This document shows, piece by piece, positions 1-64,000 of a stretch of 64,000 bases of DNA. The notes below the pieces were generated by a model. The model was given only the letters and a program-made list of their open reading frames with translations. It was not told the DNA's origin and made no database searches. Source of the stretch: Prasinococcaceae sp. CCMP 1430 (lineage: Eukaryota; Plantae; Prasinodermophyta); NCBI GenBank assembly GCA_013416795.1, contig RQSC01000016.1, forward strand, positions 1 to 64,000. Reading direction: 5' to 3'. Both the position numbers and the translations under genes were made by a program. The first letter of the stretch is position 1, and each line of letters starts with the position of its first letter.

Positions 1-839
1 ACGCGCGCGCGCCGCTGCCGCGAGCGGCCGGCGGCGGCGAGGACGACGAGCGAGGGAGGCGGCCGTCGTCGACTGGCGCGCCGCACGGTTTGCGGGAGGA
101 GGTCGGTGGGTGCGAGGGCCACTCCGGCCCGGCGGCGGACGCCGGTGGCGACGCGCATCAGCAAGGGGGCGGCCAGCAGCAGTTGCAGCGGGATCCGGGC
201 TCGCGTCCCGAGGGGGCCCAGGAGGAGCGCGAGGAGCAGCCGCTGGCGCGGAGGCGAGCCGACGAAGGCGGAGGCCGCGAGCTCCCGCTGGGAACGCTCG
301 CGCGCGTGAGCTCAAGGTCGTCGATCGCAGGCATATGTGAAGTGCGCGACGACGGCGCGCGCGCTGCCGGGGGCGCGGAGGATGCCGAGCTCGAGTCGGA
401 TGCGCCCTCGCACACGCCGGGGCCGGCCGCGCGACCGCGTTCGCCAGCATGGGTATGCGCGCGCGCCGGCGCATCGTGCACCGCCTGCGGAGCCGCGGCG
501 GCCTTCCTGTTCGACCGAGGGGGGGAGTCGCTGCCCGCGTGTGGTGTGTGCGTGATGAGCGAGGTCCGCCGCGGCGCGGACAGGCTGCTGGGATGTTGCC
601 CGCACTTCGAGCGCGCGCTCGTCGCCTCGCGCGTGCGCCGCTGGCCGAGTTCGGCGGCGGGGCAGCCTCACTCGCAGCTGGAGAACAACAATGACTCACA
701 GTCGCTCTGCGGGGTTGCCCAACTAGAGGAGGTCACCCCGGAAGCCCTGACGCGCAAGCGCGCCGCGGCGCCCTCCAGCACTAGCCCAGCCGTCGGACAC
801 GCATTCGGACGCGCGGCGGCTCGCCGGCGGCTCGTCTGA
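1..839 (+). CDS. 3' part of a hypothetical protein with a possible B-box-like Zn-binding motif (5' end outside window)
   Basis: Frame is open from the window start to TGA at 837-839 and contains CTAC-x17-CGVC followed by CCPH. GC-rich shadow ORFs are common here, so support is weak. Confidence 0.3.
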   Translation, partial: ARAPLPRAAGGGEDDERGRRPSSTGAPHGLREEVGGCEGHSGPAADAGGDAHQQGGGQQQLQRDPGSRPEGAQEEREEQPLARRRADEGGGRELPLGTLARVSSRSSIAGICEVRDDGARAAGGAEDAELESDAPSHTPGPAARPRSPAWVCARAGASCTACGAAAAFLFDRGGESLPACGVCVMSEVRRGADRLLGCCPHFERALVASRVRRWPSSAAGQPHSQLENNNDSQSLCGVAQLEEVTPEALTRKRAAAPSSTSPAVGHAFGRAAARRRLV

Positions 840-1157
840 GCACCATGTGAGAGCGGCGCCGCGCGCCCCCGCCTGCGGGCGGCCTGCGTCGAGGGAGCGG
901 ACGGGGGGCCCGTGCGCGACCCTGCTCGCTGCGGCACGCCGTGCAGCGCATCAGGTGCCCGCTGCTAAGACCACACCATTTAATTGTGCTCGATCAGTCA
1001 ACTGCCTCGCACACTCGGCGCGCGCGGCGGCGCACCAACAACGGCGAAATGCGGGCGCCGCCCGCCCGCCGCCCGCGTCGAGGCGCGCCAGGGTGGCCAG
1101 GCAGGGGAGCGGGCCGCGACGCCGCGCCGGTTCCTGACTGTGCGCTCACTTCCGTCA

Positions 1158-3521
1158 TCACTTGTAAGCCTTCTTACCCCCGAAGCCGCGCTCGCGCGCT
1201 GAGGCTGCAATTTGTCGCCTCTTTCGTCCACGCTTGGCCGCCTGGCGCACCGCTGCCGCGGGCATCGCCGACTGCTTGCGCTTTCGCTGCTGCGCGTTCG
1301 TGAGGCCGCCCGTCTTCTTGTTGGCGATGGCCGCCTTCGACTGGAACTCGCGGCCCTCGCGGCCTGCGAGCACCGTCGCCAGGCGCGCGGCCTTGTCGTG
1401 CGCGCGGCGAGTGTCCGCGAGCAGCGCCTCCTCGCGCACCCGCTTGGGCACAGTTTGCATGCCCGCGTCGGGGTCCGCCGCGCGCAGACCAACCTTGTCG
1501 AGCGCCGAATTCATGCGCACGCGCTCGCGCAGCGCTTTGATGCGCGCGAAGTCCTCCTGCGTTAGGATGCGATCCATGTCGGGGCGGACTGCCATGTCGC
1601 CCTCGCCGTCCTGTGCGCCGGCGTCCATGTCGCCACCGCTGCCGCCCGCGGCCGCCGCCGCCTGAGCCTTCGCCGCCGCCTTCGCCTTCGCCTTCGCCGC
1701 CGCAGCCTTCTTTAGAGAGCGCAGGCTCTGCGGATCCGCCGAGGGGCGCGATTTGGCCGCGGCGGGCGTTGCCTCCGGCTCCTGATCTTCGTCGTCTTCG
1801 TCCTCGCCATCGGTGTCGCTGTCACCACTCTCGTCACTTGAGTCCTCGTCGACGTCGTGCCAATCGCCGCCATCGTCCTCTGCGCCTTCCACTCCTTCCT
1901 CGTCGCTGGCAGACTCCCACCCGTCCGCGTCGCTGTCATCGCCACCGCTCGCCGCATCCCCCTCCTCGTCGGAGGACTCGCCCAGGTCTTCGTCGTCGGA
2001 GGACTCGTCGAGGCCAGGCAGCCCAAGCGCTCGTCTACGCTCGTCCTCTGCGAGCAGCTCGGCGCCTGCGACACCCTCCGCGAACTTCGCCTCGCCGAAT
2101 GCGCTCAGCGTGCGCGTCTTGTCGTGCCCACGACCGCGGTCGCGCTTCTCGAGCAGCCCCGGCGCGAGCTCGCGGAAGAGGCCGATGAGTGAGCGCGACG
2201 CCATGCGCACACCCTTGTCCTTGTCCTTCTTGTACGCCGTCAAGTCTCTGAGGAGGTCTTCCGTCATCACCAGCGGGCAGCGCGTGCACAGCGCGTGGAC
2301 GGTCTTGAGACCCACACCCATCGCCTCGGGGCGCGACCGGTCGTGCACGAAGGCATTGACCACCTGACGCAGCACGGGCTCGATGGCATCGGGGGGGACG
2401 TTGTCGTGGCAAGCCTCGGCGGCAGCTGTCAGCAACAGCGTCACCTCGCGCTGCTGCGGCTGTAGGTAGCGAGCGATGAAGGTGTAGAAGGGCTCCAGCA
2501 CGAGCCGATGCACGGCGATTGTACGAGACACCACCTGCACCATCAGCATCTTCGTCTCAAATTTGTCGCGCGAGCCTTGGAGGCGCCTGAAGAGCTTCTC
2601 GGCGAATGTGTGCGGATCACGCAGCAGCTCGAGCGCCGAAACGCCCATCGAACTGAGCGCCTCGCCACTCTCAATGCGCTCGGAACGCGCGGCGCTTTTC
2701 ACCGCCCGCTCGAGCTTCTTCTGCTTCTTGCGTCGGCTCGCCTGGGTACCAGTGTGAAATGCCTTGTACAGCTCTGACTTGCTCAGCCTGTTCCCCTTCT
2801 TCCTCTTTGCCCCTGGCTGCGCGTCCTCGTCGTCCTCATCCTCGTCCTCAGAGTCCTCGCCGTCGTCGGTCATGCCCACCCCCATGAAGAAATTGAGCGC
2901 CGCGACGCACACGCGAGTCGACTTGTGCTGCACGGCGCTCGCGATGACGTTGACCGAGCGCTCGTCGGTCCACACGTTGCGCCGGTAGAGCTCGATGAGC
3001 ACGGCGAGCGAGCGCTTGACGGCGCCCTCGTCAGGCTGCTGCATCGTGCTGAACAGGAAGGCCTGCAGCTGGCGATTCACAGCGTCCTGCCGCTGCTTGG
3101 CGTTGATGCCGCGAATGTCCGCGATGATGTGCCGGAAGAGCAGCGTGCGCAGGTGCTTGTCGCCCAGACGGAACATGCGGAAGAAGAGTGGCAGCGCCTC
3201 CGCGGCCTCCAGCCTGCCCTTGTTGCGGAGCAGGATGACGGCCTTCGCCAGCGTGCGCCGCAGCTCGGATTCCATGGCACCGGCATGCTTGTCGAGCATG
3301 CCCATGAGCTCCTCCGGCAGCGCGCTCAGCTCAGCGGGGTACGCGCCCGAGCAGTGGGCCATGAACGTGGCGAGCTCAGCCAGCTCGGGGTGCGGCGCTG
3401 AGGGCTGCAGCGCGAGCACGGCCGCGCGTGAGCGGTAGTGGGCGAGCTGGAGCTCGAACTCCTCGCGGTACGCGTCCGGATCGCGCTTGCACTGCCCCTG
3501 GAGCATCACGAGGGAGCCCAT
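1158..3521 (-). CDS. SDA1: SDA1 60S ribosome biogenesis/export factor
   Basis: ATG at 3521 (MGSLVMLQGQCKRDPDAYREEF). SDA1-type motifs FVHDRSRPEAMGVGL, RSLIGLFRELAPGLLEKRDRGR, an acidic tract, ILTQEDFARIK and GGLTNAQQRKRK. Single exon. Confidence 0.92.
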   Translation of the reverse strand: MGSLVMLQGQCKRDPDAYREEFELQLAHYRSRAAVLALQPSAPHPELAELATFMAHCSGAYPAELSALPEELMGMLDKHAGAMESELRRTLAKAVILLRNKGRLEAAEALPLFFRMFRLGDKHLRTLLFRHIIADIRGINAKQRQDAVNRQLQAFLFSTMQQPDEGAVKRSLAVLIELYRRNVWTDERSVNVIASAVQHKSTRVCVAALNFFMGVGMTDDGEDSEDEDEDDEDAQPGAKRKKGNRLSKSELYKAFHTGTQASRRKKQKKLERAVKSAARSERIESGEALSSMGVSALELLRDPHTFAEKLFRRLQGSRDKFETKMLMVQVVSRTIAVHRLVLEPFYTFIARYLQPQQREVTLLLTAAAEACHDNVPPDAIEPVLRQVVNAFVHDRSRPEAMGVGLKTVHALCTRCPLVMTEDLLRDLTAYKKDKDKGVRMASRSLIGLFRELAPGLLEKRDRGRGHDKTRTLSAFGEAKFAEGVAGAELLAEDERRRALGLPGLDESSDDEDLGESSDEEGDAASGGDDSDADGWESASDEEGVEGAEDDGGDWHDVDEDSSDESGDSDTDGEDEDDEDQEPEATPAAAKSRPSADPQSLRSLKKAAAAKAKAKAAAKAQAAAAAGGSGGDMDAGAQDGEGDMAVRPDMDRILTQEDFARIKALRERVRMNSALDKVGLRAADPDAGMQTVPKRVREEALLADTRRAHDKAARLATVLAGREGREFQSKAAIANKKTGGLTNAQQRKRKQSAMPAAAVRQAAKRGRKRRQIAASARERGFGGKKAYK

Positions 3522-3583
3522 GGTCGCCGCCGGCTTCGCGCGGGGGCGCCCCCCCAGGCCGCGCGGCCGCCCGGCGCCCGGGA

Positions 3584-4069
3584 NNNNNNNNNNNNNNNNN
3601 NNNNNNNNNNNNNNNNNNNNNNNNNNNNNNNNNNNNNNNNNNNNNNNNNNNNNNNNNNNNNNNNNNNNNNNNNNNNNNNNNNNNNNNNNNNNNNNNNNNN
3701 NNNNNNNNNNNNNNNNNNNNNNNNNNNNNNNNNNNNNNNNNNNNNNNNNNNNNNNNNNNNNNNNNNNNNNNNNNNNNNNNNNNNNNNNNNNNNNNNNNNN
3801 NNNNNNNNNNNNNNNNNNNNNNNNNNNNNNNNNNNNNNNNNNNNNNNNNNNNNNNNNNNNNNNNNNNNNNNNNNNNNNNNNNNNNNNNNNNNNNNNNNNN
3901 NNNNNNNNNNNNNNNNNNNNNNNNNNNNNNNNNNNNNNNNNNNNNNNNNNNNNNNNNNNNNNNNNNNNNNNNNNNNNNNNNNNNNNNNNNNNNNNNNNNN
4001 NNNNNNNNNNNNNNNNNNNNNNNNNNNNNNNNNNNNNNNNNNNNNNNNNNNNNNNNNNNNNNNNNNNNN
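3584..4069. other. Assembly gap (others: 32925-33203, 41659-42593, 50635-50859; single N at 35797 and 44487)
   Basis: N runs in the sequence. Confidence 1.
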
Positions 4070-4122
4070 AGCCGCCTGGCGGCCACGCGCGGGCCGGCGG
4101 ACGCGGCAGACGCAACGGCGCA

Positions 4123-6354
4123 ATGGCGGACCGCAACTGGACGGGCCTGTCGGGTGAGGGCGCGGCGCTGGCGACTGGCTCGGGCGCTGGCCGGCACCTG
4201 CGCGCGGGTGGCGCGGCGCTGCTACTCGCCGCGGGTGAGGATGGCCGCGCCGCCGTGTGGGACTGCGACGCACGTAGGCTGGGCGCCACGCTGCCGCCGG
4301 TGGCCGCAGACGCGACGGGCAATGGCGGCGCCGCGAGCGCCGCCGCCGCCAGGAAAGGCCGCAGGCTATCGGGCTCGGGCGGCGCGGGCCACCTCGCGCT
4401 GCGGCTGAGCGTTGCTGCGTGGGCGCCGGCCGACGCGTGCAAGCAGGGCAAGCAGGGAAAGGCGGCGACGGCCGCAGCGGCGGCGGCCGCGCAGCGTCAC
4501 GTGGTGGGTTTCGGCACGCACGACGGCGACGTGCTGGTGTGGGACGTGTCCGCTGCGTCCGCCGCGTGGCGCGTCGCCGGCGCGCACGAGGGTGCGGTGC
4601 GTGCGCTCGCACTCTCCGCCGGTGGTGCGCGCGTCTTCTCCGGAGGTGATGATGGCAACGTGTGCGAGGTGGACGGCACCGCGCGCAGCGTGGTGCGCAC
4701 GTTTCGAGCGGCACAGCGGCCCATCGGCGCTCTCGCGCTCTCGCTGTGCGGCACGAGGCTGCTCAGCGGCGCGAGCCGCGTGACGCTGTGGGACGTGAGC
4801 GGCGACTGCAGCGGCGACGCGCCAGCGCGCGTCGCTAAGGTGTCCGGCCACGCGTCCGCAGTGGGCAGCGCCGCGTTCGCGCCCGACGGCCGGCTGGCGA
4901 TGACCGCCTCGCGTGACGAGCGCGAGGTGGCGCTGTGGGACGCTCGCGGCGGCGCTGGTAGCAGCGCGGCGGTGTGCCTGCTCGCATGTGACGCCGGTGT
5001 TGCGTCGGTGAGCTCCGCAGCGGTGAGCGGCGGCGCCGCCGCGCCGAAAGGAGCCTTCGTAGTGATGGCCCTCACCGTGGAGGGCGCCGCCTTCGTATGG
5101 CGCGTCTCGCCTGTCGGTGCAACGAAAAAGGGGAGCGTGAGTGCGGGCGCACTCTCGGTGTCTGCGCCTCCGCCTTGCGTGGTGAGGGTGAGCGGATCAA
5201 GCGGGGCACTGTGGGGGCTCTCCTCGGCGCGTGGTTCGAACGTCGGCGGCGCGTTCGCCGTTACGGTAGTGCACGGCTCACCCGCGCGGCCGACTGTGGG
5301 TACGCTTGAGTTCAGTGCGGGGGAGATGCGTGAGGGCGGCGCAGAGCGCACCGTGGAGCGCGAGGCCACTGGTGGCGCGCTGGCTGCTAGTGCGGGAGTT
5401 GCAGCAGGCAGCGTGCCTCAGGCGCGCGCGGCGCCCGCATCTGCGCCGCACGTGCTCGACGCGGAGATGATTGCCTCGGGGGCGCGTGCGGCCGACAAGC
5501 GCAAGCGCGGCGCGGACGCCGGAGAGGGAGACGAGGACGGCGCCGTCGGCTTGGCGGCAGCGGCTGAGCAGCAGGCGACTCTAGATGCGCTCGCGGGTGG
5601 CAGCGGCGGAGGAGAGCTGACGCTGGGCGAGCGTGTGGCCCGCCTCGCATTGGAGGGGGGTGGTGCCGCGGGCGCCGGTGGCAACAAGGATGGCGGCAAG
5701 GAAGGGCCGGGCGGTGGCACTGGTGGCGGTGCTGGCGGCAACTCTGTCGGATCAGTTGCGGTGCTGCTGGCCCAGGCGCTCGAGTCTCGCGATGAGGGCC
5801 TGCTGGAGCGTTGCCTGGCGGTAGGCAACGAGCGACAGGTGACTGCTTCCGTGGCCCGCCTGCCGCCCTCGCTGGCGGGCCCGCTGGTGGCCGCCGCCGC
5901 GTCGCGGCTGCGCGCCAAACCCACGCGTGCGGCGACACTATGCGTGTGGCTGCGTGCGTGCCTTGCAGCACATGCCGCCACGCTGATGGCGTCACCCGCG
6001 GCGCAGGCGGCACTGCACGAGCTTTATGCTGCTGTGGACGCGCGCACGGCGATGCTATCACCACTGCTGCAACTCCAGGGGAGGCTGCACCTCCTCGCGG
6101 CACAGGCTGGCATGGGAGAGGCCGGTGCTGCACCGGTTGCGCGTGCCGAGGCGCTCGACGCGCCAATGGCCACATTCGTGGACGATGGCGACGTAGAGGC
6201 GGTGGACGTTGCAGGGGACGGCCTCGACTCGGAGGAGGACCAGGACGGCTCGGACATGTCCGAAGAAGAAGAACTTGACGACCTGTCCGCTGACGAGGAC
6301 GACGAGGACGAAGACGACTATGCTGAGGAGGATCCCCTCAGCGACGAGGCGTGA
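4123..6354 (+). CDS. UTP5: WD40 + Utp12/Utp5 C-terminal domain protein (UTP5/WDR43-like, SSU processome)
   Basis: WD repeats (GDVLVWDV, GHASAVGSAAFAPDG, VALWD), then SVAVLLAQALESRDEGLLERCL...LQLQGRLHLL (Utp12-type domain) and an acidic tail. Confidence 0.8.
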   Translation: MADRNWTGLSGEGAALATGSGAGRHLRAGGAALLLAAGEDGRAAVWDCDARRLGATLPPVAADATGNGGAASAAAARKGRRLSGSGGAGHLALRLSVAAWAPADACKQGKQGKAATAAAAAAAQRHVVGFGTHDGDVLVWDVSAASAAWRVAGAHEGAVRALALSAGGARVFSGGDDGNVCEVDGTARSVVRTFRAAQRPIGALALSLCGTRLLSGASRVTLWDVSGDCSGDAPARVAKVSGHASAVGSAAFAPDGRLAMTASRDEREVALWDARGGAGSSAAVCLLACDAGVASVSSAAVSGGAAAPKGAFVVMALTVEGAAFVWRVSPVGATKKGSVSAGALSVSAPPPCVVRVSGSSGALWGLSSARGSNVGGAFAVTVVHGSPARPTVGTLEFSAGEMREGGAERTVEREATGGALAASAGVAAGSVPQARAAPASAPHVLDAEMIASGARAADKRKRGADAGEGDEDGAVGLAAAAEQQATLDALAGGSGGGELTLGERVARLALEGGGAAGAGGNKDGGKEGPGGGTGGGAGGNSVGSVAVLLAQALESRDEGLLERCLAVGNERQVTASVARLPPSLAGPLVAAAASRLRAKPTRAATLCVWLRACLAAHAATLMASPAAQAALHELYAAVDARTAMLSPLLQLQGRLHLLAAQAGMGEAGAAPVARAEALDAPMATFVDDGDVEAVDVAGDGLDSEEDQDGSDMSEEEELDDLSADEDDEDEDDYAEEDPLSDEA

Positions 6355-6401
6355 GGCAGGCCCATCCCGCACGTGGATGGACGCTGCGGCGTGGCGGGCG
6401 G

Positions 6402-6406
6402 TGTAA
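6402..6406 (+). promoter_or_regulatory. Candidate TGTAA polyadenylation signal (representative of several)
   Basis: TGTAA on the coding strand shortly after stops: 6402 (UTP5), 12415 (WD/coiled-coil gene), and on the minus strand 23573-23577 (receptor cyclase), 34642-34646 (SUMO), 43765-43769 (PDF). UGUAA is the known chlorophyte signal. Confidence 0.55.
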
Positions 6407-6476
6407 TTCGCATTTCTTCGAACGACCATGCGCCTGGCGCTCCCCTCGAGGCGCTCGCTCGTGCGACGTGCGTGAT

Positions 6477-7023
6477 TTACAGCGATGACACGAACAACTT
6501 GGCGCCACAAATGTTCTTGCCGTCCATCGCAGCGCGCGCTTTGGTCGCCGCTGCCGCATCGGCGAACGTGATGTAGCCGACAGGCGCCGCGCCTGTGGCG
6601 CTGGCCACAGTTGCGCTCGCGAGTGTGCCGAAGGAACTGAATGCCGCGCGCAGGTGGTCCCCAGAAAGTGCTGGCGGCAAGCCACGCACCAGCAGCGAAC
6701 ACCCTTCGGCGCCCTTCTCGTGGCCCTCGGGAGGGGGAGGGGGCGCGTCGCTACCGATGCCGCCACTTTGCTGGGTCTGGCTGTGCCACATCCGCTGCTG
6801 CGGCTGGCCGGCGGGGTACCCCCCGTGCGCCGGCAAGTGGGCGTAGCCAGCGTTTTGGTGCGCGTACGCGCTGCTGTAGTGCGCAATGCCCGCAGCACCC
6901 CTGCCTGCAACCAGCTCGCTCACCATCTGTTTAGCACGCGCAACGGCAGTCTCGGTGCCCGAGAAGGTCACGATGTGCGTGTGCGGGTCGACCTGAACCT
7001 GCGGCACCGTCGCATGCGCACAT

Positions 7024-7094
<71 letters not shown>

Positions 7095-7900
7095 CGCGCG
7101 CGCGTGCGTGTGCGCGTGCACCGATGGCAGTCAGGTACTCTGAGAGTGGCGCGCGATCGTAGTGGCACATGCATGGGCACCTGACGGAATACCTTGCACC
7201 CCGAGGTCGATTCGACGGCCTTGATGTTCACGCCGCGCGTGCCGATGATGCGGCCGACGACGCTCTTGTCCATCGGTTGCGAGAAATCTAGCATCTGCGC
7301 GGCTGCAGGCACGGACGCGTGCGTATGTACGGGCGTTGAGATTGCACCCGCAGGCCTCGCCCATGACGACTCGGCGGTCCGAGTATTGTAGTAGTACGTG
7401 TGGCCGCTCTTTGGATCGACGCCGTGCACCCACTCGGACGCGGCAGTTGAAGTCGCCGTGGCCGTCGCGGCCGGGCCGCTCGTGTCTGCGGGCGCCTTGC
7501 GTTTCATGCCACGTGCTGCGCTGCCATCGCTTGTGGGGTCGATGGCGGCGGCAGCGACGGGTGGCGTTTCCTCCGCGGCGTCGGCCTTCTTCGCGGGCAC
7601 TGTGGGAGCAACGGTGGCCCCGGCGGCCGCGCCCTGTGGCTCGGAGACTGCCTCATTGACCTGCTTGGGCCCCTCATCCGCTTGCTCGGCCTCCTCTACG
7701 GCCCCCACTTCAACTTGCTCAGCCTCCTCTTCGGCCCCCTCATCCGCTTGCTCGACATCCTTGTTGGCCTCCTCCGCCGCGATGGCCTCCTCGAGCCTCG
7801 CGACCAGAGCGGCTTTGAGCCCCTTCGAGTCGAGCCCGCGCTTCTTGAGCGCGGCACGGAGCTCGACCACTTTCATCTTGCTCACCGCCGAGGCGGCCAT
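6477..7900 (-). CDS. SAP-WW-KH-RRM nucleic-acid-binding protein; join(7900..7193, 6998..6477)
   Basis: SAP (KMKVVELRAALKKRGLDSKGLKAALVARL), WW (EW...YYYNTRTAESSWARP), KH GxxG (IIGTRGVNIK) completed across GT-AG intron 6999-7192, RRM (LLVRGLP...GYITF). Confidence 0.82.
7027..7088. repeat. (TG)31 microsatellite in an intron, followed by a (GC)n/GTGC alternating tract
   Basis: Read directly from the sequence; lies inside intron 6999-7192. Confidence 0.97.
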
Positions 7901-8234
7901 CGCGCGCTCGCGCTCGCGCGCTCGCGAGCGCGTGAATGGCGCTCGTGCTGCGCGAGTCGCGCTCGCTGAAGCCGGCGCCGCGGTGGCGTGCGTGGCCGCC
8001 GCCGCCGCCGCAGTGGCTCGCGCCGCTCCGGCCCTCGAGAGCGGCGCGGCCGAGCGCAGGTCGCCGCCTCGGCTGAAACCCGAACCTTCACTACAGAACT
8101 AATGTAATGTATTTTGATCTGAACCAACAACACGTACAGCACATGTACGGTATATTTAGGGTAGAGGGTACAGGGAACATCAACTCCACCGTGAAATCGT
8201 GCGTTGCATGAGGGGCGTGTGGTGCTGTGCTTGC

Positions 8235-9634
8235 TTAGGGGAGCGGGTGGGCGTTACCAAGGTCGTTGACATGGTAGCCGTCGGCGTAGGCGTAATCACC
8301 GCTGCCGTCGCCCGTCCGGTAGAGGTTGAAGAGGGGCACGAGTGCGCCGCATGGGGCGCGCGCGACGCCGTCTGGGCTGGCGCCTGTACCGGCGTGAACG
8401 TCGGGAGGGGTGCGGCGCACGATGCGCCGGCGGGGGAGCATGAGCCACCGTATAATCTGTGCGGTGAGGGTTGCGGGCGGCCATGCGCGCCTCATCGTCA
8501 GCATCGGGTCTTGCAATGCGAGGCGCCTGCCATTCTGTGATGGCCACGCACGCGCACGTACCAAAGCTCGTAGCTTCAGCGCGGCGTGCAACGCGACTGT
8601 GAGGAAATTAGGCGACGAGGGATAGTCCATGGCCCTCCTGAGTCGGTCGTCAAGCATGGCATACACGCACCACCTTGCAATGCCCCTCGCAGGCCCTGGC
8701 ACCACCGACAGCATCATTGCGATGGTCGTGTCCCCGATGCGCGGGTTGTCCTCTGAGTACTTCATCTCGCTCCTCTCGTACTCCTCGCTCTCCTCGGCCA
8801 TCTTTTCAAGCGACTCAGGGACCCCGCCGATGCCCATTCTCTCCCCAACCCGCCGCCAGTACATGAAGAGAGCGTTGCGTTCCGCAGGGGTGGTGTCTCG
8901 CCAGCCGAAGCGCTCTGTCCAGCGCAGTGGTTCGAGGACGAAGAGGCTCAGCTTTGCATGGCGGTCCCATCCGGGCGGGCAGGTGGGCCTCGGCGTCAGC
9001 ACCGGGTCTCGCGATGCTAGGCGCGCGTCTTCTACATCGAGATCTGCCCACGCACCACGTATCGAAAGGCAGCGTCGCGAGCTTCCTTGCCCCCGGGTAC
9101 ACGCGCGCGCGCGGCGTGTATTGCGTTCATGCGCGCGAGCGCGCGGGCGTGGCGTGCGGAGCACTCTCCGTTCTCGGCCATCTCACGCAGCAGCAGGTCG
9201 GTGTCATCATAGCGCACAGCGGCGTCTGCCTCAAAGCCGCCCGAAGCCACAAGCGATGCGCTCACGGCAGGAATGGCGTACGATCGGAACAGAGCGAACT
9301 CGAGCGACGTGCGCCACAGCCATGGCATGTCAACGCCGGCAAAGCCGCGGAGCAGTTCGAGGCGGTCGTCGTCGTCTTCTGGGTCGAGCGCCGCCCGCGC
9401 GCGCGACCTCGAGTGCCGAGCAAGCGCGACGGCGCACGCGTACACCGTGAGAGCCGCCGGCAAGGCACAACAGGCAGCACCGGCGCCCACCGTTGGGAGT
9501 GCACAAGCTGTGTGCGCTCGTCCTTGCCGCGATGGGGCGTGCGGCAACCAGGCAGCGCGAGATGACAGCGTCCGCACAACGGGCCGCACGAAGCGCGGCC
9601 CTGGCACCCGCGCGCTTGGCCGAGCGACCGCCAT
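8235..9634 (-). CDS. DUF2236/MpaB-like ER-bound oxygenase family protein; about join(9634..9056, 8951..8562, 8456..8235)
   Basis: Motifs ALFRSYAIP, RYDDTDLL, ARMNAIH, YV|LSLFVLEPLRW and YWRRVGERMGI. Two GT-AG introns restore the frame. Start codon uncertain. Confidence 0.72.
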
Positions 9635-9760
9635 CCCTCGCCCGGCCCTGGAGTCGGCTGCTGCGGGGGATAGGAGTGGCACTCACCACCTGCCCGCCCA
9701 CCCACCATGGCAGCAAAACCAGACTGAACCCTAAACACCTTACCTCCAAATCCTGCCGCC

Positions 9761-9796
9761 GAGCCCACCACCGAGCCCACCACTGAGCCCACCACC
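9761..9796 (+). repeat. Three tandem copies of a 12-bp unit GAGCCCACCAC(C/T) in a divergent intergenic region
   Basis: gagcccaccacc gagcccaccact gagcccaccacc, read directly. Confidence 0.85.
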
Positions 9797-9983
9797 CTGG
9801 GCGCGCGCGCGCGCGCGCGCCGTGGATGTGGAGAGTGACAGCGAAAGTGCGAAGTTGCCTGCCACGAAGCGCATCCGCAAACGCAGACGTCTACGAGCGC
9901 AGCGCAGCCAGCGCCACACGCACCGCGGGTGCCACCGCCTTGTCAGCCGGGCGGCATTGGAGGCACTCTCCGAGCGCGCGGCG

Positions 9984-12395
9984 ATGCCCGTGCCGCCGCG
10001 CGACGTGGTGGCATGGGCGGACGGCGCGCGCGTGTGCGTCGTGGCGGGGGCACAGCTCGAGCGCGCACATGCGGGTGTCGAGTGCGCCGACGCGGGGGCA
10101 GGTGGCGGGGTGGGAGCGCTCACCGCTCGTGCCACGCCTGCGCTGACACTCGAGTGCTCGGAAGTCGTCGAGGCCGTGGAGGTCGATGTTGACCGACACC
10201 AGCACGCAGGTGCGCTATCGCGCGGTCTGCGCAAGCGTGCTGGCGCGCGCTTTGATGCGCGCAGTCGTCCGACGGCCAACTGCGCGTTGCCTTCGGGCTT
10301 GGGTCGCCGCGCTGACGCGCTGCACTCGGCGTACGTGCGCAGGCTATCATACCGCGCTCGTGCTCGTAGCGTCTGGCAGAACGATCGGCCTCTTCGAGGT
10401 GCGCTTGAGCGCGTTGTGTGCTGCCTCCTCCGACAAGGCCGTCGCGACAGCCACAGCTTCAGGGAAGCTCAAAGGCGTCGCCTGGGCGCCACGCGGCGAC
10501 CAAAGTGCTGCCGATGCGCGTCTTTGCGCGTCCGCCGGGCCCACAGTGGAAGTGTACAGAGCGCGTGTGCTCGACAGCGCGAACGAGCTTGTGCTAGCGT
10601 GCGAGCTTCGACACCCGAGCGGCGATGATATCTGCACGTCCTCATTCTCTTGCGTCACGTTCGTGAATGGGTCCGTGCTCGCTGCCGCCGCGGCACATGA
10701 GGTGGTCATCGCTGCGCTCGGACCGGCTGCAGACGAGCACGGCGAGCTACATGTTACGGGCACGCGTAGGCTTCTACTTGGCGCCGCGGCGCCACTGTGT
10801 TCGCTCGCTGTCATGCGCGCGGACGGTGCCGGGTTCGACACCGCCTTACTTCTGGCGACAGCCGGCGCCCCGCTGTCGATTGGGGAGGCGATCGGTTCCG
10901 CCGCGGGCAGCGATGAAACCTCTGGCGGCGCCCGCGACGCCCATCGTTCGGAGCTTGTGCCAGCTGCCGTGCGACCTGATCCAGCGGGTGCAATCGTCGA
11001 GCTGCGAGCACCTGCGGAGGGGTCAGCCTCGGGAAGCGCCGACGAGGCGGAGCAATCGGTGCCCTCGTTTCTGCTGCTCAGAGGTGCCGACGGCGACAGA
11101 AATGGCGCCGCCGACAGGGCGTCTTCGGGTGGGTGTACTCGCGGGAGGCTTTATGCGCTGACGATACGCGGCCTCTGGCCAGAGCGACAGAATGGGACGA
11201 GGGAATCGAACGAGGGCACGGTGGCGGCACACAAGTCATGTGAACATGCTGCACATCTGTCGCTGTCGGATCGCTCGGTTGCGCTGCCGGCTGACATTGC
11301 AACGCCCAACGTGCTGCTCGCGAGCACAAGCGGAGGTGTGTACGTTGGCTCGACCGAAGGGATGGCAGCATACGCGGGACTGATCGCCTATGATGGGAAC
11401 ACGCTTGCGCGACGCGAGCAAGAAGACGCACCGCTGCACGCAATGTCGGCGTTGCGCGCACAGCCCCGGCAGCGCCTGCGAGGGGCCTCCGTGGCGTGCT
11501 CTGGAGCGCTGTGGGCCGTGGTGAGCTCGCATGAGCGCACAACCCCGCTCAGCGCCAATGACGCGGCGGCAGACGCAGCAGCCATCGCCTTCAGCCTCAA
11601 GAGCAAGTGCGTTCTTGCGCGAACACGCGACCTGCGCTGCGAACGTGCCGCCATCGAGGCGCGCGAATTCTGAGAGTGCGAGCGGCGCCCTCCTCTAGCA
11701 CATGCCTGACACCAGCGACTGCCGCCGCGTGCTCTGGCGCTCCGGAATCGCCACTGTGCAGGTCCCCCCGCGGCAAGGAGACAGTGTCAGTCCACACGCT
11801 GCGAGCAGGCGAGCCCGCAACTCCGGCGCACATCGAGGGCGCGTTTGACGCTGCGTCCACTGGGGCTGACTGTGCGCGCGATCCGGTTGCACTTGCGCTG
11901 GGGCTGGGTACGTTCAGCAGCAAGCGAACGAACGTCAGCGGAGGCGGGGGCAACGCCAACGAGCACAGCATCACTGCTGGCGGGTTGTCCGAGCTGGGCT
12001 CGCTTTCCCTGGAACGCGCCGGCATTGTATCGGGTAGCGCAGTCGCAGCGCAGTGGAAGGACGTCCAAGGCGGCGGGGAGGGAGCGCCAGGAGGCGAAGG
12101 TGCAGCTGGCGCATGTCGTAGCGCAAGACCGGGCGGAAGTGATAGAGCGTGGGCGCACCTAGCCGGTGACGCTAGAATAGTGATGGGCAGCGCGCTCGCT
12201 TCGCAGTGGGGGAGCAAGCCACGCGAGAAAAGCTCTGACGGTCTCGGCGGCGCTGGGATGCGGCAAGTGCTCGGTGCAATCACCGCACTGAGCGAGGCCT
12301 TGGACGCGCGCTTCGACCGCGTCGATGCCGCCCTACAGAGGCAGGAGAGGCGGATACGCGCTATCGAAAGCAAGGTGAGCAACGATCGCGGTTGA
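9984..12395 (+). CDS. Beta-propeller-like N-terminus plus C-terminal coiled coil, possibly WDCP-like; join(9984?..10209, 10343..11606, 11699..12395)
   Basis: Two GT-AG introns (10210-10342, 11607-11698) join three ORF-track frames in the correct phases. Motifs VVAWADG and GVAWAP, and coiled coil LSEALDARFDRVDAALQRQERRIRAIE. The frame is also open upstream to a GTG at 9822. Confidence 0.55.
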
Positions 12396-12761
12396 GCTCT
12401 GTTTGTACACAATATGTAAACGCGTTTTAAAAAATGTATGTGTGTATCAAGGGGCCAGCTGGCTACAACTACCAGCGGGCACTCGATGATGCTGCGCAAT
12501 AGCACAGGCATCATGGGCGTCGCACTGCTGCCTCATCACTCAGGGGGAAAAACTGTAGGAAGTGCGCACGCGCGCGTCTTGTATTTCACATGCGTGCGCT
12601 TTATGACAGGCACGCCTTTCTTGTCTCATGTCGAAGCGTGTCCGCGGCGAGACACTCGCGATCGCCCGACTCACTCGCGCTCCAGACCGTCTGCCAAAAG
12701 TAGCTGTCGATAGAGCTCCGAGGTAAGCGGTAATACCACTGCCATGCCTGCCGTCTCAGCG

Positions 12762-15069
12762 TCAGAGGCAGAACACAACGGGCCTGCTCAGCGACCTCAC
12801 GGACAGGGCTGAGCGCGAGGTCGTGCGGTTTCCGGGGCGCAAGCGCGGTCTGCGCGCGGGTGCGCTGCGGCGGACGGCAGCCGTGGCGGTCGATGGACGG
12901 TCGCCATTGATCCTGCGGGCGGCAGCGGCGGCGGTGGCGCCGTTGCTCATTGCGACGCCCCCTGTGGTTCCGAGGCCCTCGAGTGAGGAGGGGTGGGCGT
13001 GGTTGAGCGCCTGCTTGCCCGCCACAGCATCTTTGTCCATAGTGAAGCCGTCCGCCGCGTCGTGAACGCCGCCAACGGCCCTGCCCGAGATATCACCAGC
13101 GCTCTCGATCCACTCCTGACGCCACGCAACAGCCTCGGGTGTCGAGCATGCGATCGACTTGCCCTTCGGTATCTGTTCGTCCGCGCACGGCTCGGGGAAG
13201 TGCTCCTCAAAGAGCGAACGGAGCAGGTAGTATTCCTTGGTGGTCGGGGGGTCTGACGGGAAGCGCTCTGCGCGTTTGTCGAACATCTCGTCGGACACGG
13301 CCGCCTCGGCGTGTTCCCTGAGGGCATCTACCCAATCGTAGCCCACGCCGTCTGAAAACTGCTCTTTTTGGCGCCACAGGACGTCGTCGGGCAGGTAGGG
13401 GTCGTCGGGCGTGTCGAAGGCCTTGCGCAGGATGTACTTCTCCATCTGCGGGTGCGTGCCGTCGGGCTTGTGCGACATGTCGACGACCTTGTCCTCGGGC
13501 GAGATGTTCATCGCCGTGTCGATGAAGCCCTGCGAGAGGAACGGGACGCGCACCTCGACGCCCCACGCCTGGGTGGCCTTGTTCGCGCGGAGCACGTCCC
13601 ACTTGTGCAGGCGCGAGGTCTTGCGCACGCACTCGCGGTGGAACTCGGCCGCGTTGGGAGCCATGTGGAAGTAGAGGTAGCCGCCGAACATCTCGTCCGC
13701 GCCCTCCCCCGAGAGCACCATCTTGATGCCGAGGGCCTTGATCTTGCGCGCGAGGAGGTACATCGGCACGCTCGCGCGCACCTGCTCGTACGACTGCGAA
13801 CGCCAAATACAGAAGGACAGATTTGGGTTAGGGTTAGGGTTAGGGTTAGGGTTAGGGTTAGGGTTAGGGTTAGGGTTAGGGTTAGGGTTAGGGTTAGGGT
13901 TAGGGCCAAATTGATCACACAGCCGCGCCGGGCCGGCAGCCGTTCACTGCGCCTATCGACCGCCGCTTCGCTGAGCATGAGCACGCAATCCTTTCGGAGC
14001 GAATTCCTCCAATCGCGCACGCGAAGAGTGGACTACATTCGTAGCCAATGGCTGGCGCTGACGCGCAAGGCCGCACCTCGATGTAGTACACGACCTCCTT
14101 GACGGCGTCGAGAGCCTCCTGCGGCGTGAACGTGAACTCGTGGTGGTTCGTGCCGAGATGGTCCGCGACCTTGCGCGCGGCGAGTAGGTCGGGGGCGCCC
14201 TCGATGCCAACGGAAAAGGTGTGGAGCTTCTGCCCCCTCCCCCAGCTCCTGTTCTCAGCCTCCATGCCGTGTTTCACGGCGACCGCCGACAGCAGGCTGG
14301 AGTCGAGTCCCCCGCTCAGGAGCACGCCGTGCGGCACGTCCGCCATGAGGTGGCTTTGAACGTTGCGGATGAACGTGCTGCGCACTGCCTCGAGATTGGC
14401 GCGCGCGTGCGGCACGTACGTGTCGTCCGTGATCCAGCGCGGCGACCACCAGCGGCGCATGGTCTCTGCGCCCGCCGAGTCGCGCTCGAAGGCGTGCCCG
14501 GGCGGGAATTCTTCGTAGCGCTCGATGAGATCATCCTTGGCGAAGGCCTTCATCTCGGACGCGAACCACACGGAGCCGTCGTGCCCGCGCGCCATATACA
14601 TGGGGATGATGCCCATGTGATCGCGCGCGGCGAAGATAGAGCCGCTGTCCTTGTCGACCACAACGAACGCAAACATGCCGTCGAGCATGGACACGCAGCT
14701 CGGCCCGAAGCGCTCGAAGAGCAGTCCAACCACCTCTGAGTCAGAGGCGGAGTGGCACTGCAGCCCGTGCTTCTCGACGAGCTCGGGCGCGTTGTAAATC
14801 TCGCCGTTGACGACCCATGAGAAGCGGCCCGACTCGGAGTGCATGGGCTGCTCGCCCTTGCTGTCCTTGGGCGCGCCCGGCGTGCCCTCGTCCGGTCCCA
14901 CGATGGCAAGGCGCTCGTGGCAGAGGTAGGTGCCGTTGCCGAGGCTCTCGGTGGTGGACCAGTCCGGGCCGCGGTGCGTGAGGAGGCGCGCGCGGTCGAC
15001 GACGTGTGCGCGATCGGCCGAGCGCGACCCGAGGCGGCCGATGTCGAAGGCGGCGAGGATGCCACACAT
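12762..15069 (-). CDS. ASNS: Asparagine synthetase (glutamine-hydrolysing); join(15069..14077, 13793..12762)
   Basis: MCGI N-terminus, HRGPD, NGEIYN, LLSGGLDSS, SGEGADEMFGGYLYF and RQKEQFSDGVG. GT-AG intron 13794-14076 gives YYIE|SYEQVRAS. Confidence 0.96.
13822..13905 (+). repeat. Interstitial telomere-type array: TTTGGG + (TTAGGG)13
   Basis: 13 perfect TTAGGG units at 13828-13905, inside the asparagine synthetase intron. Confidence 0.97.
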
Positions 15070-15937
15070 CGGGAACACCATGATCGCTGTCGTGTGCACG
15101 CCGTGCGAGCGCGCGGCGCCGGCAGTTGGGCGTGTGCCCCGCGCGCGCTGCGGCGCCCGCGCGGGTGTTGGTTGTTGGCGCCAGCGGCGCGCGCTGTGGC
15201 GCTCTTCCCCCTGTTGCCCCCCCCCTTTCCTCCCCCCCCCCCGCTGCTCCCGCCCGCGTCCCCTCGCCAAAGCGCTGGGCACCCCCGCCCGGCCGCACGT
15301 CCGGCGTCTTTCTGCTGCCCCCCTCGCGCAACGGGGGGGCCGTTACGCGGCGCCGCGCGCGCTGAGGTGGCGGCCGCCGTTTAACTCGCGCCAGCCGCCG
15401 GGGCCGCCAACGGATGAGGCCATCAAAACGCATGCGGAAGCGCGCGAGGCGCCCCCGTGGGACCGCGCGCGCGCGCGCCAGGCACCCATGCACGTGCCGT
15501 GTTTGCCCCCCCCACGTGCGTCCGATGAGACGAACAGGAACAAGTTTAAATTGACCACGGGAGACTCATATAAAAAACTTGGGCATTCCACGTCATCGTA
15601 TCTCGAGATCGCAACGGGAGAATTGGCATCGTAACGACACGCCGCGATCGGCGGCGAATCTATTGACGCGATCCGCGCGGGTAGCGCGGGGGGTGCGCGG
15701 CGGTGCTTCCCCAGCGGCGAGGGCGACGGCGAGCCATCGCCGCGCTCCGACAATTCACCAGGCGGCCGCGGCCGTGGCCATGTGCTGTGTGTGTGCGCGC
15801 GCGTGGGGTTCTACTACGAGCTAGAGAGCGCGGGACAACAATCATGTCACAGAGAGACACAACAAAATGTACAGTGGCGCCGCAGGGCGGTGAGCGTCGC
15901 ATAGGTCTGGCCCCTCCATCCCACAGTCTCGGAAGAG

Positions 15938-18892
15938 CTAGGACGGCTTGACGACGCCAGAGCGCACCGCCACCTGCAGGCGGGCAATGGTGGCCCTGAG
16001 TCCCTGTGCGGCCCCATCCAACGCACTCACGCGCGCGCAAAGCGCTTGCGCGTGGTAGAAGGATGCCTCGTCGATCTCACGCGCCGCTCGTGCGGCCGCC
16101 TCGGTGCCCCCGCCATGCGTCCCACCAGCAAGCGCAGCAAGAAGAGATGCGAATGCACCTGCCAGCGGCGGGCCGCCCGCCACTCGCTGCTGGCGTGCCG
16201 CCTGCGCAGCGTCCACAGCGCGGCTCATCGCGGCCGGCAGCAACACTGAGGAAAGCGCCTCGGTCATCGTTTCGAGATCCCTTTGGAGCGCCTCGAAGTG
16301 CTTCCTCCCCACCGAGAAGAAAGGCAGGAAGTAGCCGAATATGTGCGCGTGTTTCAGATACCTCCTGGCGATCTCAATGTCCGCAAGCGAGGCGTCCAGC
16401 TGCCGTGCGACGCGGCGTGCGGTCGCCATCGCGGCTGCATCTGCCGCGCGTGCACAGGGCACATTGGTCGGCTTCTCCTGCACCTGCAGGACTGCTCGCA
16501 CGCGCGCGACGGCGGCTCGCAGAGCCTCGGGCTCGTCGTCGTACGCCCGGGCCTTGGTGACGTGCACCCGCAGGCGCTCGGCTTCGGAGCCCCGCTTCGG
16601 CGCCCGCGCCGCGCGAGTCGATGGCCCGGTCGGCCCGCGACTTGGCGGCGCCAGGCGGCAATAGTAGCTCCCTCCGGTCGCTCGAGAATGCTCCATCCAT
16701 GGGCGACGGCAGGCCCAACAGTAGTGATGACCGCAGCGGCAGGTCATATGATTGCATCCGTCGTTCTTCTCCACGGGGGTGTTGCAGCGCGGGCAGGGCT
16801 CGGTGTTGCTCTCGAGCCACGCTGCGTTGGCAAGCTCGGAGTCGCGCGCGCTGCGCTCGGTAAGGGCCGCCCACTCACGCATCTGCGCGCAACTTGCGGG
16901 CTCGTGTGGCTCGCGGCCGCACGACCAGCAGAATGCGTGCCCCTGAGCGCAGCGCACTGCCACCCCCCGCCGGTTCGTCGCAGCATCGGCAACGAAGTCC
17001 CGCCCCGCCTCCTCGGCGAGGGCCACGGCGCACTTGCACTCAGGGAGGGGGCACCAGCGCACCTTGTCATCGATTTGGACGAACTTCTCGGCGAGGACTT
17101 TTTCGTACCTCTCATGCACCTCTTGCCCGACCATCAGGGCGGCCACCTTGCACTCGGGGATGCGGTACGGGCACTGCACGCCCGGGCAGCGGAGCCCCTC
17201 GCGGTCAACATCTCCCTCCTCAATCCGTGCCTTCAGGTGCATCCTCCAGCAATCTGAGCACGTGGCATGTTCGCAAGGAAGCTTGGGTGCCTCAGCGTCC
17301 ACCTCGCAATAGCAAACGCAGCAGAGCACCCCTTCTTCCTGTTCATCCCTCGCGTCCTCCATCGCGACCCCTGTCTCGGCCTCACTGGTGCCGTCCACGG
17401 GCGCTTCTAAGGCAGCGCTGTCAGAGGCCTCGGCCTCAGTGGCTCGGGACTGAGCGTTGGCATCGGACCGAGAGAGGAAAGCCTCGTCGTCGCCGCCCTG
17501 CCCTCTGCCCTCGCCGGTAGCGTGGCTCTGGCCAGAGCTCGTGCCAGCGGGCGCCTGATCAGCGGCCTCCGTTTGGCGCATCTTGCGTCGCTGCAGGGCC
17601 GTCACAGCCGCAGCAGTCGGAAGGTCGATGACCTCCGTCGCTCCCACTTCGCGCCCAGTGGCGGCCTGCTTGATTTGCAAGTCCGTCGTGAAGGCGGCCG
17701 CCCTGTCAACGGCCTTGGTAAAAGCCTTCGAGAGCGAACGCAGCCCGCTCGTGAGCGGCGAGTTTGGAAGCTGGCGCAGCAGCGCGGGCTCAGGCGGGGG
17801 CGGCTCCTTGGCATGCATGATGGCTTCCTCCAGCCCGGTCAGCGCGGCGATGTATCTCTTGTCACCGCGTAGGCCGCCATGACGAGCGAGCGCCACGGCA
17901 GCCGTAAGATTGCCCGAGACGAGCGCCATTTGGAGAGGTGCGACCCCGTCAATGTCCGGGGCTAGAAGAGGGAGGAGGGCGGCACAGCCATCGACACCTG
18001 TGCTCCCAGGCTTTTCCGAGAGTCTCTTCGCCGGACCGGCATATGGGTCCTGAGAGGCAACGTGCGAGCTCGGATATCTCAAAGCACCGGCCCCTGACCC
18101 ATTTGCGCCCGCGCTGCTCGCTCCCGAGCCGCTCGCTGCCGCGCTCGCAGAGGAGACACCGCCCGCGACTAGCGCTCGCTGCGCGCAGTCTGTCTCAGCC
18201 CATGCGAGCACATGTTCCAAGAGCACCCCGCCATCAACGACGCGGCATGCGTCGTGTACGAACGTGCGGAGGTGGTAGTTCACGAGGTCCGCGTCCATCC
18301 TCAGCACGCGCTCGTGCAAAGAGCCCTCGAGCAGCGCACAGATGACCTCGGCGCGCTTGACAGGATCGCCGCGTCCCTTCGCCACGAGGTGAAGCCACGT
18401 GTCGCCGGAGCGGGCGTCCGCCACCACGCGCTCGGGTCCAAATATCAGCCCGCGGCCCCTCGCAGCGGAGTGGCGCTGGATGCCATCCCCGGCGTCGCCG
18501 GCGCCGCCGGCGCCGTCCGCCGCGCCCTCTGCTATGGCGTTGATGTGGACCTGCGTAGGCAGCGGAGGCTTCCTCTTTCGCCAGAACGCCCACCACGGGG
18601 GCTGGCGCTTCCTTTCCATCCGCGCTCGTTCCCGCTCTGCCTCCTGCCCCGCCCTGCGCGCGGCGCGCTCCGCCAGTCCGTCTATCTCCGCACGAGCGGC
18701 CTCGGCATCGCCCCTGGATAGAGCCTTCAGCAGCAACGCTTGGCTGCCGCTGAGCGGGAGCGTTTTACCCGCCGCCCCGCCGCCGCCCAATGCGCCCGCC
18801 TGCGCGCCTGCGGCCCCCCCGCCGACAGCGGCTCCGGCGTCGGCGTCCGCCCCGCCTCCGCATGAAAACCACCCCCCTAGGAGCCTCGCCAT
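15938..18892 (-). CDS. RBR (RING1-IBR-RING2) E3 ubiquitin ligase, Ariadne-like, with N-terminal ankyrin-like repeats
   Basis: RING1 (CCVCYC...CEHATCSDCW), IBR (WCPLPEC...CAQGHAFCWSCGREPHEPASC), RING2 (CPRCNTPVEKNDGCNHMTC). Ankyrin-like GDTWLHLVAK and GVAPLQMALVSGN. First plausible ATG at 18892. Confidence 0.85.
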   Translation of the reverse strand: MARLLGGWFSCGGGADADAGAAVGGGAAGAQAGALGGGGAAGKTLPLSGSQALLLKALSRGDAEAARAEIDGLAERAARRAGQEAERERARMERKRQPPWWAFWRKRKPPLPTQVHINAIAEGAADGAGGAGDAGDGIQRHSAARGRGLIFGPERVVADARSGDTWLHLVAKGRGDPVKRAEVICALLEGSLHERVLRMDADLVNYHLRTFVHDACRVVDGGVLLEHVLAWAETDCAQRALVAGGVSSASAAASGSGASSAGANGSGAGALRYPSSHVASQDPYAGPAKRLSEKPGSTGVDGCAALLPLLAPDIDGVAPLQMALVSGNLTAAVALARHGGLRGDKRYIAALTGLEEAIMHAKEPPPPEPALLRQLPNSPLTSGLRSLSKAFTKAVDRAAAFTTDLQIKQAATGREVGATEVIDLPTAAAVTALQRRKMRQTEAADQAPAGTSSGQSHATGEGRGQGGDDEAFLSRSDANAQSRATEAEASDSAALEAPVDGTSEAETGVAMEDARDEQEEGVLCCVCYCEVDAEAPKLPCEHATCSDCWRMHLKARIEEGDVDREGLRCPGVQCPYRIPECKVAALMVGQEVHERYEKVLAEKFVQIDDKVRWCPLPECKCAVALAEEAGRDFVADAATNRRGVAVRCAQGHAFCWSCGREPHEPASCAQMREWAALTERSARDSELANAAWLESNTEPCPRCNTPVEKNDGCNHMTCRCGHHYCWACRRPWMEHSRATGGSYYCRLAPPSRGPTGPSTRAARAPKRGSEAERLRVHVTKARAYDDEPEALRAAVARVRAVLQVQEKPTNVPCARAADAAAMATARRVARQLDASLADIEIARRYLKHAHIFGYFLPFFSVGRKHFEALQRDLETMTEALSSVLLPAAMSRAVDAAQAARQQRVAGGPPLAGAFASLLAALAGGTHGGGTEAAARAAREIDEASFYHAQALCARVSALDGAAQGLRATIARLQVAVRSGVVKPS

Positions 18893-19459
18893 AGCGGCCG
18901 CCTGCCGCGGCGGCAGCGCCGCGTGCGCGGCCTCCTCGAGAAAGAGCTGCGCCCAAACGTGCGCACGCGCGTACGCGTCCACGGCCGCGTCCACGAGCAG
19001 GCCCCCGCCCCACAGCACGGCGCCCGCCCGCACACCAACAGGCAGGAAGCCAGCGAGCCGGACCTCCCCCCGCACCCGCACCCGCGCCGCGCGCCGCGCG
19101 CGCGCGCGCGCGCGCGCTGTGGCGCAAAGAAGCTTCCCTCCCCCCCATTGCCGGCCGCGGATCCCCTCGAGGCAATGCATTTTGACGTGCAATATTTCTG
19201 TCCCCCGCCGCCCGACCGCGGCGCTTCAGTGCAATTCGTACGTACAGGACTGTGCCATGCGCATATGTGTACAGCATTGAATTAATTTGTGGACCCTCTC
19301 TCCCAATCAGCGCGTATTTGCACCCTAATCCCAAACACCTACAGTGTACTGTAACCTTAACCGCGCGGAGTTGGGTGCGCGGCGGCGCGAGGCGGGCACA
19401 CGCAGGGTGAGGCGAGGGGAGGGGGGGAGGGCGAGGGCGTTCGGCGCGCGGCGGCGAGG

Positions 19460-22400
19460 ATGGGGCGCGGCGGCGGGCAAGGCGGGGACGGCTCGAGTGC
19501 CGCGAGCGAGGCCTCTGGCCGCGACGGCCTGCTCCCCAAGCGCGCGACTGGCGCCGACGCACTGCGTCGGCGGCTGGGCGACGAGTGCGATGGACGCGGC
19601 GTGGTCGTGGGGATCCTTGACAGCGGCGTCGACCCGGGCGCGGCGGGACTGGCGGTGTGCCCCGACGGGCGTCCCAAGGTCGTCGACGTCGTCGACTGCA
19701 CCGGCGACGGCGACGTGCGCACGACGACAGTGCGCGAGCTGCGCGCCGACGGCACCGTGCTCAGCGCGGACGGCCTGCGCGGGCTTGCTGTGAACGAGGG
19801 CTGGAGCAATCCCGACGGCGAGTGGCGCGTGGGCCAGCGGCCGCTGTACGACTTCTACACGCCGCCGCTCCTGCGCCGAGTGCGCAAGGAGCGCCGCAAG
19901 CGTTTCGACGAGGCGCATCGCGCGGCCTGCGCGCGCGCGGCCGATGAGCTCACCGCCTTCGACGCGGCGCACAAGGCGCCTCTAGGGGACGCGGATGCGC
20001 GGGCGCGCGCCGAGCTCGCGGAGCGGGTCGCCGCGCTCGCCAAGTTCGCCGACGATGCGGAGGGAGCCGCAGGGCGTGACGTGGGGCCAATGGTTGACTG
20101 CGTCGTTTGGAAGGACGGCGACAATATCTGGCGCGCCGCGCTCGACACCTCGTCGATGGAGGGCGGCAGCAAGCTCGCTGACAGCCCCGCGCTGGCGTCG
20201 TTCCGCCAGGAGCGCCAGTTTGGCACGTTCTCCACGCTGTGCTCGTGCAACTACGTGCTCAACGTATACGAGGATGGCGACGTGCTCTCCGTAGTCACCG
20301 ACACCTCGCCGCACGGGACGCACGTCGCGGGCATCGTCGCGGCGCACCACCCGGGTGGCGACGGCGCGCTCGATGGGGTTGCACCGGGGGCGCAGATTGT
20401 TTCGATGAAGATTGGCGATGGGCGAATGGGCTCCATGGAGACCGGCTGCGGGCTGTACCGCGCTCTGAAGGCGACGCTGGACAACAAGTGCGACCTGATC
20501 AACATGAGCTATGGCGAGCCCACGTCGGAGAGCAACCATGGGCGCTTCGTGGAACTGGCTGCCGAACTCGTCTACAAACACGGTGTCATTTTCATCTCTT
20601 CGGCGGGCAACAATGGCCCCGGCCTCTCCACCGTGGGAGCGCCCGGCGGCAGCTCGAGCCCGATCATGGGCATCGGCGCCTGGGTGTCGCCTGACATGGC
20701 CGCGGAGTCGCACAGCGTCATAGAGCCCGACGCTTGCGGCGGACGGCAATACACTTGGAGCTCGCGTGGGCCAACTTTTGACGGAGACCTGGGCGTGGAC
20801 ATCAGCGCTCCCGGTGGTGCGATCGCGCCTGTGCCGGAGTGGACCCTCAACGCGAAGCAGTTGATGAACGGCACCAGCATGAGCTCGCCCAATGCCTGCG
20901 GCGGCATGGCGCTCCTCGTCGGCGCGCTCAAGTCGCGTGGGATGCCTGTGACACCGGCCCGCGTGCGGCGCGCCGTCCTGAACACGGCCACTCAGCTGGA
21001 GGACCTACCCTACGCCAATCAGCGGTTGACGTCCGGGCGCGGCCTGGTGGACGTCTCCAGCGCGTGGGACTACCTCGTCGCCAACGAGGCAGCTGACGTC
21101 CCCGACGTGCGCTACGAGGTGCAGGTTAGCTACTGCAATTCGCTCTCGCGCAAGATGCGCGGCGTGTATCTGCGGCGCGTGCGCGGCGACCCCTCGTACG
21201 CGCGCGTGTCGGCGACCGTGAGCGTCGATCCCAAGTTCCTTGAGATCGCGCGCAACAAGGAAGACAAGGCCGCATTCGAGCAGCGAATCGCGCTGAGCGT
21301 CGAGGGCTGCTCCGAGGGCACGGCAGTTGGATGGGTGCGCGCACCCGAGAGCGTCATGTTGATGCAGAGCGGAAGGGACTTCAAGATCGAAGTGGACACT
21401 ACGCTCCTCCCAGAGGACACCGACCTACACTTTGCTGAGGTAGTAGGCCGCGACACCACTGCACCCGGGCGGGGGGCCCTTTTCCGCGTGCCGATCACCG
21501 TTGTCGAGGCCACCGACGTCGGCCTCACGGACGGGGCGCCCCATATGACGCGGTTTGAGGGGCTTGACCTTACCCCGGGGGCCATTGTGCGCAAATTTGT
21601 CATGCCGCCGCCTGGCGCTAACTACGTCGAGGTTACCGTCACGGCAGGCGCGCTGCCAGCCTCTCCGCGTAGCATCTGGCTGCACTGCGTGCAAGTGCAG
21701 GGCGAGGAGCGCTACAGCAACCTCGAGGTCAACAAGCGGCTCAGCGTGACGTCGCATGGCAAGGCCTCGGCGACGCTCCCCGTGCGCGAGGGCTATGTGT
21801 TGGAGGTGTGCGTGGCTCAGTTCTGGTCGAGCGGCGGCGCCTCCACGATTGACCTCGAGGTTGACTTCCACGGCCTTGCCGCTGAGAGCGGCTCGCAGAG
21901 CGCCGTCGCGCTCGCGTCGGGCGATGGCTTCGCTGCCCTGCGTGTCAAGTCGGCGCTGCGCACGCAGCGCCTCAATGCGAGCGTGCAACTCGACCGCATT
22001 GAGAGGACCCTGCGTCCCAAGAAGGCGGACGTGGCACCGCTGCGAGACACTGCTCGTGACTCGCTGTGGGAAGGCAAGCGCTCCCACGGTCTCACCCTCG
22101 AGTACGCGTTCACGCTCAAGGAGGAGGCCACAGTGGCAGTGCGCATGCCGATGCTGAATTGCCGCGTGTACGACGGGCCGCTCGACCACCAGCTTTACTA
22201 CATTGTCGACAAGAACAAGCGCGTGGTCGGCCAGGGCGACATATATCCTGAGGACCACAAGTTGCCCAAGGGCGACTTCACTGTCCGCGTGCTGCTGCGC
22301 CACGACAGCCCCGAGACACTGCGCAAGCTCGAGTTCATGCCGCTCGTGCTTGACAGGAAGCTGGAATCGGCCGTCGAGCTTGACGTCTACGACAGGCTCA

Positions 22401-23359
22401 ACGAGATTGCGCTGTCTGGCAAGAAGGCCACGGCAAAGTCGCTCGTCGCTGGAGAGAGCCGCCCGCTCTTCCTGGCGGCGGCGCCTGACGACAAGCTGCC
22501 AAAGGAGGCCGAGGCAGGTTACCTGCTGAGGGGCAAGCTGACGTTGGGCGCCAAATCGCCCGCCGTGCCGGTGACCTACGTAGTGAGCCCAAAGGCGGAC
22601 GACCTCGAGAAGAAGAAGAGCGAGAAAAAGAAGGACGAGGAGGATGAGAAGAAGGACGCCGCCACCAAGCTGCAGGAGGCTGCGCGGGACGCTCAGATGG
22701 CCGCGCTCAAGAAGCTGCCTCGCGGCACGCCGGAGGAGCGCGCCGAGTACGAGATGGCGCTGTCGGTGCTGCTTGGACAATTTCCTGACCATCTGCCCCT
22801 CCTCTCGCAGGCCGCAAAGACACAGCTCGATGTGGCCAAGAAGGCAGACGCTGCGGACAAGGCGGTCTTGATGGATGAGGTGGTCGTCGCGGCCGACCGC
22901 GTGATCGCTGCGGTCGACGCCGCTGAGATAGCGCTCGCTCTTGGCGTCCGCGCGTCCGACGAGGACGACCAGGCCGCGCTGGGCGCGCGCAAGAAGGCGG
23001 AAGAGAAGCGCGATGCGCTGGTCGATGCGCTAGCGTGCAAGGCGGCGGGCACCCTGGAGGGAGCAATGGCAGAGGAGCAGAAGGCGGAGGCTGCAGTGGC
23101 CGTGTACAAGGAGCTGTCCAAGTGGACGGACTCCGCCGCCGCCAAGCACGCCGAGCTGCGCGCAGCAGTCGAGTCTGCGCGCGGCCGCCCCGCGGTCGCG
23201 CTCAAGGCGCTCGGCGAGCACATCAAAGAGGAGCAGCCCGGCCGCGACGTGCATGAGAGGCGCGTCGCTCTCATGGAGGATCTGGGATGGGAACACATCG
23301 CCCTCATGGAGCGTGAGCGCATCGCCGCGCGCTTCCCGGAGGGCGACAAGCTCATGTGA
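19460..23359 (+). CDS. TPP2: Tripeptidyl-peptidase II (S8 subtilase)
   Basis: 1299-aa ORF with catalytic triad motifs GILDSGVD, HGTHVAGI and NGTSMSSP, the TPP2-type large insert after the Asp, and TWSSRGP. Confidence 0.95.
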   Translation: MGRGGGQGGDGSSAASEASGRDGLLPKRATGADALRRRLGDECDGRGVVVGILDSGVDPGAAGLAVCPDGRPKVVDVVDCTGDGDVRTTTVRELRADGTVLSADGLRGLAVNEGWSNPDGEWRVGQRPLYDFYTPPLLRRVRKERRKRFDEAHRAACARAADELTAFDAAHKAPLGDADARARAELAERVAALAKFADDAEGAAGRDVGPMVDCVVWKDGDNIWRAALDTSSMEGGSKLADSPALASFRQERQFGTFSTLCSCNYVLNVYEDGDVLSVVTDTSPHGTHVAGIVAAHHPGGDGALDGVAPGAQIVSMKIGDGRMGSMETGCGLYRALKATLDNKCDLINMSYGEPTSESNHGRFVELAAELVYKHGVIFISSAGNNGPGLSTVGAPGGSSSPIMGIGAWVSPDMAAESHSVIEPDACGGRQYTWSSRGPTFDGDLGVDISAPGGAIAPVPEWTLNAKQLMNGTSMSSPNACGGMALLVGALKSRGMPVTPARVRRAVLNTATQLEDLPYANQRLTSGRGLVDVSSAWDYLVANEAADVPDVRYEVQVSYCNSLSRKMRGVYLRRVRGDPSYARVSATVSVDPKFLEIARNKEDKAAFEQRIALSVEGCSEGTAVGWVRAPESVMLMQSGRDFKIEVDTTLLPEDTDLHFAEVVGRDTTAPGRGALFRVPITVVEATDVGLTDGAPHMTRFEGLDLTPGAIVRKFVMPPPGANYVEVTVTAGALPASPRSIWLHCVQVQGEERYSNLEVNKRLSVTSHGKASATLPVREGYVLEVCVAQFWSSGGASTIDLEVDFHGLAAESGSQSAVALASGDGFAALRVKSALRTQRLNASVQLDRIERTLRPKKADVAPLRDTARDSLWEGKRSHGLTLEYAFTLKEEATVAVRMPMLNCRVYDGPLDHQLYYIVDKNKRVVGQGDIYPEDHKLPKGDFTVRVLLRHDSPETLRKLEFMPLVLDRKLESAVELDVYDRLNEIALSGKKATAKSLVAGESRPLFLAAAPDDKLPKEAEAGYLLRGKLTLGAKSPAVPVTYVVSPKADDLEKKKSEKKKDEEDEKKDAATKLQEAARDAQMAALKKLPRGTPEERAEYEMALSVLLGQFPDHLPLLSQAAKTQLDVAKKADAADKAVLMDEVVVAADRVIAAVDAAEIALALGVRASDEDDQAALGARKKAEEKRDALVDALACKAAGTLEGAMAEEQKAEAAVAVYKELSKWTDSAAAKHAELRAAVESARGRPAVALKALGEHIKEEQPGRDVHERRVALMEDLGWEHIALMERERIAARFPEGDKLM

Positions 23360-23670
23360 CGGGAACTGTGTTGTCGTGGGGGGTGCAGGGGTGCAGGGCC
23401 TTGGGAGGTCAATGACTTCTTGCATGTCAACATCTTATTTCTGGTCCACCGCGACGCGCGTCAATGGGCGCGCCCACTGGCCCCCATGGGATGGCTTTGG
23501 GCGCAGCGAGCGGCGCGGGGATCACATCACCACCGTTACCACTCGTGGCAGAGTTTCTTGCCAACAGGTCACTTACATCGCCCGGTCGTTCGTGCTCGTT
23601 CGCTGCCTCATACGTGCACGGTCGCACACCCTCACAACTAGCAACGATCCTGCGCCATCTCTTGTGCTGT

Positions 23671-26600
23671 TCAATCACCGCTCACGAGGCCGCCGCTAAG
23701 TGACCTGATCGATGCGATGAGTCCAATGCCTCGCTTGCTGCTGGAATTTGAGAGCGAGCGCTGCGCGCGAGGCGCAGACGCATCCCCGACGCCCAAAGCG
23801 TGAGCTCCGTCCTCCTCTGCGTCGTCGTCGTGAGGTATGCTGTCTGTGCTGGCCTGACTTTCCAGCACTGAGCGGCTGGAGATTGGTGGCTTGTCCAGCC
23901 ACCAGCACGGATACTCCTCGAGTTTGACCTTCAGTTTGCCTCGCTCGTGCAGGCGCTGAGCCATCATCTGTTTGGCACGCGGGGTGCCGCAAAGCTCGAG
24001 GAGCGCTTGCCTCGTGCGCGCAGCAACATTCACCTTGCCTGGGGAGGACAGCGCCTCCATGCGAGCAGCCACGTTGACAGTGTCGCCATAGATGGTGAAC
24101 TTGCCGCCCGTCACACCCGCGACCACAGGGCCTGTGTTGATGCCAAAGCGCACTTGCACCGCCCCGCGCTTCGCATTTTCCTCGTCAACTAGCGTTTCTG
24201 CGGCCGCATCGGCGCAGTCATGTGCAAACTCTGTGGCTCGTAGTGCGTGGTCCCTGCACACCTTGGGAAGCCCCGCGACCGCGACGAAGCAGTCGCCAAT
24301 AGTGTCGATCTTGGTCACGCCGCGATCCGCTGCGATGGCCTCAAACTTCACGAACAGGCGCTCGACCATCGCGTCAACCTTCTCTGGCGTCATGCTCGCG
24401 GAGAGCTTGGTAAAGCCCTTGATGTCTGAGAAGACGACGCTGCAGCAGTCGTACGTCACTGGATCCGGCCGTCGCCCCTCTTGTAGCGCCTTGGTCATCG
24501 ATCCCGGCAGGCTGGTGCCAAATTGCGAAAGGAGGCGGCGCCCCGCATCCATCGGCGGCGGCGGTGGCTCTGGCATGGCATCGTAAATCTTTTCTAGACG
24601 CTCGTGCAGTTCGGCCGCGCTGGGCCTGCGGAGTGGATTTTGATGCCAGCACTCGGACATCAGCTCAAGAAGCTCCATCGGACACGAAAACTGCTTCGCG
24701 TGGGTGTCCCAGGGCGGCGCGCAGGGTCGAAGCGGATCCGCCGGGTCCGATACCCGCACGAGCAGTTCGTCGAGTCGCATGTGCTTGAGCTCATCAACAT
24801 AGGGTTCATGCTTGGACACCAGCTCATACAGACACATGCCAAAGCTGTACACATCACTGGCCGGTGTGTTGCAGGAGTCTCTCGCTGCAATGGCCCCCAT
24901 CGCAATGGTCTGCCCTTGAACAGCTGCCGCCTCAGAGATGCCCGAGGGCACTTCCGCAGACATCGCTTCGTTCGGCAGCGCCGAGTCACTGTCCGACGTG
25001 TGTGAGGCCAGGCTTTGCGTTGACGAGCGGCCGGCCGCTGACGTACCCTTGCCAGCGGTGACGCTTTCCTGCTTGGACTGCTGGCACTGGCTCGCGAAGT
25101 CGCTCGCAGCGTCACCGAAGTGCTCTTCGGCGGGAGTGTCCTCTTTCGACGACACCACGCCGGGCGTTTCGTGGCGCTCATGCTGCCGCATCTCCTGCAC
25201 CTCGCGTCCGAGTCGTCGATTTCGCGCCCTTTCGCTGCCGCGCTCTTGAACACCAGCAGCAGTTCCGCCGTTGGTGTCGGCAGTGGAATCCACTGCAGAC
25301 GCAGGAGCTCCGCCGGCACTGCTGCCATCTGATGACACGAGCGAGCCCAGGGAGTCCGCGCGCGCCGAGTTCCCAGGGGTCACTGCATCCCGTCGCACTC
25401 GCGCGCGCAGGGCCGCCCAGATGGTCGCGGACGACCGCGCCGAGGCGTTGACGTCGGCGCTGCTATCTCTCGCAAGAGCACCCGAAGAGCCGCTCGCGCC
25501 GCCGCTACCCATGTTCCCCTTGCTCCTGTGCAGGCGCGCGGCCTCGGCGCTGCGCTGGAGAGCGTCACGGTTGATCAGCTCGGGTGCAATCCACAGCGGC
25601 GTTCCCCCTGAACGTCGACGTGGCCCCGTCATGCCGCCGCTTGAGAGGCCAAAGTCCCCTAGCTTAGCCGTGAATTTAGAGTCAATCATGATGTTGGCAC
25701 ACTTGATGTCGGCGTGGACGACAGGTGGGTCCTGCGCGTGTAGATACCGCAGTCCTGCGCTCGCATTCGCAGCCGCGCCGAGCAGCACCTTGAGAGACAC
25801 GCTCGGTGTGGCTGCGACTTTGGATAACGACGAGTCCAGCACCGCGCGCAGGCTGCCCTGTTCCATGAGCTCCATTACGAGCGACGGCCCACGCGAACCA
25901 GGCGGTGTCGCCACACCCATCATCGCCACGATGTGTGGGTGCCGAAGGCGAACAAGCAGTTCGATCTCCCTCTCGAAATTCGCCATGCGGCGGTCTTGAC
26001 CCCCGCTGGCACAGCCCAGCATATGCAACGGCGCACGGCACACGCCCCCGCTGGTCTCGTCGATGCTCATCGTGGTCCTGCTCAGCACGGCAAGGCTAAG
26101 CCGGCTCGCAGAGCGCTCAAAGGGCCCACTGCCGTCAGACGACGCGCTTAGCATACCCTTGACGGCCACGGGGGTGCCGTGGTAGAATGCCTTCAGAACT
26201 TCGCCGTGAGCGCCTTGCCCAAGCACAACTGGAGGGTCTTCGAAAACGAGCTCCTCGTACTTGATCACCCATGGCTTTTCGCGCCTGCGCCTGTACAGAA
26301 GGAAGCCGACGAGCAAAAGGAGCAGGAGGATCACGACCCCTACAGTGACACCCACTGCAATTTGGACGGTGTTGTCGTTCGATGTTGATGACGACGGCAG
26401 CGGCTTAAGATCCGCAGGTATCTCGTCACTGCCGCCTGGCCACACAACCGGTTCATCGGTCCGGACGAACTCCTCGCTGGTTTCATTGAGGACGCCGACG
26501 AGCACGAAGCGGCCGACGCCGCCAGCTGTGCTGGTGGTGCTGGCCTGCCGTGTGCCGTTGCCACCTGCTGCCGAGTTCGCGGACGCGTTCGGCACCTGCC

Positions 26601-28194
26601 AATTGGTCACCGCAATCGTGAGTCCCTCTGTGCTCCTATCGCCATTGGACATGAAGGACACTTGGGCAGACGCACCTGAGAATGTTGTCTGCAGGAAAGC
26701 CTCGTAGAGAGCGTTGCCGCGCGCGGTTGCGTTGAAGTCGGGGTCAAAAAGCCCCGAGTCGAGGCTGGCTGCAGCGAGCGCGAGCGCCCACACCGCATCA
26801 TAGGCGTATGGTGCAAAATCGCTCAGGTCGTCAGCGAGCAGCGCCTTCGTGTCCGACTCCTCCAAAGTGGCGTTTCCAAGGTAAATGCACGTGGGTGCAA
26901 CTTGCCGGGCTTCAACGAGTGCGTTGAAGTTCGGAGAGAGAGTCGGATCAGCGGCGACGCGGAGCAGGCCCGCCATGCGCTCGCTTAGCCTCGCTGGGTC
27001 ATCGGCGCTACTCAGCGCGTTGGAGGTGAGGCCGTCCGACGTTACCCACGCGTAGCCTGTTTCGAGCATGCCCCTGTCGTCGGCCAGACGAAATATGGTG
27101 TCGGCATCCGTATCGAACATGATCGCCACCACGATGGTCGCCCGGGTGCGCAAGATAGCATCGAGCACGGCGCCAACGCTCGCTGCCGTCACGTTCGAGT
27201 TCGACTCGTACAGTTGGGTCACCAAAATTTTGATGCCCAGCTCTTCTGCAGCTTCGGCGAAGTCCGCGGTGTACCCAGTTCCGTACGCGTCGTTAGGAGC
27301 GAAAAACGCAACGTTTTGCCAGCCGACGCGCCGCACAAGTGAGGCTGTCACAGCCGCTGTGGACGAGTCGCTCACCACCGTGCGCCCGAACAGCGTGCCG
27401 GCGCCCGCGAGGCTGCTTGCTGTGGAGGCGTGCGAGACCTGCAAGGCGCCAAAGAAGCTGGCGATCTCGGCCATCGGCCCAGTAACGGCGCTGCGAGCCG
27501 CACCCACGATCGCGTGCGATCCGGCTCCTACGACACTCTCGAGCGCAGCATTGATGCCGCCATCGATCGAAAATTGCGTGTCGTAGAGCCCGCACTCGAC
27601 CCGCAGCCCCGCCGCGCGCAGGGCGTTCACCGTTGCGTTCCCAACGATGCTCGCGTCAAGTTCTCGCGCGTGCTGGCACGCAAGCAGCGCCGACGCCGCG
27701 CGCGTCGAACGCTGCACGCCCTGCGAGTAGGGCATTGCCACTGCTAGGCGCAGGGTGGCGCCACACGAGGGCAAGGCCCCCGTCGCTTCGCCAGCGTCAC
27801 TGCTGCTGTTCCCACCTCCGTTGCCTGAGCCGTCGGCGCACCACGCGTCGCATGTGCCCTCCGGGCGAGGGGTGCTCTGCCGCTCGGTCGCATCCGCTGC
27901 CAGGGGCCAGAGCCCGGCGTCTGCTGCCGCTTCACGGTCCCTCTCACTCAGTCCCCGGCTCTGTCCGCCGCCGCCTCTCCCACTTCCACTGGCACTGCGC
28001 GACGCAGCGCCGGGCGCGGAGCTTGTCTGGCGCAGCTCGCCCGCGTCGCTTGGCGGCGGGCGCGTCGCCGTCGCCGCCTGCCCGCGCCCGCAGGCAGCAC
28101 CCACTACCACCACGGCCGCGAGGACCGCCCCCACCTGGCTCGGGCGGCGCGCCACGCTGCACCTGGCGCCCCCACCGCGCAGCATCCTCGCCAT
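23671..28194 (-). CDS. Single-pass receptor: signal peptide, Venus-flytrap (ANF receptor/PBP1-like) ectodomain, TM, protein kinase, class III nucleotide cyclase
   Basis: ATG at 28194 with a hydrophobic leader. VFT motifs AIVGAARS, FGRTVVSD and GWQNVA..ND.YG; TM VGVVILLLLLLVGFLLYRRRR; kinase GQGAHG/VAVK/HADIKCAN/DFG/APE; cyclase VFSDIKGFT, TIGD, YGDTVNVAARME. Confidence 0.88.
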   Translation of the reverse strand: MARMLRGGGARCSVARRPSQVGAVLAAVVVVGAACGRGQAATATRPPPSDAGELRQTSSAPGAASRSASGSGRGGGGQSRGLSERDREAAADAGLWPLAADATERQSTPRPEGTCDAWCADGSGNGGGNSSSDAGEATGALPSCGATLRLAVAMPYSQGVQRSTRAASALLACQHARELDASIVGNATVNALRAAGLRVECGLYDTQFSIDGGINAALESVVGAGSHAIVGAARSAVTGPMAEIASFFGALQVSHASTASSLAGAGTLFGRTVVSDSSTAAVTASLVRRVGWQNVAFFAPNDAYGTGYTADFAEAAEELGIKILVTQLYESNSNVTAASVGAVLDAILRTRATIVVAIMFDTDADTIFRLADDRGMLETGYAWVTSDGLTSNALSSADDPARLSERMAGLLRVAADPTLSPNFNALVEARQVAPTCIYLGNATLEESDTKALLADDLSDFAPYAYDAVWALALAAASLDSGLFDPDFNATARGNALYEAFLQTTFSGASAQVSFMSNGDRSTEGLTIAVTNWQVPNASANSAAGGNGTRQASTTSTAGGVGRFVLVGVLNETSEEFVRTDEPVVWPGGSDEIPADLKPLPSSSTSNDNTVQIAVGVTVGVVILLLLLLVGFLLYRRRREKPWVIKYEELVFEDPPVVLGQGAHGEVLKAFYHGTPVAVKGMLSASSDGSGPFERSASRLSLAVLSRTTMSIDETSGGVCRAPLHMLGCASGGQDRRMANFEREIELLVRLRHPHIVAMMGVATPPGSRGPSLVMELMEQGSLRAVLDSSLSKVAATPSVSLKVLLGAAANASAGLRYLHAQDPPVVHADIKCANIMIDSKFTAKLGDFGLSSGGMTGPRRRSGGTPLWIAPELINRDALQRSAEAARLHRSKGNMGSGGASGSSGALARDSSADVNASARSSATIWAALRARVRRDAVTPGNSARADSLGSLVSSDGSSAGGAPASAVDSTADTNGGTAAGVQERGSERARNRRLGREVQEMRQHERHETPGVVSSKEDTPAEEHFGDAASDFASQCQQSKQESVTAGKGTSAAGRSSTQSLASHTSDSDSALPNEAMSAEVPSGISEAAAVQGQTIAMGAIAARDSCNTPASDVYSFGMCLYELVSKHEPYVDELKHMRLDELLVRVSDPADPLRPCAPPWDTHAKQFSCPMELLELMSECWHQNPLRRPSAAELHERLEKIYDAMPEPPPPPMDAGRRLLSQFGTSLPGSMTKALQEGRRPDPVTYDCCSVVFSDIKGFTKLSASMTPEKVDAMVERLFVKFEAIAADRGVTKIDTIGDCFVAVAGLPKVCRDHALRATEFAHDCADAAAETLVDEENAKRGAVQVRFGINTGPVVAGVTGGKFTIYGDTVNVAARMEALSSPGKVNVAARTRQALLELCGTPRAKQMMAQRLHERGKLKVKLEEYPCWWLDKPPISSRSVLESQASTDSIPHDDDAEEDGAHALGVGDASAPRAQRSLSNSSSKRGIGLIASIRSLSGGLVSGD

Positions 28195-29114
28195 TGCCGA
28201 CAGCGATCTCGCGCTCCCGCCACCCAGCCTACGATTCTGGGGGACACTGCGTCGGGGCAATTGCAAGAAAAAAAAAAGGAGCGAGCGATAGCACCACCTC
28301 CAGGCGGGGTGGGCGGGCGGGTGGGGGCACGCCCGGGCTCGCCACCCTTCGGTGGAACAGAGCAGACCCTCGCCGTCTCCCCTGGCTCCCTCCCCGCCCT
28401 CGCCCCAGACCCACGCACGCGTGCTCGCCCCGGCGCGACGCCCGGGCGCGTGTGCACCACCAGCGGAGCCGCGGCGATCCGTCCGCCGCTCGCACCGCCG
28501 CGACCCGTACCTCATCGCCGACGTCAAGCCCCACATCACAACCGACCTCCGGCACGGGAGACATACCTGTCTAGGCGAGAGAGCACGCCGCCGCGCACAC
28601 CACCATCAGTAGCGCCGCACCACACCCCGCCCCACCCACTCAGCGCGCCGCGCTGCGGTGACCGCGCGCGCGCACCGAAAAGAGGGGGCGCTGAGTGGGA
28701 TTCTGATCCCTCCCGTGCACGCGCGCGCCGGCGCGGCGGAGAACGGCGGCAAACGGCGGCAGAATCGGAATCGATCGGGGGCGTCGCGCGCGCGCGCGCG
28801 CTCTCGAATTGACAAATTCTGAATTGCTGGCCCGCGCATGCATGACTTCAACCCGTCCCAGCCCATACGTAGGCGTCGGTCGGCGCGCAGCGGCATTTTC
28901 CGCCGAAAATCGGAGGCGTAAAAGGCGTCGATTGCATATCGAAATGAACTCAATTTGGTCGACGCGGAGCGAATTATCGAGCGAAATTACCCCTAAAATC
29001 AAAATAAATTCTTTTAGGCATTGTGACACCCTCTGAAGTGCGCGCAGATCAAAAAGTGAAAGGGGGTTGTAGAGCTCGCCCGTGGGTAAGTGTAATGCCA
29101 TAGTTGATGTTTGA

Positions 29115-29696
29115 TTAGTACAACTGTAGAGCGACAGGCGGCCCCGGGCTGAACGCCGCGCGCGGCCCGCCGCTCCCGGCGGGGCGGCCGCAGCGCAGGG
29201 CCTCGCGCACGCGGCCCGGCGTCGCCGCGAGCTGGGCGAGCGGCATGAAGAGCGGCGTGGGGAGATTGTCGGGGTCCTCGAAGCTCCAACCCGCGCACTT
29301 GTCGGGCTCGCTGTTGTGCGCGACCGCACCGACCTCGAGCTCGCCCGCGACGAAGACCGTGACGTAGTGGCGCTGCGGCGCGGGCGGCTGCCACACGCAG
29401 TTCTCCACGGCGACGCAGCGCGGGTTGGAGAGGCGAAGGCCAGTCTCCTCGAGCATCTCGCGCACCGCGCACTCCTCGGGCGTCTCGCCGTACTCCAGGT
29501 GCCCCCCCGGCAGCGCCCACGTGCCCTCGCCGTGCGCGTTGAGCCGCCTGCCGACGAGCACCCGCCCGCCGGCGTCGCCCGCGCGCGCTGCGAGCACCCC
29601 CACGCCCACGCGTGGCACTGTGAAAAGCAGCTGCTTGGTGGCGGCCGCTGCACGCCGCTCCGCGGCCGCCATCTCCTCCTCCGCGGATGGCGCCAT
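29115..29696 (-). CDS. Nudix hydrolase (NUDT15/AtNUDX1-like)
   Basis: Complete Nudix box [24 protein letters not shown], plus RVGVGV and EPDKCAGW. Confidence 0.9.
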
Positions 29697-30040
29697 CGCC
29701 GCCGCCGTCGCCGCCACTCGCTTCAACACCCACCCGGTACGCGCGCGCGCGCGCTCTGGCCGGCGCGGCGCACCGCACGCAACGTGGGAGCACGCATGGA
29801 TATGCGCATCAAAAGGAATCCCAACCAAACGCAAAGGGAAAAAGGGTCCATACGAACACAAATCATAATGCATTCATATGTGTATCTCGGGTGCGTTGGA
29901 ACGGTAAAATAGTTAGGGTTGCAATGTTACCGTAAATGCCGCGCGCGGCCGACGAGCGGCGCGGCGGCTCGAGCCACAGCGCGCGCCCCTGGGGGTGGGT
30001 GGGGTGGGGCGGGGCGGGGTGGGGCGGAGGAGGGAGGCGC

Positions 30041-30866
30041 ATGGGTCTGCCTAGGAGACCATCGCCGGCTTGCGCGAGGGGCTACGAGCAGCTCTTCATC
30101 GCCGGTGAGGGCGCCCACGCGCGCGTGCGCGCGCGCGCTCGCGCGGCCGGGCGCAGAGGCGAACGGGCGAGCGAGTGTGCGGCAGGCCAGCCAGCGTAGG
30201 TGCGCCCGCGCGGGGTTGACGCCGTGCGAGCACCTACTGATACCCACCGCTGCCGATGACGCACACACTCCTGCCCGACTACTTGCGTCGCCGGCGCTGG
30301 CGCCAACGCGGCCCGCCCGCACAGACGCCGGCGGCGTGCCTGGAAACGACCTGTACGCGCTGAAACACCGCAATGGCCTGGTCGTCGTGGGTCTCGCCGC
30401 ACGCCATGCAGCGCTGCGTTCCGGCGGAGAGCTGCGCGTGACGTACGTGGTCGACGGAGACGATCGGCGCGAGCTCGCCGCAGCAGCAACGGGAAAGCGC
30501 AAGCGCAAGGGCCAGCAGAAGCTCGGCGCGGCGCACGCCATTGCGGAGCTCACATGCGAAGGCAGCGGCGACGGGGAAAGCAGTAGTGAGTGCACCCGGT
30601 ACCGCGTGCACGCGTTAGTCGACGGCACGCTTCTTGAGGTGAACAGCGCTTTGGACAGCTCGCGCGCGGGCAGCAAGCCCTCCGGCGCGCTGCTGCGCTC
30701 GTCCGCTGAGTGGCGCGGATACGTGGGCATCGTGATGGCCTACGGAGATGCCGCTAAGCGCATGTGCGTGGGCGCGAGCGCGGGCAACGACGTGGGTACG
30801 CTACTGTCGCTCGACGAGTATGAGGCGCTGCGCGGCATTGCGAAGGAGGACTCACCTTACCGATAG
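30041..30866 (+). CDS. ABITRAM: ABITRAM/FAM206A-like protein; join(30041..30104, 30325..30866)
   Basis: HRNGLVVVGLA..H, GKRKRKGQ, VDGTLLEVN and GYVGIV match the family pattern. A phase-1 GT-AG intron joins an upstream ATG exon. Confidence 0.72.
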
Positions 30867-31052
30867 CTGGGGCGTGCAGTCCGAGACCACGGAGGGGGCG
30901 CGACTCCCAAGCGCGAGCGCTCGCGCGCCAAGGCCGCTGCGGCGGGAGCGATGCGTGCAGCAGCGGGGGCATGTACGGCAAATCTTTGTACATATACAGT
31001 GTAGTACTAGTAGCCAACATTTGGTTGTACGCCGAGAGCGAGCGAGCCATCC

Positions 31053-32883
31053 TCAGAGCTTGGCGCGGACGCGGCGCCCCTTGTCGTGCTTGCCATCGGC
31101 AATCTCCTTGCGCAGCTCGCGCTTGCTCATTTTGCCCGTCGCGGTCCTCGGGATGGCGTCCACGAAGATGACCTCGTCTGGAATCCACCACTTCGGAACG
31201 CGGCCGTGGTAGACCGCCAGGACGGCAGCGGCGCTCACGGACGCGCCGGGCTTGCACACCACGCACAGTGCCGGGCGCTCGTCGTACTGCGGATGGGGAA
31301 CGCCCACGCAGCAGGCCTCGGCAACTCCAGGGGCGCTCAGAGCCAGGTTCTCGACGTCAATAGAGCTGATCCATTCGCCACCCGACTTGATGACGTCCTT
31401 GTTGCGATCCACAATGCTCACAAATCCATGCGAGTCGATGGTGGCGATGTCACCTGTCGCAGCCGCGCCGAGGCAGATAGCAGAGGCGGCGAGTGAGTTA
31501 GCAGGCGCTGTGGGCTCTGAGATGACCGCAAAGGCAAGGCTGCTCGCATCACGCACCTGTGTCGAAAAAGCCCTGCGGGTCGAGGACGTCGTCCAGCCGC
31601 GGGTCGTGCACCGAAGAACGAGACGTGCTCTTGAAGTACGTTTGGATCACACTGGGCCCATTCACCATGAGCCGACCGATCGTCTTGCCGTCGCGCGGTA
31701 ACTCGCGGTCCGAGTCGTGCGCGGACACCTTCATGTCGTTTATCCATTGCGTTCGACCCGCCTTCATCATGTACGCTGTGCGCTCAGCGCGCGTCGTCGG
31801 CGCGACGCCGCGCTTGAGCGCAAAGTTGGTGCCCAGCGGGCCCATCTCAGTCATGCCCCATGCCTGCACGAGAGTAACGCCATAGCGCTCTTCGAAAGCC
31901 TCGATGACTGACGCCGCGGGCGCTGCGCCACCGACGATCGCGCGCTTCAGAGTGCGCAGCGGATCCTTGCCCGCTTTGCCGCTGTCGAGGTGCGCGAGGA
32001 TGTCGATGTAAAGCGTGGGCACGCCTGTCATGAGTGTGGCTCCATGTACGCGCGCGAGCGATACGAGCGCAGGGCCGCTGACGTCCCGGCCAGGCAGCAC
32101 CACGCCCGCGCCTGCCAGCGGGCAGCTGAAGACGAGCCCCCACGCGTTGGCGTGATACATGGCCGCGCCACAGAGCACGGTGTCGGTGGCGCTCAGGTGG
32201 AGGCTGTCCGCCCCCAGCTCAGACATGGCGTGGAGAAAGTTCGATCTGTGCGTGTATACAACTCCCTTGGGAGCGCCCGTGGTACCGCTGGTGAAGCTCA
32301 GCCCACACGGCGAGCGCTCATCGAAGGGCAAGCCCCCGAACCACGAGTAGCTGCCGCCGAGTTCCGCGGCCACCAGCGCTTCGAAGGTCTCGAGCTGGCC
32401 TCGCACGCCAGCCTCGGTGACTGCGCGCTCGCCAGCGGCACCGTCGACCATTGCCACCCCCCTGGCGAGCAAGTCGCCGCACGGCCCGCCTCGTTTTTCC
32501 AGCTCGGCCTGCAGCGCGGCCATTTCAGGGGCGCAGTGCTCGTCGACGAAGAAGACGCGATCCTGCGCGGCGTGCACGATATCCGCGAGTTGTGAAACAA
32601 AGTACCGCGGGTTGAGCGTGTGCACGACGGCGCCGCACCCCATGATGGCCCACCACGCCATCATGTGGCGCTCGGAGTTGAAGCTCATCGTCGCGACGTG
32701 CTGGCCTCGCCGTACGCCGCGTGCCACGAGCGCGCGCGCGAGCGCGAGCGCGCGCTCGCGAACGCGCGCCCACGTCGACCCGCCGCCTGCCGAGCCCGCG
32801 CAGGCCACCGGCGCATCGCCGTGCCATCGCGCCGCGTGGTCCAGGCAGCGGGTGACGTGGAGGTCCCACTCCTGCATGCTCAT
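31053..32883 (-). CDS. Acyl-CoA ligase (AlkK/DmdB-like adenylate-forming enzyme) with C-terminal PTS1; join(32883..31557, 31453..31053)
   Basis: FTSGTTGAPKG, QAWGMTE, FFDTG|DIAT, IKSGGEWISS and TGKMSK. Ends in -AKL-stop. Confidence 0.9.
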
Positions 32884-33203
32884 CGCGCGTCCGCCTGCCC
32901 CGCTCCGCCCCGCGCGGAGCGCGGNNNNNNNNNNNNNNNNNNNNNNNNNNNNNNNNNNNNNNNNNNNNNNNNNNNNNNNNNNNNNNNNNNNNNNNNNNNN
33001 NNNNNNNNNNNNNNNNNNNNNNNNNNNNNNNNNNNNNNNNNNNNNNNNNNNNNNNNNNNNNNNNNNNNNNNNNNNNNNNNNNNNNNNNNNNNNNNNNNNN
33101 NNNNNNNNNNNNNNNNNNNNNNNNNNNNNNNNNNNNNNNNNNNNNNNNNNNNNNNNNNNNNNNNNNNNNNNNNNNNNNNNNNNNNNNNNNNNNNNNNNNN
33201 NNN

Positions 33204-34389
33204 GCGGCGGGCGCGGCGATTGGCGCCGGCGCGGCGCTGCCCGCGCTCGCGGCGGGGCCTGGTAAGGCTGCCACGCACGTGGTCGCGAGCGGCGACTGCC
33301 TCTCGGTGATCGCCTCGCGCTACGGCTGCTCTGTCGAAGACCTCATGGCCGCTAACGGCATCGATGACTCCGACAAGATCGAGGCTGGACAGAAGCTCCG
33401 TGTCCCCAAGGAGGACACGAAGGTGCGGGGCCTGCGCGCTCTGCCCCCACCCCAACACGCATGCACACGTGCCTCTTCCGCCATTTCCCGCGCCGTAGCT
33501 TGCGTACGCATTCTGAGCGACTGACGCGCGAGTCGCGCTCTGCTCTTGGCGTGCATCCGCGCGCGCGCGCGCTCGCCTGATCCCGCAGACGTTCGAGTTT
33601 GCACGCTTCATGGCCGCAGGCGGCATCGCCGGCTGCACCGTTGAGACGGTGCTCTTCCCCCTGGACACCATCAAGACGCGTCTGCAGGCCGCGCGCGCCG
33701 GCAAGGGCCTGGACCTGCGCGGGCTGTACAACGGCCTCGGGGGCAACATCCCCGGCTGCTTCGCCGCCAGCGCCATCTTCTTCGGTGTGTACGATCCTCT
33801 GAAGAAGCGCCTCGAGGAAGGCTGGGGGAAGGGCTCTACCTCCGCGCACCTGGTTTCGGCCGCGAGCGCCGGCCTGGTGTCGAGCGTGGTGCGCGTGCCC
33901 ACCGAGGTCGTCAAGCAGCGCTTGCAGACGGGGCAGTTCAACGGCCCTGTGGAGGCCGTCAAGACTATCTTCAAGTCGGAGGGCGTGCGCGGCTTCACGC
34001 GCGGCTACGGTGCTTTCCTGCTGCGTGATCTGCCCTTTGATGCCATCGAGTTCGTGGCGTACGAGGGCCTCAAGACCCAGTACACGAGATACAAGGGCCG
34101 TCGCATCGAGCCTGCGGAGGCGAGCGTGCTGGGAGGCATCGCCGGCGCCTTCACGGGCGCGGCGACGACCCCGCTGGACGTCCTCAAGACGCGTTTCATG
34201 ACCGGCGGCGCGAGCGTCAAGTACAAGGGCCTCGTTGATGCGGCGGCAACCATTGCGCGTGAGGAGGGCTGGAGGGCGCTCTTCGCCGGCGTGCAGCCGC
34301 GCGTGACCTGGATCGGCATCGGTGGCTTCATCTTCTTCGGCTGCCTCGAGAAGTCACGCGAGATCCTGGGGGTTGCCGACGAGATGTAG
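33204..34389 (+). CDS. SAMC1: LysM domain fused to an S-adenosylmethionine carrier (mitochondrial carrier family, SAMC1-like); join(<33204..33422, 33589..34389), 5' end in gap
   Basis: LysM THVVASGDCLSVIASRYGCSVEDLMAANGIDDSDKIEAGQKLRVP. Phase-0 GT-AG intron 33423-33588. Three carrier signatures (PLDTIKTRLQ, PTEVVKQRLQ, PLDVLKTRF) plus RDLPFDAI and RVTWIGIGG. Confidence 0.85.
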
Positions 34390-34705
34390 AGCTAGCTAGA
34401 GGCTGGTGGGATGGACGCGGCGCTGCCACTCACAGACACATGACGTAACGAATTCCCTCATGCGTGCGCTCGAATGCGCGTTTTTCCTGATGCAAACGCG
34501 TCGCACGCGCGACGGGCAGCGCAGCGCAGTCAGGCGGGCGGGCCACGCGGGCGGACACGCGGGCGAGCTGAGCATGCGTGCCATCGACGGCTAGGCGTGA
34601 GATGCGGAATGCCGACAAAGCAAACGACGGCCCCGCTCAATTTACACACCGGGGTGGGACTGAAAAGGGGGCAAACTCACGCAAGCCGGCCTCTGATAGA
34701 GCACT

Positions 34706-35210
34706 TCAGAGCCCGCCGACCTGCTCGAGGAAGGCGTCGATCTCGTCGTTGTCCTCCATGTCGAGCTCCGCAGGCGACTGGTTCTCGTTGAGGCGCATGC
34801 CGTCGAACACGAAGCGGATCGAGTCCTGGCCGATCGCTTGCCTCTCTGCGTACGCCTTCATCATCTGCGTGCGGGCGCGGGCGACATGCGACCAGCGTGT
34901 GGCGGGTGTTCGCAAGAGTCAGCGTATGGGCCGCGCCGACCAGACGCTACCTCCCCGCGGCAGCGCGCGACGCCTGATCCTCGCCATTGGCACCGCCAGG
35001 CAGTGCGATGAATCTGTAGAATCACAGGGCAGTGCCACGCGCGCACCCTCCCTCCACAGGCAGTTGCAAACGCACGCGCTCGCCCGCCCCTCGAGCGACC
35101 AAGGCCAGCGGGATCTCCCCACTCCCAAGCCACCGCCGCCGCCGCAGCAGCATGCGCACCTTGCCCAGCTTCGCAGTCTTCTTGATCTTGAAGAAAACCT
35201 CCTGCCCGTC
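34706..35210 (-). CDS. SUMO: SUMO (first exon not found); join(35210..35160, 34864..34706)
   Basis: DGQEVFFKIKKTAKLGK|MMKAYAERQ...IRFVFDGMRL...LDMEDNDEIDAFLEQVGG-L: di-Gly plus one residue. Confidence 0.9.
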
Positions 35211-35797
35211 CTGTGGGCAGCGCGCGTGCAGCCAAAGTGTCAGGCGGCGCACACAGGGGCGCGCGTTGTGTAGGCGCGTACGGTGGAGGTTGGCGGGGGG
35301 ATGGACCGACAATTTGGAGAGAAAGGACGCGAGGAGGAGGAGGGTAGCATAGCGCCCGGCCCCCTTGCCTTGCCCGGGAACTGGGTGGCACGGTGCAGCA
35401 ATGTACAATGCCCGCACCCCCACCCCACCCCCATGACGTGCGCGTTGGCTGCAAAAATTCGTTCGCGGCGGCACCGGCCTGCGGCGCATCCGACGCGCAG
35501 GGATGGAGAGGGCGTCCATCGAAGGCGTCGCTGTGCTAAACGCCCGCGATGCATGCGCGCCGACGCGTGCCTCGCCGATCGCGCCTGAGCCTCGACACCA
35601 GGCAGCGGCGCCTCAAGTCACATCGCGCGGTTCGATGCGTACGTCCGACAGTGCGCCGATCGGATGCGCCGCAGCGCGAGCGATGCGCGCCGCGCGCGCC
35701 TCCTGCGCGCGCCCCGCGCGGGCTCGCGGGCGGCCTTCGAACCCCAGATCACTCCGCGCGCCTCTATCACGAAGCGCCACGGCCGCGCGCCGCGCCN

Positions 35798-35862
35798 AGT
35801 CCAAGGCCATCGACGACCTGCTCGCGAAGAAGGGCATGCGCCCGAGCCCCAAGTACGACTGA
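35798..35862 (+). CDS. C-terminal fragment of an unidentified small protein (SKAIDDLLAKKGMRPSPKYD*)
   Basis: All codons after the single N at 35797 end in C/G, as in the clearly coding exons here. The upstream part is presumably lost at the join. Confidence 0.4.
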
Positions 35863-36558
35863 GGCGGGGCCGCGATGGCGCGCGCGCGGCGCCGGCCGGC
35901 GACGGCGATACGGAAGCAGTGCGGCGCGCCCGCGCCCGCGCTGCGGCACGTCGACTACGTATACGTCTGCTGTGGCAGTGCTCCCACGCCGCGTCAATTC
36001 GCTCTGCAAGCAACGCGTTGGTGCTGTGTGGCCGACAGACGGGGCATAGTGTACGCGGGGCTGCTCTCGAAGGAGCTCGTTTGGGAGGCGAGGGCGTGCG
36101 TTGCCCGGAAGGAGCGCCACGCAGTCAGTGGGGGAGCACAGGTTGGTGCGCGGGCGAGGCGACGGGCCACGCGCAGCGGCCGGGGTCGGGGCAGCCCACA
36201 GGGCGCGCGCGCCGCGTAGCACGCCGAAGACATTGTCGTTGGTCACTGTCCACAGCTTCGGATGCGTTTGCACACCCCCACGCACCGTGCGCTCGTGGGT
36301 CTGGGGTGCATTGCTGTACCAAGTGGCGGTGCTCGCGCACGCGCGACGCGGCCGAGCGGGATGTGAGTGTCGAAGCGCGCTGCTCGGGGTATTGACAATG
36401 GAGGTACTGTACCGGGTACAGTACTGTATGTATTAAAGAATTGCTGTGGATGCAACCGCGCGGCGTGTCCGCCACCCATTCGTCCGCTTCTCGCGCCCGC
36501 CAACTCGGGGAAGAGATCCCACATCTGCTCGGCGGTGCTTGGGGCGACGCAGCTCCCC

Positions 36559-38057
36559 TTACCTGTCGAAGGTGCCATCGCCCTTGGGCTTTTTCGCTGG
36601 ATTCTTCCACGGCCACAGCTTCATGCTGGCGCCCCACTCGCGGTTTGCGTAATTGTAGCGCTCCATGTAGTAGTCGATGAGGATGGTCTCCAGGCTGTAC
36701 GCGTGCGCCGTGTAGTTGTGCAGCGGGTCGTAGTAGTGGCCTGCAGAGAACCTGGTGCCCGCAGGGCCCCTGTCCCAGCCATAGAGGTCAACTGTTTTGC
36801 AGAGCCCCCCAAGCGTAGTGTGCAGGATGCCGATCCAACCTGTCGAGAGCCTTGGCAGCGAGGCGCCCACCGCGACGCGGTGTCCCTTCACCCACGAGCG
36901 GATGACTTTCTGCCAAGGGTTCTTGAACGCCGTCGTATAGTTTTTGTTGATGGTGTACTTGCAGTCGTTCGGCGCGTACACCTTGACGCGCTGTTTCGTG
37001 AAGGAACTCACGCGCGAGGGCATGAAGTCAAAGAGGAACCAAATGCCCAGCTCATACGTGGGACATGCCGGGATCCACTGCGAAGGACGATTGGCCACCA
37101 CATCGTTGGCCAGCATGAGCGACGTGCGGGCGCCGACGTCGTCCTCGTAGCCAACAGTTTTGGCCATGTTGAAGCGGATCACTACGTCGTGTTTGTCGAT
37201 GTCCTCTCCGTACTGCGAGTCGAGCATCGACGGTGAGCTCGAAATCACCGCGCACGTACCGAACGCGCGCTTGGGACCGCTTTTCGCAGTGAAGAGCGCT
37301 TTCGACTCCTCCAGGGAGCGCATCTGCGCGGCGGCGGCGAGGCACCACGAGCGCGCGCGGCGGTCGCGCAGGGGTGCGGTCAGCAAGCCGTCGCTCGAAT
37401 TCGTTGACACGCGCGCAGAGGCTGGTTGCGTGCCGTGCCGCGCCCGCGCGCCCACCCACCTTGGCCGCGGGGTCCTCGTCGAGCACCGTGAGAGACTGTA
37501 TCGAGTCCCATTCAGCGCCGAGCGGCGGCGGCTCGAATGCGCACGGCAGCGAGCCGTTGCTGCAAGGTGTGAAGTGATCGTTGTTCTTGAGCCAGCCAGA
37601 GCAGCACACATTGGAGGTGGCGGCGGTAGAGCCCTCCCTCCCGAAGCGCACGATCTGCTTGTCGCAACTGACGCCGCCGCACACGTTGCAAATGGCCTGC
37701 GGGGGGTGCGGGTGGGGGGCGTGAGCGCGTCCGCGCGAGCGAACCATCACGTGCGGTGCGTCAGCGCGCCCGCCTGCCTGCGCCTGCACGTGCCCACCAC
37801 CGCTGCTGCCGCTGCCACGCGCCCGAGCACCAGGGGGTGAGGGGCGCGCGCGGTCCTGCGCATGACCTCACCTTGTCGCAGCAGAAGCCGACGTCCTTCG
37901 GATACTTCTCGCCCCCCGAATAGATGCCCCCTTCAGGGCAGGGGCCGCGCTCCCCCTTAGGCGCCTTGAACGCCGCGGCAGTCTCCTCTGCGTTCATCGT
38001 GCGCTCCTTGTATGCCACGATGCGCTCACCGCGGCACGCGCGCGCGCATGCCCCCAT
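36559..38057 (-). CDS. GT29 (sialyltransferase-like) glycosyltransferase with a Cys-rich stem; join(?..37872, 37696..37460, 37323..36559)
   Basis: Sialylmotif L (CAVISSS...IDKHDVVIRFN...DVGART), S (LSTGWIG...LCKTVDLYGW), HYY, and VS (HAYSLE). Phase-0 introns. Start uncertain; the frame is open further upstream. Confidence 0.82.
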
Positions 38058-38998
38058 CAGCAGCGCGCACACCAGCGCTCGGGCCGCGGGGGCGCCCGCC
38101 CGCGAACGCGTTTCGATGGGGACACAAGTCGCATGGAGCTCGTCCAGCAGCTCGTACACCAGCACGAAGTTTTGGACCCCACCGTGCCGGCCCGTCGGTC
38201 CGTCGGGGAACTCCTCCGAACACAAACCTCTCGAAACTGCCTGGCCGGCGGCGACCGGTGTCAATTTCAAATCAAACCGCATGCAAACGCCAGCCAGACC
38301 AGGGTCCTGCGCGCACCCTGAGAAACACTCCCAGTCAGTCAGGGTTCGACCCCGACCAGCCAACGCGGGCGGTTGTGCCCCGACCGACCGACCGACCGGC
38401 GGCGCTTCCTCGAGCACACTACTACAGGCAGGAGTGGGAGCGCGGCGGAGACGGCCTCGGTCGGTGGATCGGCTCTCGCTGGCTCGCTGGCTCGCTGGCT
38501 CGGCCTCTCGGCGCCTCCGTCCGTCCGTCCTGTCCCCTCGCTTCGCGCCGCCCGCCTGGCCTCGGCTCGCTCGGCGCCTTCGTGCGCCCTCCACCCCTCG
38601 CGCCGGCCGCCATGCCATCCCATCCTGCGACTCCGCACCAGCCAGCCACCATCCAGTTCGATAGATGGATGGGTGCGATGAGACCGGCCGGGTGCGCTTT
38701 GTCGTCGACGCGCCGCGCCGCTCGACGCGCGTCCCCTCGCCCTCGGGTCGGTTCCGGGCCTCGGCGCGGCGGCTGCGCGCGGCAGGCGAGCAGCGCGCGC
38801 GCGCGCCGGCGAGCCGAGGGGGAGCAATGCTACGCCGTGGGTACACATCACGTGAAAGTAGATTGTATATCACCACCCACGTGGGAGGGGCGCCGGTGCC
38901 GCCGCGCGGCGAGGGTTTACCGGCCGCAGCCGTTTTGACCTCGGCCGGCCGGGCTGCCCCGGACAGCTCGCGCGCGGCACAGTGCGGGCGGGCGGCGG

Positions 38999-40637
38999 GT
39001 GGCGTCCGCGCGCGCGCGAGCAGGCCCGGCGAGCGCCGCAGGCGCCGCAGGCGCCGCGGCGGAGGCGGAGGACGCCGATGAGGATCTCTTCGGGACGGAT
39101 CTGCCAGACAGGTATGAGCAGCTGCAGGAGGGGCAGAGGAACCACACCATCAACATCTTCGTCGCCGACGAGTCGGGCCTCATCAACCGTGTGTCGAGCG
39201 TGTTCGCAAGGTGAGCAGCCGCGTGCCTGGCCGCCTGCCACAACCGCGAGCGCGCACACGCGGCTGCCTGCGCGCCCGCCGAGGGCGTGCAAGTGAATGC
39301 GCTCGTGCGAGCGAGCGAGCGATCCGCTGCGTGCGCTCGGCTCGCGTGCTGGTGCTGCTGCGTGTCAGCGCAATGCGGAGCGCAATGTGGTGCGCGTGAG
39401 CGGACGCTGACGGGGAGATGCCCGCGCTACCGCGCGCGGCCGCGCTCCGCCGCCACCGCCGGCGCGTCCGCCGGCGCCTCGCAGGCGCGGGTACAACATC
39501 GAGTCTCTGGCGGTGGGCCTGAGCAACGACCGCGCGCTCTTCACGGTGGTGGTGAATGGCTCGGATTCGATGATCACCGCGCTGTGCAAGCAGCTGCGCA
39601 AGCTCGTGAAGGTGCGCGTGGTGGAGAACCTGACGCCCATCGACAAGGTCGAGCGTGAGATGGTGCTCATCAAGGTGAGATCGTCGGATGTGACGCGCAT
39701 CGAGGTCATGGAGATCGCCGAGGTCTTCCGTGGGCGCGTGATTGACATTGCGGAGAAGGCGATCACCGTCGAGGTCACCGGCGACCCGGGCAAGACGCAG
39801 GCGGCGCAACAGGCGCTCGCGCGCTTCGGAGTGCTAGAGATAGTGCGTACGGGCCGTGTCGCGCTGCGCCGTGACCTTCCTGGCTACGAAATGGTTGCGG
39901 CCTCCAAGATCGGCATCAACAAGGACAATCCGGTCGCCGAAGGAGAGGCGGTGTCGCTGAGCATGCTCGACGCCAAGGACGCCGCCAGCCGCCGGCATTC
40001 GGACGCTGGGCCCGATGACGACGCGGCGGCCGAAGGGACTGGCGGCGACGTGTACGCGTCGCCCCTCGACCCTCTGGCGCTTGACCTCGATGACAGTGCC
40101 GATGCGGTGCGCTCGCACATCCTGAGCGTGACCGTGGACAACTCAGCGGGCGTGCTCAATCGCGTCACTGCCGTGCTGTCGCGCAGGGGCTACAACATCC
40201 AGAGCCTCGCGGTGGGCCCGAGCGAGACGGTCGGCGAGTCGAGGATTACCACGGTGGTGCCGGGGTCGAACAGCGCCATTGCCAACCTCATCAAACAGAT
40301 CGAAAAGCTCATCAACTGCAAGGACGTGCAGGACATCACGGACGTGCCATGCATGAAGCGCGAACTCATGCTCATCAAGGTGAACTGCACGGCGGCGAGC
40401 CGGCGCGAGGTCATGGACCTCGCCGAGATCTTCCGTGCGCGCGTGGTGGACACATCCACAGCGACCATCACGATGGAGCTCACGGGCAAGGTCGACAAGA
40501 TGGCTGCCTTCCAGCGGCTGCTCAAACCGTACGGTGTGCTCGAGGTGGCGCGCACGGGCATCGTGGCGCTCACGCGCGAGTCCCAGGTCGACTCACGATT
40601 CTTGTCGGGCCTGAAGCACAAGGATCGCACCTACTAA
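38999..40637 (+). CDS. ilvH: Acetohydroxyacid synthase (acetolactate synthase) regulatory subunit, plant-type duplicated ACT; join(?..39210, 39485..40637)
   Basis: Two copies of the ACT motif (DESGLINRVSSVFAR|RGYNIESLAVG and NSAGVLNRVTAVLSRRGYNIQSLAVG), each followed by ExxL(I/M)KV...E(I/V)xRTG. 5' exon unresolved (candidate ATGs at 38669 and 38827). Confidence 0.92.
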
Positions 40638-40925
40638 ATAAATAACGCAGCTTCGCAGACGGCCTTCTCCCCACGCGCGGACACCCGCCAGCTCTCTCTG
40701 CCTCGAACGACATGCCGAGCGAGCCCCCCTCCGCACCCACCCACCACCACCAAACACACACAATACCTTCCACTGCCCCTCAGCGCTCGCCCTCATGCAA
40801 TCACTCAACACGTGCGGCACGCGCGGCCGACGCGCACGATTGGTCGCAAGTACACATTATCAGAGTTGCTGCGAGCGGCGCGGCGCGCAGCGGAGCCGCG
40901 CACTGTCGCCGCTTGCAGACATTAT

Positions 40926-41425
40926 TTACTGTGGAACGGTCGATGGACAGAGTGCAGCACGCGTGTCAGCTCAATGTTTGCGCGCACACCCCCGAGTCGC
41001 CGACGCGCTCACAGGCGAAAGCTCCTCGCGCACGCACACGGGGGCACTCGCGCAGTGTCGCACGCGAGACCTCCTTTCACACAATGCTGCGGGCGGCAGC
41101 GCTCTCGGGCCAGCCCTCGCCTAAAGGGCTGCGGGCAGTGAGGGTGCGGCCCCGCACATGTGGCACCGTACATGGTGCACCGCGCAGCGCCTGCCGCGCA
41201 CGCAGGCCCCGCGCCAACTCGCTCGCGCTCCTGCCGGGCGCGTCGCACGCGCCGCACCTTGTACTTGACGAAGCCGATGTCCTTTGCGTACTCGCGGAAG
41301 CACTGCCGGCAGATGTTAAGGCCGTACTTGCGGATGATGCCGTGCGTGTTGTTGCACACGCGGCACCTGTGCGACTTGGCGCCGTAGTTCTTGGGGTGGG
41401 AGTTCCAGACCGCGGTGTGACCCAT
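40926..41425 (-). CDS. RPS29: 40S ribosomal protein S29 (uS14); join(41425..41258, 40928..40926)
   Basis: [15 protein letters not shown]...CRVC...[26 protein letters not shown] (56 aa). The stop codon is inferred to come from exon 2. Confidence 0.93.
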
Positions 41426-43020
41426 GGCTGCTGCGACTAAACGAGGCGGCGGAAAGGGGGTGGCACGAGAGCCGGCGGCGTGGGGAGCGTCGCAATGGCA
41501 GGCGGCGGCGGCGGCAGTGGCGGCAGCTGTCAGCGCATGGGCCGCGGGAGTGCGCCCAGCCGGCGGGCGAAAACACGCGCGAGGGCACGCGGGGCAGGGC
41601 CTGCTACGCTGCGCCGCGCGGCATCGAGCGCAGCGCGCCGCGTCTGCGGCGGGCCTACNNNNNNNNNNNNNNNNNNNNNNNNNNNNNNNNNNNNNNNNNN
41701 NNNNNNNNNNNNNNNNNNNNNNNNNNNNNNNNNNNNNNNNNNNNNNNNNNNNNNNNNNNNNNNNNNNNNNNNNNNNNNNNNNNNNNNNNNNNNNNNNNNN
41801 NNNNNNNNNNNNNNNNNNNNNNNNNNNNNNNNNNNNNNNNNNNNNNNNNNNNNNNNNNNNNNNNNNNNNNNNNNNNNNNNNNNNNNNNNNNNNNNNNNNN
41901 NNNNNNNNNNNNNNNNNNNNNNNNNNNNNNNNNNNNNNNNNNNNNNNNNNNNNNNNNNNNNNNNNNNNNNNNNNNNNNNNNNNNNNNNNNNNNNNNNNNN
42001 NNNNNNNNNNNNNNNNNNNNNNNNNNNNNNNNNNNNNNNNNNNNNNNNNNNNNNNNNNNNNNNNNNNNNNNNNNNNNNNNNNNNNNNNNNNNNNNNNNNN
42101 NNNNNNNNNNNNNNNNNNNNNNNNNNNNNNNNNNNNNNNNNNNNNNNNNNNNNNNNNNNNNNNNNNNNNNNNNNNNNNNNNNNNNNNNNNNNNNNNNNNN
42201 NNNNNNNNNNNNNNNNNNNNNNNNNNNNNNNNNNNNNNNNNNNNNNNNNNNNNNNNNNNNNNNNNNNNNNNNNNNNNNNNNNNNNNNNNNNNNNNNNNNN
42301 NNNNNNNNNNNNNNNNNNNNNNNNNNNNNNNNNNNNNNNNNNNNNNNNNNNNNNNNNNNNNNNNNNNNNNNNNNNNNNNNNNNNNNNNNNNNNNNNNNNN
42401 NNNNNNNNNNNNNNNNNNNNNNNNNNNNNNNNNNNNNNNNNNNNNNNNNNNNNNNNNNNNNNNNNNNNNNNNNNNNNNNNNNNNNNNNNNNNNNNNNNNN
42501 NNNNNNNNNNNNNNNNNNNNNNNNNNNNNNNNNNNNNNNNNNNNNNNNNNNNNNNNNNNNNNNNNNNNNNNNNNNNNNNNNNNNNNNNNNNNNAGCGCGC
42601 GCCTCCGGGGGGCGGGGCGCGGGCAGCGCGACCCCCACGCCCCGCGCGACCCCCACGCCGCGATCGCCCCCGCCAACCCACCCAACCACCCGCATGAGCG
42701 GACACATCCCCCTCCTGCGCCCGCTCGCTCGCCTGCCCGCGCCATGAGACACCCGTACGCCGCGCCCCGCCCCTTGCGCCCGTGCTAGCAGCGCCAGTCC
42801 TCGCGACGGAGCTTCGGGATGCGGTTTGAAATGCGCGTCGGCGATCGGCCGCATGTGCACGCACATCTCGCGGCGCTGACCCCTCCCGTCCTCCGCGCGC
42901 CCCTCTGCACTACCGTACTCGCGCTGCCCCCATGGCCTCCCCCTCGCCCCCTTCGCCCCCTCGCGCCCCTCCGTACCGCCTTCCCGTCTTCCCATGCGTG
43001 GACTCACGCTACGCGCGCAG

Positions 43021-43518
43021 ATGGCCGTCATCGTGATCGAGTCCCCCGAGCAGTACGACAAGGTGTGCGCCGATGCCAAGGCCGAGGGCAAGAAGGTGAT
43101 CGTCGACTTCACGGCGACGTGGTGCGGCCCGTGCAAGATGATCAAGCGTGCGTGAGCGCGCGCGGCGCTCGAGCGCTCGCTTGGGGCCGAGCCTCGCCCG
43201 CGCGCCTCGCGGCGCCACCGCCGCGCGGCGTGCGCTGACCTGCCTGCCATGCGCCGCCCTGCTCGCCACGGCTGCGCGTGCGCCCGTGCCCGCGCCCACC
43301 GCCCGCGCCGCCCCGCAGCCTTCTTCCACGAGCTCGCTGAGGCCACCCCCTCGGTGGTGTTCGTGCAGGTGGACGTCGACGACATGAGCATGATCGCGGA
43401 GAAGGCCCGGGTCTCGGCGATGCCCACCTTCCACGTGTATGATGGCACCGAGAAGGTCGACGAGCTGGTCGGCGCGTCCAAGGACAAGCTCGCGGCGCTC
43501 GCGGCGAAGCACAAGTGA
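43021..43518 (+). CDS. TRXH: Thioredoxin (h-type); join(43021..43147, 43319..43518)
   Basis: VDFTATWCGPCKMI, VDVD and SAMPTF. Phase-1 GT-AG intron. The ATG directly follows a CAG acceptor, suggesting a 5'UTR or leader intron. Confidence 0.92.
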
Positions 43519-43819
43519 GCCGGTGCATCTCGAACGGTGGCCACCGTGCCCAACTCGCGCGAGCTCTCGCAAGTGGGCGTCAGCCGCATGCGCGCGCACC
43601 CCACCCGTGAGTAAGCCAGCGCAATATGACTACTAGCGACACCCGCGAACGACACACGCTCACGTGCCGCCGCGTGGACCGCCGCGGGCGCGCGGAAGGG
43701 CCCGGCGCGCGCTGACCAGCCGTTGGCATGAGACGCGTGCGGAGGCTGGAAGTCTTAGTACATGTTACAGGAACCCGTCGCCACCTGCGCAGCGCGCCGC
43801 AACTCGGCAGCGGGCGACC

Positions 43820-44486
43820 TCACAGTGCCGTGCCGACTCCCTCGTACTCGCTGCTGAATTCCGCAATGAATCGGTCGAGGTCGGGTTGCACGGACGCGAG
43901 GACCTCGGGGTCCATGCGGTCAATGAAAAGCTTCTGGTCCAGGTGATCGTACTCGTGCTGGAAGACGCGCGCCTGGAAGCCGTCAAGCTTGAGGGTCACC
44001 TTCTTGCCGCGCGTGTCTCGCGCCTTGACGACGCACGCGACTGGCCGCTCGACGTCGCCAAACATCTTCGGGAAGCTCAGGCAGCCCTCTTCGAAGGGCT
44101 CGAACTCGTCGGACGTCTCGGTAATCGTCGGGTTGACGAGCGTGTACTCCTTGCCGCGGCCGGGCTCGCCCTCAGGGTTGTACACCATGAGGCGGACGTT
44201 GACACCCACCTGCGGCGCGGCAAGCCCAACGCCGTCCGTCTTGTACATGATGTCGAACATCGCGCGGCTGAGCTTGTGCAGCCGAGCGTCGAACGCAGTG
44301 ACCTCGGCGTTGGGCGCGCGCAGCTTCTCGTGCGGATACTTGAGGATGGAGAGCGGCAGCTCGAACTGGACTGAGTCTGCCCCCTTGCCCTCGCTCTTGA
44401 TGGACGCCATGTCGTCGAGGAACGACGAGCGCTTGCCGCGGCGCGCGGCCATGCAGCGCGCGGCCGCGCGCCGCGCGGCGCGCGGC
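43820..44486 (-). CDS. def: Peptide deformylase, plastid-type (PDF1B-like); N-terminus truncated at the N at 44487
   Basis: GVGLAAPQVG, EEGCLSFP and QHEYDHL motifs, with an Arg/Ala-rich transit-like leader. Confidence 0.92.
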
Positions 44487-44579
44487 NCGCGCGACGTGGG
44501 CTTCCGGCGGCGCTACGGTGCGGCCATCCTCGCGCTCGTGCGGCGGGGCGAGCGCGGCCTCGTCTGTTGTGGCGCAGGG

Positions 44580-47500
44580 ATGGACTTCGAGGCGGGCTTG
44601 CTCGACCACGCGGAGGCGCGTGGGCCGTTCACGCGCTGGCCGCGCCGCACAGTCCGGCTGAGCGCCGACGCGACAGCGCTCGAGTGGGCAGATGAGAAGG
44701 TGCGCGCGCCTGCCGAACCGCGCAGCGACGCGACGCGACGCCATCGGCCATGGCTGTGGTGGGCGCTTGCCCGGCACGCGATCCCCAGGCCCCACACACC
44801 GCGCCCCGCCCCACCCCACCCATCCACCCCTTCCACCGCCCGGAGCGCTGACCCGATGGGCCTCACCGTGCTCGTCTGGCGCGATTCAACGCAGGCGCTC
44901 GGTGATGAGTTCATGCCCGCGCTCGGCTCAATGCCGCTCGCCGGTTGCAGGCTTGGCAAGGCGCCACCACCGGTAGCGACCGAGGCGGAGGTCGAGGCGG
45001 CATCCCCCGGCGCAGGATTCATGGCGCGAGCCAAGGTGCGCGCGTGCGCTCGTGCGCCCTGTGTGGCCGCTCAAGGCACCACCCATCCCGGCAAAACGCG
45101 CATCCGACTGCGAATGCGAGCGCCCAATCTCTGCTAACGAGAGCGCGTCTACGCCTGTGAGCCCCTCGCAGGCCGCCGCCGCGAAGGCCGCGCGTGCTGG
45201 CGAAAAGCAGCACCTGTTTGCCATCGAGGCGCCCGCAGACGCGGCAGCGGCGGCACCCGCCGACGGGGCGACGCCCGGGACGCCCGCGAGGCAAGCAGAC
45301 CCGCGGAGAGAGCAATTTGCTTGTGAGAGCGACGAGGCTGTCAACGCGTGGATCCGCAAGCTGCAGGCGGCCATCGAGATGGCCAATGTGCTCGCCGAGT
45401 CCGCTGCGGAGGCTGCCGCCGCGCAGGGGGGGGTAATGGCAGCGGCAGATGCCGCGCCGACTGAGGTTGCGTCGCCTCTTGGCACGCCAGCACCTGTGGG
45501 CGTAACGTTTGCGCCCACGGAGACTCCAGCGCCGACCGCAGGGGCGATGGTGAGAGCGCGCGTGCGCATGCGAGCGTCCAGGTATGCGCGCACCCCTCCA
45601 TCGTCCTGTCCTATTCGCTGGCACTGCGCTGCGCATTGCTCTCGCATATGCACTGACGCAGCCCACGGATGCAGCCTGCCTCGGTGGTCAAAACGCCAGC
45701 CACGCTGCGCCGGCTCTTGTCAACCGACGTCCTGGACGCACTGCAGCGGCAGCTCAGCGAGGCCGCCATGGTATCGCTCGCCAACGAGCTAGATGCGGCA
45801 GTGACGCCCGCGCAGCGCGAGCGCCCAGCTGGCGATGCCGACACCGACGCCGTTGAAAATCCCTTCACTGGCTCGACCGCCACAATGGTCGAGGCCAACG
45901 CGTCCGAAGCGATGCAGTCGTTGCGTGGGCAGCTCGCCGACGCGTCTGCGGCTTTGCATGAGGCTGAGGCAGTGGCCGCCACCAAGGATGCCGAGATGGC
46001 TTCAGTCAAGGAGGCCGCGCGACTGCTCGAAGAGCAACTTGCGCGCGCCACTGCCTCCGACACTGTGACAACAGGAAGCCCTGGGGAAGGCTTTGTTGCT
46101 GCAGAGGAGGTCGCCAGCTTGCGTGCGGCTCTTGAGGCCAGCCAAACTGACTTATCTACCGCAGAGAGCAGTCGCGCCGCTCTGCAAAAGCGCTTAGAGG
46201 CGGCCGAAACAGAGAAGGCAGCAGCTGAAGATGGCAGATGCACGTTCGAAGAGAGGGCCTCTGCAGCCGAAGCTGCGAGGGCAGCCCTCGAGGAGCGATT
46301 GACTGACGCAGAGGCGAGGCTGTCGGCTGCGGCAACATCGCAGGCAGCTGCTGACGAGAGCGCCGCAGAGGTGTCCGGCCTCAAGGCGGAGCTTGTGGCA
46401 GTCAAGGCCGAGGCACAGACCGAGCGCGCTGAGCTCCAGCGACAAGTTGATGACGCCATCGCCGCAGCGGGCGCTGCTCAGGAGGCTGCTGACGCGGCGG
46501 GCGCCGCGACGGAGACCTCTAAGGCCGACCTGGAGGGTTGCAAGGCTGAGCTCGAGGCTTGCAAAGGCGATCTGAAGGCCTCCAGCGCGAGGGCTGCTGA
46601 GGCTCAGGCTCAGGCTGAGACTGCGGCTGCGGAGGCTGTCGCTCTGCGTGAGCAGCTGGCAGCGGCAGCAGCGGGCTCTGAGCAGCAGAATGCCGCCGCG
46701 GCGGCGAAGGACGCCCAAGTTACCGCACTCGGCGAGCAGCTAGAGATGAGCAAAGCTGAGCTTGCTGCAGTCAGCACAGAGCTTACCTCTTGCAAGAGCG
46801 AGATGGATGCAAGGATAGCGGAAGCTCGTACTGAAGTCAATGCGGCGGTCGCCGATGCAGGATCACTGCGTGAGCAACTTGATGCCGCAACGATTGGCTC
46901 TGACCAAAGCTCGGCGATGCTGGCAGCGCGCGACGCTGAGGTGTCAAAACTTCACGACCAGCTCATGTCTTCCAAGACCGAGCTCGAATCTTCGAAGGGC
47001 GAGATTGAGGCTGCGAAGAGTGAGTTGAACTCGTCAAAGTCGGCGCTCGAGGCCTCAAAGACTGAGCTCGACGCTGCGAACGCCAAGCTTGCTGAGGCGC
47101 TGGCGCAGGCCGAGTCGGCCGCCACGGAGGCCAGTGCTCTGCGCGAGCAGCTGACGGCAGCAGCTACGGGCTCTGAGGAGCAGGTTGCTCGGGCGGGTTC
47201 TCTGGCTACCCAGCTGGCCGAGGCCACCACCAAGGCGGCCGAGGCCGAAGGCGCGTGTGCGTCGCTCGAGGAGAAGCTTGCGGCGTCCGAGGCGAGCAAG
47301 GCGGCCGTCGAAGCCGCCAAGGCCGATCTCGAGCAGAGGCTGGCTGCGGTCGAGGCCGACAGGTCGGTGGCCGTCACTGAGGCCAATGAGGCGTCCGGTG
47401 CATTGCGCGAGTAGCTCAGTGAGGCTCGCGCGGCGCTGGCGGCTGTGTCGGCTGCATCTAGCAAGCGCGAGGCAGACCTTGCTGACGCCGAAGCACGCAT

Positions 47501-48584
47501 CTCCGATGCCAACAAGCGCCTTGCAGAAGCGACTGGAGGTCAGGTCGATCGCGAGGCGGGCCTCGCCGCAGTCGAAGAGGAGCTAACGATGTTGAAGGCG
47601 CAATTGGCGAGCACCGTGGCCGAAAAACAGGCGGAAATTGATGCCGCTGTTGCTGCTAAGGAGGCCGCGTTGGCTGAAAAGGCGGCCGCCGTGTCGGAAC
47701 TTGAGGAAGCCGAGACTGCGATGGGGGAGGCGACCGACCAACTGGTTGCCTCGGCCAAGGCGGCCGCCGCCGAAGCGGTGGCGGCCGCTGGTGACGAGAT
47801 CGCACGACTCAGCGCCGATCGCGACGACCTAGCGCGCGAGCTTCAGGATGCACGTGCTCAGGCAGTGGAGGCGCGCAAGAACGCTGAGGATGCGCAGGCA
47901 GGGGCATCGGCAACAGCAGTACTTGAAGAGCAGCTTGGACAGGCACGTGGGGCGCTCCAGTCCGAGCAGACGCGCGCGCGTGCTGCGCTCGACGATGCAC
48001 AGCAGAAGCTCTCAGATGCACAGGCCGCACTCGTGCAAGAGCGCTCGCGAACGGCGCTCGTCGAGCAGCAGGCCGCCGACGCGGCCGAGCAAGCGTTACA
48101 GACCAAGACGCTCGCGCGCTCAAAGCTGGGCGAGCTGCAGGCGGAACTCGCGCAGGCGACTGCCGCAGCGGACGAAGCACGCGCGGAGGTCAGCGCTCTT
48201 CGCCGCTCAGAGGCGCAATCTGCCGTTGCCGCCGCCGCGGCTGCTGAGGAGGCTGGTACACATCGCGAAAGTGCCGCCGCCGCCGAGGAGGCGCGTGAGC
48301 ACGCTCGTTCGTCCGAGCGCGCGCTGGCCACCGAGCGCGCGCGCGTGGACGCGCTGCGCGCTGACCTCGAGCGCAACGACCGCGAGCTCGAGTTGCTTCG
48401 CGCCGAGCTCGCTGAGGTCGACTCTGTGCCTTGCCTACCTCTCCTGCGCAGGTTCGCGCCCATGCGCGGGCGCGGGGCATTCTCGCGCCCCGGTGGCGCG
48501 GCCTTTGGCGCCGCGGAGACGCTTGCTGACGGGGATGGCGAGATGATGATGATGCCGCTCCGTGGCGGCAGCGTTGAACTGTGA
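44580..48584 (+). CDS. PH domain + long Ala/Glu coiled-coil protein with an internal in-frame TAG at 47412; join(44580..44699, 44895..45035, 45172..45549, 45675..48584)
   Basis: PH elements RWPRRTVRL...LEW, HLFAI and EQFACESDEAVNAWIRKLQAAI are joined by three phase-0 GT-AG introns. The heptad-rich frame continues on both sides of the TAG. Confidence 0.68.
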
Positions 48585-48957
48585 GCGCACTAATGCCAGT
48601 AAATCTCACGCGCGTGTATTTCACCAGCGGCAACGCAGGCACGTAGAGCGTGAGCGCATCTACGCCCAGGCGCGCCGCGACGATTCCCGCGGCAGCTGCC
48701 GCGGCACAGAGCGCGCGGTCCTCACAGCAGCTCAGGCGCGCTGACGCCCCCGTGTTGCGCACCGTTGCTGCCGTTATTGCGGTTGTCTGTGCGCGCACGT
48801 GCGCACGCAGGCTCTGCGCAGGATGCGCACTGCGGCACCAGCACCAGGCGCGCGGGAACCGGCGCCAGGCCGTACCACACTGCGCGCTGCGTGAACGCAT
48901 CTAGCAGGCAGCGCAAAGCGCCTCGAAGCGCGCGCGCGCGCACGCGCGTGCGCGTGC

Positions 48958-50251
48958 ATGGCGACCCTATTGCATCGTGCCCGCGTGCGATCGTACGCGG
49001 CGCTCCTTACAGCAGCGGCGGTGCTCGTTGCTGCCGCACACGCTCCCACCAGCGGCGCCGCCGCCTCTGCCATGAGTGCGCCGCCGTCGCTGCCGCTGCG
49101 GCCAGTGGCCGTGGGCTACCTGCCCGAGTGGAGGCTCCCAGGCGCCGACTACGTGCAGTACGCACGCCACTTGACGCACCTGATCTTCTTCAGCGTTGAG
49201 CCAACGCCAGCGGGCGGGCTTACTGCCGTCGACCGGCTGCCGTCTAAGACAGATATAGCCGAGGCGCGCGCGGCCGCCAAGCGGGAGGGCGCCAACCTCA
49301 AGCTCCTCGTGTGCCTCGGTGGCAATGGGCGCTCTGCAGGCTTCAGCGGCGCGACAGCTCGCAAGAGGACGCGTCGCAAGCTCGTCTCCAACGTCGCCAA
49401 GCTGGTGTCGGACCTCGCGCTCGATGGGGTCGACTACAACTGGGAGTATCCAGGCTTCGCTTTTGGCGCAGGCTATGCAGACGACGACACCGTCGATCGC
49501 GAGTTCGACGCACTCGCGGCGCTCGTGGCTGACACGCGCGTGGTGCTCGGCGAGGGTGCGGTCATCACGGCCGCGTACTACCCTGACGGGCGACAAGAGC
49601 GCCTCCTAGCCGAGCGAGGCGTGCACCAGCATGCTAACCTCCTGCACGCGATGAGCTACGACGCCGCGCGCGGGCCGCACTCCTCCATGCAGCTGCTCGA
49701 GAGCACGCTCGCCAACGCGCGCAGGGCGGGCCTTCCATTGGCTGCGGTCACGGTCGGGTTGCCATTCTATGGACGAGGGATGAGCACGGGCGGTTGGACC
49801 AGCTACGAGGACATTGTGCAGCGATACGATCCGCTGGAGCCCTCAGTTGACGACGTGCGCGACGAGACCAGCGGCGAGCAGCTCTCATTCAACGGCGTGG
49901 GTACCATCGAGAAGAAGGTACGAAGCGCTCACGCGGGGGCCTTTGCGCTCTTTGGTGTTATCGGCGTGCAATGCATCCGAGCATACAGCTGACAAGCGTG
50001 TACATTCGCCGTGGGTGCATTGGGCGCGACGTGGACAGGCTCAGAGAGTGTTGCGCGGCGGCGCGGCGGGCGTTATGATATGGGAAGCGGGGCAGGACTG
50101 CCGCGTCCGCGAAGTCGTACGCGGAGGACAGGTGCACGCGATGACGTGTCCGCGAGGCGAAGTGAGTTCGTTGCTAGCTGCGGTGGCGCGCGGTCTTGAG
50201 CGCGCCGCGGCGGACGGGAAAGCAGGCGCCTCTTCCCGCGACGAGCTATGA
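48958..50251 (+). CDS. Secreted GH18 chitinase-like protein; join(48958..49917, 50039..50251)
   Basis: Signal-like leader, VGYLPEW, KLLVCLGG, LDGVDYNWEYP, AMSYD, GLPFYGR, and GVMIWEAGQD after a phase-0 intron. Confidence 0.85.
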
Positions 50252-50980
50252 TGCGTTCGGGACTTGCCAACCAAACACGTGCTGTACTTTCTCCGGCCAT
50301 GACAGCACAGGCGCAGCTGCACCCGCGAGCGCCGCTGCCATGCTGGCGGCGAGCGGCGCGCTCCGTAGCGGCGCCTCGGTCGGAAGTCGGAACACACACA
50401 CACCACGACGTCAGGCAACCTGCATGCAGTTTCCGTGCACGCAGCAGGAGCAGGGCCCGATTGCGAAGCGCACCGCCTTTCCTTACCGGGGCCGGGCGGA
50501 ACGAACACCGCGCTGCGGAGCGCTGGCTGACCGCCGCCCCCGGCCAGCGCGGCCGGACCGACCGAGCCCACGCCCTCCCGCATCGCACACGCCCCGCGTC
50601 CGATCCGTCCGGCCGGGGGTGCGCTGCGGGCGCGNNNNNNNNNNNNNNNNNNNNNNNNNNNNNNNNNNNNNNNNNNNNNNNNNNNNNNNNNNNNNNNNNN
50701 NNNNNNNNNNNNNNNNNNNNNNNNNNNNNNNNNNNNNNNNNNNNNNNNNNNNNNNNNNNNNNNNNNNNNNNNNNNNNNNNNNNNNNNNNNNNNNNNNNNN
50801 NNNNNNNNNNNNNNNNNNNNNNNNNNNNNNNNNNNNNNNNNNNNNNNNNNNNNNNNNNNCGGCCCGGTCGACGCGGGGTGCACGGGTGCGCGCGGGAGCA
50901 CCCGCGCGCGGGAGCACCCGCGCGCGGGAGTGCGGGGCGCTGCCAAGGCCTCTCGCGCGCCCGGCCGCATGCGCGCTGCC

Positions 50981-52777
50981 ATGGGCAAGGGCGACCACGC
51001 GGAGCTCGTCGCACAGGCAGACACGCGCGAGGCAGAGGTGCGCTCGATCTTCAAGAAATATGACATCGACCAGTCGGACACCATCGAGGAGGACGAACTC
51101 ATGGCGCTGCTGGACGACCTCGGCCTGCTCGACGGCATCGAGGATCGCGTGAGCTTCGTCATCAACGCCTTCGACTTCGCCGACGAGAACCACGATGGAC
51201 TGATCTCCTTCGAAGAGTTCAAGACGTTCTACAAGTGCGCGAAAGACGCGGCGGCGGGCAAACCCGTCGACGGTTGGAGCACCTCCCAGGACACGGCGAA
51301 GAAGAAGAAGGGTGGCATCAAGGGCAAAGACGTAAAGGCGCTCTCCCCCGAGATCGAACAGGCTCGCAAGGCAGCCGAGAGAGAGCGGCTGCGTAAGAAG
51401 TCCGAGCAGGCGAACAGGATTGCTCAGGAGAATCGCGAGCTGGGTGACAGGCTGAAGGCGAACATGAAGGGCCGCGACTCAAAGGCCCTCTCTGCGGAGA
51501 TAGACAACGCGCGCCGCGAGGCCGCACTGCGTCGCAAGGAGGCTAAGGCCGACCGCGAACGCATGATCAGGGAAGAGAACAAGCGCATGAGGGAGCGCGT
51601 CAAAAAGACCACGGCCAAGGACGAGAAGGGTCTGTCCGCAGAGACGCTTTCCGCTCGCAAGGAAGCGCGAAGGCGATCATCTGAGCTCAACGAGGCGCAC
51701 GCAGCCACGCTCGCAGAGGGCAACAGGGCCATGCTGTCCAGGATCGCCAGCGCCAGCGGGAGAGACGAGAAGGGCCTCTCTCCGCAGACGCTCTCCGCCC
51801 GCAAGGTGGCGCGAAGGCGGTCATTTGAGCTCAACGAGGCGCATGCAGCCACGCTCGCAGAGGGCAACAGGGCCATGCTGTCCAGGATCGCCAGCGCCAG
51901 CGGGAGAGACGAGAAGGGCCTCTCCGCGGCGACACTCGCCGCGAGAAAGCGCGTCGCGAAAGAGTCGGTCGATGCCAAGGCAGCGTACGAGAAGGCACTG
52001 CGCGCCGAGAACCGTCAGATGGCCTATGTCCTCGCAAACACTGAGGGCAGGGACGAGAAGGGCCTTTCCGCGGAGACCTTGGCGGCGCGTAGAAAGGTCG
52101 CTGCGGAGTCCAAGGCGGCGGCCGCCGCCCACGAGGAGGCGCTGCGCAAGGAAAATGCGGCCATGGCCGTCCTCCTCTCGAAGGTGGAAGGCAAGGATGT
52201 CAAGGGTCTCAGCGCGGAAACGCTCGCGGCACGCAAGAGGATCGCCCAGGAGAGCGCCGATGCCAAGGCCGCCTATGAAGAAAAACTCGCCGCAGAAAAC
52301 TTCATTCTCGCGAACAAGCTCGATGGCGCGACCGGTCGCGACGAGAAGGGTCTCTCGGCCAGGACCCTCGCAATGCGCAAGCAAGTGGCCGCCGAGTCTG
52401 CCGCCGCCAAGGCGGCGTACGAAGATGCGCTCGCCGCAGAGAACAAGCAAATGCACGACATCTTGTCCAACGTCGAGGGCAAGGACGAGAAGGGTTTGTC
52501 CGCGGAGGTACTCGCAGCGCGCAAGGAGATCGCCGAGTACTCAGCGGCGGCCAAAGCCGCGCACCAGATGGCACTTCGAGACGAGAATGCCGCCATGGCT
52601 GAGTTGCTTGCAAACACAGAGGGACGCGATGAGAAGGGCCTCTCCGCGGAGACCTTGGCTGCGCGCAGGCGAATCGCTGAGGAGAAGGCGGCTGCCAAAG
52701 CAGCGTACGAAGCTGCACTCGCCGCAGAGAACAGGGCTATAGCCGATCACCTCGCGGGCACAGGTGCTTTTTACTGA
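50981..52777 (+). CDS. Protein with two EF-hands followed by ten tandem ~48-aa repeats
   Basis: EF loops DIDQSDTIEEDE and DENHDGLISFEE. Repeat consensus G(R/K)DEKGLSAETLAARK..A..S..AKAA(Y/H)E.AL..EN..M...L. Confidence 0.82.
   Translation: MGKGDHAELVAQADTREAEVRSIFKKYDIDQSDTIEEDELMALLDDLGLLDGIEDRVSFVINAFDFADENHDGLISFEEFKTFYKCAKDAAAGKPVDGWSTSQDTAKKKKGGIKGKDVKALSPEIEQARKAAERERLRKKSEQANRIAQENRELGDRLKANMKGRDSKALSAEIDNARREAALRRKEAKADRERMIREENKRMRERVKKTTAKDEKGLSAETLSARKEARRRSSELNEAHAATLAEGNRAMLSRIASASGRDEKGLSPQTLSARKVARRRSFELNEAHAATLAEGNRAMLSRIASASGRDEKGLSAATLAARKRVAKESVDAKAAYEKALRAENRQMAYVLANTEGRDEKGLSAETLAARRKVAAESKAAAAAHEEALRKENAAMAVLLSKVEGKDVKGLSAETLAARKRIAQESADAKAAYEEKLAAENFILANKLDGATGRDEKGLSARTLAMRKQVAAESAAAKAAYEDALAAENKQMHDILSNVEGKDEKGLSAEVLAARKEIAEYSAAAKAAHQMALRDENAAMAELLANTEGRDEKGLSAETLAARRRIAEEKAAAKAAYEAALAAENRAIADHLAGTGAFY
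51620..51907 (+). repeat. Near-identical 144-bp tandem duplication within the 48-aa repeat array
   Basis: Units start at 51620, 51764 and 51908 (gacgagaaggg). The 3' halves of the first two units are almost identical. Confidence 0.9.
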
Positions 52778-52964
52778 CTTCCGAGCGTAGGAGCCAAGAT
52801 GCTCACAGAGGTACGGCGATGCGTCCCCAGGCTCGTCTCTACCGTACGTGCGCTCGCACACACAGCGGAGACTGCCGTCCACACCTAGCTGCACTAGACA
52901 AGCGCATCGAATCCAGTTTGTTAGTATTAGTTTAATAAGGGGGCACCCTCTCACATGCACGTTA

Positions 52965-54932
52965 TCAGCTATCAGCTGGTGCTCCACGTGCAGTCGTACC
53001 ATTTGCGCGGCAGGTGCGTGCCATGCAAGATGCCTCCAGCGCCATAACCGCTCGGATCGAGGTTGCCGTACGGATCACCGCTCCCGAAGGGATCAAACCT
53101 GGACAGAGACCCACCCAATCCAGCGTCAGAGAGACAACACAGACAAGCACAAAAACAGGCGAAGATAGACCCCTCTCGTCGAGCATCCGCAGCCCGCACC
53201 TGTGCGCTCGGTCGAGTCCCATCGAGACCATAGAGTTTCCTAGGCCCGGTGGCGGGCGTCTGCGCCGGGAGGGGAGCCGAGGTCGCGGGCACGGTGGCGC
53301 CAGCAGCAGCTCAGCACAGTCGCGCGCGTCGAGCGGGTGCTCTGCCTCGAAACTGAACCAGCTGCCTTCCGTCGCCCCCATTGAGGACGTTCCGAGGCTG
53401 ACGTCATCGGAATCGCGCTCGTCCCACAAACTGACGCCCTCTTTCGCTTCGCCTCGCGAACCATCGTCCGCAACCCCTGTGCCTTTCGTTGTTTCGGCTG
53501 CGCCGCGCCAAAGGACGGCGTCGCGGCATGCGCCACATGCACCCGCCGCGCCGACTGCCACCGCTGCCAACCAGCTGGGGGACCAGCCGGGTATCCATGC
53601 GGGCCGGTCACCACGCCGCATCCCCGCACTCTTATTTCGCCGCCGGGTGGTCACGCTGGACGCGAGCGCCAACACCTGCGCCACGACGAAAAGGCCCAGC
53701 GCCAGCGTCATGATGAGCGTCGCAAGCGCAGCGAGGGGCAGCAGCCAGCCCTCTGCGCACGCGAACACCAAAATCTTGTACGGCCAGCCCAGTTGGTACA
53801 TGCGTGCCAGCAGTGCATAGAGCAGCGTTCCATAGGCAGTCGAACCGCAGCCGAGGAAGCCCAAGAAAAAGCGCTGATTGCCTGCGCCGATGCAGGTCCC
53901 CATGGCGCCGCAGTGGTGGTCGAGGCGCCGCACGCACACGTTGCAGTCGCGGCAGTGCGCTGCGTGCGGCGGCCGCCACACGTTGCACGCCGCGCAGTAT
54001 TTGTGCACCTCAACCGCGCCGTCGCGACCGCGTACACACCTTACGATGTCGCCCGAGGCATCGCGGCGGAAGTTGGCGCACTCGGACGGCAAGGGAGTCT
54101 CCACCCCACCGCCACCTTCTCCCGCACCCATCTTGTCGGCGCCGTCGTTGCCACCGCCGCTGCCCCTCCAGGTGTAGTACCTGTCGCCTGAGTCCAGAGA
54201 GTGCGCCACAAATGCTCGTACGGCCGGGTCGACGTCCTCGTTGGGCGTGATCACGCCGGGATCGGAGACGTACACCGCCGTCTGCAACGCCATGGCGGCG
54301 CCGAGAGCAGCCGTGAAAACGCTGCGCACCCCCTGGGCGACGTGCGCATAACCATGTGGAAAAACGGACGCAGTCGCGATCACGTACGCAAAGCAGTGGC
54401 ACGCCATAAGCGCGGCCCACGCGTAGGGCGTGTCCGTCCAACGCTCCTCCCAAAGCCAAGGCTCGCGCGAATCGCGCGTGCCCACTTCGCTCGCGGTGCT
54501 GGCGCTCGCGCCGCAGGCCCCGCCACTCGAGCCCTCAGGGCGCGCCCCCCCGCTCTTTCCGCCGCCCGCGGCGCCGACTTCGGCGCGCTCGGTGCCCGTG
54601 TCACCCCCATCTTGCTTGCGCTCACTCGAGCGTGCGCCACAGCTGCCTTCGTCCTCGTCAGTGGGCGCGACTGCCCGCAGCACGCGGTTGGCGTCGAGGG
54701 GTGGCGCATGCGCGCCGCTCGCGCCCCAGCCCGCAAGCGCCGAGGCCGCTCCTGGAAGTAGCGGTGCAGTCGAGAACGGCGACCCCGCGAGGCACGCTCC
54801 GCATCCCCAGCGGATCGCGGGGGGTAGCGACGCCAGCGCCGCTCCGCCGCCAGAGAGCAGCCGCGAGAGCGGCGGCGCGCGTGGCCCGCGGTCGCCCAGT
54901 GGCGACCGCAGCGAGAACGGCCCGCCTCCCAT
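52965..54932 (-). CDS. DHHC palmitoyl acyltransferase
   Basis: KYCAACNVWRPPHAAHCRDCNVCVRRLDHHCGAMGTCIGAGNQRFF, flanking TM segments and SDPGVI. C-terminal exon structure not certain. Confidence 0.88.
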   Translation of the reverse strand: MGGGPFSLRSPLGDRGPRAPPLSRLLSGGGAALASLPPAIRWGCGACLAGSPFSTAPLLPGAASALAGWGASGAHAPPLDANRVLRAVAPTDEDEGSCGARSSERKQDGGDTGTERAEVGAAGGGKSGGARPEGSSGGACGASASTASEVGTRDSREPWLWEERWTDTPYAWAALMACHCFAYVIATASVFPHGYAHVAQGVRSVFTAALGAAMALQTAVYVSDPGVITPNEDVDPAVRAFVAHSLDSGDRYYTWRGSGGGNDGADKMGAGEGGGGVETPLPSECANFRRDASGDIVRCVRGRDGAVEVHKYCAACNVWRPPHAAHCRDCNVCVRRLDHHCGAMGTCIGAGNQRFFLGFLGCGSTAYGTLLYALLARMYQLGWPYKILVFACAEGWLLPLAALATLIMTLALGLFVVAQVLALASSVTTRRRNKSAGMRRGDRPAWIPGWSPSWLAAVAVGAAGACGACRDAVLWRGAAETTKGTGVADDGSRGEAKEGVSLWDERDSDDVSLGTSSMGATEGSWFSFEAEHPLDARDCAELLLAPPCPRPRLPSRRRRPPPGLGNSMVSMGLDRAHRCGLRMLDERGLSSPVFVLVCVVSLTLDWVGLCPGLIPSGAVIRTATSIRAVMALEASCMARTCRANGTTARGAPADS

Positions 54933-55234
54933 GCACCGCCGCGCCGCGCCGCGCCCCGCCTCCGAGGACCGACGGGGGGAGGACGGATCAATCGGCGAGG
55001 GAGCAGGCCCCCGGCGCGCTCGAGCCCCGCCCCTCCTCGCCACCTCGAGCGGTGGAAGGGAGGGGTGGAGCAGGCAGCGCCCGCCGGGGGACGGCGACGC
55101 GCTGGCGCGCGCGCGCTGTGGCGCCGAAGTGTACTTACAGTAGGCACGTTTGGGTTGCGAGCGCTTCGATCGATCGAACCGAACGAGCCAACCAACCAAC
55201 CAACCTTTTCAAGAAGTGAAACGGGTGTCTCCTG

Positions 55235-55243
55235 TTTAGGGTT
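55235..55243. promoter_or_regulatory. Telo-box-like motif TTTAGGGTT in a divergent promoter (representative of several)
   Basis: Related motifs at 8155-8161, 9727-9735, 19322-19328, 28991-28997 and 29913-29920, all in intergenic patches upstream of genes. Confidence 0.45.
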
Positions 55244-55454
55244 AATTTGAACGGGTTTGGAAATGGACTCACCCGTGTGCACCGCACCGCACCGTGTGAC
55301 ATCACATTGCACTCCCTTCTTTGGAGCGCGTCCGCATTCGAAATTCGTTTTGACCTCCTCTCATCAGATGCTCCTCCTTGATGGGTGCTGGCGGGGCGCG
55401 CGAGTGCGCCACAGCGCCCTCAACCCCCCCCCGCCCCCCCATCCGGGCGGCGCG

Positions 55455-57215
55455 ATGGGTGGGCGCAGGAAGGGCGGCGGCGCGGCGGCGCGGCGGCACG
55501 CCAAGGCGGTGGGCGGCGGCGCGCGACGCGGGCGCGCGGCGCAGCTGTCCGACTCGGACGCGGTGCCGTGGGGCTCGGACAGTGGGGACTCGCTCGACAG
55601 CGAGGACGCGCGAGACTACATCGCCAACTTGCAAGCGGAGATGGTCGCTGACGCCAAGTGCGATGCGGCCACCGCGGGCGACAGTGCCGAGGCGCCCCGA
55701 CTGTCCACCGGCGCCGCTGATGCGCCGCTAGAAGTGGTTGACGTGGCCGGCCTCGAGCACGCGGCGTACGAAGATGCTCTCGATGCCATGGCGATGGAGC
55801 TCGCCGGCCTCGGCGGCAGCGAAAGCAGCACCGGCAGCGACACCGGCAGCGACACCGGCAGCGACAGCGACGTCGAGGCTTCGATCACATGCCGGAAGGA
55901 CGGGGGGAGAGACGCGGCCAGCCGCAGCGCGCGCGACCGCTTCATGGATGACATCGCGGAGCCAAGCTACGTTGGCACCGGGCCGGGCTTCCGCGACGGG
56001 AGAACGCGGCGCCGCGGCAAGCGGGCGGCAAGCGAGCTTCGCGAAGTGCGTGCGGGCAGGCAGAAGTCGTCGAAGTGGAAGGGGCGCGACCCGGACGAGC
56101 CCACAAAAAAGGAGCTGCGCCGCGCGCGCATCGCCGACAAGCGCATGGCCCGCGCCAGAGGGCGCGGGTTCGACGTAGAGCGCGTGGCAGAGGCCCTCGC
56201 GGGCTTCGTCGAGGCAGAGGGCGACATTCACGCCTTCGAGCCCATGTGCAACGCCGCGCGGCGCCAGGTGCACATCTTGGCAGCCGCCTTCGGCCTGCAG
56301 AGCACCTCCCAGGGGAGCGGGAAGAAACGCTTCAGCGTGATCTCGCGTACGCGCCACACGCGCGTCCTCGGGCGTGAGGAGCTCGAGTCCGTCCTCGCCA
56401 CGCTCAAGGCGTCGGCCTACGACGAAATCGCGCCCCTCGTGCGGCCCAAGGGCGCTAAGCCAACCAAGGCCGAGCGCCGGCAGATGCAGGTGCAGATGCA
56501 GGTGCAGGCGAGCCGGCAGCGCGTCGTGCTTCGCGACGCGCACGCAGAAGGCGGCACGGGCAGCTCGGGCAAGGGCAAGGGCAAGAGAGGGAAGGCTGTG
56601 CAGCGCAGCCTCATGGCTGAGGGCCCAGCGCCCGTTTTCGTGTCAGCGGGCGTGCAGGGCGGTGAGGAGGATGAGCTGGAGGGCCCCGCTGCGGACACGG
56701 GCAATGGCGTCGGCGCGGAGGGCGAGCAGGACTGCGGCGCGCCGAGCATCGGCGGGGCGGGGAGTGCGGATGCGCTGCAAGTCGGCGTGTCCGAAGCTTG
56801 CGCGCACGGCGGGGCGGATGCCGACATGCAGGAAGGTGATGCGGGTGCAGACACGCGCAGTGACGGCGGCAGCGGCGGCGACAGCGCATGTGCAGATGCG
56901 GGTGCAGACACCACGCGCATGATGGGCGGCGGCCCCGCCCTAGGGGGTGGAGCGCCTGGGGGCGACATCGATGTCAAGTGGCTCGGACTTGGGGCGGGGC
57001 CGTCGTCGGCGCAGACTGGCAAGGCCAAGGCGTCTGTGTCGACGCCCTCGAGGGACTTTGGCGCTTTCGAACGTCACGGTACAGGTTTCGGCTCGCGCAT
57101 GCTCGAGAAAATGGGGTGGAAGGCGGGTGAGGGCGTGGGCAAGAAGCGCGACGGCATCGCCGAGCCTGTCAAAGCTCTGCGGCGGCAGAAGAGCATGGGT
57201 CTGGGCTTTGAGTAG
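55455..57215 (+). CDS. R3H + G-patch protein (Sqs1/Pfa1-like architecture)
   Basis: R3H: FEPMCNAARRQVHILAAAFGLQSTSQGSG. C-terminal G-patch: GFGSRMLEKMGWKAGEGVGKKRDGIAEP. Confidence 0.82.
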   Translation: MGGRRKGGGAAARRHAKAVGGGARRGRAAQLSDSDAVPWGSDSGDSLDSEDARDYIANLQAEMVADAKCDAATAGDSAEAPRLSTGAADAPLEVVDVAGLEHAAYEDALDAMAMELAGLGGSESSTGSDTGSDTGSDSDVEASITCRKDGGRDAASRSARDRFMDDIAEPSYVGTGPGFRDGRTRRRGKRAASELREVRAGRQKSSKWKGRDPDEPTKKELRRARIADKRMARARGRGFDVERVAEALAGFVEAEGDIHAFEPMCNAARRQVHILAAAFGLQSTSQGSGKKRFSVISRTRHTRVLGREELESVLATLKASAYDEIAPLVRPKGAKPTKAERRQMQVQMQVQASRQRVVLRDAHAEGGTGSSGKGKGKRGKAVQRSLMAEGPAPVFVSAGVQGGEEDELEGPAADTGNGVGAEGEQDCGAPSIGGAGSADALQVGVSEACAHGGADADMQEGDAGADTRSDGGSGGDSACADAGADTTRMMGGGPALGGGAPGGDIDVKWLGLGAGPSSAQTGKAKASVSTPSRDFGAFERHGTGFGSRMLEKMGWKAGEGVGKKRDGIAEPVKALRRQKSMGLGFE

Positions 57216-57232
57216 TATATTGTGCTTGGGCT

Positions 57233-60145
57233 TTACGACTTCAGCTTCAGCATCATGCCGCGCAGCTCCTCGGTCGTAGGCGATAGCATGGAACGGCTGC
57301 GGTAGCTCGTGCGCAGCGCCTTCGAGAGCTCCTCCCAGCGTTCGGGCAGCAGCTCGCAGGCCGCTGCCCAGACGCGCCCCACTGCAGGCGAGTTCTCGGT
57401 GCCCAGGTGGCCAGTGATCTTGGCCTTGAGAGCCCTCACCGCCTTGTCAGGCGGCATGGGCATTTTGAGAGAGCGCTCGGCTTCCTCCTTAGAGAAACCT
57501 GCCGCGAGAGGCACCTCGTCGGCGGATATTGTGCGAGCGACAGCCTCAAGCTTGCCGAGGAACTCAAGCGGCTTCCCAAAATTTTTCCCGATGAGGGCCA
57601 TGAGATACTCCTCGCGCTGCTCTGTGGCGCGCGCCTTGGCCTGCGACCGCGCCTCTGTCGCAGCCGCTGCCCCTGCTGCCGCAGCGCGGCCGAGTGCTTG
57701 AGCCAACGCGCGATAGCTCTCCGCACGCAAAAGCGCCCCGCGCTTGTCTGTCTTCTCGCGACTAGCTGCACCCTCGGTGGCCTCTGTGAACGCCGTCATG
57801 AGCAGGTGCACCGACATGTCGGCCACGTCGAAGGCCTCCGCGGTCACCGAGTCGTCGACCGTGTCAACAGCTGCCACGCTCACCGCCAGCTTTTCCGCCT
57901 CCTGCCGCTGCTCTTCGACCTCGGCGATCGCCTTGCCGGTCGTCGTGGCGAGAGAAGTGAGCGGCTCGACGAGCCTACCTCCACCACCCTCAGCGGCCGC
58001 GATGGGCTCGCAAAGCGTCTTGATGTGCCCGACGAACGCATCGCGCAGCATATCTGTGCAGCTCTTCAGGGTGGGTACCATGTGCTGGTGCAGCCCGCCG
58101 TACACCCGCCATGCCTCAGTCGCTGCCATCGCTGCCAGCGCGCCTGCCGGGCTCGCGCTGCCGACCCACCTGGCAAGGCCAAGGATGGGGCCGAGCGCAC
58201 GTGTGGACATCTCAGTGCACGCGTCGTCGAGCGCGGTGGTCTCAGTATTGGCGATGCCGTCCGCCTCTGGCAGCGTCGTCTTTGTGGCGAAGGCCTCGTG
58301 CAGGAAGTCGCTCTCCGTCTGGAGAAATGGCAGGAGCCTGCGCAACCCCTCGGCATATGCCTGGGTGGGACTCATTCCCGCATCGGCACTACGCAGGCCG
58401 CGGCAGAGCATGTCGGCTTCTTCTTCGAGCAGCTCGCTTGCCTTGATCGCATAGTGCATGCGAAGGCGCACGCGAGGGCCGAGCATATGCCGGCTGGCGG
58501 GCGGGCTGGGGCTATCGTCGTCACTTTCCAGCGATCGCCTCGCCTTCGACACAAGCCCGTGTAGGCAGTCCGCCTCGGGCACAACCAGCAGGTGTTCGCG
58601 CACGCGCATGTGCAGCCGCTCGTGGTCAGGCATTGGATTCCAACGTGGGTGAGTACCGCGTGTGTTTGAGACGCAGTGCGTGAGCTCCTCTGAGACTGCC
58701 CCCTCCGCGCGCCGGATGAACGTTTCACCGGCCTGCACCAGCTCCTGCACACGCGATGCCACCATCAGTGGCAAGCCATGCCGAAGCCGCAGCGGTGCGG
58801 GTAGGTCGCGCCCCTCCACGAGGGAATCTAACGCATCCCCGAACTCTGCGGCTGCGCGCGCGGCCATCGGTGCACCCTCGCCGGTGAGAGCACACGACGC
58901 GATGGCCCGCTCCGCGTACTCAGAGGAGTGCAGCACGGCTACCAGATGCTCGCATGAGGCAAGCAGGCGAGTATGTGCGCGCGCGGTCATTTCCAGCTCG
59001 TTGTTGCGCTCTTCGATGGCTGTTATGTCTGCACGCATGGCTGTCATGTGCGCGTTGAGCGCCTCCAGCCACGAGTCTGTCTCGTCCAGCCTAGTGGCCG
59101 CCGCGTCGATGGAACGCAGCACGGAGGCGATTGCCTGCTTGGACTCGAGGATGGCGTGCACATTGGCGCCCTCAATGGCCTGCAGCTCATCCTCGAGACG
59201 CTGCTTAAATGCGGCGACCTCGAAATGCCTTCCCCCATCCTCGCCGCCGCCTTCCGCACAGCGTGCTCCGTTGCCGGGATCGCCGCCGCCCGGGCCATCA
59301 CCGTGCTCCCCACCGCCGCCGTCAAAGTACTCATCGAGGAGCAGGCCAAGGTCGAGCTCCTCCGCCTCGGTCAGATTAAGCACTTGTTCGGGCTCCTTCG
59401 TGTCTAATGTCCCGCTCCTGCGCTGGTGCTTGGGCCCGACAGTGCCGGGCAGGGCCGCCGCGCTATCGCCCTGCGCGTCCCGCTCGTTCTGTGCCGCTCT
59501 GCTGCTTTGCCTGTCTCGCTGCTGCTGGGTGGTCGTGGCGTGGTGCGAAGGCGTGCGCGCGAGCGTTGCTGCATCGGCGCCGACTAGCTTGGGCAATGGT
59601 CTGCCGCGTGCTGATGCGTGTGCCTGCGTTGCGCGCCACAGCGCGCCTAGCCAGGCGTCTCGCGCTTCCGTCGAGCCACAAGCGTACGCCATCACGACTG
59701 TGCCACGCACGGGGCCTTCGTCGATGCCCAGCGAGAACCCGTTTCGCACGCCGCCATTTGCGAGCGCCTCCACGCGCACGAGCGTCTTTAGCTTGTACGT
59801 GCGCCCAACGACCCACGCGGAGCCCTCGCCCGCGGCCGCTGCCTCCACCGACGCCCCCTCGCGCAGCTTGAGCACGTGCAGCCGCTCCTTGCCGCGCCGC
59901 TCGCCGCTCGCAGACTCGCTCACGCAGAGTAGCCGCACGCTGCCGAGCTCCTCGGCGCCCTCCACGCCGGCGCTGGACGAGCCGAAGTGCGAGACGACGA
60001 GTTTGCGGCACACGACGGCGGCGGCGATGGCCCCGCCGGTGTCTGCCTTACCCAGCGCAGCAGCTGACCGAAGCGCTGCGGCGGCGGCAATCTCCGCAGC
60101 AGCCGCGCCTGCGCCAGCGCCGGTGACCGCGCCGCCAGCCGCCAT
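57233..60145 (-). CDS. SEC3: Exocyst subunit SEC3/EXOC1
   Basis: N-terminal PH-like segment (RTYKLKTLVRVE), then FKQRLEDELQAIEGANVHAILES...LDETDSWL...MRADITAIEERNNELE. Confidence 0.78.
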   Translation of the reverse strand: MAAGGAVTGAGAGAAAAEIAAAAALRSAAALGKADTGGAIAAAVVCRKLVVSHFGSSSAGVEGAEELGSVRLLCVSESASGERRGKERLHVLKLREGASVEAAAAGEGSAWVVGRTYKLKTLVRVEALANGGVRNGFSLGIDEGPVRGTVVMAYACGSTEARDAWLGALWRATQAHASARGRPLPKLVGADAATLARTPSHHATTTQQQRDRQSSRAAQNERDAQGDSAAALPGTVGPKHQRRSGTLDTKEPEQVLNLTEAEELDLGLLLDEYFDGGGGEHGDGPGGGDPGNGARCAEGGGEDGGRHFEVAAFKQRLEDELQAIEGANVHAILESKQAIASVLRSIDAAATRLDETDSWLEALNAHMTAMRADITAIEERNNELEMTARAHTRLLASCEHLVAVLHSSEYAERAIASCALTGEGAPMAARAAAEFGDALDSLVEGRDLPAPLRLRHGLPLMVASRVQELVQAGETFIRRAEGAVSEELTHCVSNTRGTHPRWNPMPDHERLHMRVREHLLVVPEADCLHGLVSKARRSLESDDDSPSPPASRHMLGPRVRLRMHYAIKASELLEEEADMLCRGLRSADAGMSPTQAYAEGLRRLLPFLQTESDFLHEAFATKTTLPEADGIANTETTALDDACTEMSTRALGPILGLARWVGSASPAGALAAMAATEAWRVYGGLHQHMVPTLKSCTDMLRDAFVGHIKTLCEPIAAAEGGGGRLVEPLTSLATTTGKAIAEVEEQRQEAEKLAVSVAAVDTVDDSVTAEAFDVADMSVHLLMTAFTEATEGAASREKTDKRGALLRAESYRALAQALGRAAAAGAAAATEARSQAKARATEQREEYLMALIGKNFGKPLEFLGKLEAVARTISADEVPLAAGFSKEEAERSLKMPMPPDKAVRALKAKITGHLGTENSPAVGRVWAAACELLPERWEELSKALRTSYRSRSMLSPTTEELRGMMLKLKS

Positions 60146-60959
60146 AGCCCGCGAAACCGCACGCCACGGAGTGTCACACCCTTGGCGTGGATGCGCCGCC
60201 CTCCGACTCCCTCTCCCTCTCCCTCTCTGCTCACCTCGTCGCCAGCGCTGGAAAACTCGCTCGAGGGGCGGCGGCACCGCTCCGCCGCGAGAGCGGCCGC
60301 CACACGCGAGCGCAGGCGCGAGGGTGAACGGGCGGGGGCGCGCGAGAGGGGGCCGCCCCGGCGGCGACGCCGCCCGGGTTCGATGAATTGTACTTTACAC
60401 GTTGAGGACGCCGCCCTTCCTCGCCGCGCCGCCGCCTGCACCTGCGGATGTTGGCGCTGCTCAGACAGCGCAAACCAAACAAAAAAAATCATCAGAACGC
60501 ATTTGCGTGTGCCTTTTCCAAGAAACAGTTTAAAACCCATTGAGAAACGACGGAAACGTACCCAATATGGCGGAATTCCGAGCGGACGAGCGAGCGAGCG
60601 AGGCGAGCGGGGCGCCGACAGGTGGTGTGCCGCCGCCCGCAGCGCCCGAGGCCACACAGCGCGCGCGGGGCGCGGGGGGAGTGGCGGCGGAGGAGGAGGC
60701 GCGTGGGGGAGTGGAGAGGGCCAAGGCGGAGGGGAGGGGGAATAGAGCACGGGCGGGAACCCGCGCCGCCCAGCTGTGCAGCGGCGTTCCGCGCGAGGCG
60801 AGATTGCGTCGCACGGAAGGGGCCGGGGTGGGGCAGGGACTGAGAGGGACACGGGGGAGGGGGGCAGGGCTACCGCGGATGGCGCACGGCGCGAGCGATG
60901 CTCGCGTGTAGGGCGCGAACCTCGGCTCCGCGAGGGCGCGCTCGCGGGTGCGCGACGCC

Positions 60960-63900
60960 ATGCGCTCGCGGGCGGCATCGCGGACACGCGCGCTCGCACT
61001 TGCGCTCGTGGCCGCGCTGCCGGCCCTGCTGCCGCTGTGGCCGAGGGATTCGCCGGCGCTCCTTGTCGCACACGCGGCCAACGTGCCCATCTTGACGTCA
61101 ACTGGCAGCGGCTTTGTCTATAACGACTTCGAGGACGATCCGAGCGTGGCAGCTGTCGGGCTGGGCCTCGTCTTCGCCGGCGATGCGGCCTACTACTCGC
61201 GACGCTTGGACGCGTGCGGCGTCTGCTCCGGCGACAACTCCACATGCGAGGGCTGTGATGGCGTGCCGCTCAGCGGCGCGGTATATGACGCTTGCGGCGA
61301 TTGCCTGCTCCCGCGGGACAAGGCGTTTAACACCAGCTGCGCGGACTGCGCAGGCGAGCCTAATGGGCCGCTCCGCATCGACCTGTGCGGCGAGTGTCAC
61401 GAACCCGCCGATGCGACGGTGTTCTCCATGTCCTGCGCGGGCTGCGATGGCGTCGCAAACAGCGGCAAGACCAACGATGACTGTGGCGTGTGCGACGGAG
61501 ATGCATTCGCGGGGACTGGGCGGTCGTACAGAGGGCACCCAGACGATGAGCTCCCATACAAGTGCCTCGACTGCGCCGATGTGCCCCACGGTCACAATTA
61601 CGTGGACCTGTGCTGCGGCTGCGTGAGCGAAACGCAGGCGGGCGATCGACCGATGGGCGACATCGCACCCGAGCCACCGCCTGCGCATGCGCACGCGCTG
61701 GCGCTTTTCAGGCACGCGGCAGAGCTGCTCGCCAACGCGACAGCGCTCGAGAGCACGTGGCGCGCGCACCATGATGCCACCCTCGGTTACGATGGAGAGG
61801 AACCCAACAGCTACGCCACACTCCCCTTGGTCGAAGCTTACACTGCTGCCCGCGAGGCGTTCGAATCGGCTTGGGGCGTGGTCTACTCGGACGAAGCCGA
61901 CGATAACTCGACGTGCTATGCGGAGGCCTTTGTGCTCCTCAATTCTACTGAGCCCCCTCGCGACATCTGCGGTGTGTGTGGAGGGGACAACGCGACCTGC
62001 CTGGGTTGCGACGGCTTGCCGCTACCGTATGGCGAGGGGCTGATGGTGGACGACTGCGGGGTCTGCGGCGGGGAGAATGGCGCCCTCGACGATTGTGGCG
62101 TATGCTTCGGAGGTAACAGCACATGTCGTGGGTGCGATGGCATGCCCAACTCGGGGATGCTTATTGATGCGTGTGGCCAATGTCTGGATCCACGAGATCC
62201 CACATTCGATTCGTCCTGTGCGGGTTGCGACGGCGTCCCAAACTCGGGCGCTGTCATTGACGACTGCGGTGTCTGCGCAGTGCCTGGCACCGACGCATTC
62301 AACGCGGGCTGTACGGGCTGTGACGGCGTGGCACACAGTGGGCTGGTATACGATGCCTGCTGCGAGTGCGGAGGGAACGCCACTGTGGACTCCGAGTGCT
62401 ACACCCTCATCCTGGAAGAACAGGAACGACAGCTGAATTCTGTGATCCCGTGGACGGACGCGCTAAATATCACGCGCAACCTCCCGCTGCTCCACGTGAC
62501 CATGGGTGATCAGAGCGAGCCATCCAGCATACAGGGCCAGCCGTACGACGCCTGCGGCGTGTGCTTTGGTGATTCGCGCAGCTGCCTCGGATGCGACGGC
62601 GTGCCTGCCAGCAGTGCGCTGGTCGACGCGTGCGGTGTGTGCGCTGGAAATTGTTCCGCTTGCGTGCCGCGCTGCGCGGAGCAGGATTGCGTTTTCGTGG
62701 GGCCGGACGGTGCTGGTGAGGCCGCGTGCGAGATCTACGCGCCTCCCGTGCCGGAGCTCGCGGAACGCGAACGCAAAGACTGGGTTGTCGTCTTGTACAA
62801 CCGTGAGTTCGGGCCGTTCTCAATCGAGGAGCTTGAAATCGGCGCGATCATGGCCGTGAATCCAGTCAATAAGGAGCCTGTCATGCATTCGCTGACTCCT
62901 GAGACAATGGTTGGCCATCTCTATCGGGAGGAGCGCACCACCCAAGTGACATACGGCAATGCCTCACAGCAGGCAAGCCAACCGCAGGCGTGGTCAAAGT
63001 TCTACGATTTGGACGCCAACCCGGTCGCTGAGGATGGTACGCGAATCGGGGGGAGACAGACGGACCCCTCAACGTGCACGCTGCAGTGCCTCGAGTATGC
63101 GTGCAAAGTGCCCGAGTCTGAGTGGAGCGGTAGCACGTGCCCTGAGCTCGACTTCAGCATTTCGCGCTGCGTCACGTCGGGGGCGGAGTGCATTATTGGC
63201 AATGGCCTCCGATGTGACGAGGTCAAATATTCTTGGCTCACTGCGGCGCAGCAGGCCGCCGTATGGGCCAGGCCGGAAATGAACCAGAATCCAGTCGAAT
63301 GGTTTGACGGGGAGCGCTGCGGCCACCTCAGCGCGCTCGGTGGAGTGGGTGCGGCAGAACTCGGCTGCGATGGCACGCTCACGTCTCCCTGCTCTGACCG
63401 CTGGCTTGAAGACATTGTGGAGAATGTGGTGACTATCACGCAAATAGAAACGCATCTGTATCACGGTGGCTATCTGCCCATGAGTGTGATGCCGGGCCTG
63501 GAGCGTGTTGTGTACGACGCGTGCACTGGCGCATCTTCGCGTGCGGGCGTCCACGAGCTGCATGGCAAGCGCACGGGTATCAACGATTTGGGCTTGCTCA
63601 CGCTTGCTCCAAATCTGACCGCGTTCGGCGGGGCGCTGGCTATGGGTGCACATGACATGGACTGGAACCCCGATGAACGGTACATTTACGACGTGGTTGA
63701 GACCTGGCACGACCTTTCGTGCACGTGTAGCGCTACATGGGTGTTCAAGGACAGCGAGCCCATTCCGCCGACGTGTCCGCGCGCATGGCGCTCCTGGGAA
63801 GAATGGGAGGACTACGACAACGTGTTCGTGGCGGACAACCGCCGGTACGAGTACAGTGCGGTGCGCTCGCTGTCGAGAGGCTCCTGGAAGGTCTCAGGCG

Positions 63901-64000
63901 GCTGGTGGGCGAAGGATGTCGGGGGCGGTGCTGTTTCGAAGCGCGGTGCGTTTCGCATTGGCTCGCACGGCTCGCTCGCGGTGCACACGGTGGACACGCT
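60960..64000 (+). CDS. Large secreted or surface Cys-repeat protein (>1013 aa, runs off the window end)
   Basis: I translated it by hand: no stop from ATG 60960 to 64000. Signal peptide (RALALALVAALPALLPLW) and about 13 DxC(G/C)xC units, many followed by CxGCDGxPxSG. Confidence 0.88.
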   Translation, partial: MRSRAASRTRALALALVAALPALLPLWPRDSPALLVAHAANVPILTSTGSGFVYNDFEDDPSVAAVGLGLVFAGDAAYYSRRLDACGVCSGDNSTCEGCDGVPLSGAVYDACGDCLLPRDKAFNTSCADCAGEPNGPLRIDLCGECHEPADATVFSMSCAGCDGVANSGKTNDDCGVCDGDAFAGTGRSYRGHPDDELPYKCLDCADVPHGHNYVDLCCGCVSETQAGDRPMGDIAPEPPPAHAHALALFRHAAELLANATALESTWRAHHDATLGYDGEEPNSYATLPLVEAYTAAREAFESAWGVVYSDEADDNSTCYAEAFVLLNSTEPPRDICGVCGGDNATCLGCDGLPLPYGEGLMVDDCGVCGGENGALDDCGVCFGGNSTCRGCDGMPNSGMLIDACGQCLDPRDPTFDSSCAGCDGVPNSGAVIDDCGVCAVPGTDAFNAGCTGCDGVAHSGLVYDACCECGGNATVDSECYTLILEEQERQLNSVIPWTDALNITRNLPLLHVTMGDQSEPSSIQGQPYDACGVCFGDSRSCLGCDGVPASSALVDACGVCAGNCSACVPRCAEQDCVFVGPDGAGEAACEIYAPPVPELAERERKDWVVVLYNREFGPFSIEELEIGAIMAVNPVNKEPVMHSLTPETMVGHLYREERTTQVTYGNASQQASQPQAWSKFYDLDANPVAEDGTRIGGRQTDPSTCTLQCLEYACKVPESEWSGSTCPELDFSISRCVTSGAECIIGNGLRCDEVKYSWLTAAQQAAVWARPEMNQNPVEWFDGERCGHLSALGGVGAAELGCDGTLTSPCSDRWLEDIVENVVTITQIETHLYHGGYLPMSVMPGLERVVYDACTGASSRAGVHELHGKRTGINDLGLLTLAPNLTAFGGALAMGAHDMDWNPDERYIYDVVETWHDLSCTCSATWVFKDSEPIPPTCPRAWRSWEEWEDYDNVFVADNRRYEYSAVRSLSRGSWKVSGGWWAKDVGGGAVSKRGAFRIGSHGSLAVHTVDT

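Follow-up and report, generated by a model that had tools for sequence, protein, structure and literature searches.

Positions 33204-34389 of the window, a stretch of 64,000 nucleotides, lie in GC-rich eukaryotic DNA (~60-73% GC) and hold one nuclear gene of the marine green picoalga Prasinoderma coloniale, which runs from a leader through an AALPALA-containing segment, a LysM domain and a linker of ~6 residues into a complete SAMC-type carrier (Table 1). The plus-strand frame is open from 33204, where it reads AAGAAIGAGAALPALAAGPGKAAT and passes into the LysM domain as HVVASGDCLSVIASRYGCSVEDLMAANGIDDSDKIEAGQKLRVPKEDTK; the second exon, which continues in phase 0 as TFEFARFMAAGG..., codes for 266 residues. 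An earlier note on this DNA had read the locus as a complete LysM spliced in frame onto a full three-repeat carrier, and the Pfam matches bear out both parts of that description, the LysM match being full-length and the carrier match following in phase. The donor, the length of the intron, the CTGAC and CTGAT within it and the CCCGCAG that ends at 33588 are all present in the sequence as that note had given them, and retention of the intron would bring the LysM frame to an in-frame stop at 33522-33524, the early stop to which it had drawn attention.

Table 1. Features of the LysM-carrier gene and the adjoining gap, in coordinates of the window
Feature	Position	Strand	Basis or remark
Assembly gap, 279 N	32925-33203		conceals the start codon and N-terminal targeting part
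Ala/Gly-rich pre-LysM segment with AALPALA (33231-33251)	33204-33275	+	translation; motif common to three lineages
Single LysM domain (CBM50)	33276-33407	+	Pfam PF01476, E = 8e-16, model positions 1-43 of 43
LysM motifs	G-D-C-L 33291-33302; conserved Asn in AANGI 33348-33362	+	
Exon-end linker KEDTK ahead of the donor	33408-33422	+	sequence
166-nt GT..AG intron, GTGCGG ... CCCGCAG, phase 0	33423-33588	+	sequence; junction in published model
Carrier exon, SAMC-type mitochondrial-family carrier	33589-34389	+	Pfam PF00153, three stretches, E = 1.3e-54
Carrier signature motifs	PLDTIKTR 33658-33681; PTEVVKQR 33898-33921; PLDVLKTR 34171-34194	+	
LLRDLPF on helix 4	34018-34038	+	carrier exon
First internal ATG	33610	+	carrier exon
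Stop codon TAG	34387-34389	+	carrier exon

The splice junction itself is already public. Over the carrier exon, the translation and the P. coloniale model PRCOL_00005214-RA (EukProt; P0001) agree at 100% identity; the 292 residues of the model join ...KEDTK to TFEFARF..., which is the 33422/33589 junction. This model begins at a Met within the LysM (MAANGIDD..., 33345) because the sequence upstream runs into the gap, and owing to the same truncation its precomputed Pfam record holds PF00153 alone and lacks the LysM; what has been invisible in the public record is the domain combination. The annotation to which the model belongs was built with MAKER and assembled RNA-seq and reports transcript support for 6,996 of 7,139 models, a figure for the annotation as a whole (PMC7455551).

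Closure of the gap, which the earlier note had called for to obtain the N-terminus, was achieved in small part: 15 nt were gained and the start codon was not reached. Nine P. coloniale-like Tara/Logan metagenome contigs all break between ~33186 and 33336, at the same place as the assembly; the longest, L008, supplies the added nucleotides, which encode AAAAG, and the start codon was recovered in none of them. That all these contigs should break here suggests that a GC-rich, Ala/Gly-coding stretch is uncrossable by assemblers. The plus strand has no ATG in 32884-32924, and the upstream minus-strand gene starts at 32883; fewer than ~100 codons are therefore missing, if the gap size is right.

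Conservation and distribution of the fusion

The proposal of the earlier note that LysM and carrier form one fused gene at the predicted junction has fared well, being met by the junction of PRCOL_00005214-RA on the one hand and by uninterrupted frames in two related lineages on the other, and we regard the existence of the fused gene as practically certain. In a second lineage (P0002, P0126 and P0132; 350 residues), the carrier is 87% identical to that of P. coloniale, and its DNA (L001/L002; metagenome scaffolds of Tara Oceans, and Logan assemblies that reach 11.7 kb) encodes PF01476 and PF00153 within a single uninterrupted genomic reading frame. In a third (L012, Logan SRR31805816), the LysM reads directly into the carrier, ...VPKTSTWEFARFMAAGG..., and the locus is interrupted by a separate intron of ~100 nt that follows ...AREEG, which marks it too as genomic DNA and not a transcript. 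Both relatives lack an intron at the P. coloniale junction, and the alignment of the three proteins crosses that junction with sequence conserved on either side. Since the same order of LysM and carrier recurs in two independent related lineages, the fusion goes beyond chance, and the architecture is kept in at least three Prasinoderma-like lineages. Gene order around the fusion differs between the P. coloniale stretch and the flanks of L002, which are not syntenic; the linkage of LysM to carrier is therefore no by-product of recent common ancestry of the whole block.

The two parts have been held with unequal stringency. LysM matches in the three lineages score 58.2, 55.0 and 45.8 bits against a curated PF01476 cut-off of 20.9 bits, and in each the match runs over positions 1-43 or 2-43 of the 43-position model. 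Between pairs of lineages, dN/dS comes to 0.43-0.49 in the LysM and 0.07-0.22 in the carrier, with dS of ~0.5-1.3. Judged from these substitution rates, the LysM changes more quickly than the carrier yet is maintained, and the architecture is under purifying selection.

The relatives also bear on the missing N-terminus. In both L001/L002 and L012 the frame is closed just upstream of AALPALA, and a likely phase-2 acceptor (...cag|C GCC) stands at the same relative position directly before the motif, so an upstream exon is apparently present. Enumeration of ATG-to-donor intervals in the relatives yielded many in-frame candidates for exon 1, for example an Arg/Ser/Ala-rich one at 2218-2390 of L002, and GC3 periodicity singled out none among them. 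Two earlier candidates were set aside: the initial 'M' of P0002 is really a GTG that gene-calling software for prokaryotes took as the start, and the same frame has a stop codon upstream; an early guess at exon 1 in L001 was given up when L002 proved to diverge there. The AALPALA motif in AAIGAGAALPALAA, a stretch that the earlier note had likened to the end of a bipartite targeting peptide, is conserved across all three lineages, and the pre-LysM segment may either close a sorting or targeting peptide or form a flexible tail.

As the evidence stands, the fusion appears restricted to the Prasinoderma clade. A HMMER search of 1.84 billion cluster representatives found no other LysM-carrier among the best 150 carrier clusters, a search in which the fusion itself sits in a 50% cluster with a LysM-less representative; a word-based search with the LysM part returned only the cluster of the fusion and bacterial LysM wall hydrolases. 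Ten related SAM carriers whose N-termini bear long extensions lacked a LysM. JGI metagenome contigs, when scanned, gave no close relatives and 80 SAM-carrier-like loci, all at 53% identity or less, and none of the 80 contained a LysM detectable with an HMM built from our three LysMs. The SAM carriers of Chlorokybus and Closterium, streptophyte algae that retain plastid peptidoglycan genes, are plain and without LysM; the fusion is thus no general requirement of a walled plastid. A full-text literature search for LysM with a carrier or SAM carrier found no description of such a fusion, in keeping with the earlier note, whose author knew of none. A conserved, clade-restricted SAM carrier bearing a LysM is an architecture that we have not found described.

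The LysM, the carrier and their arrangement

The LysM spans residues 25-68 of the translation and, as classified by profile, motif and modelled structure, is a canonical LysM of the kind that binds bacterial walls. Its nearest solved structure is the LysM of a Thermus thermophilus NlpC/P60 D,L-endopeptidase (4uz2/4uz3, also 4xcm; E = 5.7e-19), and the modelled LysM of P0002 superposes on 4uz3, the bound form of this wall-hydrolase LysM, at 0.8 Å over 47 residues with 53% identity (Foldseek). The closest database relatives of the LysM part in the word-based search are bacterial peptidoglycan hydrolases of the M23, M74 and SLT types. Across the three lineages the first motif reads G-D-C-L, G-D-S-L or G-E-T-L and is accompanied by a conserved Asn, and the T. 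thermophilus domains share both the G-[DE]-x-L and the Asn motifs; in T. thermophilus, however, the LysMs are tandem and are carried on a secreted wall hydrolase, whereas in P. coloniale a single copy is attached to a eukaryotic membrane transporter. LysM domains also occur in the kinetoplastid mitoribosomal protein uS10m, which belongs to an organelle without peptidoglycan.

The carrier consists of three tandem Mito_carr repeats of ~100 residues each, with the PX[DE]XX[KR] signature intact on helices 1, 3 and 5 (PLDTIK, PTEVVK and PLDVLK). Among the 120 matches listed, the functionally named proteins are SAMC1, SAMC2 or SLC25A26-type SAM transporters, at 53-59% identity, and P0001 retains all 23 of the 23 invariant columns in a 60-sequence alignment of SAM-carrier-like proteins. 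By these measures the carrier is of the SAMC1 type, as had been claimed. SAMC1 (At4g39460), yeast Sam5p and human SLC25A26 have the same three repeats and signature motifs, and plant SAMC1 and the P. coloniale protein both carry an N-terminal extension before the carrier core; the SAMC1 extension is a transit peptide only, whereas that of P. coloniale holds a folded LysM. Nearly all carriers of the mitochondrial family consist of the six-helix bundle and nothing more.

The arrangement of the two domains was modelled with AlphaFold on the orthologue P0002, from the 60-sequence alignment (mean pLDDT 85.5, pTM 0.75). The model has a beta-alpha-alpha-beta LysM at residues 30-72 (pLDDT 86-93), followed by a linker of ~10 residues and helix 1 of a carrier fold that matches the six-helix bundles of UCP1 and the ADP/ATP carrier with a Foldseek probability of 1.0; residues 1-26, the equivalent of the pre-LysM segment, are disordered (pLDDT <50). 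Helix 1 begins 11 residues before the Met equivalent to ATG 33610, so that a start at this codon would truncate the carrier; the observation of the earlier note that carrier-like sequence begins ahead of ATG 33610 is accounted for in this way. In P. coloniale and L012 the linker is 7-9 residues shorter than in P0002, so that ~6 residues separate the last LysM strand from helix 1.

In carriers of this family, the N-terminus and the start of helix 1 face the cytoplasmic, intermembrane-space side. Since the linker is only 6-10 residues long, the LysM must be held on that side too, no more than a few nanometres from the membrane, in any organelle that houses the protein. The orientation that the earlier note had given for carriers in general thereby extends to the LysM, and a conserved domain of a glycan-binding type, placed on that side of a putative SAM importer, makes for an architecture that is new. 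To our knowledge, domain fusions at the N-terminus have been well studied in just one other group of carriers, the calcium-regulated ones (SCaMC/APC; aralar and citrin), which bear N-terminal EF-hand domains in the intermembrane space. In both cases a soluble domain of a ligand-binding type faces the intermembrane space from the carrier N-terminus, with the difference that in P. coloniale it is a single LysM of 44 residues, of a glycan-binding type and on a linker of 6-10 residues, and not a set of EF-hands. Pfam finds no EF-hand in the N-terminal part, where LysM is the sole match, and the EF-hand carriers are an analogy and not the family to which this protein belongs.

A second analogy concerns the segment that precedes the LysM. 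The bipartite transit peptide of Toc75 has a glycine-rich envelope-sorting part, which Plsp1, a type I signal peptidase, cleaves. In P. coloniale, an Ala/Gly-rich stretch with A-x-A-like sites (AALPALAAG) likewise stands directly before a domain that would be expected in the plastid intermembrane space, and the resemblance to the Toc75 transit peptide is one of composition only.

A possible link to the plastid wall

We propose, as the best reading and with a probability of roughly 0.45 for the full chain, that the protein is a SAM importer of the plastid inner envelope whose LysM binds glycan of the plastid wall. The carrier would exchange cytosolic S-adenosylmethionine for S-adenosylhomocysteine across the inner membrane of the organelle, by analogy with Arabidopsis SAMC1 (PMC3355725). 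The fusion protein would be located in the plastid inner envelope, and the LysM would bind the GlcNAc-containing glycan of plastid peptidoglycan, either in the mature layer or in nascent strands near the membrane; such binding would keep the carrier in place or set its position, and would fasten the inner envelope to the wall. As a rule, binding by a single LysM is weak, which together with the very short tether would favour nascent strands, or wall material close to the inner membrane, as the ligand. We know of no role for SAM in peptidoglycan synthesis.

The genome had been suggested as a place to look for peptidoglycan genes, and P. coloniale is indeed reported to have all ten core enzymes of peptidoglycan synthesis (PMC7455551). 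In the moss chloroplast, plastid peptidoglycan has been localised to the intermembrane space (Sato et al. 2017, as described in papers that cite it), and in plants the N-terminal extension of SAMC1 targets GFP to plastids, the full-length protein being found in plastids and mitochondria (PMC3355725). A plastid importer that binds the wall is the most economical reading because it draws together the ten enzymes, the position of the moss wall and the plastid-directing extensions of SAMC1. In Prasinodermophyta, a peptidoglycan layer has not been physically demonstrated (PMC10784329), and the host of the fusion thus belongs to a phylum in which a chloroplast peptidoglycan wall is predicted, not shown. 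If the LysM binds the wall, it would constitute a concrete molecular link between the plastid envelope and the relic wall, and would offer a ready-made probe for the existence of that wall in Prasinodermophyta.

It is also conceivable, as a long shot, that this is the first known organelle carrier to read or hold a relic plastid wall in a stronger sense, with SAM import gated by wall fragments or with the inner envelope tethered to peptidoglycan. If true, it would provide a natural, genetically encoded marker of plastid peptidoglycan in the deepest-branching green phylum.

Several observations count against the plastid-wall reading. Plant SAMC1 is also mitochondrial, and mitochondria are without peptidoglycan. 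The very short linker limits the reach of the LysM to a few nanometres. Chlorokybus and Closterium manage with plain SAM carriers, LysM domains such as those of uS10m occur away from any peptidoglycan, and SAM is not known to take part in making it.

The alternative that survives best, unlikely though with a real chance of being correct, is that the fusion works in mitochondria, alone or besides plastids, and that the LysM does something that has nothing to do with peptidoglycan, such as making contact with another protein, aiding import or topology, or binding some other ligand of the intermembrane space. Mitochondria likewise require imported SAM, no second SAM carrier of P. coloniale came to light in this analysis, full-length plant SAMC1 reaches mitochondria (PMC3355725), the LysM of uS10m operates with no peptidoglycan nearby, and dN/dS is higher in the LysM, at ~0.45, than in the carrier, at ~0.1-0.2. 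Against this reading may be set the retention of the full canonical LysM profile in three lineages, a LysM that most resembles wall-binding LysMs of bacteria in both sequence and fold, and a host for which the complete peptidoglycan pathway has been reported.

A further possibility, which we consider improbable, is that the LysM serves to sense ligands or to gate the carrier instead of anchoring it, so that SAM import would be switched on or off by soluble wall fragments of the intermembrane space, such as GlcNAc oligomers or muropeptides. The linker is very short and places the LysM against the cytoplasmic-side end of helix 1, and N-terminal regulatory domains in the intermembrane space are established in the ATP-Mg/Pi and aspartate/glutamate carriers; however, linker length (~6 versus ~13-14 residues) and sequence vary by lineage, which argues against precise docking, and we know of no LysM that acts allosterically on a transporter. 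Still less probable is that the Ala/Gly-rich leader is a signal peptide, with the carrier in the endomembrane system or plasma membrane and the LysM on the lumenal or outer side, binding a GlcNAc-containing glycan of the cell wall. The stretch AAAAGAAGAAIGAGAALPALAA does resemble the core of a signal peptide followed by an A-x-A site, and plant members of the family occur in the ER and plasma membrane (PMC3355725), but organelle transit peptides in GC-rich algae are typically rich in Ala and Gly as well, and by sequence the carrier is a strongly conserved orthologue of the SAM carriers of organelles.

We give almost no credence to the idea that P. coloniale has two separate genes, for a small LysM protein and for a carrier starting at ATG 33610, with the fusion an annotation artefact: prokaryote-style callers do start the carrier at that ATG on metagenome contigs (P0121), but this start would remove part of helix 1, the relatives hold both parts in one continuous frame, conservation extends to either side of the junction and not to the unspliced tail, and the exons are joined in a MAKER/RNA-seq-based model from an annotation with transcript support for nearly all of its models (6,996/7,139 overall). 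As for the substrate, transport of GlcNAc or muropeptides was set aside as the main reading, given how tightly the carrier is conserved as an orthologue of SAM carriers.

Intron and neighbourhood change among close relatives

Among close relatives, this one gene shows intron turnover. The intron that separates the LysM domain from the carrier in Prasinoderma coloniale is absent from the two other Prasinoderma-like lineages (L001/L002 and L012), and L012 carries an intron of its own. A phase-2 acceptor just 5′ of the AALPALA motif, which precedes LysM, appears to be common to L001, L002 and L012, and P. coloniale is without it. In L002, of the second lineage, the fusion gene is flanked by wholly different genes from those in the window, and gene order is thus not conserved between these congeners.

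Features of the LysM-carrier locus and of its relatives
Feature	Position	Strand	Remarks
Acyl-CoA synthetase-like ORF, 444 residues	31549-32883	-	AMP-binding signature (…SFTSGTTGAPKGV…)
LysM-carrier gene, part 3′ of the assembly gap	33204-34389	+	
P. coloniale intron	33423-33588	+	between LysM and carrier
SUMO-like protein, last exon (…DAFLEQVGG)	34706-34915	-	ORF matches Pfam Rad60-SLD/ubiquitin on near-identical metagenome contigs
L012 intron	about 1056-1160		after …AREEG
Probable phase-2 acceptor	L001, about 181; L002, about 2819		apparently also in L012
NUDIX hydrolase, cyclophilin-TPR protein, tyrosine phosphatase-like protein	L002, 3878-9280		fusion-gene neighbours

The assembly gap and flanking genes

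All nine independent metagenome/Logan assemblies of P. coloniale-like DNA (L003-L011) break near the reference gap, within positions 32925-33336 of the window, which points to a hard-to-assemble, GC-rich, Ala/Gly-coding stretch rather than a random gap. The promoter region common to the fusion gene and the upstream ORF, which is considered acyl-CoA synthetase-like from its AMP-binding signature and is arranged head-to-head with the fusion gene, lies within or adjoining this gap. On the other side, the carrier gene and the SUMO-like gene are tail-to-tail.

LysM domains and SAM carriers in other settings

In a PDB search, the fusion-gene LysM was matched by that of the kinetoplastid mitoribosomal protein uS10m (entries 7ane, 7aor, 6sg9, 6hiv and 9hny), with E values from 1e-8 (7ane) to 2e-4; uS10m is a case of LysM within an organelle that lacks peptidoglycan. 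Other unusual SAM-carrier-like proteins are present among the database representatives (P0144, P0145, P0148, P0150 and P0151), including one of 673 residues in which the carrier is preceded by an F-box and by an LRR_4 match that is weak and below threshold. Several representatives of about 570-660 residues each contain two carrier-length matches, which could reflect either genuine tandem fusion or the merging of gene models.
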